Both the position numbers and the translations under genes were made by a program. From contig CAWHXD010000006.1 in NCBI GenBank assembly GCA_963833225.1, forward strand, positions 1 to 64,000: a DNA stretch of 64,000 nucleotides. The letters are read 5' to 3'. The notes under the pieces were generated by a model, which saw only the letters and a list, made by a program, of their open reading frames with translations, was not told the DNA's origin and did not search any database. The DNA is from an uncultured Chloroflexia bacterium (GTDB lineage: Bacteria > Chloroflexota > Limnocylindria > Limnocylindrales > CSP1-4). Each line of letters starts with the position of its first letter. Position 1 is the first letter of the stretch. Of the stretch, positions 1 to 64,000 are shown one piece after another.

Positions 1-2
1 AC

Positions 3-305
3 GGGCTGAGCCGCTGGGCGGGAATCGCGTCGTACGCTGCGCTCGCCATCGCCCTGTACTACCTGGGTCGGGCCTGCCGGTCCGGCGACGTCCTGCCCGG
101 ATGGCTTGGCGTCGTGGCCTACGCCGGTGCCGCGATCCTGGTCGCCATGATCGTCGTGTCCCAGGCGTCCGGCGCAGATGCCCTCAGCAACCTGCTCAGC
201 CTCGCGGTCGGCATGGTCGTCGCGCCGATCGTCACGATCGGCCTGGGCGCCCACATCGCCCGTGCGGCGAGCGGTGCTCCCGCACCTGTCGATCGGCGCA
301 GCTGA
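3..305 (+). CDS. membrane protein, 5' truncated by window edge
   Basis: Frame is open from base 3 to TGA at 305; three hydrophobic segments (GIASYAALAIALYYLG, GVVAYAGAAILVAMIVV, LLSLAVGMVVAPIVTIGLG). Confidence 0.65.
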   Translation, partial: GLSRWAGIASYAALAIALYYLGRACRSGDVLPGWLGVVAYAGAAILVAMIVVSQASGADALSNLLSLAVGMVVAPIVTIGLGAHIARAASGAPAPVDRRS

Positions 306-331
306 ACGGAATCGCGCGGAAGGGGAAGGAC

Positions 332-523
332 GTGGACGATCTCGAGCGGAACAAGGCGCTCATCAAGACCTATTGGGACGCCGTCAACGGCGAGGACCAC
401 GCGGACGCTGGAGTCGACCCACGACTCCGCCGACGGAACCATGCACCTGCGGCATTCGACCTGTTGGACCGCGCGTTCGCCAGGTGGTGCTTCACGGTCG
501 AATGTGCCTGCCGCCCCCGTTGA
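332..523 (+). pseudogene. SnoaL/NTF2-like (ester cyclase) N-terminal remnant
   Basis: Purine-rich RBS GGAAGGA then GTG; DDLERNKALIKTYWDAVNGED matches the typical first helix of NTF2/SnoaL proteins, after which similarity is lost. Confidence 0.45.
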
Positions 524-545
524 CCGGCCCCGTACGGTGGACGGC

Positions 546-642
546 GTGAGTGCGGTCTCGCTGTCGGTCACGATCCTGCGGCCCGTCGGCGACGTCTTCG
601 CCGTCCTGGCCGATGTCGGCAACGCCGCCAGGTGGTCCGCGC
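546..642 (+). pseudogene. SRPBCC-family N-terminal fragment
   Basis: VSAVSLSVTILRPVGDVFAVLADVGNAARWS fits the SRPBCC start motif (I.RP...VF..LAD..N...W). Confidence 0.5.
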
Positions 643-770
643 CGGCCGAGCCCCGTGGACCCCTCGTCGACCCAGCGCGTCTCGACGACGTGCGCGTGCC
701 AGGCCGGGTTGTTCTCTGCGTCCGCGACGAAGTGCACCGCTGGCGGCCTTCCGATGCGGCTATCGTGGTC
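637..770 (-). pseudogene. second SRPBCC-family N-terminal fragment, opposite strand
   Basis: RIGRPPAVHFVADAENNPAWHAHVVETRWVDEGSTGLGRRG fits the SRPBCC motif FVAD..N.P.W...V.E......G..G.G. Confidence 0.5.
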
Positions 771-784
771 GCGAGGAGGGACGC

Positions 785-1285
785 ATGGACATCGCAACCT
801 GGCTCGTCCAGGCACTCCACGTGACGGCCGCGATCACCTGGCTCGGCGGGCACCTGACATGGCAGCACCTGATCCTGCCGGCGTGGTTCCGGCAGCCGAT
901 CGAGACGCAGCGCGCGCTCGGACGATCTCTGGTTGCGCGCTACGAGCGGGTCGTCATCCCGACCGCGCTCGTCGTCGTGGTGAGCGGCGTGCTCCGCGGC
1001 ACCGTATTCGGACGGATCCACACGATCGATGATCTCTCGAGCCGCTATGGCCTGGCCTGGGCCGCGGCGCTCGCACTCATCGTGGTGACGTTCGCGATCG
1101 GAGCGCGACTCGGCACACCGAGGGTGCGCGCCTACCTCGACGACGATGGGGCGTGGTCCGTCGCCGTACGGGGCGACATGGGCGCGCTCCTGCGCCGTCG
1201 TCGGGCGTTCGTCTCGGCACTGCGGGTTGAGCTTGGCGTGATGCTGGTGGTCCTGGCGCTGATGTTCGTGATGCGCCTCAGCTGA
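785..1285 (+). CDS. 4-TM membrane protein (CopD/DUF2269-like)
   Basis: RBS GAGGAGG before ATG 785; LHVTAAITWLGG motif, four hydrophobic helices, YG before TM3. Confidence 0.7.
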   Translation: MDIATWLVQALHVTAAITWLGGHLTWQHLILPAWFRQPIETQRALGRSLVARYERVVIPTALVVVVSGVLRGTVFGRIHTIDDLSSRYGLAWAAALALIVVTFAIGARLGTPRVRAYLDDDGAWSVAVRGDMGALLRRRRAFVSALRVELGVMLVVLALMFVMRLS

Positions 1286-1523
1286 GCGGGCAGCGGGTCC
1301 CGCGCCCGTGACGCCGACGACGGCCGACTCGGTGTTCTTGGCACATCGACTTTGCGTGCGGGCCGTCGTCCAGGGGATGACGGCGAGAAACTCGTCGCGC
1401 GAACCATGACCTGAGCGATGCGGAAGCCCTATTCAACACCGCGCTAAGGCGGCCAAACCCTGAAGCTGCTTACGAAACATCAGTTCTGCCGCTGAGTAGC
1501 CGCACTACCTCGCTGAGAAGCCG

Positions 1524-1790
1524 CTACTCGTCCGATCGGGCGCTGCCCTCGGGTTCGGGCAAGCGCTCGGCGAGGATCCACACTAGCTGCGCCGTCGTCG
1601 TCGCGCCAACCTTCGATCTGGCGTTCGCCAGGTGGTGCTTCACAGTCGAGTGCGACAGGCCGAGACGGTGGGCGGCCGCCTTCTCCGAGCCGGCGGCGAG
1701 GACCGCTTCGACCACTGCCAGCTCGCGGTCCGTGGCGTGCTCGGCCGAGCGGCGGGCCCTCACGCCAGCCGCCTCGCGGCGGCCAGCCAC
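1524..1790 (-). CDS. stand-alone LuxR-type HTH regulator
   Basis: TDRELAVV...KAAAHRLGLSHSTVKHHLANARSKVGATTTAQLV; start codon uncertain. Confidence 0.75.
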   Translation of the reverse strand: MAGRREAAGVRARRSAEHATDRELAVVEAVLAAGSEKAAAHRLGLSHSTVKHHLANARSKVGATTTAQLVWILAERLPEPEGSARSDE

Positions 1791-1863
1791 TCATCACGGC
1801 CCTCGATGGGCATGACATAGGCTGTTAACGCGCGCCCAACACCTGTCGGGCGCGCCATTGTCT

Positions 1864-1930
1864 TGAGTCGCGACATCGGCGACACATGAGTCGCGACATC
1901 GGTGACACATGAGTCGCGACATCGGCGACA
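1864..1930. repeat. 3 x 23-bp tandem repeat TGAGTCGCGACATCGGYGACACA
   Basis: Units start at 1864, 1887 and 1910; the third is truncated. Confidence 0.9.
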
Positions 1931-1953
1931 TCGGTGATCAGCAGGTCTGCTGG

Positions 1954-1976
1954 GACCCCGGCCATCGGCCGGGGTC
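1954..1976 (+). terminator. GC-rich stem-loop, possible terminator
   Basis: GACCCCGGCC-ATC-GGCCGGGGTC perfect 10-bp stem followed by tcgtcgttggtt; no true U-tract. Confidence 0.45.
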
Positions 1977-2050
1977 TCGTCGTTGGTTGCGGAGCCCCTC
2001 CGACCTCGCCTCGGGGACGTCAGCCTCGCGCCAGGTCGCGGGACCCGTGG

Positions 2051-2076
2051 AATACTTGAGTCATGGCTCAAGTGTT
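2051..2076. promoter_or_regulatory. ArsR/SmtB-type operator
   Basis: AATACTTGAG-TCATGG-CTCAAGTGTT inverted repeat (9/10 match) at the start of the ArsR gene. Confidence 0.7.
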
Positions 2077-2452
2077 CGCCTCGGCGATCGACGTGGATCA
2101 GTGTGACGTCGACTGCCTCCATCCGGTGCACGTCCGGCTGATCCTGGGGCGCACCCTCGGGACCGATGGCTCACGCGCGGTGGCCGACCTGTTCGCCGTC
2201 CTGGCCGATCCTTCCCGGGCGCGGATCCTTCACCTGCTCGCGATCAGCGAGCAGGAGCTATGCGTCTTCGACATGGCGTTGGTGCTTGGGATGAGCGTGT
2301 CCGCGCTGTCCCACCAGCTCCGCGCGCTGCGCGAGAGGGGGACGGTCAGCCGCCGCAAGGCCGGCCGGATCGTCTACTACCGGCTCGTCGACGACCACAT
2401 CCGCCGGCTCGTGCTCGACGCCACCGTTCACGTCGCCGAGGTTGCGGTCTGA
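2063..2452 (+). CDS. ArsR/SmtB (CadC-like) metal-sensing repressor
   Basis: LFAVLADPSRARIL, ELCVFDMA, SALSHQLRALR, GRIVYYRLVDDHI; N-terminal CDVDCLH. The true start may be GTG 2093. Confidence 0.9.
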   Translation: MAQVFASAIDVDQCDVDCLHPVHVRLILGRTLGTDGSRAVADLFAVLADPSRARILHLLAISEQELCVFDMALVLGMSVSALSHQLRALRERGTVSRRKAGRIVYYRLVDDHIRRLVLDATVHVAEVAV

Positions 2453-3351
2453 TGCCGCATAGCCATTCTTCCGCCGCACGGCACCGGAAGCGGCTGGCCG
2501 CGGTCTTCGGGCTCACGCTGTCGATCTTCGCGGTCGAGGTCGTCGGTGGCCTGATCTCGAACAGCCTCGCGCTCCTCGCAGACGCTGGGCACATGTTCAC
2601 CGACGTCTTCGGCATCGGCTTCGCGCTCGCCGCGATCTGGATCGCCGGCCGACCCGCGACGAGCGACCGGACCTTCGGATACCTTCGCCTCGAGATTCTC
2701 GCCACGGTCGCGAACGCCCTGCTCCTCTTCGGCGTCTCCGCGTATGTCCTCTACGAGGCCTGGCGCCGTCTTCTCGAGCCGCCCGACGTCACGTCCGGAC
2801 TCATGCTCGCGGTCGCGGTCGTCGGCCTGGTCGCAAATGGCGTCTCGCTCTTCCTGCTCCGCGACGCGCAGGGCCACAGCCTGAACATGCGTGGCGCGTA
2901 TCTGGAGGTCATGGGCGACCTCGCCGGATCCGTGGCGGTCATCGTCGCCGCAGTAGTCATCGCGGTGACCGGCTGGACGCAGGCCGACGCCGTCGCCTCG
3001 GCGGCAATCGGCGTGCTGATCATCCCACGGACGTGGAGCCTGCTCCGCGAGGCGCTCGATGTCCTGCTCGAGGCGACGCCAAAGGGGACGAGCCTTGACA
3101 CTGTCCGGGAGCACATCCTCGAGGCACCGGGGGTGGCCGATGTGCACGACCTCCACGCCTGGACGATCACGAGCGGCATGAAGGTCGTCAGCGCCCATGT
3201 CGTACTGGATGAGGAGGCGAAGGCCGGCGACATCCTCGACCACCTCGGCATGTGCCTGTCCAACGACTTCGACGTCAAGCACTCCACGTTCCAGCTCGAG
3301 ACGCCCGAGCACGTCCAGTGGGAGGCTCGCGCCGAGCAGGCACAGATGTGA
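2452..3351 (+). CDS. cation diffusion facilitator (CzcD/ZitB-like) efflux transporter
   Basis: SNSLALLADAGHMFTD, TFGYLRLEIL, HDLHAWTITSG, HSTFQLE; TGATG coupling to the ArsR gene. Confidence 0.93.
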   Translation: MPHSHSSAARHRKRLAAVFGLTLSIFAVEVVGGLISNSLALLADAGHMFTDVFGIGFALAAIWIAGRPATSDRTFGYLRLEILATVANALLLFGVSAYVLYEAWRRLLEPPDVTSGLMLAVAVVGLVANGVSLFLLRDAQGHSLNMRGAYLEVMGDLAGSVAVIVAAVVIAVTGWTQADAVASAAIGVLIIPRTWSLLREALDVLLEATPKGTSLDTVREHILEAPGVADVHDLHAWTITSGMKVVSAHVVLDEEAKAGDILDHLGMCLSNDFDVKHSTFQLETPEHVQWEARAEQAQM

Positions 3352-3395
3352 GTGTGGCGAGGGACCCCAGGCCCGTGCGAGGGGCCTCGGCGTTC

Positions 3396-3560
3396 CCGAC
3401 GCCGGCGCTGACCACCATCAGCTTCCCGGCCGATGAGATGGGCGACGTCGCGGCGCGGATTCTCCTCGGTCGGGTCGTCGGTGGCGACGCGGCATCCGAT
3501 CAGATCCTGGTACGGCCGACGTTGACGGTTCGCGACAGCACGGGGAAGCCGCGCACCTGA
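3396..3560 (+). pseudogene. LacI-family C-terminal remnant
   Basis: PALTTISFPADEMGDVAARILL...PTLTVRDST is the typical LacI C-terminus; no HTH or N-terminus present. Confidence 0.65.
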
Positions 3561-3794
3561 TCGCGCAGCGAGACGGTCACCGGGCGTACGCGCAGCGATC
3601 GACGACGCACCACACGGTCCTGCTCACTGGACAGCCGTCCTACGGTGGACTCACGCACGACCGCTGTGCGTGTCGAGCCGGCTCGTGCGCCGGAGGCTGG
3701 CCATGAATGACGATGGCTCCGAACAGCCGGAGGATCGGCAAGCGGTCGTCAGGCGGCGAATTCGAGCACATCGGTCGATCGGTGCAGCGCCAGG

Positions 3795-3910
3795 TCGGAG
3801 TAGGGATCAGCGTCGGGCTCGCGTCGCTCCACGTGGACGAAACGCTCGAGGAGCTCACCGCCCGGGCCGACGCGACGCTGCTCGACCTCAAGAAGCGGCA
3901 CGACGCCTAG
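3795..3910 (+). pseudogene. GGDEF-domain C-terminal remnant
   Basis: GISVGLASLHVDETLEELTARADATLLDLKK resembles the GGDEF tail S.G.A.......L..RAD.ALY.AK; no GGDEF motif upstream. Confidence 0.5.
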
Positions 3911-3983
3911 CGCGCGCGGCTCGCGTTCGTCTCCCTGGCCGAAGAGAACTCACGGCACCTGACCGGCAATGACGACCGTTATA

Positions 3984-4034
3984 CTTGGCATCCTGCCAAG
4001 GACACTTGACATCAACCTGGCGGCGGTGCAGGAT
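3984..4034 (+). promoter_or_regulatory. sigma70-like promoter with operator palindromes
   Basis: TTGACA (4006-4011), 17 bp, CAGGAT (4029-4034); perfect repeat CTTGGCA-TCC-TGCCAAG (3984-4000) and GCCAAG-N4-CTTGAC overlapping the -35. Confidence 0.6.
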
Positions 4035-4041
4035 TGCAGCC

Positions 4042-4272
4042 ATGCCGACCAGGGCCGATGTCCGTCTTCAGAACCGTCTCCGAGTTGCGCGCGCCGAGCG
4101 CGACCTGTCACAAGGAGAGCTCGCGCTGGCCGTCGGCGTCAGCCGCCAGACGATCAGCTCGATCGAAACCGGCCAGTATTGCCCGTCGACGGCGCTGGCG
4201 CTCCGTTTGGCACACACCCTGGGCGAGCAGGTGGAACGACTGTTCTGGCTGGAAGGAGAGACTCATGCGTAG
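4042..4272 (+). CDS. XRE/Cro-family HTH regulator
   Basis: NRLRVARAERDLSQGELALAVGVSRQTISSIETGQYCPS...VERLF. Confidence 0.9.
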   Translation: MPTRADVRLQNRLRVARAERDLSQGELALAVGVSRQTISSIETGQYCPSTALALRLAHTLGEQVERLFWLEGETHA

Positions 4273-4555
4273 CTTGTTCGTCCGCGACGAGCGCGAAGCC
4301 GCTGTCGAGCAGGGCGGCGACCGGCTCGCCTACATCGTCATGTCGTACGGGTTGCTGCTCATCGTCGCCTACCGCTCCTTCGTGGACCAGCAGGCGTCCT
4401 GGGATCTCCTCGCACTCGTTGTGGCAGGCGGGATCGTGAGCATGGGCTACCGAGTGTGGAGGCGCGGCCTGAGCCGCGATGCGCTCCTCCTGGTGGGCCT
4501 CACGATCGCCGTTGCCGTCGTTGTCGGGGCTCTCGTCGCGCTGGGCGTTCGATGA
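4265..4555 (+). CDS. small 3-TM membrane protein
   Basis: RBS GGAGAG; DERE motif followed by three TM segments, a common XRE partner architecture. Confidence 0.75.
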   Translation: MRSLFVRDEREAAVEQGGDRLAYIVMSYGLLLIVAYRSFVDQQASWDLLALVVAGGIVSMGYRVWRRGLSRDALLLVGLTIAVAVVVGALVALGVR

Positions 4556-5092
4556 CCATCGGCCGCAGCTCAACGACTCGGAGCCTGCCCCGGCCGATCG
4601 CCACGATCGGGCTGACCTGGCTGGCGATGCTTGGTGTCGACCTGTTCCTGCACGCGGGATTGCTCGCGCCCCTCTATGACTGGGGCAGCCCGTTCCTGCT
4701 CGAGCCGGAGACAGCCTTCGTGAGGATCCCGGCAGGCTACCTGGCGTTTCTGGTTCTCGCGGCTGGACTCGTCTGGCTGCTCCCGCGACTCGGCGTTGGC
4801 AGCGGCCGTGAGGGTGCCGTGATGGGTGGCGCCTTCGGAGCGGTGATCTGGGGTGCCCTGATCCTCGGACTGTGGTCGATCTCAACCGCCGACCCAGCCC
4901 TGCTCGCGGGCTGGTGGGTCGGCCAGAGTGCTGAGCTTGCCCTGGGGGGCGCCATCGTCGGGTCCGTCATCAGTGGCATGAGACTCCGCAGCCTGGCGTG
5001 GCGGGTGGGCGCAATCGTGGTCGTCCTGGCGATCTGCAGCCGTGGTGCTCCAGTCGACTGGATTCGCCCAGGCGCCCGTTCTCGTGCGCTGA
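4552..5092 (+). CDS. multi-TM membrane protein (one frameshift near 5040)
   Basis: ATGA overlap with the upstream gene; hydrophobic helices (MLGVDLFLHAGLLAPLY...); alternative frame VVLQSTGFAQAPVLVR ends at TGA 5092. Confidence 0.65.
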
Positions 5093-5190
5093 TCGAGGGC
5101 CTCACGGTGCATGGCGGATCCCCCGCCGAGCCCGGCGCTGGCTCGCGCTTCCCCGCGCCTGCGAACGCAAGTTCGACCTTGCTCCTGATC

Positions 5191-5770
5191 ATGGCCGTCG
5201 GAGCGGGGCTCGCGATCGGCCTCGCCACCTCCGTCGGGCAAGGGTTGGCTGCCGGCAGGATTGGCGCCCCTGAGCAACTCGTCCGGCTCGTGGTGCACCT
5301 GCGCGTTCGCCCTGGCGCTGTCCGAGCGGGACCCGCGACCGGCCGCCCTGATCGGCTTCGCGTCGCTCGTTGCCATGCTCGCCGGCTACGCGCTGGCGAC
5401 CGAGCTCCGCGGTTTCCCGGTCGGGACCTCGATGTTCGTCCGCTTTGGCGCCGCGGCAGTCGTCGCGGGGCCGGCCCTCGGCGTCGGCGCTGCGTGGCTG
5501 AGGGGCCCGAACCCCCACCGTGCCGCTGCGGGGGTCGCCCCGATCGCCGGCATCCTGCTGGGCGAGGGACTCTACGGTCTCACCGTGGTCGCGGCGACGA
5601 CATTCGTCGGCTACTGGGTCGGCGAGCTGACCGTCGGTCTCGTCCTCGTCGTCCTCGCGACCATTCGTCTTCGAGACCGACGCGGGATCGCGCTGATGCT
5701 CGCCCTCTCGGCCTCCGCGGCGGCCATCTTCTACCTCACGTACACGCGCGTGCTCGGCGCCCTGTCCTGA
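5191..5770 (+). CDS. membrane protein, DUF6518-like (frameshift near 5240; start uncertain)
   Basis: GLAIGLATSVGQG joins LAPLSNSSGSW...AGPALG.GAAW...LLGEGLYGL; about six TM segments. Confidence 0.6.
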
Positions 5771-5826
5771 AGACGGCCGGCGCCCCGGGTGCCGAGGCGC
5801 TGCGGAAGGCTCCGGCCGGTCGACGG

Positions 5827-8098
5827 TCAGGCAGACGCCACCCGGTTCCGACCGCCACGCTTCGCCCGGAACAGCGCTTCGTCGGCGGCTCGCAGCAGCG
5901 CCTCCTTCGTCGGCGCGCCGGGATCGATGGCGGCGCAGCCGGCCGACACGTGCGCGTTGAGCTGCTCCCCGACCGGACCCTCGATGACCCGCGAATCCAG
6001 CGGTGACCGGATGTCCTCGGCGATCGCGACGGCTCCATCGAGCTCGCACTCCTCGAGGATCACCACGAACTCCTCGCCCCCGTACCGGGCAACGAGGTCG
6101 CTGGAGCGCAGCCGCTCGTGCAGCAGGCCGGCAAAGGCGCGCAGGACCGCGTCGCCCGCCTGGTGGCCGTGATCCCTGTTGAACCGCCCGAAGTGGTCGA
6201 GGTCGAACATGATCGCGGACAGCCCCGTCGCCCCACGATTCCGGCGCCAGCGAGCAAAGATGAGGTCGAGCGTGGCGTCAAAGTGCCGCCGGTTGTAGAG
6301 GCCCGTCAGCCCGTCGTGGATGGCGAGCTCGGACACCTCCTGGTGGAGCAGGGCGTTGGCCATCGCGAGCGCGACCTGCGCGCCGAGCGCCTGCATGACC
6401 TCGCACTCGACATCCGTGAACGGGTGATCGAGGTCCGCGCGACCCACGGAGATGGCGCCGAGCACGGTCTCGTCCTGGATGAGCGGGACGGCGACCGAGA
6501 TCAGGGCATCGGGCGGGATCTCGTCGCGGAGGGCGCTCGCGTAGTCGGGGCGATGAAGAATCATCGGCCCCAGGAACACCCGCTCCGCGATCGCCCGGCC
6601 AGCCGGACCGTCACCCAGTGGCACGTCTGCGCCGATGAATGCCTCGGCGACACCGTGTGCGGCGGTCAACCGGTACCGCCCGGTCTCCCGGTCCCGCGTC
6701 GTGAGGGTCATGACGTCGCCCGGGAAGATCCTCAACAGCGCCTCCATCAGCGCCGGGGCGAGTCGCTCGGGCTCGAGGATCGCATTGGTTGCCCGGGCGA
6801 ACTCGCTCAGCGCCGCCAGCAGCTGGGCACGCTGCGCGAGGGCGAGCTGCTCCCGACCGAGCAACAGGGCGCTGGCCACGCGCTCGGCAACCGCCAGCGC
6901 CAGCCGCAGGTCGTGGTCGGCGAATGGTGCGCTCTCGGTGGTCTCGATATCGAGGACGCCGATCGCCCGGCCGTCGGCAATGAGCGGGACCGCGATCTCG
7001 CTGCGGACGTCGTCGCACGCCTCGACGTAGTCCGCGTCGGTACGCACGTCGGGCACCCACGCCGCGACGCCCGTCCGGGCAACCCGTCCGACGATGCCCT
7101 GGTCGATGCCAATCGAACTCGGCATGTTGGCAAACCCGCGGGCAGCGCCGACACGCAGCCGATCGCCTTCGACGATCAGCAGGCTGAGGTGGTCATAGCC
7201 CATCTGGTGGGCGAGGGTCTCCAGCACGGAATTGAGCGATTCGGCGGTCGGTCCGTGGCTCGCCAGCACCTGTCCGACACGGGCAATGCCGGCCAGCGCG
7301 TTCTCGGTCCGGCGCTGCTGGGTGATGTCGGTGCCGGTCCCGATGACGTGGGTCACGACTCCCGAATTGTCGGTCAGGCAGGTGCTCGACCAGCTGATCA
7401 GCCGCCTGGAGCCGTCACGCCGCAGCCAGTGGTTCTCGTACGTGTTGGGAAACAGGCCCGCCCGCAGGTCCGCGAACGTGGCCTGCACGCCCGGCAGGTC
7501 GTCGGATGGGATGAGACGATCCCAGATGGCGTGGCCGACCATCTCCTCGCTGTCGTAGCCAGTGAGCTGCTCGCACGCCGCGTTGAACTGCACGACGGTC
7601 CCGGTCGGGTCAAGGACGATCACGAGCGATCCCGCGACATCGAGGACACCCGCAACGAACCGCTCCTGCTGGGACCGCACGAGCTCGGCCTCGACGGTCT
7701 CGGAGACATCGCGGCTGACGGAGACGCTGCCGACGATCTCGCCGCCAACGACCCATGGCTTGACCGTCGATTCGACCCACTTCTCGGTGCCATCGCGGAG
7801 GCGGACGGATGCCCTCGCCCCGCCATGTCCGGCCGGCCCGGATCGCGGCCAGCAGCTGCTGCTCATCGGCGGCGTGGCGCATCCGGGATGGGAGCAGCTC
7901 GCCGAACAGCCGCCCGATCGCCTCGCTGGCCGTGTACCCGAACAGCGTGGCCGCCGAGTCGGCCCAGTGGGTGATCCGATTCTCGAGGTCGGTCGCGAAC
8001 ACGGCGTCCGGAACATCCCCGATCGTGATGTCACGGGTCACGACGGTCGGGCTCGGGCGAAGTGGGGGTTCGAGGTGTCGGGGTCCTGACCTGTTCAA
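5827..8098 (-). CDS. PAS-PAS-GAF-GAF diguanylate cyclase (frameshift near 7810)
   Basis: DGLTGLYNRR, DLDHF, ARYGGEEF, ADEALFRAKRGGRNRV; PAS and GAF motifs upstream; first PAS (DAVFATDLENRITHW) lies in ORF 7610-8098. Confidence 0.88.
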
Positions 8099-8336
8099 TG
8101 CCTCACCAGGATGGGGAACCGGTTGACCCTACGCCGAGACCGTCAGGGCCTCAACCGGCAGGTGGTCACGGGCGAGGAGTCATTGGTCCTCCGTGACATG
8201 GCTGGGACCAATGGCCACACCGGCCCCCCTACCGGGTGGGTGCGATGCGTCCACCGACGATCGAAGATCAACCGGTGCGGTCTCGCAACGTGCGTATGGC
8301 CGTGAACGCAGATGCCACCTCGTACCGAGCGTGCCG

Positions 8337-11187
8337 ATGACCCCGCCGCAGCCCGCCGCAGCCCGCCGCCAGCGACCCCGCAGGTCGTCGCGGCCGGCTC
8401 CCGCGCCGAGACAGATCGGGAGTCCCGAGGCGGCGTTCGACGAGCTCACCCTGGACGCCGTCGAGACGGTCGCCCAGATCGGTTCGTACTCGCTCGACGT
8501 CCTCGCCGGACGCTGGACAAGCTCACGCGGCCTCGACCGGATCTTCGGGATCGACGAGGCCTTCGACCGAACCGTGGACACCTGGGCTTCGCTCGTGCAT
8601 CCGGCGGATCGGGAGTCGATGATGGCGTATCTCGCGACCGAGGTGCTCGGGCAGGGCAAGCCGTTCGACCGCAGGTACCGGGTGGTCCGCCACGACACCG
8701 GGGAGGCCCGCTGGGTCCACGGGCGTGGAGCCCTGACCTTCGGTCATGCCGGCCGGCCGGTGCGGATGATGGGCACGATCGCCGACGTGACCGACCGGCA
8801 CGAGCTGGTGGCGGAAAATCGGAAGCTCGCCCAGGCAGTGCGCCCAGACGACCGAGGCGGTCCTCGTCACGAGCCCAACGGGCGAGTTCGAGTTTGCGAA
8901 CCCCTCCTTCGATCATCTCGGGGTCGTCGCGAGCGGCGAGTCCCTCCAGGACGCGCTCAGTCGCCTCACGGCTGACCTGTCGCCCAAGGTGCTCGAGGAT
9001 CTGGGGCGGGCGTTGTCCCGCGGGCGCCCGTGGACGGGCGTGCTCACGTACCGTGATCGCTGACAGCGCGGACCGGGTCACGGATCTCTCGATCTCGCCG
9101 ATCGTCGATGATGACGGCGTCCCGATGGGCAACGTCACGGTCGCCCGGGACATCACGCACCAGGTCGATGCCCGTCACGCGCTCGAGGCCTCGGAGGCGC
9201 GTCTGCGGAGCGGGCTGGACGCGATGCTCGAAGGCGTCAGCGTCGAGACGGCGATCCGGGACGACACGGGCCGCATCGTGGACTTCCAGATCGACTACTC
9301 GAACGCGAGCATCGGCCGCCTGTCCCGGGTCCCGGCCAGGGATCAGATGGGTCGGAGGCTCCTGGAGCTGTTCCCCGCCCACCTCGAGAACGGCCTGTTC
9401 GACGAGTACGTGGCCGTCGTCGAGACCGGGATCCCATTCGAATCGGGCGCGTTCCACTACCTGGACCCGCACGCTGCAGGCGGGCCGCTGGACCAGGTCC
9501 TTGAGCACCGGGCCTCGAAGATGGGCGACGGCTACGTGCTGTCCGTCCGTGACATCACCGAGCACCACCGCGCTGAACGCGAGATGCGCCACCTGGCGAC
9601 CGCCATCGAGCAGTCTTCCGACGCGGTGGTCATCACCGACGCGACCGGCAGCCATCGAATACGTCAATCCGGCGTTCGAGCGGGTCAGCGGGTACTCCCG
9701 CGATGAGGTTCTTGGCCAGAACCCCCGGATCCTCAAGAGCGGCGTCCAAAGCCCGGCGTTCTATGCCGCCATGTGGGCGACGCTTGCGCGCGGAAGATCG
9801 TTCGTCGCTGACCTGACGAACCGCCGCAAGGACGGCAGCCTGTTCGAGGAAGAGGCCGTCATCTCGCCGGTCCGTGATGGGTCGGGCACGATCACCAGCT
9901 ACGTCGCGGTCAAACGAGACGTGACCAGTGAGCGTTCGATGGAAGCGCGCCAGGCGCGGATGGCGCGCGAGCGCACGCTGATCGCCGGCATGATCGCGGA
10001 CCTGACGGTCCTGCCGACGCCCGCCGCAACGGCCGAGGCGATCTGCCGGGCGATCGTGACCGCGACCGGACTCGGAAGTGCCAGCCTCTCCTACTTCAGT
10101 GCGGAGGGGCACTCGCTGCCGCTGGCGTTCGTGCGAGCTGATGGCAGCCCAGTCAACCCGCGCCGCCTCCCGGCCAGGCGAAGCCGCACGCTGCGAGAGC
10201 GGGCGGTGGAAGGACCCTGGGTCGAGGCCTGGGCCCACCGGCCATCCCACCCCTACGCCCGGGTGCACGCAGAGCTCGGGACCGTGGCCCTGGCCTACAG
10301 TCCAATTCGCCACGCGGGCAGGCTCATCGGGCACCTGACGGTCACGTCCGCCGAGGTTGATGCCGTCGCCCGGCTGACCGAGGTCCTGCCCGGGCTCCTG
10401 GAGTTCGCCGGAGCCGGTGGTGCCCTCGTGGGATCGGGCATCGAAATCGCTGCTCGAGGTGAGCCTGGTCCGCTCGCGCATCAGCGAGGTGCTGCGGGAG
10501 GCGGCCTTCCACCCCGTCTTCCAGCCGGTGGTCGACCTCGTCACCGGAGAGCGCGTCGGGTACGAGGCCCTCACCCGGTTCACGGATGGCACTGCCCCTG
10601 ATATCACCTTCGCGGACGCCCGGTCCGCAGGACTTGAGGCGGAGCTCGAGCTGGCGACCTTGGGCGCCGCGATCGAGGCTGCCCGGACGCTGCCGCGTGA
10701 CGCCTGGCTCAGCCTCAACGTCTCGCCCGCGCTGCTTGCCGGGAGCCGGCGGCTGGCCCGCTCGCTGGGGGAGGCGGATCGACCGGTCGTGCTCGAGGTG
10801 ACCGAGCATGTGGCGGTCGAGGACTACGCGACCCTCCGCGCCGCGGTCAAGCGACTCCGGCCGCCGGTGCGGGTGGCGGTCGATGACGCCGGCTCCGGCG
10901 TGGCCAACTTCGGCCACATCGTGGAGCTGCGGCCGGCGTTCGTGAAGCTGGACATCGGGCTCGTGCGAGGGATCGACGCGGACCTGACCCGCCAGGCGCT
11001 GATCGTCGGGCTTCTCCATTTCGCGAGCGAGTCGGCGAGCCAGACGATCGCCGAGGGTGTGGAGACCGAAGCGGAGCTGGCAACGCTGCGGCGGCTCGGC
11101 GTGCCGTTCGCCCAGGGCTATCTGCTCGCCCGGCCGGCACCGGCGGAGACGTGGGGGACGACGGCGCGCCGGCTACCTCGCGAGTGA
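8337..11187 (+). CDS. multi-PAS/GAF EAL c-di-GMP phosphodiesterase (several frameshifts)
   Basis: PAS segments in ORFs 8193-8975, 8312-9706 and 9108-10601; EAL domain FQPVVDL..GYEALTRF, SLNVS, LEVTE, AVDDAGSG, KLD, AEGVET, QGYLL. Confidence 0.85.
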
Positions 11188-12219
11188 CACCCGGGCGAAG
11201 TTGCTGTGCGCCAGCCGCGTGCCGTCGGCGGCAAACGCGACGACCTGCAGCCGCACCCTGACGACGTCGGTGCCAACCCGGAAGGCCAGCGGTGAATCCG
11301 GCGGGCGCGTGAACTCGCCGATGACCTTCCGGGCGGATGGTGCGGACCCGCCTCGTCACCTGCCCGCCACACCCACGCGACAAGCCGATAGCGGAGCGCG
11401 CCCGGCGTCCCGGTCCAGGTGACCTTGACCTCGGAAGGGCCTGCCACGCGCGCCACCAGCTTGATGGTGGCGACGTCGGCCGGCGTCGGCGTGGGAGTCT
11501 CGGGCCGCGGCGTCGCGGTCGACGGGGATCCGGTTCGGGTCGCCGCCGGGGTCGCCGACGGGATCGCCGTCGCGGTCGGCGTGCGGTCAGGCGTCGCGGT
11601 GGGCGGGCCCTTCGGCGGTTCCCCGGACCTCGTGGTGGGGTGCGGGTGACGGCGTTGGCGACCTCACCGCGGTGGTCGGGGTCGGTGCCCGGGACGCGGG
11701 CGGAGTCGATGCACCGGGCGGCACGGTGGGGGGCGTCGAGCCGCCGGGCCGGGACGCCTCCGAGCCGGGCTGGACCTGCAGGCGTCCGGCATCGATGGTG
11801 GCCACGTCACCCCCGCGGAGCACCACGTCTCCAATCCTCGCGGAACCGCCGGCGCCAACCCGGACCACGGAGCCGTCGGGGAGCAGCAGTCCATCCGGGT
11901 TCACGAGCGTGGTGCCGTCGGCCAGCGCGACCTCCACGTTGACCGCCCCGGTGAGCTCAAGGTCGGGTGACGTCCCGAGCCCGACCACGCCGATGAGGAA
12001 CACGATCCCGAGCATGGCCGCGGCCGTGGTCAGCCCGGCAGCGAGCCTGAACGCCGTCCACCGCCGCATGCGGGCCGGCGGGGCGGGAGGAGTCACCGGT
12101 GCCGTCGTCCGCGCGACCGCCAGCAACCGCGCCTCGAGCGCGGCCTGGAACTCGGGTCGAGGTTCGGGAACGGGTCGCCTCCCGGCCGCCTCGAGCTCGC
12201 GGCGCAGATCGTCGTTCAT
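11173..12219 (-). CDS. putative membrane-anchored anti-sigma factor with Pro/Thr linker (frameshifts)
   Basis: ATGA coupling to the sigma gene; PRPEFQAALEARL cytoplasmic helix, one TM, beta-rich domain, PT-rich linker, C-terminal beta domain ending at TAG 11173. Confidence 0.6.
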
Positions 12220-12785
12220 CTCGGCACCGTCATGGTCATGGAACGCCTCAGGGCCCGGGTCGCCCGGTGGACCACGACCGCCATCGTCGCCTTGGACGTG
12301 CCCATGGCGGCGGCGGCCTCGTCGGGGGTCAGGTCGGACAGAAAGCGCAGCGACAACGCGCGCTGGTAGCGGGGGCTGAGGCCATTCATGGCTTCGAGGA
12401 CCTCGGCGGCGGCGTCCCGGTCACCGACCTCCTCGGCCGGATCGCGCGGCCCGTCCGCGTGGAGGGCGTGGGCCGCCCCCAGGGCCCGGTCCGAAGCGGC
12501 GCGCGAGGTGCGCCGGTAGTGGTCGACGAGCTCGTTGGCGACGATCCGGAACAGCCACGGCCCAAACCCGCCGCTCCGCCATGAGAACGTGCCGAGGTTC
12601 CGCAGGGCGCGCTCGAAGGCAGCCGAGGTGATGTCCTCGGCCACCTCCGGGACGCTGGTGCGCCGGTAGGCGAACGCGTACACCCTGGGGAAGTAGCGGA
12701 GGTAGAGCTCGGCAAAGGCATCCGGCTCGACCCTGGCCATTTCGACCAGCGCGCGTTCGTCCAGCCCACCGTGATCGGGGTCCAC
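12216..12785 (-). CDS. ECF RNA polymerase sigma factor
   Basis: AFAELY..Y..RVYAFAYRR, AEDITSAAF, WLFRIVANELVDHYRR, region 4 LSPRYQRALSLRF. Confidence 0.92.
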   Translation of the reverse strand: MDPDHGGLDERALVEMARVEPDAFAELYLRYFPRVYAFAYRRTSVPEVAEDITSAAFERALRNLGTFSWRSGGFGPWLFRIVANELVDHYRRTSRAASDRALGAAHALHADGPRDPAEEVGDRDAAAEVLEAMNGLSPRYQRALSLRFLSDLTPDEAAAAMGTSKATMAVVVHRATRALRRSMTMTVPR

Positions 12786-12803
12786 CCGGACAGTCTGACG
12801 GCC

Positions 12804-13619
12804 TCAGCGGGCGTCCGAACGCACCGGTGCGGCGGGTTGCGGGTCGTTGGCCGGGATCTCGACGACCACCGGTCCACCCTTGCCGACCGTGTGGCCGGCC
12901 CTGGTCCTGACGGTCACCGCGTAGCGGATCGACTGGCCCGGCTTGACGTCGGTGTCGACGAAGCTTCGCCGGCCATCGAGACCGGTCCGGTAGATCTTCT
13001 CGCGGGCGCCGCCGTCAACGGAGCGCCACAGCACGTAGCGCGCGGCCCGTGGGTGGCTGGTCTTGGACCACTTGCACTCGACGCTCGCCTGGTCGCCGAC
13101 GCCATCCAGCGCGCAGGCCAGGCGCAACACCTCGTCGGGCACCGGGACCCGGACCGTGACCCGGTTGCTGACGGCGATCTTGCGGCCGTTGGCGGCCCGC
13201 GCGACGACCTTGTACGTGTAGGTGTGGCGGGTGGCAACGCGGGTGTCCGTGTAGTCGAGCGGCTCACCGGCCCGGATCCTCGCCATCAGGCGGCGTGCCC
13301 CGCCATCCGCGGCGTCCCGGATCCGCCACAGCTGGTAGACGCGGACCCGCGGGGAGTCGACCACCGACCAGTGGCACCCGATGACCGCGGCGGCGGGCAC
13401 GATGGCGCCGGCGTCCGTCGTCGGGACGGCGTCAGGCTGGACCAGGGCGCAGCGAAGGCGGATCCGGCTCGCGAGCTGATCGACCGGGTCGACGTCAACG
13501 ACCGCGGATTGGCCGGCCAGCCCATTCGGGCTGCCCACTGACGCGAGTGCGGTCGCGGGCAGCATCGAGCCCAGGAGCACGATGGCGCCGATGATCGGGG
13601 CGAGGGATGCTCGTCGCAT
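12804..13619 (-). CDS. secreted protein with two tandem Fn3/Ig-like repeats
   Basis: Signal peptide MRRASLAPIIGAIVLLGSMLPATALA; duplicated LRLxCAL...C.WS...Y.LWR..DGGAR...DT.V.....Y.V motif. Confidence 0.75.
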   Translation of the reverse strand: MRRASLAPIIGAIVLLGSMLPATALASVGSPNGLAGQSAVVDVDPVDQLASRIRLRCALVQPDAVPTTDAGAIVPAAAVIGCHWSVVDSPRVRVYQLWRIRDAADGGARRLMARIRAGEPLDYTDTRVATRHTYTYKVVARAANGRKIAVSNRVTVRVPVPDEVLRLACALDGVGDQASVECKWSKTSHPRAARYVLWRSVDGGAREKIYRTGLDGRRSFVDTDVKPGQSIRYAVTVRTRAGHTVGKGGPVVVEIPANDPQPAAPVRSDAR

Positions 13620-13666
13620 GTTGGGGTTCCCTTCCAGCAGGTGCAGAGGTGGGTCGTCCAACACAG

Positions 13667-13694
13667 ACAACGACGAGGGCGGTCGGCGATTACA
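13667..13694 (-). promoter_or_regulatory. candidate ECF-sigma promoter
   Basis: Minus strand TGTAAT-N16-CGTTGT about 50 nt upstream of the first gene of the sigma operon. Confidence 0.5.
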
Positions 13695-13714
13695 CCGCGT
13701 GCGGGGCCCGGGCG

Positions 13715-15270
13715 CTACACGGCCCGGCGGCGTCGCTCGTGGACCGCGTCGTGGAGCTCGGCAGTGGTGCGGGTCTCGCGCCGTCCTCGCCGCGGGCTCA
13801 CGGGGTGTGCCGCCGCGGCGCGGCGCTCGTCGTGCGCGTGGTCATGCGGGTGATCATGCGCGTGGTCGTGGACATCGGGCTCCCACGGGACCCCGGATGC
13901 AAACACCTCCACGAACATCTCGACCAGCTCCGGATCGAACTGGATACCGGCCTGGCGGCGCAGCTCCGCAAGCGCCTCCTCGTGGGAGATCCGCTCGCGG
14001 TAGGGTCGCCCCGCGATCATGGCCTCGTAGGCATCCACGATCGAGACGATCCGCGCCCCCACGGGGATCTCGGCACCCGCCAGGCCGTGCGGGTAACCGC
14101 GCCCGTCGAACCACTCGTGGTGGTGGAGCACGATCGTCGCCGCGTCGCGCAGGGCACCGGCCTGCTCAAGCACCACCTGGCCGATCTTGGGATGCTCGGT
14201 GACAACGCGCCACTCCGATGCCGCGAGGTCGCCGGGCTTGGCCAGGATCTCGTCGGGGATGGCGAGCTTGCCAAGGTCGTGGAGCAGGCTCGCCGTCCGG
14301 ATGCGCTCAAGCTCGCCCCGCGGCAGGTCGATGGCCCGCGCCAGGGCGACGGACGCCTCCGCGATGAGGGTGGAGGGCTTGCCCGCCCAGGACGCGCGCT
14401 CGGTGAGCGTCCCGAGCAGCGTCTCCTGGGCCGCCATCATCGCGGCGCGACCCACGTCGAGGGCGCGACTCCGGGCCTCGGCCGCGATCGGCGCGCGTCG
14501 GACCGTGCCCTCATCGCCGGTCTCGCGGAACACGTACACCTGGTCCCGGCCAAGCGCCTTGGCCGAGTAGAGCGCCGCGTCGGCATCACGGACCAGCACG
14601 TCCGGCCGGAGGACATGTCCCAAGGCCGCCGGCCACCCCCGCGGACAGCGTCACGGACACCATCTCGCCGTCCGCCAGCTCCACCGACGTGCGGGACATC
14701 ATCTGGCGCAGCTTCTCGGCCACGGCGGCGGCGGCATCGACGTCGGTCTCGGGGAGGACGATCAGGAACTCCTCGCCCCCATAGCGGCCCGCCATGTCCG
14801 TGGCACGAACGTTGGCGGCCAGCAGCCCGCCCACGTGCCGCAGCACGAGGTCGCCGGCGGCGTGACCATGCGAGTCGTTGAGTCGCTTGAAGTGGTCGAG
14901 GTCCACGAGGATCACGCACAGCGGGTGCCGGTAGCGGGCGGCCCGGGCGAGCTCCTCGTCCACGCAGCCCAGGATCGCCTGGCGGTTCGCGATGCCGGTC
15001 AGCGGGTCGACGGTCGCCAGCCGCCAGGTGTCGGCGACCCGGTCGGCAAGCGCACGGAAGGCCGCGCGCAGCCGGGGGTCGCGGATCCGGGCCGCGTCGA
15101 CGGCCACCAGGGCCGCCTCGTCCTGGGCCTTCGTCAGGTCGTTCGGCGAGTGCGCTCACCCGACGGTTCTGGCGGCTGACGCTGAGGGCGGCGAACCCCG
15201 CCGAGCCCGCCAGCGCGCCGGCCAGGGCGATCAGCGTGCCGAGGGCGAGGGCGGAGGTCAGGGGATCCAA
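13715..15270 (-). CDS. GGDEF + HD-GYP tandem protein (frameshifts near 15140 and 14620)
   Basis: N-terminal TM; DPLTGIANR, DLDHFKRLNDSHGHAAGD, RYGGEEF; then LLHDLGK and HHEWFDGRGYPHGLAG; His-rich tail. Confidence 0.88.
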
Positions 15271-15476
15271 GCTGGTACTCGAGCGCAGATGGGCGCCACG
15301 AACGCGGCCATCGTGGAGCGCACCGTCAGGCTAGGGGTCCGCGCGCCGCCGGCCATGGTGCGAAGGTCCCGGTGGCCGCGCACTGACGGGCCGGTTCCCG
15401 TGCGCACCGCGCGGGCAGCGCTCGAGTCATGGCCCGAAAGTCCTGCCCCAGGCTCATCCGCGACCGCCGCCTCGGG

Positions 15477-16264
15477 TCACTCGCCCGCCAGGGCCCTGCG
15501 CCCGGGCCAGCTCCCGCCCGTCGTGATCGGCGAGCCGCCAGGCCCATCCGGGCGCGCCCTCGACCGGGTCCTGCCAGGTGACACCCAGGAGCCTCGCGCC
15601 GGGTGCCGCCGGGGCCAGGTACTCGAGCCGGAGCCGGCGAGGGGTGCCGGCGATGGCGGGGCGGCCCCGGGTCCTGCCGCCGCCAGCGCCTCCTCGAGAT
15701 AGTCGACGTAGGCGGCGTTGTTGACGTGGCCCATCGGGTCAAGGTCCTGCGGCCGGACGGCGGAGCGGTGATGGACCGCGTCCGCCGGGGCGGGCGGCAA
15801 GGGCACCTTGCCGGGCTCGAAGCTCCCGGGCGGGACCTCGAACGCCGCGGGGAACGCCTGGGGGACTCGGCCGGGCAGGCCGCGTCGCGTGTCGGTCATC
15901 ACCCAGTCGGTGTGGCCCCAGAGCACCAGCCGTCCCATCGCCGATCCGCCCTTCCGTCCGCCGTCGGGCCCATACCTTGCGAAACCCCGATGACGGCGGT
16001 GGTCAGGGCGATGGTCTGCGCCCAGGCGGAGCGGCTCGAGGATCGCGAGCTCCACGGCTCGGACGACCCACGCGAGGTCCCGCGTCGCGTACCAGTCACG
16101 GTCGAACCCCATCCGCTCCGAGTGGACCCAGGCAATGTCCTGGGCGTAGCGCAGCAGCGCCGACGTGCGGAGCCAGCCCGTCCGGGCCGCACTCGTCGAA
16201 CCGGATCCGGTAGGGAACGGTGACGCCCCGGACGATCGCGGGGTCCGGACGGGGCAGCGCTCAC
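15477..16264 (-). CDS. acyl-ACP thioesterase-like double hotdog protein (frameshifts)
   Basis: LLRYAQDIAWVHS...WVVR and VRPQDLDPMGHVNNAAYVDYLEE motifs. Confidence 0.8.
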
Positions 16265-16949
16265 GCCGGCTTCCGTCCGGCAAGCCGATCCAGCCCATCG
16301 AGCGCGATGAGCTTGAGGCCCTCGAGGGCGACCGGACCGCGCTCCCGGACGAGCCGGACCTCGCACGAGCGCCGCGCGTCGAAGATGACCAGGCCGACCA
16401 GGAGCCGGGCGCCCTCATCGGCGGCCCCCCGCCGCGCGTCGTCCGAGCTGGTGGAGCACATCGGACTTGATGCCACGGGCACCCCACTTGCAGTCCCAGG
16501 CCTCGCCGGCCCCGTCGCGCTCGACGGTCACGTCGTAGGGATGGATCTCGGCAGGGCGGCCGTCGAACAGGATCCGTCGCTCCCTGCGGACGCGGCGCCG
16601 TGCGCTCGACGAGCAGGCGCTCCGCCAGCGCCTCGACGATCGCGCCCCGGAACTGGCTGCGTGTCTGGTCGCCGCGGTCCGCGACCGACAGGGAGACCGC
16701 GAGGATCCCCTCGGAGCGGTCCCTCACCGGGTCGCCCGGCGACGGCGCCGCCGGACCGAACAGCGTCGGGAACATCGTGCGCCAGGTCGCCGGGTCGAGC
16801 GACTCGCCATTCATGACCGCCCGCGCCAGCAGCCGCTGGACCGTCGTCGCGGCGGCGAGGAGCTCGGCCGCCCGGACGACCAGTGGATCCGCCTGGATAT
16901 GCGCATACACGACCGCCCGGCCATCCGGGCGCGCGTCCATGAACCGCAT
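16261..16949 (-). CDS. hypothetical protein with PD-(D/E)xK nuclease-like motifs (two frameshifts)
   Basis: Stitched translation: FRGAIVEALAERLL...RRERRILFDGRPAEIHPYDVTVERDGAGEAWDCKWGARGIKSDVLHQL..ARLLVGLVIFD. Confidence 0.6.
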
Positions 16950-17249
16950 CAGGCCGGCTCCTCGAGGGCCGCGAGGGCGACCTGCGGGAGGGTGGACAGC
17001 CAGTCGATGGCCCGGTGAACGTCAGTGATGCGGCCCGCTTCCTCGACGAGCGCCGCGATCGCGGCCTCCGAGCGCCACGGGGGCCGGCTCCGCGCCGCGC
17101 GACGTCGAGACCGCCAGCAGGCGAGCCCGCCAGACCGTGTCCAGGTCAGCGAGGTACTGCCACTCGTCGGTGACCGGCTCGGCGATCGTGGCGAGCGCGT
17201 CGAAGCCGGCGAGGGCGTGGGCGATGCACTCGGAGACACTGGCGACCAT
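16949..17249 (-). CDS. small hypothetical protein (frameshift near 17070)
   Basis: MVASVSECIAHALAGFD...DEWQYLADL joins AAIAALVEEAGRITDVHRAIDWLSTLPQV; TGATG coupling to the next gene. Confidence 0.55.
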
Positions 17250-17286
17250 CAGCCTGAGCGTACGCCGGTCGCCGCCACCGCGGGGA

Positions 17287-17548
17287 TCAGGCGGGCTCGG
17301 AGCTCCCGGCAAGGGCGGACGACGGTCGCGGCTGGCGGGCTGGTGCCGAGGGCGCGGCGACCGTCGACGACAAGGCGTGCCAGGGCACGCCGGCCCTTGT
17401 CGTCCCAGCGCGTGGAGTAGGCCTTCACCGCCTTCCGGCGGATCTCCCAGGCCACGGATCGCTCGCCGACGCGCTCCAGTCGAGCCACGACGTCGAGGAC
17501 TTCGCGGTACAGGTGCGGCATGTCTGCGATCGAGAGGGACTCGTCCAC
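17287..17548 (-). CDS. small helical hypothetical protein
   Basis: [30 protein letters not shown]...[13 protein letters not shown]; coding-like codon usage; 3' end ambiguous. Confidence 0.5.
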
Positions 17549-17702
17549 GAGCGGACACGATGGGGCTCCCGTGTCGATAGCGGAATGGGAACGAGGTCCG
17601 GTCAGCGGCCGGCCATCCGTCCCGGGTGGTGCGGTCGCGCAACGGGGTCCATGCCGCCCGGAGGCCGGCGACGCCCGGGCGAGGCTGTCCGTGAGCCGGT
17701 GA

Positions 17703-18015
17703 TCAGTCGCCCCGGTGGTGCCCGCTCTCGATCCGGAAGCCCGGCCCGATCCCGCGCGCAGGCTCCAGCCGGGCCAGCACCTCGTCGACCCATCCGGCAG
17801 GTGGCCCGTCGCGGAGACGCTCGACCATGGCGTCGAGGTCGCGGCGCGGGCCCTCGGCAACGACCCGGACGCTGCCGTCGGCGAGGTTCGCCACGAAGCC
17901 GTCAAGCCCCAGCTCCATCGCCTCGCGCAGCGCGAACACCCGGTAGCCGACACCCTGCACGCGGCCGCGCACCGTGGCGTCGAGAGCGCTCCCGCCCCAC
18001 CGGCGGCTCGCTCAC
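17703..18015 (-). CDS. acyP: acylphosphatase
   Basis: [35 protein letters not shown]; N-terminus frameshifted. Confidence 0.9.
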
Positions 18016-19152
18016 CTGGTGGCGCACCAGGTGCGGCCAGCGCACGAGCAGCACGTCGAGGACGAGCTCCGGCGTGGCGTTGACATCGAGCAGCTCGCCG
18101 GCTCGAATGATGCGCGCCAGCGTGTCCGCGGCCGACGCCGCCGGCAGGCGGCGCGCGGCTGCCTCGACCTCCTCGAGCAGCGCAACGTCTCGGATCGAAC
18201 CGATCGCGCCCTGCTGGGCGCAGGCGAGGTCACGGGCAAGATCGCGCCACAGGTCGAGGAGCAGCGCCAGCGCGCGACGGCGCTCCGCCGCGCTCGCCTT
18301 CCCCGGCCCGGGCTCGGGCTCGGCGCCCACGGCTGGCAGCTGCGGCGGCCGGCCCGCCGTCCGCGCCCTGCCAGCGCCGCCGCGAGCGTCATCGCGCGCC
18401 CGAGCAGCTCCCTGGCCAGCGGTGAGACGCTCGGCGCGCGACCGGTCGAGGAGATCCAGGAGCGAGCGCACCAGCTCGGCGCGGATGGCCTCGGCCTCGG
18501 GTGCCGTCGCGTACGCGATCGCGACCCCGGGGCGGCCGGCCGCAAGGCGTGCCAGTCGGGCAGCCGTCGGTGGATCAGCGAGCTCCCGCAGGTCCAGCAG
18601 CCGTTCCACGTCCCGGGTCGCCAGCGTCCCAAGCCGGATCCGGGCGCAGCGCGACCGGATGGTCGGCAGCAGCAGCTCCTCGTCATCGACGCACAGCACG
18701 AGCGTCGTCGCCGGCGGCGGCTCCTCGAGCGTCTTGAGCAGTGCCGACTGCGCAACGTCGTTCATGCGCCCGGCGTCGCGGATGATCGCGACGCGCTGGC
18801 CGCCCTCAACCGGGAGCAGCGCCAAATCGATCGCCAGGCCACGGATCGTGCCCGGCTCGGCATGCTGGTCCTCGCCGATCCGGATCTGGTTCCCGGCGCC
18901 CGTCGGCGCGAGCCGGTGGAGGTCCGGATGGTTGCCGTGCTCGACCATGCGGCAGCCGCGGCAGGTCCGGCATGGACGACCGGCGTCGGGCGCGCCAGTG
19001 CACAGGAGTGCCGCGGCGAGGTCGAGTGCCAGCGTGTGCTTGCCAACCGATGGCGGCCCGACGAGCAGCAGGGCGTGCGGCACGTGGGAACCGAGCATCG
19101 CGTGGACGGCCGCCACCGCGGCCGGCTGGCCGATGGTGTGGAAGCCGTCCAC
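18012..19152 (-). CDS. holB: DNA polymerase III delta-prime subunit
   Basis: [16 protein letters not shown] zinc motif then [29 protein letters not shown]; local frameshifts. Confidence 0.88.
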
Positions 19153-19186
19153 TTGACGCGTGATGCGGTGACGAGACAGCGGGGGC

Positions 19187-21231
19187 CTAGCCCTCGGCGT
19201 CGGCCACCTTGAGACGGGTCGTCCGGCGCTTGGGCGCCGCCGCCTCGGCGGCGGGCTCGGCCGTTGTCTCGGCGGTTGCCTCCGTCGGGGTAGCGGCCTT
19301 GCGGGTCGTGCGGCGCTTGGGCGCCGGGGACTCGACCTCGGCGTCGGACGAGGCGGCGACCGGCTCGGCCGGCGTGGCCGTCCGGCGCGTGGTGCGCCGC
19401 TTCGGGGCGTCGGCGGGTGCCTCGGCGGCCGGCGCCGCGGCGGCCTCTGGTGAGGCGGTCCTGCGAGTCGTCCGGCGCTTGGGGGCCTCGGCCGGAGCCT
19501 CGGCCGGCACGTCGGTCGAAGCCTCGGCCGGCGCCGCGGCCCGTGACGAGGTCCGGCGCCGCGCCGCGGGTGCGGCAGGTGCCTTGTCGCCGGTCGACTC
19601 GACGGCTGGCGCCGCCGGCGTGACCGGCGCGGGTCGCGAGCGCTGCATCTGGGCCCGGAGAAGCTCCTCGAGCTCCGGCGGGACCTCGCTCCATTCCTCG
19701 CCGCCCGCACCACGCGGTGCGCGCTCGACGCGATCGGGCCGGCCGCCGCGGGGCGGCAGCTGCCCTCCGCGACCGCCGCCGGCGCTGCGGCCACCCTGAC
19801 CACTGCGCTGCGGCTCCGTGAACCGGCTGGGGCTGGTCGCCGCGAGCTCCGCCGTATCGCTCGCGCTCGATGGCCGCCGCATAGGCGCCTCGGGAGCCGC
19901 CGCGACCACCGCCGCGGCCGCCGCGGCCACCCTGGGAGCCTTGGCCACCCTGGCCACGACGACGCTCGGTGAGGAGGTACTCGGGGATCTCCGGCTCGTC
20001 GATGTCCACCTCGTCGAGCGGTGGCAGGTCGGCCGCCGGGCGCGCCGTCACGGGCGTGCCGAGCTGCCGGTCCCAGACCGACCCGAACGGAGTGGACCGG
20101 GGCGCCCGGGGCGTGCTCGCGAGCGCATCGAGGTCATCGAACGGCGTGGGCAGCTCACCGGACGGCGTGCGTCCGGTGCTCTTCCCTCGTCCACCGCGCG
20201 CGGCGGGCCGCTCGGCTGCTTCCTCGGGCTCGGCCGCGGCGGCGGGAGCCTCCGCAGCCTCGCCGTCGCCGGCCGGCTGTTCCTCGCTGGCGGCATCGGT
20301 GCCTTCGGGCAGGTCGCCCTCGACGCCCTCGGTCCCCAGCTCATCACGTCGGCCACGACCCCGGCCGCGACCGCCGCGGCGGCGGCGGCGGCGTCGGGCG
20401 TCCGCATCACCCTGGACCTCGTCGTCGGCAACGTCCCCGCCGGTCTCCTCGGGCTCGTCGGCGTCCGAGGTGGCAGCGATGGCGCCTGCTCGCGAGAGCT
20501 TCTCTCCGGGCAGGGCGACCAGCTGGCCGCCGGTCGCGGCGACCGCGACCTCCTCGCGGTCCCGATCCGGCCCGATCCCGGTCCCGATCCCGGGTGCGGC
20601 CGCGAAGGGCTCCCTCATCCCGATCCCGGCCGCGACCACCGCGGCCGCGACCACCACGGCCCCGGCCGGTGCCCTCGGTCATCTTGTCGGGGACCTCCGT
20701 CATGGACAGGTCCTCGTCGTCATCGGCGACCCGCCGGCCCGACCTCGTCGAGCTCTTGTCGACCTTGGCGATGTGGGTGATGTCGGTGAACAGGTCCGCG
20801 GCCTCGATCAGGTCGGACGAGGTGTTGCCGCGGAAGCTGATGACCTCCACCCGGACGCCCATCTCCTGGACGGCACGGATCGCCGGGGCGAAATCGCCGT
20901 CGCCGGACACGATCACGGCGACGTCGAGGTTGCGGGCGGTCTTCATCATGTCGACGACCAGCTCGATGTCGAGGTTGGCCTTGACCTTGCCGTCGCCGTA
21001 CTTGCGGATGTCCTTGCTGACCACCTTGTAGCTGTGGCGGGCAAGGAACTGGTGGAAGTTGCGCTGGTTCTCGTTGTCCGGGTCGAGCCCGGTATAGGCA
21101 TACGCGCGGACGAAATCTCGTCCGGCGGTGGCCGACTTCAGAAGGGTGACGTAGTCGATGTCCACGCCGGCCGCCTTGGCCGCGTAGAAGATGTTCGCCA
21201 CGTCTACGAAGACGGCGACGTTCTTCCCCAC
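19187..21231 (-). CDS. NYN (LabA/DUF88) domain protein with long low-complexity C-terminal tail (frameshifts)
   Basis: VAVFVDVAN, KANLDIELVVDM, IVSGDGDFAPAI, GVRVEV, LIEAADLF; tail of RG-rich, acidic and APKRRTTR segments across three frames to TAG 19187. Confidence 0.85.
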
Positions 21232-21285
21232 GTTGACTCCTATGTGGTGGGGCGGTCCCGGCTCTTCCGGGCCGCCCTTGGGGCG

Positions 21286-21744
21286 CTATCGGCGGCGGGC
21301 AGAGCCGGCCGCCGGAAGGGGCCGCCGGAGCGTTGGCCCGGCGGGGGCGAACCCGGCGCGCTCGAGGCGCGCGAGGCTCGCGGGGTTGGATGGTTGGGCC
21401 GCCTCCACGGTTGAGCAACCCTTGTTGCCCGCGGAGCGCACAAGCTCTTCGATGAGCGCGGCCGTCACGCGATCCGCATCGTGGTCCGGGGCGACCACCA
21501 GGAAATCCACGGTCCCCACGTAGCCACCGGCGGTCACCGACGGACGCAGCACCAGGAGCGCCCCGCCCACGATCTCCCGTCGCGTCTCGGCGACGAGGAG
21601 GCTCGCGTTCGGCAAGTAGACGAGCTGCCGGAGCAGGTCCGCGGCATCGAGCGACCCGGAGCCGGACCCCGGCATCGCCGAGCGGCCGATGGCGGCCAGC
21701 CGGTCGATGTCGGTGATACGGGCCTGGCGGATCTGGTACTCCAC
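21286..21744 (-). CDS. GNAT-family N-acetyltransferase-like protein
   Basis: YQIRQARITDIDRL, LLVAE...IVG, VDFLVVAP, LIEEL..A..KGC, ERAGF; acetyl-CoA loop degenerate. Confidence 0.75.
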   Translation of the reverse strand: MEYQIRQARITDIDRLAAIGRSAMPGSGSGSLDAADLLRQLVYLPNASLLVAETRREIVGGALLVLRPSVTAGGYVGTVDFLVVAPDHDADRVTAALIEELVRSAGNKGCSTVEAAQPSNPASLARLERAGFAPAGPTLRRPLPAAGSARRR

Positions 21745-21909
21745 GCCGTGGTCACGACCTCGTACAGCGATGCGGCACCTGCGCGGGACCCGAGCCGATT
21801 GCCGAGTCGGATGGGCGGCCCTGCGCCTGACCGCGAAGACGGGCACGCCGGGAGGCGAGCGACACGAGGCTCAGACAAGCCGTCCCGGAGTGAGAGCGGC
21901 AAGGGGGAT

Positions 21910-21954
21910 GGATGCAAACGGCAACCTTGCATCCCCGTCGCCGATGCCTATGAT
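21910..21954 (+). promoter_or_regulatory. liv operon promoter with overlapping inverted repeat
   Basis: TTGCAT (21927) N16 TATGAT (21949); GGATGCAA-N9-TTGCATCC overlaps the -35. Confidence 0.55.
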
Positions 21955-22122
21955 ACGGCATCGCACTGCCGCTGCTCGTGGCGGTGCGTTTGGGTCCCTC
22001 ATCCCGCGTCGCCGTCACCGCCGGACCGGGCACTTGTCCCGCTCGGTCATCACAGGGACGACGTCGCGGCGCCGGTCGAAGCATCGACCGGGCATCGATG
22101 AGGGGAATTGGAGGAGGTTTCT

Positions 22123-23403
22123 ATGTCGGTTCGCGCGTTCGGCGCTCTGGCCCTGGCCGCTGTGTTCGTCGCAGCGGGCTGCTCCGGTGGGGGCGGCGGC
22201 GACAAGGTCCTCAAGCTGGGAGTGACCCTCCCCCTGTCCGGCGGCGCTGCGGCCGACGGCCAGCCCACCCTCAAGGGGGCGCAGCTGGCCGTTGACGAGG
22301 CCAACACGAAGGGTGGCATCGGCGGCTACACGATCCAGCTGTTCCCGCTCGACCATGCGGTCAACGGCAAGTACAACGAGCAGCAAGCTGCCCAGGACAT
22401 GCAGACGTTCGTCAACGACCCTGCGGTCTTTGGCATCGTCGGTCCGTACAACTCGGCCGTGGGCAAGGTCCAGATCCCCATCGGCAACGACGCCGGCCTG
22501 CTCCAGTGCAGCCCGGCCAACACGAACCAGGGCTTGACCAAGCCCGAGTTCGGTGGCCTCGACCTGCGCCCGAACCACCCTGACCGGATCGCCTACGTCC
22601 GCGTGGCGGCGACCGACGACATCCAGGGCCCGGCGATGGCGGTCTACGCGTACAACACGCTGGGCCTCCGGAACATCCTCGTCGTCGACGATGTCACCAC
22701 GTTCGGCAAGGGCGTGGCGGACACGTTCCAGGCGAAGTACCAGGAGCTCGGCGGCACGGTCGCCGATCGCGTCGGCGCCGGCGCCGACACCACGGACTTC
22801 AACGCGATCGTCACCGCGGCCACGGGCAAGAACCCGGATGCCGTGTACTACGGCGGTGTCGTCACCTCGGGCGCCGGCCTGCTGCTCAAGCAGATGCGCC
22901 AGCAGGGCATGGACATCCCGTTCCTCGGCCCCGACGGCATCGTCAACGGGAACGGCGAGGCCGAGGGCTCGCTGATCAAGATCGCCGGCAACGACTCGTT
23001 CGGGACCGACACCAAGCAGGCGTTCGGCACCATCGCCGCCATCGGCGACTTCCCGGCCAAGGCGGCGTTCGACGCGAGCTTCAAGGAGCACTTCAAGGCC
23101 GACAGCGAGTTCAACCAGCCGGGCGCCTACAGCGGCCCCGCCTATGCGTGCGCCACCGTCGTGCTCGACTCGCTTGAGGCGTTCCTCAAGGCGAACTCGG
23201 GTGCCGACGAGGCCGCGATCCGCGAGGGCGTCCGCGCCTGGGCGACCGACTCCTCCCACTCGTTCGAGACCGTCCTGGGCACCACCGCGTTCGACGCGAA
23301 CGGCGACACCACGCAGCCGTTCATCTCGTTCTACACGGTCGACCCCGCAGCGCCGAACAACGGCGACTGGGTGTTCAAGGAGCAGCTGAACTTCGGCCAG
23401 TAG
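22123..23403 (+). CDS. branched-chain amino acid ABC substrate-binding lipoprotein (LivJ/LivK family)
   Basis: RBS GGAGGAGG; lipobox VAAGC; LPLSG, GAQLAVDEAN..GG, GPYNS, RVAATDDIQG. Confidence 0.92.
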   Translation: MSVRAFGALALAAVFVAAGCSGGGGGDKVLKLGVTLPLSGGAAADGQPTLKGAQLAVDEANTKGGIGGYTIQLFPLDHAVNGKYNEQQAAQDMQTFVNDPAVFGIVGPYNSAVGKVQIPIGNDAGLLQCSPANTNQGLTKPEFGGLDLRPNHPDRIAYVRVAATDDIQGPAMAVYAYNTLGLRNILVVDDVTTFGKGVADTFQAKYQELGGTVADRVGAGADTTDFNAIVTAATGKNPDAVYYGGVVTSGAGLLLKQMRQQGMDIPFLGPDGIVNGNGEAEGSLIKIAGNDSFGTDTKQAFGTIAAIGDFPAKAAFDASFKEHFKADSEFNQPGAYSGPAYACATVVLDSLEAFLKANSGADEAAIREGVRAWATDSSHSFETVLGTTAFDANGDTTQPFISFYTVDPAAPNNGDWVFKEQLNFGQ

Positions 23404-23415
23404 CCGTCGCATGAA

Positions 23416-23449
23416 CGTGGGCCGGAGGTCGAACGCCCTCCGGCCCACG
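23416..23449 (+). other. intercistronic 13-bp stem-loop after the binding-protein gene
   Basis: CGTGGGCCGGAGG-N8-CCTCCGGCCCACG perfect stem. Confidence 0.7.
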
Positions 23450-23487
23450 ACCACTCCTCGCTCCGAGACGCCCCGCCCGGAGGTTTC

Positions 23488-24513
23488 ATGACCACGACGA
23501 CCGCGCCCGCCAGTGCGCCCGTGCCAGACGCGCTCCGACGCCTGCGCCCTGGGCCGTACGCGTTCGTAGCCCTCTTTGCGGTCATCGTGTTCGTGGCGAT
23601 CGGGCCGCAGCAGTTCGTCAACGCCCTCACCATCGGAGCGATCTACGCCCTGATCGCCATCGGGTACACGATGGTGTACGGGATCATCGAGCTCATCAAC
23701 TTCGCCCACGGCGACGTGTTCATGGTTGGCGCCTTCGCGTCCATGTACGTGCTCACGAACATCCTCGGCCAGGACAAGCCCTCCACCAGCGTCCCGGAAG
23801 CGGCGCTCCTGATCGTGGGCACGTTCCTGGTCGTCATGATCCTGATGGGCGCTCTCGGGGTCGCCATCGAGCGGTTTGCCTACCGCCCGCTGCGCAACGC
23901 CCCCCGCCTGGCCCCGCTGATCACCGCGATCGGCGTGTCCTTCATCCTCCAGAACCTCATCCAGATCCTCTTCGGCCCGTCTCCGATCAACACGACGCAG
24001 GTCATCCCCCCGACGCTGCGGATCGAGATCGGATCCGTGAGCATCGGCATCGTCAACATCTTCGTGATCGTGGTCTCGGTCAGCCTGATCATCGCCCTGC
24101 AGCTGTTCGTGAACCGCACCCGGCTCGGCCGCGCGATGCGTTCGACGGCGCAGGACCGGGAGGCGGCGCAGTTGATGGGCGTCAACATCAACCGCACGAT
24201 CGCGCTCACGTTCTTCATCGGCTCGGCCCTGGCCGGTGCGGCGGGCATCGTGCAGGGGTTCTACTTCGGCAACATCCAGTTCAACCTGGGATTCCAGTCT
24301 GGGCTCAAGGCGTTCACGGCCGCTGTCCTGGGCGGCATCGGGAACATCACCGGCGCCGCGCTCGGCGGCTTCATCATCGGCTTTGTCGAGGTGACCGCCG
24401 CCGCCTACGGGTTGTTCGTCTGGGGCCAGGCGCTGGTGTTCGTGGTCCTGATCGTGACGCTGGTGTTCCGGCCCTCCGGCCTGCTCGGCCAGCAGCTGGG
24501 AGAGCGCGCATGA
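23488..24513 (+). CDS. livH: BCAA ABC permease LivH
   Basis: IYALIAIGYTMVYGIIELINFAHG, RPLRNAPRLAPLITAIG, KAFTAAVLGGIG. Confidence 0.95.
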   Translation: MTTTTAPASAPVPDALRRLRPGPYAFVALFAVIVFVAIGPQQFVNALTIGAIYALIAIGYTMVYGIIELINFAHGDVFMVGAFASMYVLTNILGQDKPSTSVPEAALLIVGTFLVVMILMGALGVAIERFAYRPLRNAPRLAPLITAIGVSFILQNLIQILFGPSPINTTQVIPPTLRIEIGSVSIGIVNIFVIVVSVSLIIALQLFVNRTRLGRAMRSTAQDREAAQLMGVNINRTIALTFFIGSALAGAAGIVQGFYFGNIQFNLGFQSGLKAFTAAVLGGIGNITGAALGGFIIGFVEVTAAAYGLFVWGQALVFVVLIVTLVFRPSGLLGQQLGERA

Positions 24514-25679
24514 GTGCGAGCGTGCAGGACATCTCGCCGCAGACGCCGGACACGGGCAGCTCGCTGCGGCGCCGGCTGAGCCTGTGGTCGGGCCGCCACC
24601 GGTCGCTGTCCGTGATCATCGGCATGAGCCTGGTCGCGGTCCTGCTGCCGTTCCTGGTGCTCCTGCCGCCGTTCAACAGCTTCAGCGCCCAGAATGTCTG
24701 GATCGACGGCTTCACGATCGCGGGCATCTACGTCCTGCTGGCCCTTGGCCTCAACATCGTGGTCGGGATGTCGGGCCTGCTTGACCTTGGCTACGCGGCG
24801 TTCTTCGCGATCGGGTCGTACGCCTTTGCCTTCGCGGCCTCGCCGTTCACCGGCTTCGATATCCCGTTCTGGCCGATGCTCATCCTGGGCGCCGTGGTCG
24901 CGGCCGTGTTCGGCATCCTGCTCGGTGCCCCGACGTTGCGGCTGCGTGGCGACTACCTCGCGATCGTCACGCTCGGGTTCGGCGAGATCGTGCCGATCGT
25001 GTTCCTGAACTCCTCGACCTACACCGAGGGTCCCAACGGCATCGGTGGCATCTCACCGCCGAGCATCGGCGACTTCGTGTTCCCGACCGTCGGCAACCCG
25101 TGGCCGTTCTACCTCACGATGCTCCTGCTGATCACGGTCTCGATGATCCTGATCTACCGGCTCCAGGAGTCACGCCTCGGCCGGGCCTGGATGGCGATCC
25201 GGGAGGACGAGCTGGCAGCCGCCGCGAACGGCGTGAACACCGTCACCACCAAGCTCCTCGCGTTTGCCCTGGGTGCCTCGACGGCCGGCCTCGCCGGCGT
25301 GTTCGCGTCGTCCAAGCTCACGCTCGTGAGCCCGAACCTGTTCCGGTTCGACGTCTCGTTCACCGTGCTCGCGATGGTCGTCCTCGGCGGCATGGGCAAC
25401 ATCTGGGGCGTGGCGATCGGGGCCTTCATCGTGTTCCTGATCCAGACCGTGATCCTCAAGCAGCTGAACATCTTCTTCGACAACGTGCACGTGCCATTCC
25501 TGTCGGACATCGACTTCCTGCAGTACCAGTTCCTGCTGTACGGGATCGCGCTGGTGGCCATGATGCTGATCCGCCCGGAGGGGTTGTTCCCCAGCCGGCG
25601 TCGCAGGCAGGAGTTGCATGCCGAGGAGGATGCCGACTTCGGTGAACACGGCGACCCGATGGGATCGGCACCCGAATGA
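24510..25679 (+). CDS. livM: BCAA ABC permease LivM
   Basis: LGLNIVVG..GLLDLGYAAFFAIG, LRLRGDYLAIVTLGFGEI, AIREDELAA. Confidence 0.95.
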   Translation: MSASVQDISPQTPDTGSSLRRRLSLWSGRHRSLSVIIGMSLVAVLLPFLVLLPPFNSFSAQNVWIDGFTIAGIYVLLALGLNIVVGMSGLLDLGYAAFFAIGSYAFAFAASPFTGFDIPFWPMLILGAVVAAVFGILLGAPTLRLRGDYLAIVTLGFGEIVPIVFLNSSTYTEGPNGIGGISPPSIGDFVFPTVGNPWPFYLTMLLLITVSMILIYRLQESRLGRAWMAIREDELAAAANGVNTVTTKLLAFALGASTAGLAGVFASSKLTLVSPNLFRFDVSFTVLAMVVLGGMGNIWGVAIGAFIVFLIQTVILKQLNIFFDNVHVPFLSDIDFLQYQFLLYGIALVAMMLIRPEGLFPSRRRRQELHAEEDADFGEHGDPMGSAPE

Positions 25680-26737
25680 GCACGGAGCCGACGATGCCCC
25701 AGGATCAGGTGACCTCGCAGCCTCCCGCGACGCCGGCGGCCGCCGGATCGGCGGAGATCCTGCTGCGCGCGGATCGAATCTCCCGCCGCTTCGGTGGCCT
25801 GATCGCCGTCCGCGACGTGGATCTCGTCATCCCTCGTGGCGGGATCATCAGCATCATCGGCCCCAACGGGGCGGGCAAGACGACGTTCTTCAACGTCGTC
25901 GCCGGGATCATCGACCCGACCTCGGGGACCGTCTCGTTCCGTGACCAGCTGCTGATCACGCGCCCGAGCCGGCTGTGGCTCGAGTCGATCCTGTGGCTCG
26001 TGCCGTCACTGCTGGCCGTCCTGGTCGCCCTCGCGCTGGGTGCCGCGGGCAGCGAGACGGGGATCGCGATCACGGCCGCCGCGGCGATCGGCATCCTGGT
26101 CGTGGTCCTGGTCACGGCGCTGGCCCGCCCACCGGCATACCAGCGCCTGCTGGGCCGGTTGGGCGTGATCCGGAGCGCGCGCCCCAACGACGTGGTGGCG
26201 TCGGGGATCGGCCGGACATTCCAGAACATCCGCCTGTTCCAGAACATGACCGTCCTCGAGAACGTGCTCGTGGGCATGCACCTCCAGCTGAAGTCCAACC
26301 TCATCGACCACTTCGCGTCAACCCGGCGCCAGAGCCGCGAGGAGGAGGCGGCGCGGCGCAAGGCTCGCGAGCTGCTGCGCCTGGTGGGCCTGCGCGGCCG
26401 CGACGGCGAGCTGGCCAAGAACCTGCCCTACGGTGACCAGCGCCGCCTCGAGGTGGCACGAGCGCTCGGCAACCAGCCGTCACTGCTCCTGCTGGACGAG
26501 CCGACGGCCGGGATGAACCCCCGCGAGACGGCCGAGATGACCGCCCTGATCGGCCGGCTTCGCGACGACCTCGGCATCTCGATCCTCCTGATCGAGCACG
26601 ACATGCGGGTCGTGATGGGCATCAGCGACCGAATCACCGTCCTCGACCACGGGGAGCGGATCGCCGAGGGCACGCCGGCAGAAGTGCGCCGCGACCCGCG
26701 CGTGATCGAGGCCTACCTGGGAGCTCCGGCCCAATGA
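25676..26737 (+). CDS. livG: BCAA ABC ATPase LivG with internal hydrophobic insertion
   Basis: GPNGAGKTT, RTFQNIRLF, LPYGDQRRLE, LLDEPTAG, IEHDM; about 70-aa insertion with two hydrophobic helices. Confidence 0.93.
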   Translation: MSTEPTMPQDQVTSQPPATPAAAGSAEILLRADRISRRFGGLIAVRDVDLVIPRGGIISIIGPNGAGKTTFFNVVAGIIDPTSGTVSFRDQLLITRPSRLWLESILWLVPSLLAVLVALALGAAGSETGIAITAAAAIGILVVVLVTALARPPAYQRLLGRLGVIRSARPNDVVASGIGRTFQNIRLFQNMTVLENVLVGMHLQLKSNLIDHFASTRRQSREEEAARRKARELLRLVGLRGRDGELAKNLPYGDQRRLEVARALGNQPSLLLLDEPTAGMNPRETAEMTALIGRLRDDLGISILLIEHDMRVVMGISDRITVLDHGERIAEGTPAEVRRDPRVIEAYLGAPAQ

Positions 26738-27489
26738 CCGCACCGACAACGACTGCCGCGTCCGGTGGTGCCACCGCCGATCTCATGCTGCGCCTCGATG
26801 GCGTGCACGCCTACTACGGCCATATCCACGCGCTGCAGGGCATCTCGATCGAGGTCAGGCGCGGCGAGATCGTCACGCTGCTCGGGACGAACGGAGCCGG
26901 CAAGACCACCACGCTCAAGACGGTCAGCGGCCTGCTGCATCCGCGCGAGGGCAAGGTTGAGCTTGAGAATCGCGACATCTCGCGGGTCGCGCCGCACGAG
27001 CTGGTGGAGGCCGGCGTCGGGCATGCGCCCGAGGGTCGCCGGATCTTCTCGCGGCTGACCATCCTGGAGAACCTCCAGATGGGTGGCTACACGAGGACCG
27101 CGGCCGAGGTCCGCGAGGACGTCGAGCACGTCTACACCCTGTTCCCGAGGCTCCGCGAGCGAGCCGATCAGCGGGGCGGGACGCTGTCCGGCGGCGAGCA
27201 GCAGATGCTGGCCATCGGACGCGCGCTCATGACCCGGCCGTCGATCCTGCTCCTCGACGAACCGTCGCTGGGCCTGTCGCCGATCCTGGTCCAGCAGATC
27301 TTCTCGATCATCCAGGAGATCAACGCCCGGGGCATGACGATCCTGCTTGTCGAGCAGAACGCGCTCCAGGCGCTCGCGATCGCCAACCGCGGCTACGTCC
27401 TGCAGACGGGCATGGTCGTGCTCGAAGGTGCCTCGTCGGAGCTGCGCGCCAACGAGACCGTCCGCAAGGCCTACCTCGGCGAGGACTGA
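26734..27489 (+). CDS. livF: BCAA ABC ATPase LivF
   Basis: GTNGAGKTT, PEGRRIF, LSGGEQQMLAIGRAL, LLDEPSLGL, VEQN. Confidence 0.95.
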   Translation: MTAPTTTAASGGATADLMLRLDGVHAYYGHIHALQGISIEVRRGEIVTLLGTNGAGKTTTLKTVSGLLHPREGKVELENRDISRVAPHELVEAGVGHAPEGRRIFSRLTILENLQMGGYTRTAAEVREDVEHVYTLFPRLRERADQRGGTLSGGEQQMLAIGRALMTRPSILLLDEPSLGLSPILVQQIFSIIQEINARGMTILLVEQNALQALAIANRGYVLQTGMVVLEGASSELRANETVRKAYLGED

Positions 27490-27574
27490 CGCGCCGGCTG
27501 GCGCGTCCGTGCCGGTGCGGGACCCGGCGCCGCGGCCCGGCCGCCCGAGGGGGTCGCCGCCGTCCGGCCACTCC

Positions 27575-28265
27575 ATGGCGGTAGCGACCGTGGGGTCTGG
27601 ATCGCGCTGATGCTCGTCGCCGTGGCGTTGGTGATCCTGTTCGTCAAGCCCTGGGCCGCGATCCCTGCCGGGCCGGGCGGCGGGCGGCGGGTGGCGAGGT
27701 GAGCCATGGCAGCCACGCGGGCGGGCTCACCGGCGCCGCCCGACACCCCGCCCGTCGGACCCGTATGCGGAGCTGGTCACGACCTGCGGCAAGCCCAGCG
27801 GCTGGCGTGTCGCGACGCTCCAGACGTGGGTCGGGCGCACTGCCCCGATCCGCACCTGGCTGGCCATCGACCCGGTCGCGGCCCGCGGCGCGGCCGACCC
27901 GACGATCCAGGTCGTGTCCGGTCGCCACCGACCTCGTGCTCGCGATGGGGTACTGCTCGCCCGTTGGTCCGGACCAGCCGCCGCAGGCCATCACCGTGGA
28001 GATCTGGGTCGTGCCCGACGGCGACCCGCCCATCCTGCTGCACGCCCCGCGGCTTGAGCCGATCCACGCGCACGCCCTGGGTGGACTGTGGCGCCCGCCG
28101 GTGGATCGGCGCGTGACCTGGACGGGGTCGGGGGCTGGGCGCCGGGACGCTACGCGATCCACCTCGTCGCGCGCAGCGACGAACGATGGCTGGGCGTGGA
28201 CCTCCTGGACCTCAGCGTCGGCTCGGCGGGATCCCCGTCGCCCGGAGCGGGACCGTCAGCCCTAG
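27575..28265 (+). CDS. membrane-anchored hypothetical protein (multiple frameshifts; start uncertain)
   Basis: One TM (LMLVAVALVILFVKPW) then fragments CGKPSGWRVATLQTW, LAMGYCSP and WAPGRYAIHL in different frames. Confidence 0.4.
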
Positions 28266-28688
28266 CGGCGCGGGGGCTCGCGCGAGATCTCGAACGCCGC
28301 GCGGGCCAGCATGATCGACCCTACCACGGCGATCCAGAACCCGTAGGCGCGCTGTCGGCAGGAGGCCCTCAGGCGCCGGCAGGACCGCCCAGACCCAGGC
28401 GAGCACGGCGACGATCGCAATGATCGCCGGGACCGCGAAGGCCAGGCCGCGATCCACCGCCAACGGGCGCGGCTCATGGCGTACGGCGGGCACGATGAGC
28501 GCAAGCGTCGCGAGCGCTGACAGCAGCGTGGCGATGCCCTGCGGGTACTGCCAGGCCAGGAGGGTGCGCGCCGTCAGCTCGCCCGCGGCACCCCCCACCG
28601 AGTACCACGGCAGGACGCAGCCCACGATGACCACGATCGCCCCCGCGAGCGCGAGCCGCCTGCCACCGCCCATCGACCGCGAGTGCAT
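28262..28688 (-). CDS. membrane protein (frameshifts)
   Basis: LALAGAIVVIVGCVLPWYSVG N-terminus and YGFWIAVVGSIMLARAAFEI C-terminus; coupled to the hpt stop. Confidence 0.6.
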
Positions 28689-29254
28689 CACTCCGCCGGC
28701 GCGTAGACCTCGGGGCGCAGCACGCCCACGAAGCGCAGGTTGCGGTATCGCTCGCCGTAGTCCAGGCCGTACCCCACCACGAACTGGTCGGGGATCTCGA
28801 ACCCGCGGTAGTCAACCGGGATGTCGACCAGGCGGCGGGCGGGCTTGTCAAGCAGGGTGCAGATCTTGAGCGACGCGGGGCCCTTGCCGCGCAGGTACCG
28901 GATCAGGTAGTTGAGCGTCAGGCCCGTGTCGATGATGTCCTCGACAAGCAGGACGTCCTCGTCGGCGATGCTGGCGGACAGGTCCTTGATGATCCGGACG
29001 AGACCCGAGGATTCCGTTGCCGTGCCGCCGTACGAGCTGACCTCCATCAGGTCGATCCGAAGCGGCAACGCGATCTGGCGCATCAGGTCGGCCATGAACG
29101 GCAGCGATCCCTTGAGCACGGACACGAGGGTGAGATTGCGACCGGCATAGTCGGCGGCAATCTGGCGGCCCAGCTCAGCCGTCCTGGCGGCGATGACCTC
29201 CTCGCTGAGGAGGATCTCTCCAATGTCGGCCTCGAGATCGGCGGAGCGGTTCAT
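28688..29254 (-). CDS. hpt: hypoxanthine phosphoribosyltransferase
   Basis: VLKGSLPFMADL, VSSYG, VLLVEDIIDTGLTL, LLDKPARR, FVVGYGLDY. Confidence 0.97.
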   Translation of the reverse strand: MNRSADLEADIGEILLSEEVIAARTAELGRQIAADYAGRNLTLVSVLKGSLPFMADLMRQIALPLRIDLMEVSSYGGTATESSGLVRIIKDLSASIADEDVLLVEDIIDTGLTLNYLIRYLRGKGPASLKICTLLDKPARRLVDIPVDYRGFEIPDQFVVGYGLDYGERYRNLRFVGVLRPEVYAPAE

Positions 29255-29345
29255 GACGGGGCTTGCGACGCCTCCATGGCGAGTGACTCAGGGTAGGTCT
29301 CGATGATCGCGCGTCCCGGCGTCCGGTGCACGCCGTGCGGACAGG

Positions 29346-29993
29346 TCATTCTGGTCCGGCCGCGGCGCCGGCATCGCCCGGCACCACGACGACCGCCCCG
29401 ATCGCGCTCCGCCGGCGCCTGCGGCCCCGGCGCCGGCCCCGCGCGGCCGGGGTGGAGGCGACGGCATCGGGCATGCGGGTCGAGGGGACCTGCATCACGG
29501 GCTCGAGGATCGGCGACCCGGGGGACGACGGGACGGGCGCCGAGAGCATCGGCGGGTTGGGGGCGCCCAACCCGGCCGCCACCCCTGCCTCCAGCACGAT
29601 CCGGTCGGCGGGCCGCGGTGGGGTCGCCTGGCCGGTGGTGCCCGACAGGTCGGCCGCCAGCGCCAGCCGTCCGAACTTCAGCAGGAGCATCCGGAAGTCG
29701 CGCGCGTAGAACAACTTGATATGCACGTCCGGGTACAGCTCCCGGAGCCGGCGGAGCTTCCGGTTCTTCTTGCGCACCAGCTTCTGCTTGAGCGTCGTCA
29801 GCTCGACATACAGGTCGAGGTCCGGCAGGTAGAAGTCGGGCGAGAAGCTCTCGACCACCTCCCCGCTCATGGACCAGCCGATGGGGAACGTGTCCGGCTC
29901 GTAGGTCCAGCGCACCTGGTAGAAGTCCAGGATCCGGGCCAGCTCGGCCTCGCTCGCGTGGGCGAAGCTCGGGCGCTCGAAGGCCGCGGTCAC
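29346..29993 (-). CDS. PD-(D/E)xK-like nuclease-fold protein
   Basis: FAHASEAELARILDFYQVRWTYEP..F...FSPDFYLPDLDLYVELTT; basic/Pro-rich tail. Confidence 0.7.
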   Translation of the reverse strand: MTAAFERPSFAHASEAELARILDFYQVRWTYEPDTFPIGWSMSGEVVESFSPDFYLPDLDLYVELTTLKQKLVRKKNRKLRRLRELYPDVHIKLFYARDFRMLLLKFGRLALAADLSGTTGQATPPRPADRIVLEAGVAAGLGAPNPPMLSAPVPSSPGSPILEPVMQVPSTRMPDAVASTPAARGRRRGRRRRRSAIGAVVVVPGDAGAAAGPE

Positions 29994-30068
29994 AGGCGAG
30001 GGGGCTCGCGAAGGTCCATCGACGGTGAGTCTACCCAAGGCGGCGCAGGTTGGGGCAGGCTGTCCCGG

Positions 30069-30088
30069 ATACTCCGGTGGGGTATTAT
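30069..30088 (+). promoter_or_regulatory. CsoR-type operator and -10 element
   Basis: ATAC-TCCGGTGGG-GTAT (TAC/GTA arms flanking a G-tract) overlapping TATTAT, which ends 6 nt before the ATG. Confidence 0.65.
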
Positions 30089-30094
30089 CGGCCC

Positions 30095-30451
30095 ATGCCC
30101 GACACCAGCACCAAGCCGGCCGGCGGCCGCGCCGAGCACCCCTCGTTCCGTCATAGCTACAGCAAGGACAAGGGCCAGCTCGTTCGCCGCCTGAGCCGCA
30201 TCGAGGGACAGGTCCGCGGCATCGCCAGGATGATCGAGCGCGAGGAGTACTGCATCGACATCCTCCAGCAGACCGCGGCGTTGCGGGCGGCGGTCGATGC
30301 GGTCTCGATCCTGATCCTCGAGGATCACGTGCAGGGATGCGTGCGCACCGCGGCGGAGCGCGGCGAGGCGGACAAGTACGTCGAGGAGGTCGTGGACGTC
30401 GTGCGCCGGACGCTGGGTCGGCCGGTCCGCGGCTCCAAGGCGTCCGGCTGA
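30095..30451 (+). CDS. csoR: CsoR/RcnR-family metal-sensing repressor
   Basis: RLSRIEGQVRGIARMIE.EEYCIDILQQ, LEDHVQGCV (Cys-His-Cys Cu(I) fingerprint). Confidence 0.9.
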   Translation: MPDTSTKPAGGRAEHPSFRHSYSKDKGQLVRRLSRIEGQVRGIARMIEREEYCIDILQQTAALRAAVDAVSILILEDHVQGCVRTAAERGEADKYVEEVVDVVRRTLGRPVRGSKASG

Positions 30452-30457
30452 CCCTGG

Positions 30458-30536
30458 TTATCCACAGGAACCGCGCGGCAGGGTCTCGAATTCGTGGACA
30501 AACTGCCTTGACGCGGACGCACGGCACGCCTACCGT
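30458..30536 (+). promoter_or_regulatory. DnaA box and sigma70 promoter upstream of rsmG
   Basis: Perfect TTATCCACA (30458-30466), degenerate reverse box CGTGGACAA (30493-30501), TTGACG-N17-TACCGT (30508-30536). Confidence 0.55.
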
Positions 30537-30617
30537 CCGGACTCCGCATGCTGCAAGCGCGCTCGGGGGACGTCGTCCGCGAGGGGTACCGGGGAGACCT
30601 GGACCGGAACCGAACGG

Positions 30618-31484
30618 ATGACGCCAGACCGCCAGACGCCGGCCGCTGCGAACGATCGTCGCCGGGAGCGGCTCCCGGACGGCCAGGCGCACGACCGCGT
30701 GGAGCGTGCCCGGGACCGCCCGAGAGGTCCGCTCCCGACGCGCGTTGAGGGCCTTCCCGAGCTTCCTGCGGCCTACCTGGATGCGCTCGAGGCCGGCCTC
30801 GCGTCACTCGACCTGCGGCTGGCCGATGCCGCTCGCTCGATGATCGACGCCCACGTCCGGCTCCTCATCGCCTGGACGGGCGCGATCAACCTCACCGCCA
30901 TCCGCGAGCCCGCCGAGATCGCGCGCCTGCACGTGATCGACTCGCTCAGCGCGGCGCCGCTGCTCGCCGGCCTGGGGATCGGCCGCTTCATCGACCTCGG
31001 GTCCGGTGGCGGGTACCCCGGCCTGCCGCTGGCCGCGGCGCTGGGCGCCGAGCGGGTCCTGCTGATCGACTCGGTGACCAAGAAGGTGCGGTTCCTGCGG
31101 ACCGTCATCGAGGCCACGGGCCTGGACCGGCAGGTCGCGGCGGAGCCCGACCGCGCCGAGGCCGTCGCCCGCGACCCTCGGGACCGTGAGGTCTGGCCCG
31201 CGGTCACCGCCCGCGCCGTCGCACCGCTCGCGGAGCTTGTCGAGCTGGCGCTGCCGCTCCTGGCCCCGGATGGCGTGCTGATCGCGTGGAAGCGAGCACC
31301 GGTCGAGGCCGAGCTGGCGGGGGCTCGTGGAGCGCTCCGTGCGCTTCGGGCCGGACCGGTCCGGGTCCTCGCAACTGATGTCCCGGGCCTCGAGGCGCAC
31401 CGCCTGGTCGTGGTCCCGCGGGCCGGCCCCATCGACCCCCAGTTCCCGCGCGATCCGGCGGAACGCCGTCGTCGGCCGCTCTGA
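30618..31484 (+). CDS. rsmG: 16S rRNA m7G527 methyltransferase (start uncertain)
   Basis: W...INLTAIREP, HVIDSL, DLGSGGGYPGLPLA, DSVTKKVRFL, VTARAVAPL. Confidence 0.93.
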   Translation: MTPDRQTPAAANDRRRERLPDGQAHDRVERARDRPRGPLPTRVEGLPELPAAYLDALEAGLASLDLRLADAARSMIDAHVRLLIAWTGAINLTAIREPAEIARLHVIDSLSAAPLLAGLGIGRFIDLGSGGGYPGLPLAAALGAERVLLIDSVTKKVRFLRTVIEATGLDRQVAAEPDRAEAVARDPRDREVWPAVTARAVAPLAELVELALPLLAPDGVLIAWKRAPVEAELAGARGALRALRAGPVRVLATDVPGLEAHRLVVVPRAGPIDPQFPRDPAERRRRPL

Positions 31485-31535
31485 CCGGCGCCGGCACCCG
31501 ACCCCCACGCCAGTCGCTGCGCTACCCTCCACCCG

Positions 31536-32259
31536 ATGCGCGTCGCCGTCCTGTCCGACATCCACTCCAATCTCGTCGCCCTCGACGCCGTCCTGGCCGA
31601 GCATTCCGCCGGTGGACGAGGTCTGGCACCTCGGCGACGTGGTTGGCTACGGCCCACACCCTGACGAGGTGGTGGCCCGGCTCCGGGAGGTCAACGCAAT
31701 CGGCGTTTGCGGCAACCACGACGCGGCAGCCCTCGGCGGGCGCGAGATCGAATCCTTCAACGTCGATGCGCGCATCGCCGCGGAGTGGACCCGTGCCACG
31801 ATCTCCGAGGCGACGAAGGCCTGGCTCGCGGCCCAGCCGGAGACGCTCCAGCGCGAGGGGTTCCTGCTCGTCCACGGCAGTCCGCGTGATCCGATCTGGG
31901 AGTACATCACCTCGACGCCGGTCGCCCGTGCCAGCATGGCCGCGATGCCGACCCACTCCGGTCTCCACGGGCACACGCACCTGCCCGTCGCCTACATCGA
32001 GGAGGACGGGCGCCTTGAGACGATGAGCCCCGGCTCGGGATCGGCGCTCACCTTCGACGGGCGCCGGGTCCTGCTCAACCCCGGCAGCGTGGGCCAGCCC
32101 CGGGACGGGATCCCGACATCGGGCTGGATGCTGCTCGATACCGGGTCCGGGACCGCCACCTGGCGGCGGACCGCGTACGACATCGCGGAGGTCCAGGCCG
32201 CCATGACCAGGCTCTCACTCCCCGAGCGCCTCGTGGCCCGCCTGGCGTACGGGTTGTGA
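31536..32259 (+). CDS. metallophosphoesterase (YfcE-like), frameshift near 31600
   Basis: MRVAVLSDIHSN, LGDVVGYGP, GNHD, VHGSP, GHTH, NPGSVGQPRD. Confidence 0.9.
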
Positions 32260-32263
32260 CCCG

Positions 32264-34328
32264 GTGATTCCCGGCAGGCGTCCCCATCTCCGGCCGCAAG
32301 CCCGGCGACAAGCGGGTCCGGGTGGAGCGGCACCATGCGCCGTACTTCCGGTACACGGGTCCCGGGCAGCTCACCGCCAAGGCCGCGGCCAACGCCCCGA
32401 CCACGGCGACGGGCCGCTTCAACATGCGCCTCAAGCACGCCCTCCTTGGCCGGCCCCTCGCCAACGAGGAGGAGATCGGCGAGCGCCTGTCGAAGAAGAA
32501 GGCCCTCGCGATCTTCAGCTCGGACGCGATCTCGTCCTCGGCCTACGCGACCGAGGAGATCATCCTCGCGTTCCTGCTCGCCGGGGTCGGCGGGGCCGCG
32601 TTCTTCCTGTCGCTCGAGGTGGCGATCGCGATCGCGGTCCTGCTCGGGATCGTCGCCTTCAGCTACCGGCAGGTCTGCATCGCCTACCCAACGGAGGCGG
32701 CTCCTATTCGGTCTCGAAGGCGAACTTCGGACGGCTCGCCTCGCTGGTGGCGGCGTCCGCCCTGCTGGTCGACTACACGCTCACGGTCGCCGTGTCGACC
32801 TCGTCGGCCGTCGAGCAGATCGCGTCGGCGGCCCCGGCGCTCCACGATGGGAGGTCATCATCGGGGTCACGGCGATCGGCCTGATCACGCTGGGCAACCT
32901 GCGCGGCATGCGTGAGGCCGGCAACATCTTCGCCATCCCCACCTACCTGTTCCTGGGCAGCGCCTTCCTGATGATCGCGATGGGCGTGTTCCGGATCGTG
33001 GTCCAGGGCGACACGGGACCGGCGCCCACGCCCGAGGTCATCCGGGCGACCCAGGACACGGCGGAGAACGTCGGCTTCCTCATCCTGCTGCGCGCCTTCG
33101 CGTCGGGCGCGGTGGCCCTGACCGGCACCGAGGCGATCGCCACGGGCGTGCCGGCCTTCCAGCCTCCGGAGGCCAGGAACGCCGCGCGGACGCTGATGGC
33201 CATGGCCGTCATCCTTGCCACGCTGTTCATCGGGATCACGTTCATGGCGACCAACTTCCACATCCTGCCGATCGACACGCCCAAGGTGACCGTCATCGCG
33301 CAGATCGCCAGCCACGTCTACGGCGACAACGTCCTGTTCTACCTGTTCCAGGCGTTCACCGCCCTGCTGCTGTTCCTCGCCGCCAACACCTCGTTCGCGG
33401 CCTTCCCGCGGCTGGCGGCCGTGCTCGCCGAGGACGGGTTCATCCCGCGCCAGTTCGCGTTCCGCGGCGACCGGCTGGCGTTCTCGACCGGGATCCTGCT
33501 GCTGGGCGGCGTCGCGGCCCTGGTCGTGATCGCGGCGGGCGGCTCGACGCATGCGCTGATCCCGCTGTACGCCGTGGGCGTGTTCATCGACTTCACGATC
33601 AGCCAGTCGGGCATGGTCAGGCACTGGATCAGCACCAAGGACCAGGGCTGGCGCTACCGCCTGACGATCAACGCGACCGGCGCGGTGCTCACCGCGGTGA
33701 TCGCGGTGGTGGTGACGTCGGTCAAGTTCACCTCGGGCGCATGGTTCGTCGTGATCCTGATCCCGACGCTGGTGGGGATCATGCTGTTCATCCATCGCCA
33801 GTACGACGGGCAGGCAGCGAGCTGGCGGTCCGCGACGACCTCGTGTTCGACCGCCCGCACCGCGAGCAGCGAGTGGTGATCCCGGTCAACGGGATCAACC
33901 GCTCGGTCGTCCAGGCGGTGATGTTCGGCAAGCCACTCGCGTCCAATCCATCGATGCTCCAGGCGGTGTTCGTGACGACCGACGCTCGAGGAGGCCGAGC
34001 GCATGCGCGAGCGCTGGGAGCGCCAGCTGCCGGGCGTGCCGCTGGTCGTCGTCGAGTCGCCCTACCGGGCGCTCGTGGGGCCGATGGTGACCTACCTGGA
34101 CGTGCTGGAGCGAGCGTGGCCGCCCGACACGGAGACGCCCACCACGATCGTCGTGCTGCCCGAATACGTCGCCCGCCACTGGTGGGACCGCCTCCTCTAC
34201 AACCAGGCGGCGAAGCGCCTCAAGGCGGCGCTCGTCGGTCGGGAGCACACGGTGATCGCGGATGTCCCCTACCGCCGCAGCGAGGTCCACCTGGACGAGG
34301 AGCCACCGGAGCCCGGGCCGCGGCGTAG
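32264..34328 (+). CDS. APC-superfamily KimA/YdaO-like K+ transporter (frameshifts near 32690, 33820, 33985)
   Basis: LAIFSSDAISSSAYATEEI, TLGNLRG.REAG, ALTGTEAI, AANTSF..FPRL, LIPLYAVGVF; cytoplasmic C-domain ESPYR, WWDRLLYNQ. Confidence 0.85.
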
Positions 34329-34435
34329 CGCCCGGGCGAGCCGCGACCCGGTGGGTATCGTGACCGGCGCGACGACGCGGCCGGGAGCGTCCCGGTGGCC
34401 CGCCGTCGTCGCCGGACTCGGAGGTCCTCACGACC

Positions 34436-34897
34436 GTGGCCGACACGTCGGCATCCCAATTCCAACGCGCGGTGGTCGCGCTGTCAGGTGGTCGGACGGA
34501 CCGCAAGATCGTCTCGCTCGCGGCGGACAATGCCCGCGCCAGCCGTGGCGAGCTGGTGGGCGTCCACGTCGTCGAGATCGACTGGACGCTTCCCCTCGAT
34601 GCCGACGTCGCGGGCCACGACGAGGGCGCGCAGCGCGTCCTCGACATCGCCGAGGCGACGGCGGAGGCGGCGCAGCTACAAGCTGGAGACCGTCCTGCTC
34701 CAGGCCCGCGACGTGGGGGCGGCGATCGTTGACGAGGCGATCGAGCGCGGGGCCGACATGATCATCTGCGGGCCTGCCGTTCCGGCGCGCGGTTCGGCGG
34801 CGACTTCGCCGTGGGCCGCACCATCCCGTACATCCTGAGGAACGCCCCTGCGCGGTCGTGGGTCATCCGAGAGGCGATGCCCGAGGAGCAACCATGA
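34436..34897 (+). CDS. universal stress protein (USP) domain protein (frameshifts)
   Basis: FQRAVVAL, VHVVEI, RDVGAAIVDEAIERGADMII, GRTIPYILRNAPC. Confidence 0.75.
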
Positions 34898-35396
34898 AAG
34901 CCGTGATCGTCGGCTGCGGCCGGGTCGGTGCCGGGCATCGCCGACGAGCTGGACCGTGCCGGCTGGCACGTCCTCATCATGGACCTGACGACGGCGGCGT
35001 TCGACCGCCTGCCGTCCACGTTCGGCGGGACCGCCCTCCGCGGCGACGGGACGGACGAGGATATCCTGCGACGCGCCGGCGCGGAGGGTGCGGACGTGTT
35101 CCTGGCCATGACGGAGGGCGACAACCGCAACGTCATGGCGGCGCAGCTCGGGCTCGAGGCACTCGGTGCCCGGCAGACCGTCGCCAAGATCAACGATCCC
35201 GTTCGCGCCGAGGCCTACGCCCACCTGGGCATCGCGACCCTGTGCCGCACCAACCTGATGACGTCGGCGGTGCTGGCCTACATGGGCCAGGCCGTTCCCG
35301 GCCTGCCGGGCATGTACGCGCCGGTGGCTCATCACGTGCATGACGACGCGAGCGACCCCCCCGACCGCGCCGGTCGCGTCCACCCCGGAGGCCTAG
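34894..35396 (+). CDS. TrkA/Ktr RCK-N protein (short)
   Basis: MKAVIVGCGRVG, GDGTDEDILRRAGAEGAD.FLAMTEGDNRN; frameshifts near both ends. Confidence 0.85.
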
Positions 35397-35399
35397 GGC

Positions 35400-36070
35400 A
35401 TGTTCGTCATCGTGGTGGGCGGCGGCAAGGTCGGCTACTACCTCACCAAGGAGCTCATCGAGTCGGGCCACGAGGTGGCCCTGATGGAGAAGGACCGTCG
35501 GCGCGCGGACACCATCAAGGACGAGATCGGGTCGGTCGTCATCCCCCAGGACGGGTGCGAGGGCAAGTACCTCCACGAGGCCGGGGCGAACCGGGCGGAC
35601 ATCGTTGCCGCCGTCACCGGCGATGACGAGGACAACCTCGTGATCTGCCAGATGGCCAAGCACCACTTCGACGTGCCGCGGACCATCGCGCGGGTGAACA
35701 ACCCCAAGAACGAGCGCCTGTTCCGGCACCTGGGCGTGGACGAGATCATCAGCCCCACGCGGATGATCCTGGGCTCGATCGAGCAGGACATCCCGGTCCA
35801 CGAGCTGCTCCACCTCGCGGCGCTGGGCGTTGGCGAGCTCGAGATCATCGAGGCGCACCTCCAGCCGGGTTCGCCGGCGATCGGCAAGATCGCGCTCGAC
35901 CTCACGGTCCCCGGTGGCTGCTCGCTGTTCGGCGTCATCCGGGGGGCGTCCCGACGCCGCTGCGGGCGGACACCGTCCTGGCCGAGGGCGACAAGGTGAT
36001 CGCGATCGGGCGCCCGGACTGCGAGGACGAGCTCCGAGGCCAGCTGATCGGGGATCACGAGGAGGCGTAG
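35400..36070 (+). CDS. TrkA/Ktr RCK-N + RCK-C protein
   Basis: MFVIVVGGGKVG, AVTGDDEDNL, ARVNNPKN, GSPAIGK; frameshift near 35950. Confidence 0.9.
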
Positions 36071-36224
36071 GCCCGGCGCGCCGGCCGTGTTCCGAGGCAA
36101 CGGCCCGAGGACGTCTCGTCCACGCGCCCGCCGGGTCACCGTTCCATCGCCGGCGGACCCGGGCGCCGAGGTGCCGCAGGAGGGCCGTCAGCGGCAGGTT
36201 TCGATTCCCTAATCTCGCAAGTCT

Positions 36225-36255
36225 CTTGACAATCATGTTGTCAGGGTTCTACCTT
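36225..36255 (+). promoter_or_regulatory. heat-shock operon promoter with HAIR-like operator
   Basis: TTGACA (36226) N18 TACCTT (36250); CTTGACA-N7-TGTCAGG inverted repeat overlapping the -35. Confidence 0.7.
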
Positions 36256-36354
36256 GATCGGTGTCCGGAAACCGACCACCGGCCGGTTCGGCAGCCACCT
36301 CAAACCCTGGGGCCGGCGGATGGACCGCCGGCACACAGCAGGAGGATCGATGTG

Positions 36355-36882
36355 ATGACGATCGCCCGTCGCCCGTCGCCCTTCAGCGAGCTCGTGACGC
36401 TTCGCCAGGCGATGGACCGTCTGTTTGATGACACCGTGTTCCGGCCCTACGGATCCGGCGGCGGGGAATACGCCCGCCTGCCTCTCGATGTCCGCACCTC
36501 GTCGGATGCCCTCCTCGTGGAGGCGTCCCTCCCCGGCTATCGGCCGGAGGACGTCGACATCACCGTGGAGAACGGCACCCTCACGATCCGTGCCGATGAC
36601 CGGACCGAGACGACCCGCGAGGAGGGCGACTGGGTCGTCCGCGAGATCGCGCGCGGCTCGGTGATGCGGACGGTGACCCTGCCCACCGGCCTGGAGGCCG
36701 ATCAGGCGGAGGCCACCTTTGAGCACGGGGTCCTGCGCCTCCGGATCCCGAAGGCCGAGCAGACCAAGCCCCGCCAGATCCGGATCCAGCCGGTGACGGC
36801 CGGCGAGGCCAAGCAGGTCGAGCATGGCCCGGCGGCCGCCGGCGCCGCCACCGGGCCGGACATGACCGGGGCGGGGGCGTAG
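36355..36882 (+). CDS. Hsp20/alpha-crystallin small heat shock protein
   Basis: RBS AGGAGG; LRQAMDRLF, LPG..PEDVDITVE, EATFEHGVLRLRIPK. Confidence 0.95.
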   Translation: MTIARRPSPFSELVTLRQAMDRLFDDTVFRPYGSGGGEYARLPLDVRTSSDALLVEASLPGYRPEDVDITVENGTLTIRADDRTETTREEGDWVVREIARGSVMRTVTLPTGLEADQAEATFEHGVLRLRIPKAEQTKPRQIRIQPVTAGEAKQVEHGPAAAGAATGPDMTGAGA

Positions 36883-36886
36883 CTCC

Positions 36887-37270
36887 ATGGCCGCTGCGCG
36901 CCGGCCCGATCGGGACCCGACCCGTCCGGTCTACGTCATCAGCGTCGCCGCGACACTCGTCTCGGCGCACCCGAGGACGCTTCGGATCTACGAGGACGAG
37001 GGCCTGGTCTGCCCGGCACGCACGCCCACCAACATCCGCCTCTACTCCGAGGAGGACATCCGCCGGATCCTGTGGATCCGGCACCTGACGCGGGACCGCG
37101 GCGTCAACCTCGCCGGGGTCCGCACCCTGTTCGAGCTCGAGGAACGCCTCGGCCAGAGGATCCTCGAAGCCCTCTACAACGAAGGAACCCGCGAAGGGGC
37201 GGCGGAACGCCGTACCGGGCGCTCTGCCGCCTCCGGGGGTCCCGCGCCGGACGACCGTCCGGACGGCTGA
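36887..37270 (+). CDS. hspR: HspR-like MerR-family heat-shock repressor
   Basis: [10 protein letters not shown]...[16 protein letters not shown]....RLYS.EDI, GVNLAGV. Confidence 0.88.
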
Positions 37271-37352
37271 CCTGACCCGATCCATCACCCCCCGTCAACC
37301 CGATCGAACCGAACCGCCGCCGGCCCACCCGCCGGCACCCAAGGAGACCCTG

Positions 37353-39851
37353 ATGGCAAAGCGACCGTCCACCCCGGAGGAGGAGCAGCCCACGCCGGAC
37401 ACCCCGGAGATCCGTGAGCTGCCGCTCGTCGCGCTCCGGGAGACGGTCATCTTCCCGGAGATGATCGTCCCGCTCCAGGTCGGCCGTGAGAAGAGCGTGG
37501 CGGCCCTCAATGCGGCCACCGCGGCCGGTGGGCCGATCGCGCTGGTGACCCAGCGCCAGCCCGAGCAGGAGGACATCGGCGACCCGTCCGAGCTGTACAC
37601 GGTGGGCACGATCGCCAAGATCGCCCAGGTCGTGCAGCTCCAGGACGGGACCGTCCGCGCGATCGTGCAGGGCCAGGGGCGCATCCGCGTCCGTGGCTTC
37701 ACGCACACGTCGCCGTACCTGGCCGCCCGCGTGGAGGAGCTCCACGACGAGACCCCCGAGGGCGTCGAGATCGCGGCCCTGATCCGCAGCGTCCAGGCCC
37801 AGATCGAGCAGTACGTGGCCAACGGCGCGCCGGTGCCGCCCGAGGCCGCGGTCGCCGCGCGCAACATCACCGAGCCGGGCCTGCTCGCCGACATGGTGGC
37901 GTACAGCCCCGACATGTCGACCGAGCAGCGGCAGGAGCTCCTGGAGACGATCGACGTCGAGCAGCGCCTCAAGCTCGTCGCCGCCTTCCTCGCCCGGCAG
38001 ATCGAGATCCTCGAGCTCAAGGGGAAGATCCAGAGCGAGGTCAAGTCCGAGATGGACAAGACCCAGCGGGAGTACATCCTCCGGGAGCAGCTCAAGGCGA
38101 TCCAGCGCGAGCTGGGCGAGGATGATCCCCAGCAGGCCGAGATCAACGAGCTGCGCGAGAAGGTCGAGGCCTCCGGCATGCCCGAGGAGGTCATGGCGCG
38201 GGCGATCAAGGAGGTCGACCGCATGAGCCGGATCCCGTCCGCCTCACCCGAGGTCGGCGTGATCCGCACCTACGTGGACTGGCTGATCAGCCTGCCGTGG
38301 ACGACATCGACGGACGACCGCCTCGATATCAAGGAGGCCGCCGAGATCCTCGACGAGGACCACTACGGGCTCGAGAAGATCAAGGAGCGCATCCTCGAGT
38401 ACCTCGCGGTGCGCAGCCTGGCGGACACCATCCGCAGCCCAATCCTGCTGTTCGTGGGGCCGCCCGGCGTGGGCAAGACCAGCCTCGGCAAGAGCATCGC
38501 GAGGGCCATGGGCCGCAAGTTCGTGCGGATGAGCCTGGGCGGCATCCACGACGAGGCGGAGATCCGCGGCCACCGGCGCACGTACATCGGCGCGCTGCCC
38601 GGCCGCATCATCCAGAGCGTCAAGACCGCGGGCACCAACAACCCCGTGTTCATGCTCGACGAGGTCGACAAGATCGGCATGGACTTCCGGGGCGACCCGT
38701 CGTCCGCGCTGCTGGAGGTGCTGGACCCCGAGCAGAACTTCAGCTTCCAGGACAACTACCTCGAGGTGCCGTTCGACCTCAGCAAGGTCCTGTTCGTCGC
38801 CACGGCCAACCTGGCGGATCCCATCCCGGCCGCCCTGCGCGACCGGATGGAGATGATCCAGCTGCCGGGCTACACCCAGCGCGAGAAGGTGGAGATCGCG
38901 CGCCGGTTCCTGGTTCCCAAGCAGATGGAGAACCATGGCCTCAAGGCCAAGCACGTGGAGATCACGGACTCGGTCCTCACCGAGCTCGTCCAGGCCTACA
39001 CCAAGGAAGCCGGCGTCCGGAACCTCGAGCGCGAGCTCGCCAGCATCATGCGCAAGGTCGCCCGGAGCATTGCCGAGGGCCGCAAGCGCAAGACCATCGT
39101 CGACGTCCGGAAGCTCGAGGAATACCTGGGCCCGCCCCGGTTCGAGTACGGGGAGCTCGAGGCCGAGGACCAGACCGGGTCCGCCACCGGTCTCGTCGTG
39201 ACCGAGGTCGGCGGCGATGTCGTCGCGGTCGAGGTCACCAAGATGGAGGGCAAGGAGGACTTCATCCTCACCGGCCAGCTGGGCGACGTCATGCGCGAGT
39301 CCGCGCGGGCGGCGCTGTCCTGGATCCGGACGCACGCCGACGAGCTGGGCATCACCCGAGACCAGTTCGAGAAGCACACCCTCCACATCCACGTCCCGGC
39401 CGGCGCCATCCCCAAGGACGGCCCGTCCGCCGGCGTGACCATGGCCACGGCCATGGTCTCCGCGCTGGCCGGCATCCCCGTCCGGAAGGACGTGGCGATG
39501 ACGGGCGAGATCACGCTCCGCGGGCGCGTGCTGCCCATCGGCGGGCTCAAGTCCAAGATCCTGGCCGCGCACCTCGCCGGCGCCGGCATGGTCATCCTGC
39601 CCCGGAAGAACGAGAAGGACCTCCGGGACATCCCCGAGGAGATCCGCAAGCAGCTCAAGCTGGTGCTCGCGGACAACATGGACCAGGTGCTTGAGGCCGC
39701 GCTCCGGCGGCGCCCCAGGGCGCTCCGGGCCGCGCCGCCGACCGTCGTCGAGGGCGGTGGCGAGGCCCCCAAGCCGGAGGCGGCGTCCCGCGTCCGCCGC
39801 ACGTCCTTCCCGCCGGCCGACCAGCCGCCGGTCGTCGTGCAGGGCAGCTAG
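37353..39851 (+). CDS. lon: ATP-dependent Lon protease
   Basis: LON N-domain, [29 protein letters not shown] catalytic Ser, [10 protein letters not shown]. Confidence 0.98.
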
Positions 39852-39917
39852 GAGCCAGCCCGAGCCCGTGGAGGCGTCCCGGTGACGGGCGGCCTCCACG
39901 GGGATGGGGACCGGACG

Positions 39918-41003
39918 ATGGAGTACCGCGACTACTACGAGATCCTCGGAGTGCCCCGGTCGGCCAGCCAGGCCGATGTCAAGAAGGCATTCCGGAAGCT
40001 CGCGCGCCAGCATCACCCGGACCGGAACCCCGGCGACACCGCCGCCGAACGGCGGTTCAAGGACGTCAACGAGGCCAACGCCGTCCTCTCCGACCCCGCC
40101 AAGCGCCAGCAGTACGACACGCTGGGCGCAAGCTGGGACCAGTTCCAGCAGGCCGGTGGCGGCCGAGCCGGCGCGGATCCGTTCGGCCCCGGCGGTCCGT
40201 TCGCGGGCTGGACGGGCGGAGGCGGCCCGGCGGCCAGTGGCGGGCGGGCGGGCAACGTCCGCTACGAGTTCCGCACCGCGGGCGGCGGCGACGCCGGCTT
40301 CTCGGACTTCTTCCGCATGTTCTTCTCCGGCGCGGCGGCCGGTGGGAGTGCCGGAGGGGGCACGGACGGCGGGCAGCGCGGCGCCGGCGGCATCCGCTTC
40401 GAGGAGATCCTCGGCGACATGGGGCGCGGCCCTGGCCGCAGCGGGTCCGGAACGGCGCACCGGGGCGCCGGCGCCGGCCGGGTGAGCGCTGCGATGCGGG
40501 CGATCGAGGCGCCCACCGAGCTGACCCTCGAGGAGGCCTTTCATGGCACCCAGCGGCTGGTGCAGGTCGAGGGCAAGCGCTACGAGGTCCAGCTCCCGCG
40601 CGGGGTGGACACCGGGAGCCGCGTCAGGCTGAGCGGCAAGGGACCCGACGGGCGTGATTTGGTCGTGACCGTCCGCGTGCGACCCCACGACACCTTCACG
40701 CGCCGGGGCGCGGACCTGGAGCGGGAGCTGCCGGTCACGCTGCGCGAGGCGTTGCTCGGGGCGGAGGTCCCCGTCACGACCCTCAAGGGCCGAATCCTCC
40801 TCCACATCCCGGCCGGAACCCAAGGCGGCAAGACGTTCCGCCTGACCGGCCAGGGCATGCCGAAGATGAAGGATGGCGGTGTCGGCGACCTGTACGTGAA
40901 GGTTCGCGTGGTGCTGCCGAAGACCATGAGCGAGGAGGCCAGGGAGGCGGGAGCGGCGTTCCTCGACCTCGTCGACCAGGCCGACCCGCGGGCCACCACC
41001 TGA
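39918..41003 (+). CDS. class II J-domain protein (DnaJ/CbpA-like, no Zn finger)
   Basis: [11 protein letters not shown] motif, G/F-rich region, C-terminal DnaJ domain with GDLYV; no CxxCxGxG repeats. Confidence 0.93.
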
Positions 41004-41049
41004 TCCCGGCCAATCTCCCGATCCAGTCGACCGCACGAGACCCACCACG

Positions 41050-43812
41050 ATGCAACTTGACCACTTCACCGAAAAGGCCCAGGAGGCCATCGTCACCGCC
41101 CAGCAGCTCGCCGAACGGCTGCAGAGCCCCGTGCTCGATGCCGAGCACCTGCTGGCCGCGCTCGTCGACCCCGATGACGGGGTCCCCGCCGAGACGCTCC
41201 GGCGCCTGGGCGTGGACCTGGGGGCGCTGCGGGGCGAGCTCGCCGCCACGCTGGCCGGGCGCGCCCGGATCCAGGGCGGCCAGATGGGTCTCGATCCGCG
41301 CGCCAAGCGCGTGATCGACCGTGCCCAGGACGAGGCACGGCGCATGAACGACGAGTACACGAGCACCGAGCACCTGCTGCTGGGCGTCGTCGAGGTGGGC
41401 GGTGAGTCGCAGCAGCTGCTGGAACGGCACGGGGCCGGGCGGGAGGCCATCCTCGGCGCGCTCCAGCAGGTCCGCGGCGGGCAGCGCGTGACCAGCGCCA
41501 CCCCCGAGACCACCTACCAGGCCCTCGAGAAGTACGGGCGCGACCTCACGGCCGAGGCCCGTGCCGGCAAGCTGGACCCGGTCATCGGCCGCGACGAGGA
41601 GATCCGGCGGGTGATCCAGGTCCTGTCGCGCCGGACCAAGAACAACCCGGTGCTCATCGGCGAGCCGGGCGTCGGCAAGACCGCGATCGCGGAAGGCCTC
41701 GCCCAGCGGATCGTTCGTGGTGACGTCCCGGAGACGCTCAAGGACAAGCGGGTCATCTCGCTCGATCTCGGCGCGATCATCGCCGGCTCCAAGTTCCGCG
41801 GCGAGTTCGAGGAGCGCCTCAAGGCCGTCCTCAAGGAGATCAAGGACTCCGAGGGCGCCGTCATCCTGTTCATCGACGAGCTGCACACCGTGGTGGGTGC
41901 CGGCGCGGCCGAGGGCGCGATGGACGCCTCCAACCTGCTCAAGCCGATGCTCGCCCGCGGCGAGCTGCACACCATCGGGGCCACCACGCTCGACGAGTAC
42001 CGCAAGCACATCGAGAAGGACGCGGCGCTCGAGCGCCGCTTCCAGCCGGTGATGGTGGACCAGCCGACGGTCGAGGAGACGATCTCGATCCTGCGCGGCC
42101 TGCGCGAGCGCTACGAGGTGCATCACGGCGTCCGGATCACCGACTCCGCCCTCGTCGCCGCGGCCACCCTGTCCAACCGCTACATCACCGAACGGTTCCT
42201 GCCGGACAAGGCGATCGACCTCGTGGACGAGGCGGCGAGCCGGCTCCGGATGGAGATTGACTCGATGCCGATCGAGCTCGATGAGCTGGAGCGCCGGCGA
42301 ATCCAGCTGGAGATCGAGCGCGAGGCCCTGCGCAAGGAGTCCGATGACGCCTCCAAGGCTCGCCTCGACACCCTCGAGCGAGAGCTCGCCGAGATCGGCG
42401 AGGAGGCCGGCGCGATGAAGCAGCGCTGGGAGGCCGAGAAGTCGGCCATCAGCGGGCTGCGCGAGACCAAGGCCGAGGTCGAGCAGCTGGCGGTGCGCGT
42501 CGAGCAGGCCGAGCGCGAGGCCGATTACGGCACCGCGGCGGAGCTCAAGTACGGCCGCGCCCGCGAGCTCGCCGACCGGATGACGCAGCAGGAGGCGGCG
42601 ATCGCCGCGCTCCAGGGACCCGGCGCCCTGCTCAAGGAGGAGGTCTCGGCCGATGACGTGGCCGAGATCGTGGCGGCCTGGACCGGGATCCCCGTCACGC
42701 GCCTGATGGAGGGCGAGCTGGAGAAGCTGGTCCACATGGAGGAGCGGCTCCACGATCGGGTCGTCGGCCAGGACGAGGCCATCGCCGCCGTCTCCGACGC
42801 GGTCCGCCGGGCGCGGGCGGGGCTCAAGGACCCGCGACGGCCCATCGGCTCGTTCCTGTTCCTGGGCCCGACCGGCGTCGGCAAGACGGAGCTCGCCCGG
42901 GCGGTCGCCCAGTTCCTGTTCGACGACGAGCAGGCGATGGTCCGCATCGACATGAGCGAGTACATGGAGAAGTTTGCGGTGTCGCGGCTGGTCGGGGCGC
43001 CCCCCGGCTACGTGGGCTACGAGGAGGGCGGCCAGCTGACCGAGGCCGTCCGCCGGCGGCCATACCAGGTGATCCTGCTCGACGAGATCGAGAAGGCCCA
43101 CCCGGACGTGTTCAACGTGCTGCTCCAGGTGCTCGACGACGGGCGCCTGACCGACTCCCAGGGCCGGACCGTCGACTTCAAGAACACGGTCGTGATCATG
43201 ACCTCCAACGTGGGTTCGCAGCAGATCCAGGCCTTCGCCGGGCGACCCGGTGGCCAGGACTACGAGTCCATGAAGCGGGGGGTCATGGACCAGCTGCATG
43301 GCACGTTCCGGCCCGAGTTCCTCAACCGCATCGACGAGGTCATCGTGTTCCACGCGCTGACCGATGCCGAGCTGGTGGCGATCGCGGACCTGCTGCTGGC
43401 CGAGCTCCAGGGGCGGATCGCGGGCAACGACCTCACCCTCGACGTCACGCCGGCGGCCCGGACGCTGATCGTGCGCGAGGGGACCGATCCGTCCTTTGGG
43501 GCCCGGCCGCTCAAGCGGACGATCCAGCGTCTGGTCGAGAACCCGTTCGCCCGCGCGCTGCTGTCGGGCACGTTCAAGCCCGGCGACACCGTGACGGCCG
43601 ACGCCGACCCGGTGTCCGGGACGCTCGTGTTCGCGTCCGAGTCGTCGTCCGTTGCCACCGATGCCTCGGAGCGGCGCGACGCGCGGGGCACCGCGGCCGA
43701 TCGCGAGGCCGCGGGGGCCGGGACCGGCTCGCCCGGGCGGCGAAGCGCGTTCGACCTGCCGCCCCTCGAGAAGGAGCCCGACAAGGGTGACGGCGGCGGG
43801 CTGGTCAACTAG
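41050..43812 (+). CDS. clpB: ClpB disaggregase
   Basis: Two AAA+ modules ([16 protein letters not shown]), long coiled-coil M domain, [23 protein letters not shown]. Confidence 0.97.
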
Positions 43813-43824
43813 GCCCGGGCGGCG

Positions 43825-44478
43825 ATGCGCTTCGACGCGGTCGTGCGTGGGCTGCTGACGCTGCCCGACGTCCTGCCAGACGGTCCGCACGAGCTGATGC
43901 CGGTCGTGGTCGACAGCGGCGAGCCGAGGGTCCGGCCACCGTGGGACGCAGCGGCCGAGACGTCGTCACGGCCGGCCGCGGTGCTGGTCCTCGTCTACCC
44001 GGGCGTCGAGGGCGACGCCCGGATCCTGCTCACCGAGCGAGCCGATCGCGGCGGGCACCACTCGGGCGAGGTGTCGTTCCCCGGGGGACGGGCGGAACCC
44101 GGCGACGCCGATGCTGCCGCCACCGCGCTCCGGGAGGCGGCCGAAGAGGTCGGGCTGGATCCCGTCACTGCCGGGCTGCGCGTGCTTGGCGCGCTACCGG
44201 TGCACTGGATCCCCGTGAGCAACTTCGCGGTCACGCCGGTGATCGCCGTGGCGGACCATCGCCCCGAGCTGGTCGCCCAGCCCACCGAGGTGGCCGCCAT
44301 CCTCGAGCCGTCCGTGTCATCGTTCCTGCCCGGGGCGCCGCTGCAGCTCATCGAGCGCGACATGCGCGGCATCCGCATCCGCTACGCGGCCTACCCGGTC
44401 AACGGCCTGGCCGTGTGGGGGATGACCGCGCGGGTACTGGGCGGGCTGGGGGCGTGGCTGGGACGCGAGGATTCGTAG
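43825..44478 (+). CDS. Nudix CoA pyrophosphatase (NudL-like)
   Basis: AAVLVL, LTERA...HSGEVSFPGG, ALREAAEEVG, VWGMTARVL. Confidence 0.9.
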   Translation: MRFDAVVRGLLTLPDVLPDGPHELMPVVVDSGEPRVRPPWDAAAETSSRPAAVLVLVYPGVEGDARILLTERADRGGHHSGEVSFPGGRAEPGDADAAATALREAAEEVGLDPVTAGLRVLGALPVHWIPVSNFAVTPVIAVADHRPELVAQPTEVAAILEPSVSSFLPGAPLQLIERDMRGIRIRYAAYPVNGLAVWGMTARVLGGLGAWLGREDS

Positions 44479-44653
44479 GCAGCGGCCCGGACGAATACGG
44501 CCGGTTGCCTGGGCGTCGGCGGCGTTGACCGCCTGCTCCAGCGTGATCCAGCCCGGCCGGTCCCAGCAGCTGGCCGCCGTTCCAGACGGCGACGAACGCG
44601 GACGCGAAGACGATGAGCGCAGCGATGCCCACGACGCACAGTCCCGCCGCACC

Positions 44654-44780
44654 TGGCCAGATTCAGGTGGTGTGCACGCTACTGGGTCGCTGCGCGCTCG
44701 GAATTGGCCAGATTCAGGTGGTGTGCACGGCATCGCCCGCGATGGCCGCTTACGCCGGCCAGGTTCATGTGGAGTGCCCA
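44654..44780. repeat. 25-bp direct repeats with 26-bp unique spacers (51-bp period)
   Basis: TGGCCAGATTCAGGTGGTGTGCACG identical at 44654 and 44705; degenerate copy at 44756. Confidence 0.85.
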
Positions 44781-44943
44781 CAAGGCCGGGTATTTCCGGC
44801 CCAACGCGCGTGGCTTCTGAATATGGCCGAGATCGCGGATCGTTCACTCGGGGATCCCGGCGTGGGTCGGCGGTCCGGACGGGCGGGCGCGTCGGCCGGG
44901 TGGCCAACTTGTCCGATGGTGCGCACCGGGTCTGAATCTGGCC

Positions 44944-44977
44944 GGGTCGCGGGTCGGGTCGCGGGTCGGGTCGCGGG
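44944..44977. repeat. 12-bp tandem repeat GGGTCGCGGGTC x ~3
   Basis: Read directly from the sequence. Confidence 0.75.
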
Positions 44978-45017
44978 CGCGCGCCGCGGCGGGCCCGAAT
45001 AGCAGCCGGGAGCCGCC

Positions 45018-45497
45018 TCAGAGCGGCTCGCCCCCCAGGTCCTCGTCTGGAGGTCGCGGGACGGGCGCACGCCGTCCCGCCAGTCGCCCCTCCCCCCTGG
45101 TGACCGGCCGCGCGCCTCTACCCGGCCCCACCCGCGCCGCCTCACCCTCCACCACGCCAGGGAGTGCCAGGCGGGGAGCGGCGAACTCGACCACGATCGC
45201 CCGCATCTGGGTCCCGTCGGTCCACGCGGCGTGCAGCACGTCCGGTGGCCACACGACGGTCTCGCCGGCCAGGACACGCGCCCGCTCGTCGCCCACGCCG
45301 ACCCAGCCGCCGCCCTCGATCACGACGAAGTAGCTCGGGTTCGGGTTCGTGTGCGGCGCGATCCGCGCATTCCGCGAGAAGGCGAGCTCCGAGATGACGC
45401 CGGCGGGCCCGCTCTCGATGACCTGTGCCTCGATCCCGGTGGTGCCGGGCGGCCCCTCCGGCCGACGATGCCCGACCCCGAACCGCCGGATGTCCAT
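45018..45497 (-). CDS. cupin-domain protein
   Basis: IAPHTNPNPSYFVVIEGGGWV, GETVVWPPDVLHAAWT. Confidence 0.82.
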   Translation of the reverse strand: MDIRRFGVGHRRPEGPPGTTGIEAQVIESGPAGVISELAFSRNARIAPHTNPNPSYFVVIEGGGWVGVGDERARVLAGETVVWPPDVLHAAWTDGTQMRAIVVEFAAPRLALPGVVEGEAARVGPGRGARPVTRGEGRLAGRRAPVPRPPDEDLGGEPL

Positions 45498-45517
45498 CGT
45501 CACGCGGCGGCGCGCGG

Positions 45518-45949
45518 CTAGCGGCGACGCCGGCGGCGCGACGACTTGGAGCGGATGGTGGTCTCGGGGCGCGCGTACTTCTGGCGGGAGAAGTAGCGGG
45601 CCTTCGCGAGCTGGCGCTCGTACGCGTGGAGGTACGGCGGGAAGCGGACGAACCGGATCCAGACCAGGACCGCGAGCCCGCCGACGATCGTGCTGAGCAC
45701 GATGATGAAGTCGAACCGGAACACCCAGTAGACGGGGATGAGCCCGAACGTGACCACGTTGGTCCACAGCATCCACTCGTACATCTGGACGTAGACCCCA
45801 TGCCGGTGCAGCTGTCGCGTCCGGACGTTGTAGACGATCACCGTCGCAAGCAGCAGGCCGATCCCCGCATACAGGATGGGCATGTAGAGGTCGGGGAAGT
45901 TGGCGTCGTCGAAGGACGCGAAGAGGTACTGCCAGGGCCAGCAATTCAC
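45518..45949 (-). CDS. 3-TM membrane protein with basic tail (start uncertain)
   Basis: Three hydrophobic segments; C-terminal KSSRRRRRR. Confidence 0.7.
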   Translation of the reverse strand: MNCWPWQYLFASFDDANFPDLYMPILYAGIGLLLATVIVYNVRTRQLHRHGVYVQMYEWMLWTNVVTFGLIPVYWVFRFDFIIVLSTIVGGLAVLVWIRFVRFPPYLHAYERQLAKARYFSRQKYARPETTIRSKSSRRRRRR

Positions 45950-46157
45950 GCGCGATCTCTCCGGATGCGGCCGACGTCATGCCGGCCACGCTGATGGGCC
46001 GTCCGAGTATGCCACGGGGGCCACGGTATACTCGGCGCAACGTCGCGCGTCCGACGGTTTCCGGCCCCGGAGCCCACTCCCGGAGCCCACGCTGGACCCC
46101 GGACGCCACCCAGCAGTACGGCTCGGCCGCTGAACCGCCGGAGGAGGAACCGCACCG

Positions 46158-47705
46158 GTGCGTGCGCTGCTCTCGGTCGCGAACCGCGACGGTCTGTCCG
46201 CGTTCGCGCGTGACCTCCAGGCACTGGGCTGCGAGCTGGTCGCGACCGACGGGACCCGCGAGCACCTGGCGGCGGACGGCATCGATGCCGCGTCGGTCTC
46301 GGACCTGACGCATGTGCCGCCCCTTGTCGGTGCCCAGGTCCGCACCTTCCACCCGGAGATCTACGCGGGTATCCTCGCGCGCCGCGACCGGCCTGAGCAG
46401 CTCGACCAGCTCGTGGAGCGTGGCATCGGGCTGATCGACCTGGTCGTCGTGAACGTCAAGCCCTTCGCCCCCGAGGTTGGACGCCACCATATCGGCATCG
46501 ACGAGGCGATCGAGCTGATTGATGTCGCCGGCGCGGCGCTCCTGGGCGCGGCCGCCCGCAACGGCGCCGGGGTCGTCGCCGTGTCCTCGCCCGCCCATTA
46601 CCCCGTTGTGCTCGATGAGCTTCGAACGCTGGGCCAGGTCTCCGCCGACACTCGCTACCGGCTCGCGGCGGACGCGTTCGGCACCGTGGCCGCGTACTTC
46701 GCCGAGATCGCCGCCTACCTCAACCAGATCAGCAACAACCTGTACCCGAACCGGCTGGCGCTCGTCCTCGAGAAGGTGGCTGACCTGTCCTACGGCGAGA
46801 ACCCGCACCAGCGCGCGGCCTTCTACCGCGAGACGACCCACCGGTCCGGCTCGCTGGCGGATGCGGCGCAGCTCCACGGGTCTCCGCCGACCTTCAACAA
46901 CCTGCTCGATCTCGACGCCGCCTACCGGATCGCGTCCGATTACACGGCCCCCACCGTGGTCATCGCCAAGCACACGGATCCGGTGGGTCTCGCATCGGCC
47001 GAGGAGCTGGTCGAGGCCTACCGGCACGCGCTGGAGACGGATCCCGTCGCCTCGTTCGGCGGCATCGTCGGGGTCAACCGGGAGCTGGACGGAGCCACGG
47101 CGCGCGCGATCGCGGCAAACTCGTACGAGGCCGTCATCGCGCCCGGGTTCAGCGAAGCTGCGCTCGGCATGCTCAAGGCCAAGCCCGGTCTTGAGCTCCT
47201 GTCGGTGCCCGCGTCACCGTCCGAGGGCATGCGGGACTACGGCATCGCCAACCTGGACTTCAAGCGCGTGGGTGGCGGCCTGCTCGTCGAGGGGCTCGAC
47301 GCCGTCGACCTGGACCGCGGCCAGCTCCAGGTCGTGACCCGACGCCATCCGACCCTCGGTGAGCTCACCGATCTGCTGTTCGCCTGGCGCGCCGTGCGCC
47401 ACGTCCGGTCCAACGCGATCGTGCTGGCCCGCAACGGCGCCACGGTCGGGATCGGCGCGGCCCAGGCGTCGCGCAACACCTCGGTGGACATCGCGCTCCG
47501 TCGCGCCGGTGACCGCGCCAAGCTCTCGGTCATGGCGTCGGATGCCTACTTCCCATTCCCCGACGGCATCCAGGTGGCCGCCAACGCGGGGGTCACGGCC
47601 ATCATCCAGCCGGGTGGGTCGATCCGTGACGAGATGGCGATCGAGGTCGCCAATCGCCACCACCTCGCCATGGTGTTCACCGGCCGCCGCCACTTCCGGC
47701 ACTAG
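46158..47705 (+). CDS. purH: PurH-family AICAR transformylase/IMP cyclohydrolase (cyclohydrolase motifs divergent)
   Basis: MRALLSV, YGENPHQ, AFGG-like [39 protein letters not shown]. Confidence 0.93.
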
Positions 47706-47739
47706 GCGTCGCCGCGTCCCCCACGCCCCGGAGGCATCG

Positions 47740-48720
47740 ATGGAGCAACTCCTCGCGCTCGAGATGATCCGCGTGACCGAGGCGGCCGCCATCGCGTCCG
47801 CCCGGTTCATGGGCAAGGGCGCCCGCGACGAGGCTGACCTCGCCGCGACCGAGGCGATGCGCCGGGCGATGGACGAGACCGACCTCGCCGGCACGATCGT
47901 CATCGGCGAGGGCGAGCGTGACGAGGCCCCGATGCTCTACATCGGCGAGCAGGTGGGCCGCCACGACGAAGGCGCCGCGGCCGCCGTGGACATCGCGGTC
48001 GACCCGCTCGAGGGCACGAACCTCGTGGCCACCGGCCAGGCCGGCGCGCTCACCGTCCTCGCGGCCTCCGAGACCGGCGGTCTTACCCACGCCCCGGACA
48101 CCTATCTCGAGAAGCTGGCCGTGGGGCCGGTCGTCGCGGGCTGCGTCGACATCACGGCGCCGGCGGCCCAGAACTGCCACCGGATCGCCGAGGCGCTGCG
48201 GCGCAAGGTGTCGGACATCACGATCGTCATCCTCGACCGGCCTCGCCACGAGCAGCTCATCGCCGAGGTGCGCGGGACCGGCGCCCGGATCAAGCTCATC
48301 ACCGACGGTGACGTGTCGGCCGCGATCTCGTGCGCGGTCCAGGGCACCGGCGTCCACGCGGTGATGGGCATCGGCGGGGCTCCGGAAGGGGTGATCACGG
48401 CCGCCGCGCTGCGCTGCCTGGGCGGGGAGATCCAGGCGCGGTTCCGGTTCCGCAACGACGAGGAACGGGAGCGCGCGGTCGGGATGCTGGGGCACGCGGA
48501 CGAGACCAAGGTGTTTCGCACCGAGGACCTCGCGAGCGGCGACAACCTGGTGTTCGCCGCCACGGGTGTCACGGGCGGGGAGCTCCTGCAGGGCGTGCGG
48601 TTCTTCGGCGGCGGCGCGCGGACCCATTCGCTGGTCATGGCCTACCAGACCAAGCAGGTGCGGTTCGTGGACACCGTCCACATGTTCGCCCGCGATCGGC
48701 CGCCGGCCGTCCGCCTGTAG
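47740..48720 (+). CDS. glpX: class II fructose-1,6-bisphosphatase
   Basis: [47 protein letters not shown]. Confidence 0.96.
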
Positions 48721-48729
48721 GGCGCCGGC

Positions 48730-49329
48730 TCAGCCGTCGATCGGCGCCCAGCCCTCCCCCGTCCAGCGGGCGATCGGGCGCGCGGCGGCGGCTCCCTCGA
48801 CACGCCGCCGCCGGGTGGCCGCTGTCGCGACCGTCTCGCCCCAGCCGGGCGGCACCAGCCCGGGAACCAGGTCCGAGAGCGGGGCGAGCACGAACAGCCG
48901 GCGCCGCGCCTCCACGTGCGGCACCACGAGGGGCATCGCCGCCTTCGCCGGATCCTCGCTCCGGCCATCGGGCGGCCTCTCCACGTGCACCCGGTGTCGC
49001 CCGAACACGAGCAGGTCGAGGTCAACCTCACGCGGCCCCCACCGCGCGCGCGGCTGTCGCCCGAATGCCCGCTCGAGACCCTTGAGCGCGACCAGCAGCG
49101 CCGAGGCGTCCGCAGCCGGGTCCCGCCCGGCGGGCACATCGAGCGCGACGACTGCGTTGCGGAACTCGGGTTGGTCCAGCACGCCAACGGGCTCCGTCGC
49201 GTAGAGTTGCGAAACCCCCCGGAGCCGGACGCCCGGCAGGGCTGCCAGGGCCCCGACGGCGGCGGCCAGGGTGCCGGCCGCGTCGCCGACGTTGGCACCG
49301 AGCCCGACGTACGCCCGCACCCGCGCCAC
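48730..49329 (-). CDS. folK: 6-hydroxymethyl-7,8-dihydropterin pyrophosphokinase
   Basis: AYVGLGANVG, QPEFRNAV, ERAFGR...RWGPREVDLDLL, VPH, FVLAPLSDL. Confidence 0.93.
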   Translation of the reverse strand: MARVRAYVGLGANVGDAAGTLAAAVGALAALPGVRLRGVSQLYATEPVGVLDQPEFRNAVVALDVPAGRDPAADASALLVALKGLERAFGRQPRARWGPREVDLDLLVFGRHRVHVERPPDGRSEDPAKAAMPLVVPHVEARRRLFVLAPLSDLVPGLVPPGWGETVATAATRRRRVEGAAAARPIARWTGEGWAPIDG

Positions 49330-49363
49330 GGCGCTCCACCTCCAGATCGCTAGACTCGGGCCG

Positions 49364-50452
49364 ATGCCGCCCGTCGCCGTCCTCATCCTCGCGCCCGCGC
49401 TCTCGCCCGGTGCGGGCCTGCTCGCGCGCGGCCTCGACGAGGCCCACACGACCCTCGCCGAGCATCACCGGCGGGGGTTCCGCGCGGCCGGCGCGGCCGA
49501 GGTCGTGGTCCGCCGCGAGCCGCCCGACGATACCCCATTCGGGGCACGCCTCCGGCGGCTGGCCGGCGGGCTTCGCCCGGGCGGGCTGGTGGTCCTGGGA
49601 GCCGGGTCGATCCCACTGGCAACGGCGGCCGACCGGCGTGGCCTCGTCGAAGCTGCGGCAGCCGATGCGCCCGGGGCGCTGGTCAACCACCGCTACTCCG
49701 CCGATGTCCTGGCCATCGCCCTGGCACAGACCGCGCTCCGGGACGTGCCGCCGGACCTGCGTTCCGACAACGCCCTTCCCCGCTGGCTCGCCGAGGTGGC
49801 CGGCGTGCCGGTGAGGGACCTGCGAGCGCGGCGCCGACTGGCGATGGACGTGGACTCGCCGCTTGACCTGCTGCTGCTCGAAGGGGCGCGGGGAGCCCCG
49901 GACCTGCCGCTCCCCGGTGACCTCGAGGCGGATCCGGTGCGGGCGCAGCTCGCCCGGCTGCGCGCGCTGGCCCGCGACCCGGGCGCCGAGCTCCTGATCG
50001 CCGGCCGGTCGTCGGCGGCGGACCTGCGCTGGGCGGAGCGCTACACCCGCTGCCGGACCCGGGCCCTGCTCGAGGAGCGGGGGATGCGCACGGCGTCGGC
50101 AGGCGTGGCCGTGGGGCGTCCCAACCGACGTCCGGCGAGAAGCGCTCTTGGGCTGCTCCTGGACACCTCCGAGCCGGGATCGCTGGGGAGAATCGTTGGG
50201 GAGCTGTGCGACGGGGCGCTCATCGACAGCCGCGTCCTCATCGCCCACCGGTACGGCGCCGACGAGGCGGGCTGGCCGGTGCCGGAGGACCGGTTCGCGA
50301 GCGACCTCCTGCTGCCCGATCGGATCCGCGACCCGTGGCTGCGCGACCTCACCACCGCCGCCGCCGAGGCCCAGGTCCCCATCCTGCTCGGCGGGCACAG
50401 CCTCGTGGGGCCGGGGCTGCGGCTCGCGCTCGGGCCACGGGCGCATGGATAG
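49364..50452 (+). CDS. hypothetical protein, possible CofC/nucleotidyltransferase-like fold
   Basis: TPFGARL, VVLGAGSIPL, NHRYSAD, LAMDVDSPLDLLLL; TAGACT -10 seven nt upstream. Confidence 0.6.
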   Translation: MPPVAVLILAPALSPGAGLLARGLDEAHTTLAEHHRRGFRAAGAAEVVVRREPPDDTPFGARLRRLAGGLRPGGLVVLGAGSIPLATAADRRGLVEAAAADAPGALVNHRYSADVLAIALAQTALRDVPPDLRSDNALPRWLAEVAGVPVRDLRARRRLAMDVDSPLDLLLLEGARGAPDLPLPGDLEADPVRAQLARLRALARDPGAELLIAGRSSAADLRWAERYTRCRTRALLEERGMRTASAGVAVGRPNRRPARSALGLLLDTSEPGSLGRIVGELCDGALIDSRVLIAHRYGADEAGWPVPEDRFASDLLLPDRIRDPWLRDLTTAAAEAQVPILLGGHSLVGPGLRLALGPRAHG

Positions 50453-51680
50453 GGACCCGGCGATCGATCCCGCCGAGCCGCCTCTCGCCGTCGCCGGGCA
50501 CCGTCGCCACAGCCTGCCCGATCCCGAGGCCGTCGGCGAGGACGCCGAGCTGCTGGCAGCGATCCGGGCGGAGATCGCCGAGCACGGGCCGATCACCTTC
50601 GCCCGGTTCATGGAGCGGGCCCTCTACGACCCGGGACACGGCTACTACCGCCGTCCGCTGGCCGGCCCCGGGCTGGCCGGCGGCGACTTCCTGACCGCCC
50701 CCGAATCCCATCCGATCTTCGGGGCCGCCCTCGGTCGGCTGGTCGAGGAGGCGTGGCGGGCGATGGGCCGCCCGGCGCCGTTCACGATCACGGAACCGGG
50801 AGCCGGCTCGGGAGCGCTGGCGGCCGGGCTCCTGCGCGGGTTGCGGGACCTGGGCTCGCCGCTGTTCCCAGTCGTTCGCTACCGGCCGGTCGAGGTGGAG
50901 ACGGCGCGTCTCGACACGCTCCGCGAACAGCTCGCGGCCGAAGGCCTCGACGACCACCTGGTGGCCGACCCCGATGAGGCGCCACGCACCGCCGGAGCCG
51001 TGATCGCCAACGAGGTCCTTGATGCGCTGCCCGTCCACCGGGTCGTCACGCGCGGCGGCAGCCTGCACGAGCTGCTGGTCGCGGCCGACACGGACGGGAA
51101 CCTCGTGTGGCACGAGGCGGAGCCCACCACGCCGGCCCTTGCGCGGCGCCTCGCGGCCGAGCAGGTGACGCTCGCCGACGGCGAGGTCACGGAGGTCTGC
51201 CTGGCGCTCGACCGCTGGCTCGCCGAGACAACGGCGCTCGTTTGGCGCGGCGTCGTGATCGTGGTCGACTACGCGGCCGAGCCCGGCGAGCTCCACGGGG
51301 CGTCGCACCCCACGGGGACGCTCCGCACGTTCGCGCGGCACGCCGTTGGCGCCGACCCGTTCCGGCATCTCGGGCGGCAGGACCTCACCGCAACCGTGGA
51401 TCTCGCGGCTGTCAGGCTTGCCGCGGCGGCCGCCGGCCTGACCCCGATCGGCGAGACGACCCAGGCGGAGCTGCTGGCACGGGTCGCCACGAGCGACCTC
51501 ACGGACACCTACGTCCGCCGCCCGGGCGCCACGCTCCAGGACGCGCTCGATCTCCGCTCGGCGGTCGCCCGGCTGATGGACCCACGCGGGATGGGGGGGT
51601 TCCGGGTCATGGTGTTCGGCGAGGGGCTGGACGAGCCGCTGTCGCTGCCGTCGCTCTCCCCGGTCCGCCGCCCGGGCTGA
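50445..51680 (+). CDS. MidA/NDUFAF7-family SAM-dependent methyltransferase
   Basis: GPITFARFMERALYDPGHGYY, DFLTAPE, EPGAGSG, ANEVLDALPV, DY, QDLTATVD. Confidence 0.9.
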   Translation: MDRDPAIDPAEPPLAVAGHRRHSLPDPEAVGEDAELLAAIRAEIAEHGPITFARFMERALYDPGHGYYRRPLAGPGLAGGDFLTAPESHPIFGAALGRLVEEAWRAMGRPAPFTITEPGAGSGALAAGLLRGLRDLGSPLFPVVRYRPVEVETARLDTLREQLAAEGLDDHLVADPDEAPRTAGAVIANEVLDALPVHRVVTRGGSLHELLVAADTDGNLVWHEAEPTTPALARRLAAEQVTLADGEVTEVCLALDRWLAETTALVWRGVVIVVDYAAEPGELHGASHPTGTLRTFARHAVGADPFRHLGRQDLTATVDLAAVRLAAAAAGLTPIGETTQAELLARVATSDLTDTYVRRPGATLQDALDLRSAVARLMDPRGMGGFRVMVFGEGLDEPLSLPSLSPVRRPG

Positions 51681-51842
51681 CCGGGGAATGACCGACGGGA
51701 CGGCAAACGGGGCCGCCAACCGGTCCGAAGACGGGCCGTCCGGCCCGGCTCGACAGGCCGTCCGCTCCCGGCCGCGCTGCTAGAATGGCCTCCTCGTGTC
51801 GCGTGCTGCGGCCGGGATCAACGCCACGCCCACGAGGACCTC

Positions 51843-52214
51843 GTGACCGGGATCTGGTACGTCGTCGGGTTCGTTTTCGCCGGCACCCTGTTCGTCTTCG
51901 GGACGATCGGGCTCGCTTGGCTGATCTCCCACCGCACCCGTGGAGACGAGCACAAGGGCTACCCCTACGAGTCGGGCATCGACACCTACGGTGACACCCA
52001 CGCCCGCTTCGGCATCAGCTTCTACATCTACGCCCTGATGTTCGTCGCCTTCGACATCGAGGTGATCTTCATCTTCCTGTGGGCCTTGATCTTCACGAAC
52101 CCTGACCTGCCGCTCACCCCGGCCGCCCTGTTCATCACGATGCTGATCTTCGTGGGCATCCTGCTGTTCGGGCTCGCGTATGCCTGGCGCAAGGGGGTCC
52201 TGACGTGGCGATGA
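51843..52214 (+). CDS. nuoA: complex I subunit A
   Basis: [32 protein letters not shown]; TAGAAT -10 at 51781. Confidence 0.95.
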
Positions 52215-52969
52215 CCCCCGACGGACCGGAGACGGTCGGGGGCCTGGGCGTCGAGCCGGGCGACGGCACCCAGGCTCGGTCGGACCAGCCCGGGCGGGAT
52301 TCCGCGGCGCTGGTCACCCCGGCCGCCAGGGACGTGATGGCCCCCATCGTCGTGGCCAACACGCTGTGGACGTCGGACAGCCCCGGCGCGTATGCGAGCA
52401 CGGCCCCCGCCTACACGCACCTGGAGGCATTCCACAAGGGCGACCTCGAGCTCGCGGACACCGCGCGCTGGGGTGCGCTCGAGGTGATCCCGACCAAGGC
52501 GGACCTGATCGTCGACCTGATCCGGATGAACAGCCTGTGGCCGCTGCTCTCGGGCCTGGCCTGCTGCGCCATCGAGATGATGTCCGCGGCCACCTCCAAG
52601 AACGACATGGACCGCTGGGGCATGTTCCCGTTCCGCGCCAGCCCCCGCCAGGCCGATGTGCTGATCGTGGCCGGCACGCTCACCACCAAGATGGCCGGGC
52701 CGCTGGTCCGCCTCTGGGAGCAGATGCCGGAGCCCAAGTGGTGCGTCGCGATGGGCGACTGCACCTGCTCGGGCGGCCGCTACAAGCGCAGCTACTCCAC
52801 CATCGAGGGCATCGACCGGGTGATGCCCGTCGACGTCTACGTGCCGGGCTGCCCGCCCCGTCCCGAGGGTCTCATCTACGGGATGATGAAGCTGGGCCAG
52901 CTGGTCAAGGAACGCCGCGGCCACTGGCCGGACCGGCCCATCGGGCCCAACGTGCCGACGGACGTCTAG
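52211..52969 (+). CDS. nuoB: complex I subunit B
   Basis: [37 protein letters not shown]. Confidence 0.97.
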
Positions 52970-52971
52970 CC

Positions 52972-53520
52972 ATGGACCGATCGCTGCGTGCACGCCTCGA
53001 GAAGCGCTTTGCGGACAAGGTCACGGGACCCGTCCGGCAGCGCCACGACGAGACCGAGCTCCGGATCGGCGCCGCGGACCTGACCGAGGTCATGACGGCC
53101 CTCCACGACGAGCCGGACCTGGACTTCGGGGTCCTCGCCGACCTCGCGGGCGTGGACACAGGCGCCCACATGCAGGTCGTGTACCACGTGTGGTCCGCGA
53201 AGACGCCGGACTGGCTGCGCGTGATCGCGGACGGCCTGCCGCGCGACAACCCGCGGATCGCGACCCTCACCGGCCTGTGGCCGGGCGCGGAGTGGATGGA
53301 GCGCGAGACCTACGACATGTTCGGGATCATCTTCGAGGGCAACCGCGACCTGCGGCGGATCTACATGCCCCCCGATTACACGAGCTTCCCGCTGCGCAAG
53401 GACTTCCTCCTGCCGGACGACGCGGCGCGGTCACCGGGGGGTGGCGTCCGGCACGTGGAGCGGGCGCCTGCCTCCACGCAGGCAACCGATCCCGCCGCCC
53501 ATCGCACGGTGAAGGCGTAG
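52972..53520 (+). CDS. nuoC: complex I subunit C
   Basis: DLAGVD, WMERETYDMFGI.FEG..DLRRI, FPLRKDF. Confidence 0.96.
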   Translation: MDRSLRARLEKRFADKVTGPVRQRHDETELRIGAADLTEVMTALHDEPDLDFGVLADLAGVDTGAHMQVVYHVWSAKTPDWLRVIADGLPRDNPRIATLTGLWPGAEWMERETYDMFGIIFEGNRDLRRIYMPPDYTSFPLRKDFLLPDDAARSPGGGVRHVERAPASTQATDPAAHRTVKA

Positions 53521-53522
53521 CC

Positions 53523-54767
53523 GTGACCACCTTTGGCGAGCCCATCGGCCAGCACGCGTCGGCGGACGACCCACGGATCATGCTGGACAACCAGATCGGG
53601 GCGTTCGAGCAGGTCCCGCCCTACCCGCCGCGCACCGAGCGCGAGGCCGAGTTCTACTCGCTCCGCGACGGCGAGATGTTCGTCAACATGGGCCCCCAGC
53701 ACCCGTCGACCCACGGCGTGCTCCGCGTCGTGCTCAAGATCAACGGCGAGCAGGTGGTGGACCTGGACCCGGTGCTGGGCTATCTCCACCGGGGCGTGGA
53801 GAAGCTGTGCGAGAACAGCGACTACCACCACATCATCAGCCAGGTCGACCCCCTCGAGTACGTGAGCTCGCTGTTCAACGAGTGGGCGCCAGTGATGGCG
53901 TTCGAGAAGCTGCTCGACGTGGAGGTCCCGCGGCGGGCCGAGTACATCCGCGTGCTCACGGGCGAGCTCCTCCGGGTCAGCAGCCACGCCCTGTTCCAGG
54001 GCTGGATGGCGCTCGACCTCGGCGGCCTCACGCCGATCCTGTACAGCTTCATCGAGCGCGACGAGATCGTGGAGATGCTGGCGGCGATCACCGGCCAGCG
54101 GATGCTGTTCAACTACTTCCGGATCGGCGGCGTGAACGGCGACCTCAACCACGAGTTCATGTCCCGCCTCGGTGACTGGATGAGCCGGGCCGCCGTGCAG
54201 CACGAGGCGAACATCGGGCTGCTCAACGAGAACGAGATCTTCGTCCGGCGCATGCGCGGCATCGGCCGGGTGGACGGCGACACCGCGCTGCGGATGGTCG
54301 TCACCGGACCCAACCTGCGCGCCTCCGGCGTGCCATACGACGTCCGCCGCGCGCATCCGTACAGCGTGTACCCGGAGCTGGACTTCGACATTCCGGTCCG
54401 GGGCACCGGCCCCGAGGGCGGCGATTCGCTGGACCGCTACCTGCTCCGGCTCGACGAGGTCAAGCAGAGCCTGCGGATCATCGACCAGTGCCTCCACAAC
54501 ATGCCCGACGGGCCGATCATGGCCCGCCTGCCGCGCCTGCTCCGCCCTCGACCGGGTCGCGCCTGGGCGGCCGTCGAGGCTCCGCGTGGCCTGTACGGCA
54601 CCTACGCGATCAGTGACGGCACGGACCAGCCGTTCCGGATGAAGATCCACGACCCGTCGTTCGTCAACCTGCAGCTCGTCGGGATGCTCATGAAGGGCAA
54701 CCTGCTCGCGGACACGATGGCCGTGATGGCGAGCCTGGACCCGGTCATGGGCGGGATCGACAAGTGA
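53523..54767 (+). CDS. nuoD: complex I subunit D
   Basis: NMGPQHPSTHGVLR, GYLHRGVEK, EAPRG, SLDPVMGGIDK; no NiFe CxxC motifs. Confidence 0.97.
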   Translation: MTTFGEPIGQHASADDPRIMLDNQIGAFEQVPPYPPRTEREAEFYSLRDGEMFVNMGPQHPSTHGVLRVVLKINGEQVVDLDPVLGYLHRGVEKLCENSDYHHIISQVDPLEYVSSLFNEWAPVMAFEKLLDVEVPRRAEYIRVLTGELLRVSSHALFQGWMALDLGGLTPILYSFIERDEIVEMLAAITGQRMLFNYFRIGGVNGDLNHEFMSRLGDWMSRAAVQHEANIGLLNENEIFVRRMRGIGRVDGDTALRMVVTGPNLRASGVPYDVRRAHPYSVYPELDFDIPVRGTGPEGGDSLDRYLLRLDEVKQSLRIIDQCLHNMPDGPIMARLPRLLRPRPGRAWAAVEAPRGLYGTYAISDGTDQPFRMKIHDPSFVNLQLVGMLMKGNLLADTMAVMASLDPVMGGIDK

Positions 54768-56197
54768 CCGCGCTCAACCGCTCGCTGGGCAGCCTGACGA
54801 CCGTCGGCAAGGTCGTCATCCCGCTGCTGCTGCTGGTGTTCGTGGTCGGGCCGATCCTGACCGTGCTCGGCGCGATCTACGTGCTGCCGGTCGTGGTCGA
54901 CATCGTGGGCTCGAACCTGGGCATCGTCCGGTTCGTGGTCGCGATCACGGCGATCCTGCTGTTCAGCATCCCGGCCGCGTTCATCATCATCTACATGGAG
55001 CTGAAGGTCATCGCCTTCATGAACCTCCGCGTCGGCCCGGACCGGGTTGGCCCCAAGGGTGCCGCCCATTCGCTGGTCGCGGGCCTCAAGGTGCTGACCA
55101 AGGAGGACTTCAGCCCGGCCAACGCGGACCGCCTGGTGTTCACCTGGGCGCCCGTGATCGTGTTCCTGACCGCGGTGATGACGTTCATGGTCATCCCGTT
55201 CGGACCGGGGCTCGTGAACCCCGAGACGGGCCGCATGGAGGGCCTGGTCGGCCAGGACTTCAACATCGGGCTGCTGTACCTGTTCGCGGTGGGCGGCATG
55301 ACCGTGATCGGCCTGCTGCTCGCCGGCTGGTCCAGCTTCAACAAGTACTCGCTCCTCGGGGGCCTCCGCTCGGCGGCGCAGGCGGTCTCGTACGAGATCC
55401 CGCTCACGCTGTCCGTGGTCGGGCTGATCCTGCTGGCGGGCACGATGAGCGTCACCGGGATCGCCCAGCAGCAGGGAGGCTGGTTCGCCAACTGGTTCGT
55501 CTTCCGGCAGCCGCTGGGTGCGCTGATCTTCTTCATCGCCGCCACCGCTGAGGCGAACCGGACCCCGTTCGACCTGACCGAGGCGGACTCCGAGATCGTC
55601 GCCGGGTTCGCGACCGAGTACTCCGGGATGCGCTTCGGCTTCCTGTTCTTCGCCGAGTACGTGAACGTGTTCATCGTCTCGGCCCTGATCGTGACCCTGT
55701 TCTTCGGGTCGTGGAACGCCCCGGTGGACCTCAACTCGCTGCTCGCCTGGATCAACCCGTCACTGCAGAGCTGGTTCGGCTTCACGCTGCTGCCACCCAC
55801 GGTGGCCCTCGACCCGGGCAGCCTGGGGATGGGCCTGCTGCTGCTGGCCCTGGCCGCCCCGGTGGTCCTGACGCTGGTGTTCGCCGTGCCGTTCTACCTG
55901 CTTCGCACCTCGCGGCCCGGGTGGCAGGCGCTGCTGTTCGGGTTCGTCCTGTTCAACGTCGTCGCCGGCGGGGCGGCGTTCACCCTGGCCTGGATCGGCT
56001 GGGACTGGGTCGCCGGCCTGGTGTGGTTCATGATCAAGTCGTTCATCTTCGTGTTCGTGTTCGTGTGGATGCGCGGCACGTTCCCGCGAGTCAGGATCGA
56101 TCACCTGATGGGCTTTGCGTGGAAGTGGCTGCTGCCGGCCGCGCTCCTCAACCTGTTCCTGACCGCCGCGGCGATCGTCGTGGTGAAGAGCCTGTGA
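54764..56197 (+). CDS. nuoH: complex I subunit H (long form)
   Basis: RVGPDRVGP, KYSLLGGLRSAAQAVSYE, NRTPFDLTEADSEIVAGFATEYSG, RGTFPRVR. Confidence 0.95.
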   Translation: MTALNRSLGSLTTVGKVVIPLLLLVFVVGPILTVLGAIYVLPVVVDIVGSNLGIVRFVVAITAILLFSIPAAFIIIYMELKVIAFMNLRVGPDRVGPKGAAHSLVAGLKVLTKEDFSPANADRLVFTWAPVIVFLTAVMTFMVIPFGPGLVNPETGRMEGLVGQDFNIGLLYLFAVGGMTVIGLLLAGWSSFNKYSLLGGLRSAAQAVSYEIPLTLSVVGLILLAGTMSVTGIAQQQGGWFANWFVFRQPLGALIFFIAATAEANRTPFDLTEADSEIVAGFATEYSGMRFGFLFFAEYVNVFIVSALIVTLFFGSWNAPVDLNSLLAWINPSLQSWFGFTLLPPTVALDPGSLGMGLLLLALAAPVVLTLVFAVPFYLLRTSRPGWQALLFGFVLFNVVAGGAAFTLAWIGWDWVAGLVWFMIKSFIFVFVFVWMRGTFPRVRIDHLMGFAWKWLLPAALLNLFLTAAAIVVVKSL

Positions 56198-56204
56198 GCA
56201 TTCG

Positions 56205-56864
56205 ATGACAGCCATCCCCGGCATGGGCCTCGTGCGCGGCATGGGACTGACCCTGCGGCGGTTCTTTGCCCCCAAGGCCACCATCAAGTGGCCCGAGCAG
56301 CACGCCGATGTCGCCCCCAAGTTCCGCGGCCGGCTGCAGCTGCTCTACGACGAGCACGGCACGCTCAAGTGCGAGACGTGCTTCCAGTGCGCGCAGGCCT
56401 GCCCCATCGAGTGCATCGACATGGGCGGGGTGGACACCAAGGGCCGGTTCCACGTCCACTGGGGCCCCCCCGAGACCTACGGCGAGCGCCGCGAGGAGTC
56501 CGCGATCCGCCGCTCCGGGCGCCCGGTGGCCGACACGGCGTACGAGCGCTTCGAGGGCATCGACCTCCAGCCGCTGGACGTGATCCTGGAGGCACACGAC
56601 TACGACCCCAGGGCGATGCTGGCGATCCTGGAGGAGACCCAGGCCGAGTACGGCTACCTGCCCGTCGCCGCCCTCAAGCACATCTCCCGGGTCACGGGCG
56701 CGTGGTACGCGATGATTTACGGGACCGCGACCTACTACCGACACCTGCGGTTCGAGCCGCCCGCGGTGGAGGCGCCCGCCGCCGGCACCGCACAGGTCGC
56801 CGCCGAGGCCGCCTTCCGCTCCGCGCTCGACGCCTCCCTTGGCTACGGGGGGCACGCGAACTAG
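56205..56864 (+). CDS. fusion: NuoI N-terminal half (one CxxCxxCxxxCP) + NuoE N-terminal helical domain (no 2Fe-2S domain)
   Basis: GMGLTLRRFF..KATIKWPE...KFRGRLQL...KCETCFQCAQACP, then LAILEETQAEYGYLP..AL..IS....IYGTATYY.HLRFEP; single intact ORF. Confidence 0.85.
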   Translation: MTAIPGMGLVRGMGLTLRRFFAPKATIKWPEQHADVAPKFRGRLQLLYDEHGTLKCETCFQCAQACPIECIDMGGVDTKGRFHVHWGPPETYGERREESAIRRSGRPVADTAYERFEGIDLQPLDVILEAHDYDPRAMLAILEETQAEYGYLPVAALKHISRVTGAWYAMIYGTATYYRHLRFEPPAVEAPAAGTAQVAAEAAFRSALDASLGYGGHAN

Positions 56865-56865
56865 G

Positions 56866-58206
56866 ATGACCGACTTCCTCACGACTCCCGCGGGCTGGCC
56901 GAGCGTCCTCCTGGCACGCGCGGCGCAGCTGGCCGCGGATCCGATGGACCTCGACGCCGCGGTGCGAGCCGGCGCGTTCGAGGGCCTCCGGAAGGCCGTG
57001 CGCGATCTGGGTGGAACCGGCACCATCGCGACGCTCGCCGCCGCCGGGCTCCGGGGTCACGGCGGCGCCGGCTTCCCCACCGCCGAGAAGTGGCGTGCGG
57101 CCGCCGGGCAGCCCGCGGCCCAGCGCTACGTCATCGCCAACGGCTACGGGGCGGATCCCGCCGTTCACACCGACCAGGCGCTGCTCGCCGCGGACCCGTG
57201 GAGCGTCATCGAGGGCCTCGCGATCGCCGCCTTCTCGATCGGCGCGACGGAGGCGATCCTCGCGGTCCGTGCCGACGATCCGTCGCTCGTGACGATGCTC
57301 GAGGGGGCTGTCCTCGCGGCCGAGGAGGCGGGCTTCCTGGGCGAGGATGCCGCGGGCTCCGGCCACCCGATCAGGATGACCGTGCGGCCCGTCCAGGGTG
57401 CCTACATGCTGGGCGAGGAGACGGTCCTGATCAAGGCGCTCGAGGGCAGGCGCGGCCAGCCGGACCAGCGGCCGCCGTACCCCACCGAGAAGGGCCTGTT
57501 CGACAAGCCGACTGTCGTCAACAACGTCGGGACGCTGGCCGCGGTCCCGTGGATCGTGGTCAACGGCGGCGAGGCGTACGCGGCCATCGGGTCGGCATCC
57601 AACGCCGGCACCGCGCTCGTCCAGCTCCGCGGCCCGGCCGGCGCGGGCATCGCCGAGATCCCGTTCGGGACTCCGCTCCGTGCCCTCGTTGATCTCGTCG
57701 GGGGCGCCGGCAAACGGACGCTCAAGGCGATCCTCGTGGGTGGACCGACGGGGGGCCTCCTGCCAGCCGACCTCCTGGACACGCCCTACGAGTTCGACGC
57801 GCTGCGGGAGGCCGGCGCCCACGTTGGCTCCGGGTCCGTGGTCATCGCCGACGACCGGGCCTGCATCGTGGACCTCGCCCGGCTGCTCACGCAGTTCTCC
57901 GCCGACGCCGCCTGCGGCAAGTCCATCCCGTGCCGCATCGGCCTGCGCCGCCTGTACGAGATCGGCGACCGGATGACGAGCGGCGTGGCCAGGCCCACCG
58001 ACCCGGCGCTCCTGGTGGACCTCGCCCACGACATCACCGCGTCCGCCCTGTGCGACCACGAGCGCCTGGCCACCCGGCCGTTCGCCAGCGCGATGCGATA
58101 CTTCCGTCCCGAGCTCGATGACCACCTCCTTCGCTCCATCTGCCCGGCCGGCGTGTGCACGCCGATCGCGGTGGGTGCCGGTGCGACCGCAGCAGGATCC
58201 CGCTGA
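56866..58206 (+). CDS. NuoF/HydB-like flavoprotein with degenerate motifs
   Basis: LRGHGGAGFPT..KW, GAYMLGEET, PPYP..KGLF.KPTVVNNV, GGPTGG, CGKSIPCRIG, H...ICPAGVC. Confidence 0.9.
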   Translation: MTDFLTTPAGWPSVLLARAAQLAADPMDLDAAVRAGAFEGLRKAVRDLGGTGTIATLAAAGLRGHGGAGFPTAEKWRAAAGQPAAQRYVIANGYGADPAVHTDQALLAADPWSVIEGLAIAAFSIGATEAILAVRADDPSLVTMLEGAVLAAEEAGFLGEDAAGSGHPIRMTVRPVQGAYMLGEETVLIKALEGRRGQPDQRPPYPTEKGLFDKPTVVNNVGTLAAVPWIVVNGGEAYAAIGSASNAGTALVQLRGPAGAGIAEIPFGTPLRALVDLVGGAGKRTLKAILVGGPTGGLLPADLLDTPYEFDALREAGAHVGSGSVVIADDRACIVDLARLLTQFSADAACGKSIPCRIGLRRLYEIGDRMTSGVARPTDPALLVDLAHDITASALCDHERLATRPFASAMRYFRPELDDHLLRSICPAGVCTPIAVGAGATAAGSR

Positions 58207-60917
58207 TGGCCGACCTCATCATCCGCCCCGAGGACGCCGAGACCCCGGACAGCGCGCCCGTGCCCGAGAACAGCCCGGCCGCCTACGAGCGCCTTCGCGA
58301 GGTCCGCCCGGACGCAAAGCTGCCCGCCGGCTGGGACACGATCACGCCTCGCGAGGACACCCTCGCCGAGCGCCTGATCACGACCCAGAGCCCGCAGCGG
58401 CCGCAGAGCACGCCGCGGATCCGGCTGGAGGTCGACGGCCGCGTCGTCGAGGGCTTCGAGGGCCAGACGATCCTCGAGGTCTGTCGCGACAACGGGATCG
58501 AGATCCCCACCCTGTGCTACGAGCCCAAGCTCCCGGGCTTCGGTGCCTGCCGGATGTGCGTGGTCGAGGTGGAGGGCGAGGAGCAGCCGCCGATCTCCTG
58601 CTCCCGCGTCGCCGAGCCGGAGATGAAGGTCCAGACGCAGACCGACGAGCTGCGCCGGCTCCGGAAGACCAGCCTCGAGCTGATCTTCTCGGACCACAAC
58701 GCCTACTGCCTGCCGCCATGCCAGAACAAGTGCCCCAGCCACATCGACATCCCGGGCTTCCTCAAGGCCAACGCCGAGGCCAGCTGGACGGAGTCGGTGC
58801 GGATCTTCAAGCGCACGATCCCGTTCCCCAGCGTGCTCGGCCGCGTCTGCCCCGCCCCGTGCGAGGAGCACTGCCGGCGGGACGAGGTGGACGAGGCGAT
58901 CGCCATCCGCGACAGCCACCGCTACGCGGGCGACCAGGTCATCAAGGCGATGCTCGACGATGGCGTCGATCCGCCGCTGCCGTTCGAGAAGCAGGCTCCG
59001 TCCGGCCGCCGCGCCGCCGTGATCGGGTCCGGCCCGGCCGGCATGAGCGCCGCGTACTACCTGCTGCTCGCCGGCCACGACGTGACCGTGTTCGAGCGCG
59101 ACCCGGCCCCGGGCGGCATGCTCCGCTACGGCATCCCGCAGTACCGCCTGCCCAAGGTCGAGGTCCTCGAGGCGGAGTACGAGTCCGTCACCCGGCTCGG
59201 CGGCAAGATGCGCTGCAACATGGAGCTGGGCAAGGACTTCACGCTCGACGACCTCCAGCACCAGGGGTTCGACAGCGTCGTCATCGCCATCGGCTGCTAC
59301 GACACCAACAAGCTGGGCATCCCCGGACGAGGACGCCGACGGCGTCATCGACGGCCTGGAGTACCTGCGCACGGCCACGCTGGGCCTGCCGTACCCGGGC
59401 CACGAGGGCACCCGGGTGGTCGTCGTGGGCGGCGGCTTCACCGCGATGGACTGCGTCCGCACCTCGGTCCGCCAGGGCGCAGGCGAGGTCACGCTCGTCT
59501 ACCGCCGCGACATGAAGGACATGCCGGCGGCCTCGGAGGTTCACGAGGCGATCGAGGAGGGCGTCACCGCCATCTTCCAGGCCGGGCCGACGCGCGTCAT
59601 CAAGGACGAGGAGACCGGCAAGACCACGGGCGTCGAGTTCATCCGGATGAAGCTCGGCGAGCCCGACGCGTCCGGCCGGCGCCGCCCCGAGCCGGCGGCC
59701 GGCACCGAGTTCACGATCCCCTGCGACCGCGTCCTGCTGGCCATCGGCCAGGGACCGGACCTGCGCCTGGTTCGGCCCCGGCAACGAGGGCCTGAGCGCC
59801 ACCCGGAACCGCCGGCTCCAGGCCGATGCGGTCACGTTCGAGACCGGCCGCCCGGGCGTGTTCGCGACCGGCGACGTCCGGATCGGCGCCGCGACCGTGG
59901 TCCAGGCCATCGCGGAGGGACGGCGGGCCGCCTACGCCGTGGATGCCTACCTGAAAGGCAACGACCTGTCGGCGATCCGGACCCGCCAGACCCTCGCCGA
60001 GCCGCAGCCGGAGTTCCTCTCCATCGTGCCGTTCACGGGCGAGATCAAGGAGCCCCGCTACCGGCTGAAGGCGCTGGAGGCGGAGGAGCGCAACCACAGC
60101 TACACCGAGTACGAGATCCCGTACACCCGCGACGAGGCCGTCGCGGAGTCCACCCGCTGCCTCCAGTGCACCTGCGAGGCGATCGGGTTCTGCGACCTGC
60201 GCCGGCTGGGGATCGAGTACGGGACGACGCTCAAGACCCTGGAGAAGACCTTCCACCAGGGGGCCGGGTACCGCTCGGTGACCGAGAACCGGTTCACCGG
60301 CGTCAACCACGACTACGTCCGGGACGACTCGCACGCGTTCATCCTGCGCGAGCCCTCCCGGTGCATCGACTGCGGCCGCTGCGCCAACGTCTGCGCGGAG
60401 GTCGTGGGTGCCGCCTGCTACGACTTCATGCGGATCGGCTTCGACACCCTGGTGACGACGCCGCTCGACATGAGCCTCAACGACACGCCCTGCGTGTCCT
60501 GCGGCCGCTGCGCGGAGACGTGCCCCACGGGCGCGCTGATGCCCAAGCCGCGCGTCCTCCAGAAGTACGAGGTCGACGAGAGCCGCTGCATCCTGTGCGG
60601 CATCTGCGTCGACGCCTGCCCCTATGACGCCGTCCGCGACAGCGACCAGTTCGAGCTCAGCCACACGTCCCGCGAGGAGCCAGAAATCGACCTCCTCGCG
60701 CTGGCCTCGATCGAGCGCGAGACGGAGATGAGCTACATCCGCCGCGAGCGGGACTGGGCGGAGCGTGCACGGGCCGAGGGCCGGATCCTCGACGATGCCC
60801 GGCTGCTCCCCGTCCTTCCCGCCTCGCTCGCGGGCGGACGCGGGGAATGGGAACGGGAACGGGAACGGCGCCCGGCTGGGTGCCGGGAACGGGGCCGGCC
60901 ACGCCAACGACGGCTGA
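58206..60917 (+). CDS. NuoG-N Fe-S domains with inserted GltD/NfnB-like FAD-NADPH module, fused to NuoI C-terminal half (indels near 59325, 59765, 60840)
   Basis: IPTLC...GACRMCVVE...SC; PCQNKCP, LGRVCPAPCEEHCRR; VIGSGPAG; GGGFTAMD...VYRR; RCIDCGRC, CVSCGRCAETCPTGAL; KYEVDESRCILCGICVDACP. Confidence 0.85.
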
Positions 60918-60926
60918 GAGGGACGC

Positions 60927-61473
60927 GTGACGCTGCCAGAGACGATCCCGCTGCTCGGGCTCGGATGGAATGACCTGCTGTTCCTGACCTTCGCGGGCAT
61001 CATGGTCGGGTCGGCGCTGCTGGTCGTCCTGATGCGGGACATCATCCGCTGCGGCCTGGCCATGATCATCTGCTTCGCCGCGCTGGCCGGGCTGTACGTG
61101 TTCGCCGGTGCCACGGTCGTCGCCGCGGCCCAGGTGCTGGTCTACATCGGCGCGATCAGCGTGCTCGTCCTGTTCGCGATCATGCTGACCCAGACCAAGT
61201 CCGGCCCCGCCTCGCTGGTGTTCCAGACCCAGGCCTTCCCGGCAGCGATCGCGGCCGCGGTGCTCGCGATGCTGATCGCGGTCGTGGTCGCGGCGACCGA
61301 CTGGCCGGGCTGGCCATCGCTCGGCAGGCTGGTCGAGAGCTCCGCCGCGGACGTGGCCAACAGGCTGTTCGCCAAGTTCATGCTCCCGTTCGAGGTGGTC
61401 AGCGTCCTGCTCCTCGCGGCGGTCATCGGCGGGGTGTTCATCGCCAAGCGCGAGCGGGGAGGTGAGCGACTGA
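60927..61473 (+). CDS. nuoJ: complex I subunit J
   Basis: AAQVLVYIGAISVLVLFAIML, LPFEVVSVLLLAAVIG; reads through into nuoK in this sequence. Confidence 0.93.
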
Positions 61474-61805
61474 TGCTCGCCTTCCTCGACAACATCTCCG
61501 CGAGCCTCGACGCGTACCTCGTCCTGTCGGGCCTGCTGTTCGCGATCGGGTCGTTCGGGTTCCTCGCCCGCCGGAACGCGATCTCGATGCTGATGTCCAT
61601 CGAGCTCATGCTCAACGCGGTCAACCTCGCGGTCATCTCGTTCGGCGCGTTCACCCTCAAGCTCAACGTGGACGCATCCGTCATCGCGCTCATCGTCATG
61701 GCGTCCGCGGCCGCGGAGGCGACGGTTGGCCTGGCGCTCGTGATCGCGATCTTCCGCAACAAGAAGACGCCGCTCGTCGACGAGTACGACGCGATGAGCC
61801 AGTAG
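61473..61805 (+). CDS. nuoK: complex I subunit K
   Basis: RBS GGAGGTGA; RRNAISMLMSIELMLNAVN, AAAEATVGLAL. Confidence 0.95.
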   Translation: MLAFLDNISASLDAYLVLSGLLFAIGSFGFLARRNAISMLMSIELMLNAVNLAVISFGAFTLKLNVDASVIALIVMASAAAEATVGLALVIAIFRNKKTPLVDEYDAMSQ

Positions 61806-61817
61806 GCGGGGATCGAG

Positions 61818-63816
61818 ATGTACGAGACGCTGATCCCGCTCATCCCGCTGCTCCCCATCCTGGGCTTCGCCTTCACGGCCCTGTTCGGGCGACGGCTGCA
61901 GCTCCGCTTCGGGCGCACCGCGGCGGAGATCGTGCCCCTGGCGCTCGTCGCGGCGTCATGGGTGATCGCGATGGTCGTCGTGGTGCCGGCGCTCACCCAC
62001 GCCGAGCCGTTCGGCGAGCACGGCCTGGACGTCAATCTCTGGACCTGGATCCCGGCCGGCGACTTCACGGTCCAGATGGGCTTCCACGTCGACGCCCTCA
62101 CCGCCGCCCTGCTGATCGTGGTGACCACGATCGGGATGCTGGTCCACCTGTACTCGGTCGGGTACATGGCCCACGACAAGGGCACCTGGCGGTTCTTCGC
62201 CTACCTCAACCTGTTCATGTTCTCGATGCTCCTGCTGGTGCTGGCCAACAACTGGCTGCTCGTGTTCGCCGGCTGGGAGCTGGTCGGCCTGTCCTCGTAC
62301 AGCCTGATCGGGTTCTGGTACCACAAGCGCTCGGCCGCCCTGGCCGCCAAGAAGGCGTTCATCGTCAACCGCGTGGGCGACGTGGGCTTCGCGCTCGGGA
62401 TCATGGCCATCTTCGTCAACACCGGGACGATGAACATCCAGGACTCGCTGGCGAAGCTGACCACGTGAGGGCGCCTCGTTCCCGATCCCGGTCACGATCG
62501 TCGCGCTGCTGGTGTTCGCGGGCGCCATGGGCAAGAGCGCCCAGTTCCCGCTCCACGTCTGGCTGCCGGACGCGATGGAGGGCCCCACCCCGGTGTCCGC
62601 CCTCATCCACGCGGCGACGATGGTCAACGCCGGCGTCTACCTCGTCGCCCGCGCCAACCCGCTGTTCGCCCACGCGTCGGACGCGATGGTCGTGGTGGCG
62701 GCGATCGGGATCTTCACCGCGATCCTCGCCGCCTCGATCGCGTTCACGCAGACCGACATCAAGCGCGTGCTCGCGTACTCGACGCTGTCCCAGCTGGGCT
62801 ACATGTTCGCCGCCCTCGGCGTGGGCGCCTACACGGCGGCGATCTTCCACCTCATGACCCACGGCTTCTTCAAGGGCCTGCTGTTCCTGGGGTCCGGCTC
62901 GGTGATCCACGCGGTCCACGAGGAGCAGGACATGAACCGGATGGGCGGCCTGTGGCGGAAGATCCCGATCACCCACTGGACGATGCTCGTCGGCTCGATC
63001 GCCATCGCGGGCATCCCGCCCCTGGCGGGCTTCTTCTCCAAGGACGAGATCCTGGGCGAGGCGTTCAAGTTCGGCTTCACCTGGGTCTGGCTCATCGGCC
63101 TCGTGGTCGCGGGCATGACGGCGTTCTACATGTGGCGCCTGATGGGCAAGACGTTCTACGGCGAGTCCCGCGTGGACCCGCACACCGAGCCCAAGGTCCA
63201 CGAGTCGGCCTGGCAGATGACGGTGCCGCTGATCCTGCTGGCGATCCCGGCCGCCCTGCTGGGTCTGGCGCTCACCTGGGGTGGTCTGCCGCTCACCCGG
63301 AGGGCACGGGGCTGCTGACCGGCTGGCTCGAGCCCGTGTTCGCGGCGTCCGAGGAACATCTGCACGGCGCCAAGGAGGCCTACCAGCTGTTCGGCGCCAT
63401 CGACGGCGTCCTGATCATCGCCAGCGTGGCGGTGGCCACCATCGGGCTGGTCGTCGGCTGGGCCCTGTTCGGCTTCTTCAACCGACGCGGCCGACAGGCG
63501 ACCGTGGACGGCATCGTCGCCTCCAACGGGGCCACCCGGTTCCTGTACCGCGCCACCCTCAACAAGTGGTGGTTCGACGAGATCAACGACCTGCTGTTCA
63601 TCCGGATCGGCGGACGCGTCGCCGCCGATCCTGTGGTGGTTCGACCGCACCATCGTCGATGGCACCGTCAACGGGGTGGGCACCGTCGTCCGCGGCGCGG
63701 GCGGCGGGCTGCGGCAGATCCAGACCGGCCGCGTCCAGAACTACGCGCTGGGCATCGCGATCGGCCTGCTGGTGATGGCCGGCTCGTTCCTGCTGATCGT
63801 GGGGCAGTCCCGATGA
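61818..63816 (+). CDS. nuoL: complex I subunit L (frameshifts near 62465, 63300, 63630)
   Basis: [69 protein letters not shown]. Confidence 0.95.
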
Positions 63817-64000
63817 CCGGCCTCGACGGGCTGCCGCTCGTGACCCTGGTGACCTTCCTGCCGGCGCTCGGCGCGCTCGCCGTCGCCATCACGCCGACGT
63901 CCCGGCCGAACGTCGCGCGCTACACGGCGCTGGGGTTCGCGCTGGCGGCATGGGTCGTCTCGCTGGTGATGCTGGCCGGGTTTGACGCCACTGCGGCCGC
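63813..64000 (+). CDS. nuoM: complex I subunit M, 5' part only
   Basis: ATGA overlap with nuoL; LPLVTLVTFLPALGALAV first helix; operon position. Confidence 0.8.
   Translation, partial: MTGLDGLPLVTLVTFLPALGALAVAITPTSRPNVARYTALGFALAAWVVSLVMLAGFDATAA

Follow-up and report, generated by a model that had tools for sequence, protein, structure and literature searches.

An Nfn/Stn-related cassette inserted in nuoI of a Limnocylindria complex I operon: a candidate NADPH-fed complex I

NADH is the usual fuel of complex I, NADPH being the biosynthetic pool. Which of the two feeds complex I is the question raised by a nuo operon in an uncultured soil-/freshwater-type bacterium of the class Limnocylindria (Chloroflexota). 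The window, i.e. the whole stretch of DNA analysed, comprises 64,000 nucleotides of contig CAWHXD010000006.1, in which an earlier note had proposed that NuoG is replaced by an StnC/Nfn-like protein serving as a probable NADPH entry point. The operon was laid out as follows, the evidence being given in brackets.

51843..52214, + strand: nuoA (PF00507)
52205..52969, + strand: nuoB, with N2-type CC..C..CPP ligands (TIGR01957 above cut-off; translation)
52972..53520, start approximate, + strand: nuoC (PF00329)
53523..54767, start approximate, + strand: nuoD, quinone-site subunit (PF00346; NF004739 above cut-off)
54764..56197, + strand: nuoH (PF00146)
56205..56864, + strand: NuoI N-half fused to a NuoE/BfuC N-terminal helical domain (TIGR01971 1-65; PF01257 3-63)
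56866..58206, + strand: NuoF/BfuB-like subunit (profile search and residue alignment)
58206..60917, + strand: NfnA/StnC-like subunit in the NuoG position (Pfam, PDB matches, alignments)
58713..60157, + strand: GltD/NfnB-type insert with GGGFT..D and YRR (alignment of relatives)
60554..60730, + strand: NuoI C-half (RCILCGICVDACP..FEL), end of the G-like subunit (TIGR01971 74-113, best family)
60927..61805, + strand: nuoJ and nuoK, a single ORF here (PF00499 and PF00420)
61818..63775, + strand: nuoL, in pieces (PF00662, PF00361)
63717..64000, + strand: start of nuoM (tblastn with a relative's NuoM and NuoN)

By the same tblastn search, nuoM and nuoN extend past the window to C6:66918. The Q module (B, C, D, I) and the membrane arm (A, H, J, K, L, M, N) are all encoded, NuoI in two halves. 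NuoA, B, C, D, H, J, K, L, M and N stand in the normal order of the canonical 14-subunit enzyme (NuoA-N), whereas its single-chain NuoI and NuoEFG NADH module are both absent. The NuoD translation contains none of the NiFe-binding CxxC motifs that mark a group 4 [NiFe] hydrogenase. Canonical nuoEFG, whose presence elsewhere the earlier note had thought worth checking, was not found in the genome, which holds this single nuo operon and no second one. The other NuoF-like genes of the genome accompany a Hox-type hydrogenase (C17) or formate-dehydrogenase-like genes (C7), or stand alone (C19). Annotation pipelines label the cassette genes formate dehydrogenase or glutamate synthase, which hides the pathway.

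The G-like subunit, the start of which is overlapped by the stop of the NuoF-like gene (58206), displayed every motif that the earlier note had read in it:

58506-58601, + strand: 2Fe-2S motif PTLC..SC
58695-58709, + strand: HNAYC
58716-58736, + strand: PCQNKCP
58839-58874, + strand: GRVCPAPCEEHC
59025-59042, + strand: GSGPAG
59428-59451, + strand: GGGFTAMD
59497-59508, + strand: VYRR
60158-60193, + strand: CLQCTCEAIGFC
from 60359, + strand: RCIDCGRC
60491-60526, + strand: CVSCGRCAETCP

Its Pfam domains were Fer2_4, Fer4_20, Pyr_redox_2, and Fer4_Nqo3, with no molybdopterin family among them, as expected from the proposed lack of a NuoG C-domain; a true NuoG is absent (TIGR01973 93 bits against a cut-off of 470). 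The nesting of a GltD-type FAD/NADP(H) domain, foreign to canonical complex I, within the N5 motif was likewise upheld, the domain order being 2Fe-2S, N5 half, GltD-type domain, N5 half, two [4Fe-4S] ferredoxin clusters, and NuoI C-half. The gene end previously placed at 60550 proved too short, as the frame continues to a stop at 60915-60917, giving 902 aa after three +1 insertions are discounted; also overlooked was the NuoI C-half, where RCILCGICVDACP..FELSHTSR (60584-60673) matches TIGR01971 positions 74-113.

The proposed StnC/Nfn relationship was substantiated by the nearest solved structures, all NfnA/StnC (9bov_A at E=2e-159, 9n5u_A, 8oh5_C), and the 12 best PDB sequence matches were Nfn/Stn, glutamate synthase, or dihydropyrimidine dehydrogenase flavoproteins. 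The motif set is not a matter of chance, because the cluster ligands are all invariant in the 57/57 intact relatives aligned. YRR, a marker of NADP(H) preference in GltD-type flavoproteins that the window protein has in common with the solved NADPH enzymes, is likewise invariant (57/57), which makes the G-like subunit a candidate NADP(H)-specific flavoprotein; Arg239 is invariant too (57/57). The NADPH site has been located on the StnC subunit in the available text of PMC10482914, which also gives the conserved Lys170 of StnC as a ligand of the cluster next to the FAD. That position is occupied by an invariant His (DSH, 58911-58925) in 57/57 relatives, in contrast to the Lys of the StnC-like control sequences listed. 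The tree, a quick version in which long branches join PorB-fused rows and one row is badly trimmed, was used solely for its grouping of the NuoI-C-bearing proteins (SH-aLRT 94). A single-chain model of an intact relative (mean pLDDT 62.5, residues 586-783 below 50) was confident only in the 2Fe-2S and GltD parts, and cluster distances are therefore unreadable from it.

The missing half of NuoI is found two genes upstream, with the altered NuoF in between. The start of the 56205-56864 ORF matches TIGR01971 model positions 1-65 and carries CETCFQCAQACP at 56370-56405, and the ORF also matched both NuoI and NfnC in the PDB search. The two halves cover complementary parts of the model (1-65 versus 74-113), each half-chain with one of the two NuoI cluster motifs, and the N-half is fused to the NuoE remnant. 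A three-gene NfnABC/Stn-related cassette thus lies inside nuoI, fused to both halves. The run from the G-like part through the NuoI C-half forms one open frame in 57/60 Limnocylindria loci from five families, while an unsplit NuoI occurs in 8/251 genomes of the class, 7 of them above cut-off. In 3/3 genomes of family f3 the operon is scattered, with a B-D-cassette at one locus complemented by a second, (A)-C-H-J-K-L-M-(N), without nuoI. A predicted complex of the N-half with the ferredoxin/NuoI C-half scored 0.25 against a mark of 0.32, a value that favours neither outcome. Because the G-like protein carries half of NuoI, it is tied to the membrane complex more firmly than the earlier note could tell; we infer that it assembles with the membrane arm, as we do the direction of electron flow. 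No published description of the split-NuoI layout was found in a literature search limited to the main texts of openly accessible papers.

Three single-base insertions interrupt the G-like gene at about 59325, 59766, and 60842. The first two are apparent against 5/5 relatives in a DNA alignment; the third is a clean +1 against 3/5, with a larger gap in the other two. One extra base lies near 61460 of the nuoJ/nuoK ORF relative to 3/5 relatives, and nuoL has extra bases near 62467 and 63627. The earlier note would have abandoned its reading had the gene been a pseudogene. Decay in this strain would accommodate the three frameshifts, the further ones in nuoJ/K and nuoL, and the intact rpoB and rpoC on another contig, but it is very improbable: every shift is a single added base, in-frame stops are absent, the ligands are intact, and the genome has no other complex I. 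Furthermore, 9 shifts occur over 31.6 kb of window coding DNA, 5 of them outside the nuo operon, versus 3 over ~41 kb elsewhere, and the base at 59766 is missing from ~98% identical environmental contigs. The alignments, intact relatives, and frameshift census accordingly speak against a pseudogene, and the three insertions are likely assembly errors. No public sequencing run contained more than 0.30 of the sequence words of the window. Contigs from two RNA runs cover 30/30 and 27/30 bins, which is not evidence of transcription.

The remaining two cassette subunits have been reduced. The NuoE 2Fe-2S domain, which bears N1a in canonical NuoE, is absent from the window fusion protein by Pfam and alignment, and the full set of four NuoE/BfuC C1 ligands is kept in 0/56 relatives. 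The NuoF/BfuB-like protein (447 aa) matches NfnB (584 aa) over residues 113-526 and lacks the N-terminal thioredoxin domain; it gave no Fer4 family match, the BfuB B3/B4 C-terminal ferredoxin domain and B5 being absent, and is not a true NuoF (317 bits against a cut-off of 559). Its flavin loop reads NGYGADP for NADEGDP, and one N3 cysteine is replaced (CGKSIPC). The NADE Asp is replaced in 56/56 sequences, the CGEE Cys in 57/57, and the second N3 Cys in 37/38 sequences of families f1, f2, and f4; all four N3 cysteines are kept in 20/20 sequences of f3, and N3 is complete in the 4 outside-class sequences listed. Three of the four NuoF-like paralogues of the same genome keep the acidic loop and cysteines. 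Also conserved are the B2-site His/Cys (52/58 sequences from f1-f4, the window protein included), the GxGGxGF loop and the aromatic residue at 294 (both largely), and the NADH contacts Lys164 (54/54), Glu274 (57/57), and Phe/Tyr159 (51/54), as named for C. saccharolyticus NfnB in the accessible text of PMC11829005. The gene itself is kept in every locus extending to it.

Compared with NfnABC (Nfn-Bfu)/StnABC (9bov, 9n5u, 8oh5), the A subunit has the same nested domain order at 35-39% identity, keeps Arg239 and YRR, and is neighboured by homologues of B and C. The FdhF-like C-terminal domain of NfnA/StnC, present in the full-length StnC-like P0085 and P0125, is here replaced by the NuoI C-half, Lys170 by His, and the B3/B4/B5 domains of B and the C1 of C are gone, the C homologue being fused to the NuoI N-half. 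Whereas NfnABC/Stn are soluble electron-bifurcating transhydrogenases, the window genes sit in a full nuo operon, and the second ferredoxin cluster, described as a non-functional side branch in StnC, is followed directly by NuoI. Geobacter SfrAB, an NADPH-oxidising GltD-like flavoprotein, is proposed to supply a complex I core; like further input modules that attach loosely to the 11-subunit complex I, it is separate from an intact NuoI, in contrast to the module here, which is linked by gene fusion. Nuo-Bfu is a predicted enzyme of other phyla in which a Bfu-type module likewise takes the place of NuoEFG midway through a nuo cluster, with menaquinone as the proposed acceptor (PMC9304861); as far as the available text of that paper goes, it has a full bifurcating BC core using NADH and ferredoxin, unlike the window, and no Nfn-type A subunit, and a split NuoI is not mentioned.

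The gene order, both fusions, the conserved cluster ligands, the near-absence of unsplit nuoI from the class, the missing NuoE 2Fe-2S ligands and BfuB ferredoxin domains, and the co-occurrence with PntB together point to a complex that is probably a proton-pumping NADPH:quinone oxidoreductase fed by PntAB. The GltD-domain FAD would accept a hydride from NADPH. Electrons would then cross the pair of GltD clusters, reach the His-ligated N5-type cluster, and proceed over both ferredoxin clusters to those of NuoI, which the two half-chains would build jointly, and onwards through N2 to quinone. The NuoE and NuoF remnants would serve mainly as a scaffold for the NuoI N-half. PntAB would convert NADH to NADPH at the cost of one proton, and with up to four protons pumped by the complex about three net per NADH would result. 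PntB was found in 229/243 class genomes without an unsplit nuoI versus 2/8 with one (Fisher p 3e-6, overstated by kinship, as kin genomes are not independent). The six PntB-less genomes with an unsplit nuoI belong to one family and three genera, four being only 74-82% complete, and in two of them (G548 and G121) no cassette junction was found. Outside the class, PntB occurs in 91/355 genomes, and in 3/44 genomes of three families carrying the cassette; it is common in other Chloroflexota families without the cassette (12/12 in f24, 15/17 in f9). Of 12 cassette-bearing outside genomes examined, 11 contain an unsplit nuoI, and 3 of these 11 also carry PntB. The NDH-2 profile PF22366 matched 55/101 genomes and not the window organism, but is uninformative on absence, having matched only 2/14 controls.

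Several observations count against this reading, namely the NADH contacts of the NuoF-like subunit and the full N3 set in f3, the His in place of Lys170, the frequency of PntB in cassette-free Chloroflexota families and in 3/11 outside unsplit-nuoI genomes, the small number, kinship, and partial incompleteness of the PntB-less unsplit-nuoI genomes, and, bearing on quinone type, menB above cut-off in only 2/5 genomes tested. Its main rival is a dual-input complex I, in which NADPH enters at the G-like FAD and NADH at the FMN of the NuoF-like subunit, both reaching NuoI, the head possibly doubling as a non-bifurcating transhydrogenase. NADH entry at this subunit was not weighed in the earlier note. 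The retained loop, contacts, and aromatic residue, the complete N3 in f3 and the outside sequences, and the constant presence of the gene suit dual input, which is nevertheless rather unlikely given the replaced NADE loop and CGEE cysteine throughout and the N3 ligand lost in f1, f2, and f4; nor would loss of PntB be expected to track the gain of unsplit nuoI.

An NADP(H)-specific complex running mainly in reverse, with proton motive force driving NADP+ reduction from quinol, fits best the lineages with canonical complex I and without PntAB: the outside cassette families mostly lack PntB and have an unsplit nuoI, and the cassette could therefore replace PntAB there as an NADPH source. As an account of the Limnocylindria it is improbable, since most of them have PntB and yielded no complex I besides this one, rendering a second costly NADPH source redundant, and the haem-copper oxidases in 5/5 genomes tested suit forward respiration. 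A Nuo-Bfu-like enzyme that couples NADPH, NAD+, ferredoxin, and quinone by electron bifurcation would agree with descent from NfnABC/Stn and with the B2-site residues, yet hardly any weight can be given to it because the subunits have lost both the ferredoxin-binding domains and the NuoE 2Fe-2S ligands; according to the available text of PMC10482914, Stn no longer bifurcates once its C1-equivalent cluster is deleted.

An NADPH-only reading extended to the class would imply two-step NADH respiration, with PntAB (one proton) followed by an NADPH-only complex I that pumps with gain through a two-chain NuoI and a formerly dead-end Stn-type cluster, a proposal that we rate at slightly short of an even chance. 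If true, the class would possess an NADPH-specific complex I of natural origin, in which electrons reach the quinone module by a new route. How input modules come to be exchanged on the 11-subunit core is a long-standing question in complex I evolution, and the split NuoI illustrates one way. Were an NADPH-fed enzyme the sole complex I of this class, which is widespread in soil and freshwater, redox balance in its cells would work differently, and nature would have provided a design coupling NADPH to proton pumping.

The complex I variant encoded in the window is real, class-wide, and apparently undescribed, and its architecture can be read directly from the genes. The nuo operon runs on the + strand in the order A-B-C-D-H, three unusual genes, J-K-L, and is completed by nuoM and nuoN, ending at C6:66918 on the contig of the window. 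The last unusual gene stands in the position of nuoG:

58206-60917, + strand, gene of the G-like subunit, its start overlapping the stop of the upstream gene

All motifs named for this gene in the earlier note were found and its start was placed correctly, but the frame runs on past the last ferredoxin motif. The proposed StnC/Nfn-like identity was also borne out, the closest solved relatives being NfnA (Caldicellulosiruptor, Thermococcus) and StnC (Sporomusa); the profile search recovered relatives bearing the titles Candidatus Limnocylindrales/Limnocylindria or uncultured Chloroflexota. Just 5' of nuoA, an ORF at window 50148-51680 carries a GGDFLTAPE-type motif, and a similar ORF adjoins the cassette in family f3 (locus L071:7662-9017); both are putative relatives of the MidA/NDUFAF7 complex I methyltransferase.

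Beyond the last ferredoxin motif, the G-like frame continues as RCILCGICVDACP..FEL, which matches NuoI model positions 74-113, while the ORF at 56205 opens with a match to positions 1-65 before entering the N-terminal domain of NuoE. A NuoE-F-G-like cassette therefore sits inside nuoI, fused to both halves. Some match to the C-terminal part was present in all 151 class genomes searched, and in 57 of 60 loci, picked for long contigs with all five families represented, the whole G-like subunit and its NuoI tail form one open frame (one further locus ends at a contig edge and two are frameshifted). Unsplit NuoI was found in only 8 of 251 class genomes. In family f3 (3/3), the operon occupies two complementary places, one with B-D-cassette and the other, which lacks nuoI, with (A)-C-H-J-K-L-M-(N). 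Two loci, L034 and L036, have no stop codon between the F-like and G-like genes, which may thus encode one fused protein.

Outside the class, the cassette junction occurs in 42 of 355 genomes, almost all of families f10, f25, and f29. The cassette accompanies nuoB alone in 19 of 20 such loci fetched and A-B-C-D-H in the other; both genomes checked pair a separate A-C-D-H locus that lacks nuoI with a second, unsplit nuoI, shown in one case to lie in a canonical operon. The G-like gene is tandemly duplicated in two outside-class genomes (L180, at G359:C1:904000-923900, and G178:C38). No account of a split NuoI or of such a cassette turned up in a literature search; the terms NADH, nuo, and transhydrogenase are absent from the main text of PMC13212565, on the same clade, and a passage of PMC4453560 reports that many Chloroflexi carry 13 of 14 complex I subunits, NuoG being missing.

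The breaks in the G-like gene of the window are read as assembly errors. In a DNA alignment, single extra bases near 59325 and 59766 were seen against all five relatives, one near 60842 was clean in three of the five, and others lie near 61460, 62467, and 63627; the base at 59766 is missing from two environmental contigs about 98% identical. Comparison with 77 predicted proteins of one relative gave 13 frame changes, of which four without net shift were left out, leaving nine per 31.6 kb of coding DNA in the window (five outside the nuo operon) and three per about 41 kb elsewhere. As rpoB and rpoC are unbroken on a different contig, the errors are regional. Further single-base frameshifts affect unrelated genes at 14600-16600 and 33998; the first 64 kb of the contig being error-rich, other pseudogene calls in the window are suspect.

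Across 57 aligned G-like subunits (L032 numbering), the 2Fe-2S ligands C36/47/50/64, the His-ligated set H96, C100, C588, and C594 (split by the GltD insert), the GltD set C104, C108, C147, C151, C155, C583, C586, and H170, the ferredoxin cysteines C651-C704, and the NuoI-half cysteines C726-C736 are all invariant; individual ligands were provisionally assigned to clusters by analogy. The FAD-proximal cluster of NfnA is reported to be held by Cys108, 147, 151, and Lys170 (PMC11829005), whereas the G-like subunit always has His at the last position. Arg239, stated to be required for StnC activity (PMC10482914), and YRR are likewise invariant (57/57). Clusters off the main chain of StnC are described as a non-functional branch (PMC10482914), and the A4 cluster of the FeFe-Bfu hydrogenase as the port into its catalytic domain (PMC9304861). 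The NuoI half is joined on about 12 residues after the motif of the A4-equivalent ferredoxin cluster, and we infer that the side branch now serves as the outlet into NuoI. All proteins bearing the NuoI C-terminal half cluster apart from full-length StnC-like ones (quick tree, SH-aLRT 94).

Five proteins (P0041, P0032, P0033, P0155, P0158) join a pyruvate:ferredoxin oxidoreductase beta subunit to the G-like subunit with its NuoI-like tail; in the two full-length fusions aligned, the GGG and YRR motifs are gone but His170 remains, which suggests, from sequence, pyruvate rather than NADPH as electron source. P0019 has the tail and no YRR. The cluster of a related fragment carries an actinobacterial name (P0160 is named from an Actinomycetes MAG), so the cassette may reach beyond Chloroflexota.

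None of 56 NuoE-like parts retains four intact 2Fe-2S ligands, and the F-like protein lacks the BfuB ferredoxin and thioredoxin domains. Bifurcation is reported to depend on these features (PMC10482914, PMC9304861), so by this test the complex is not a Bfu member. A dual-input complex would draw some support from the F-like protein, which for the most part retains Lys164, Glu274, and the stacking aromatics; yet the Asp of its NADE loop is replaced in 56/56 class sequences (by Tyr in 39), the following Glu survives in 7/56, and one N3 cysteine, retained in f3, is missing in 37/38 sequences of f1, f2, and f4. All four outside-class sequences printed also have Tyr for the flavin-loop Asp, and this bulky replacement, being conserved, may reflect function and not decay. 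The flavin site is ambiguous; the case for NADH entry is weakened, though such entry may still occur, and dual input is judged unlikely. Elsewhere, G000 (the genome of the window) carries a NAD-linked NiFe hydrogenase cluster containing HoxU (C17:310000-314100) and, at C7:196000-207300, two clusters resembling formate dehydrogenase that include NuoE/F-like genes; a GltD-like domain follows one of the two.

In-cell potentials are given as -280 mV for NADH and -370 mV for NADPH (PMC10482914) and that of menaquinone as -74 mV (PMC9304861), where it is also stated that reducing menaquinone may release too little energy to cover four protons. The two-electron span to menaquinone would be about 410 meV from NADH versus 590 meV from NADPH. 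MenB scored above the cut-off in G000 and passed in two of five genomes tested. The respiratory genes located were:

G000:C4:10519, menB
G000:C7:426091, menB
G000:C19:221763, haem-copper oxidase subunit I
G000:C17:175311, haem-copper oxidase subunit I

With PntAB using one proton and a pump moving four, about three net would remain. Reverse flow through the cassette complex is judged very improbable, and the complex probably performs forward respiration with NADPH only.

PntB, the transhydrogenase marker, is present in 231/251 class genomes, including all ten of about 1.2 Mb, and in 91/355 other Chloroflexota. It is missing from six of the eight class genomes with unsplit nuoI (all six of one family and three genera, four being 74-82% complete and two without a detected cassette junction) versus 14 of the remaining 243. 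Only three class genomes at least 90% complete lack PntB, two of them with unsplit nuoI; both unsplit-nuoI operons fetched are canonical nuoA-N. The class tallies take in seven genomes marked unpublished (G087, G091, G106, G123, G506, G593, G604; none among the eight), whose data may be published only with permission. In the cassette-bearing outside families, PntB occurs in 3/44 genomes, and 11 of 12 cassette genomes tested there have unsplit nuoI, three of these also with PntB. The pattern fits a need for NADH-to-NADPH conversion where the cassette complex is the sole complex I.
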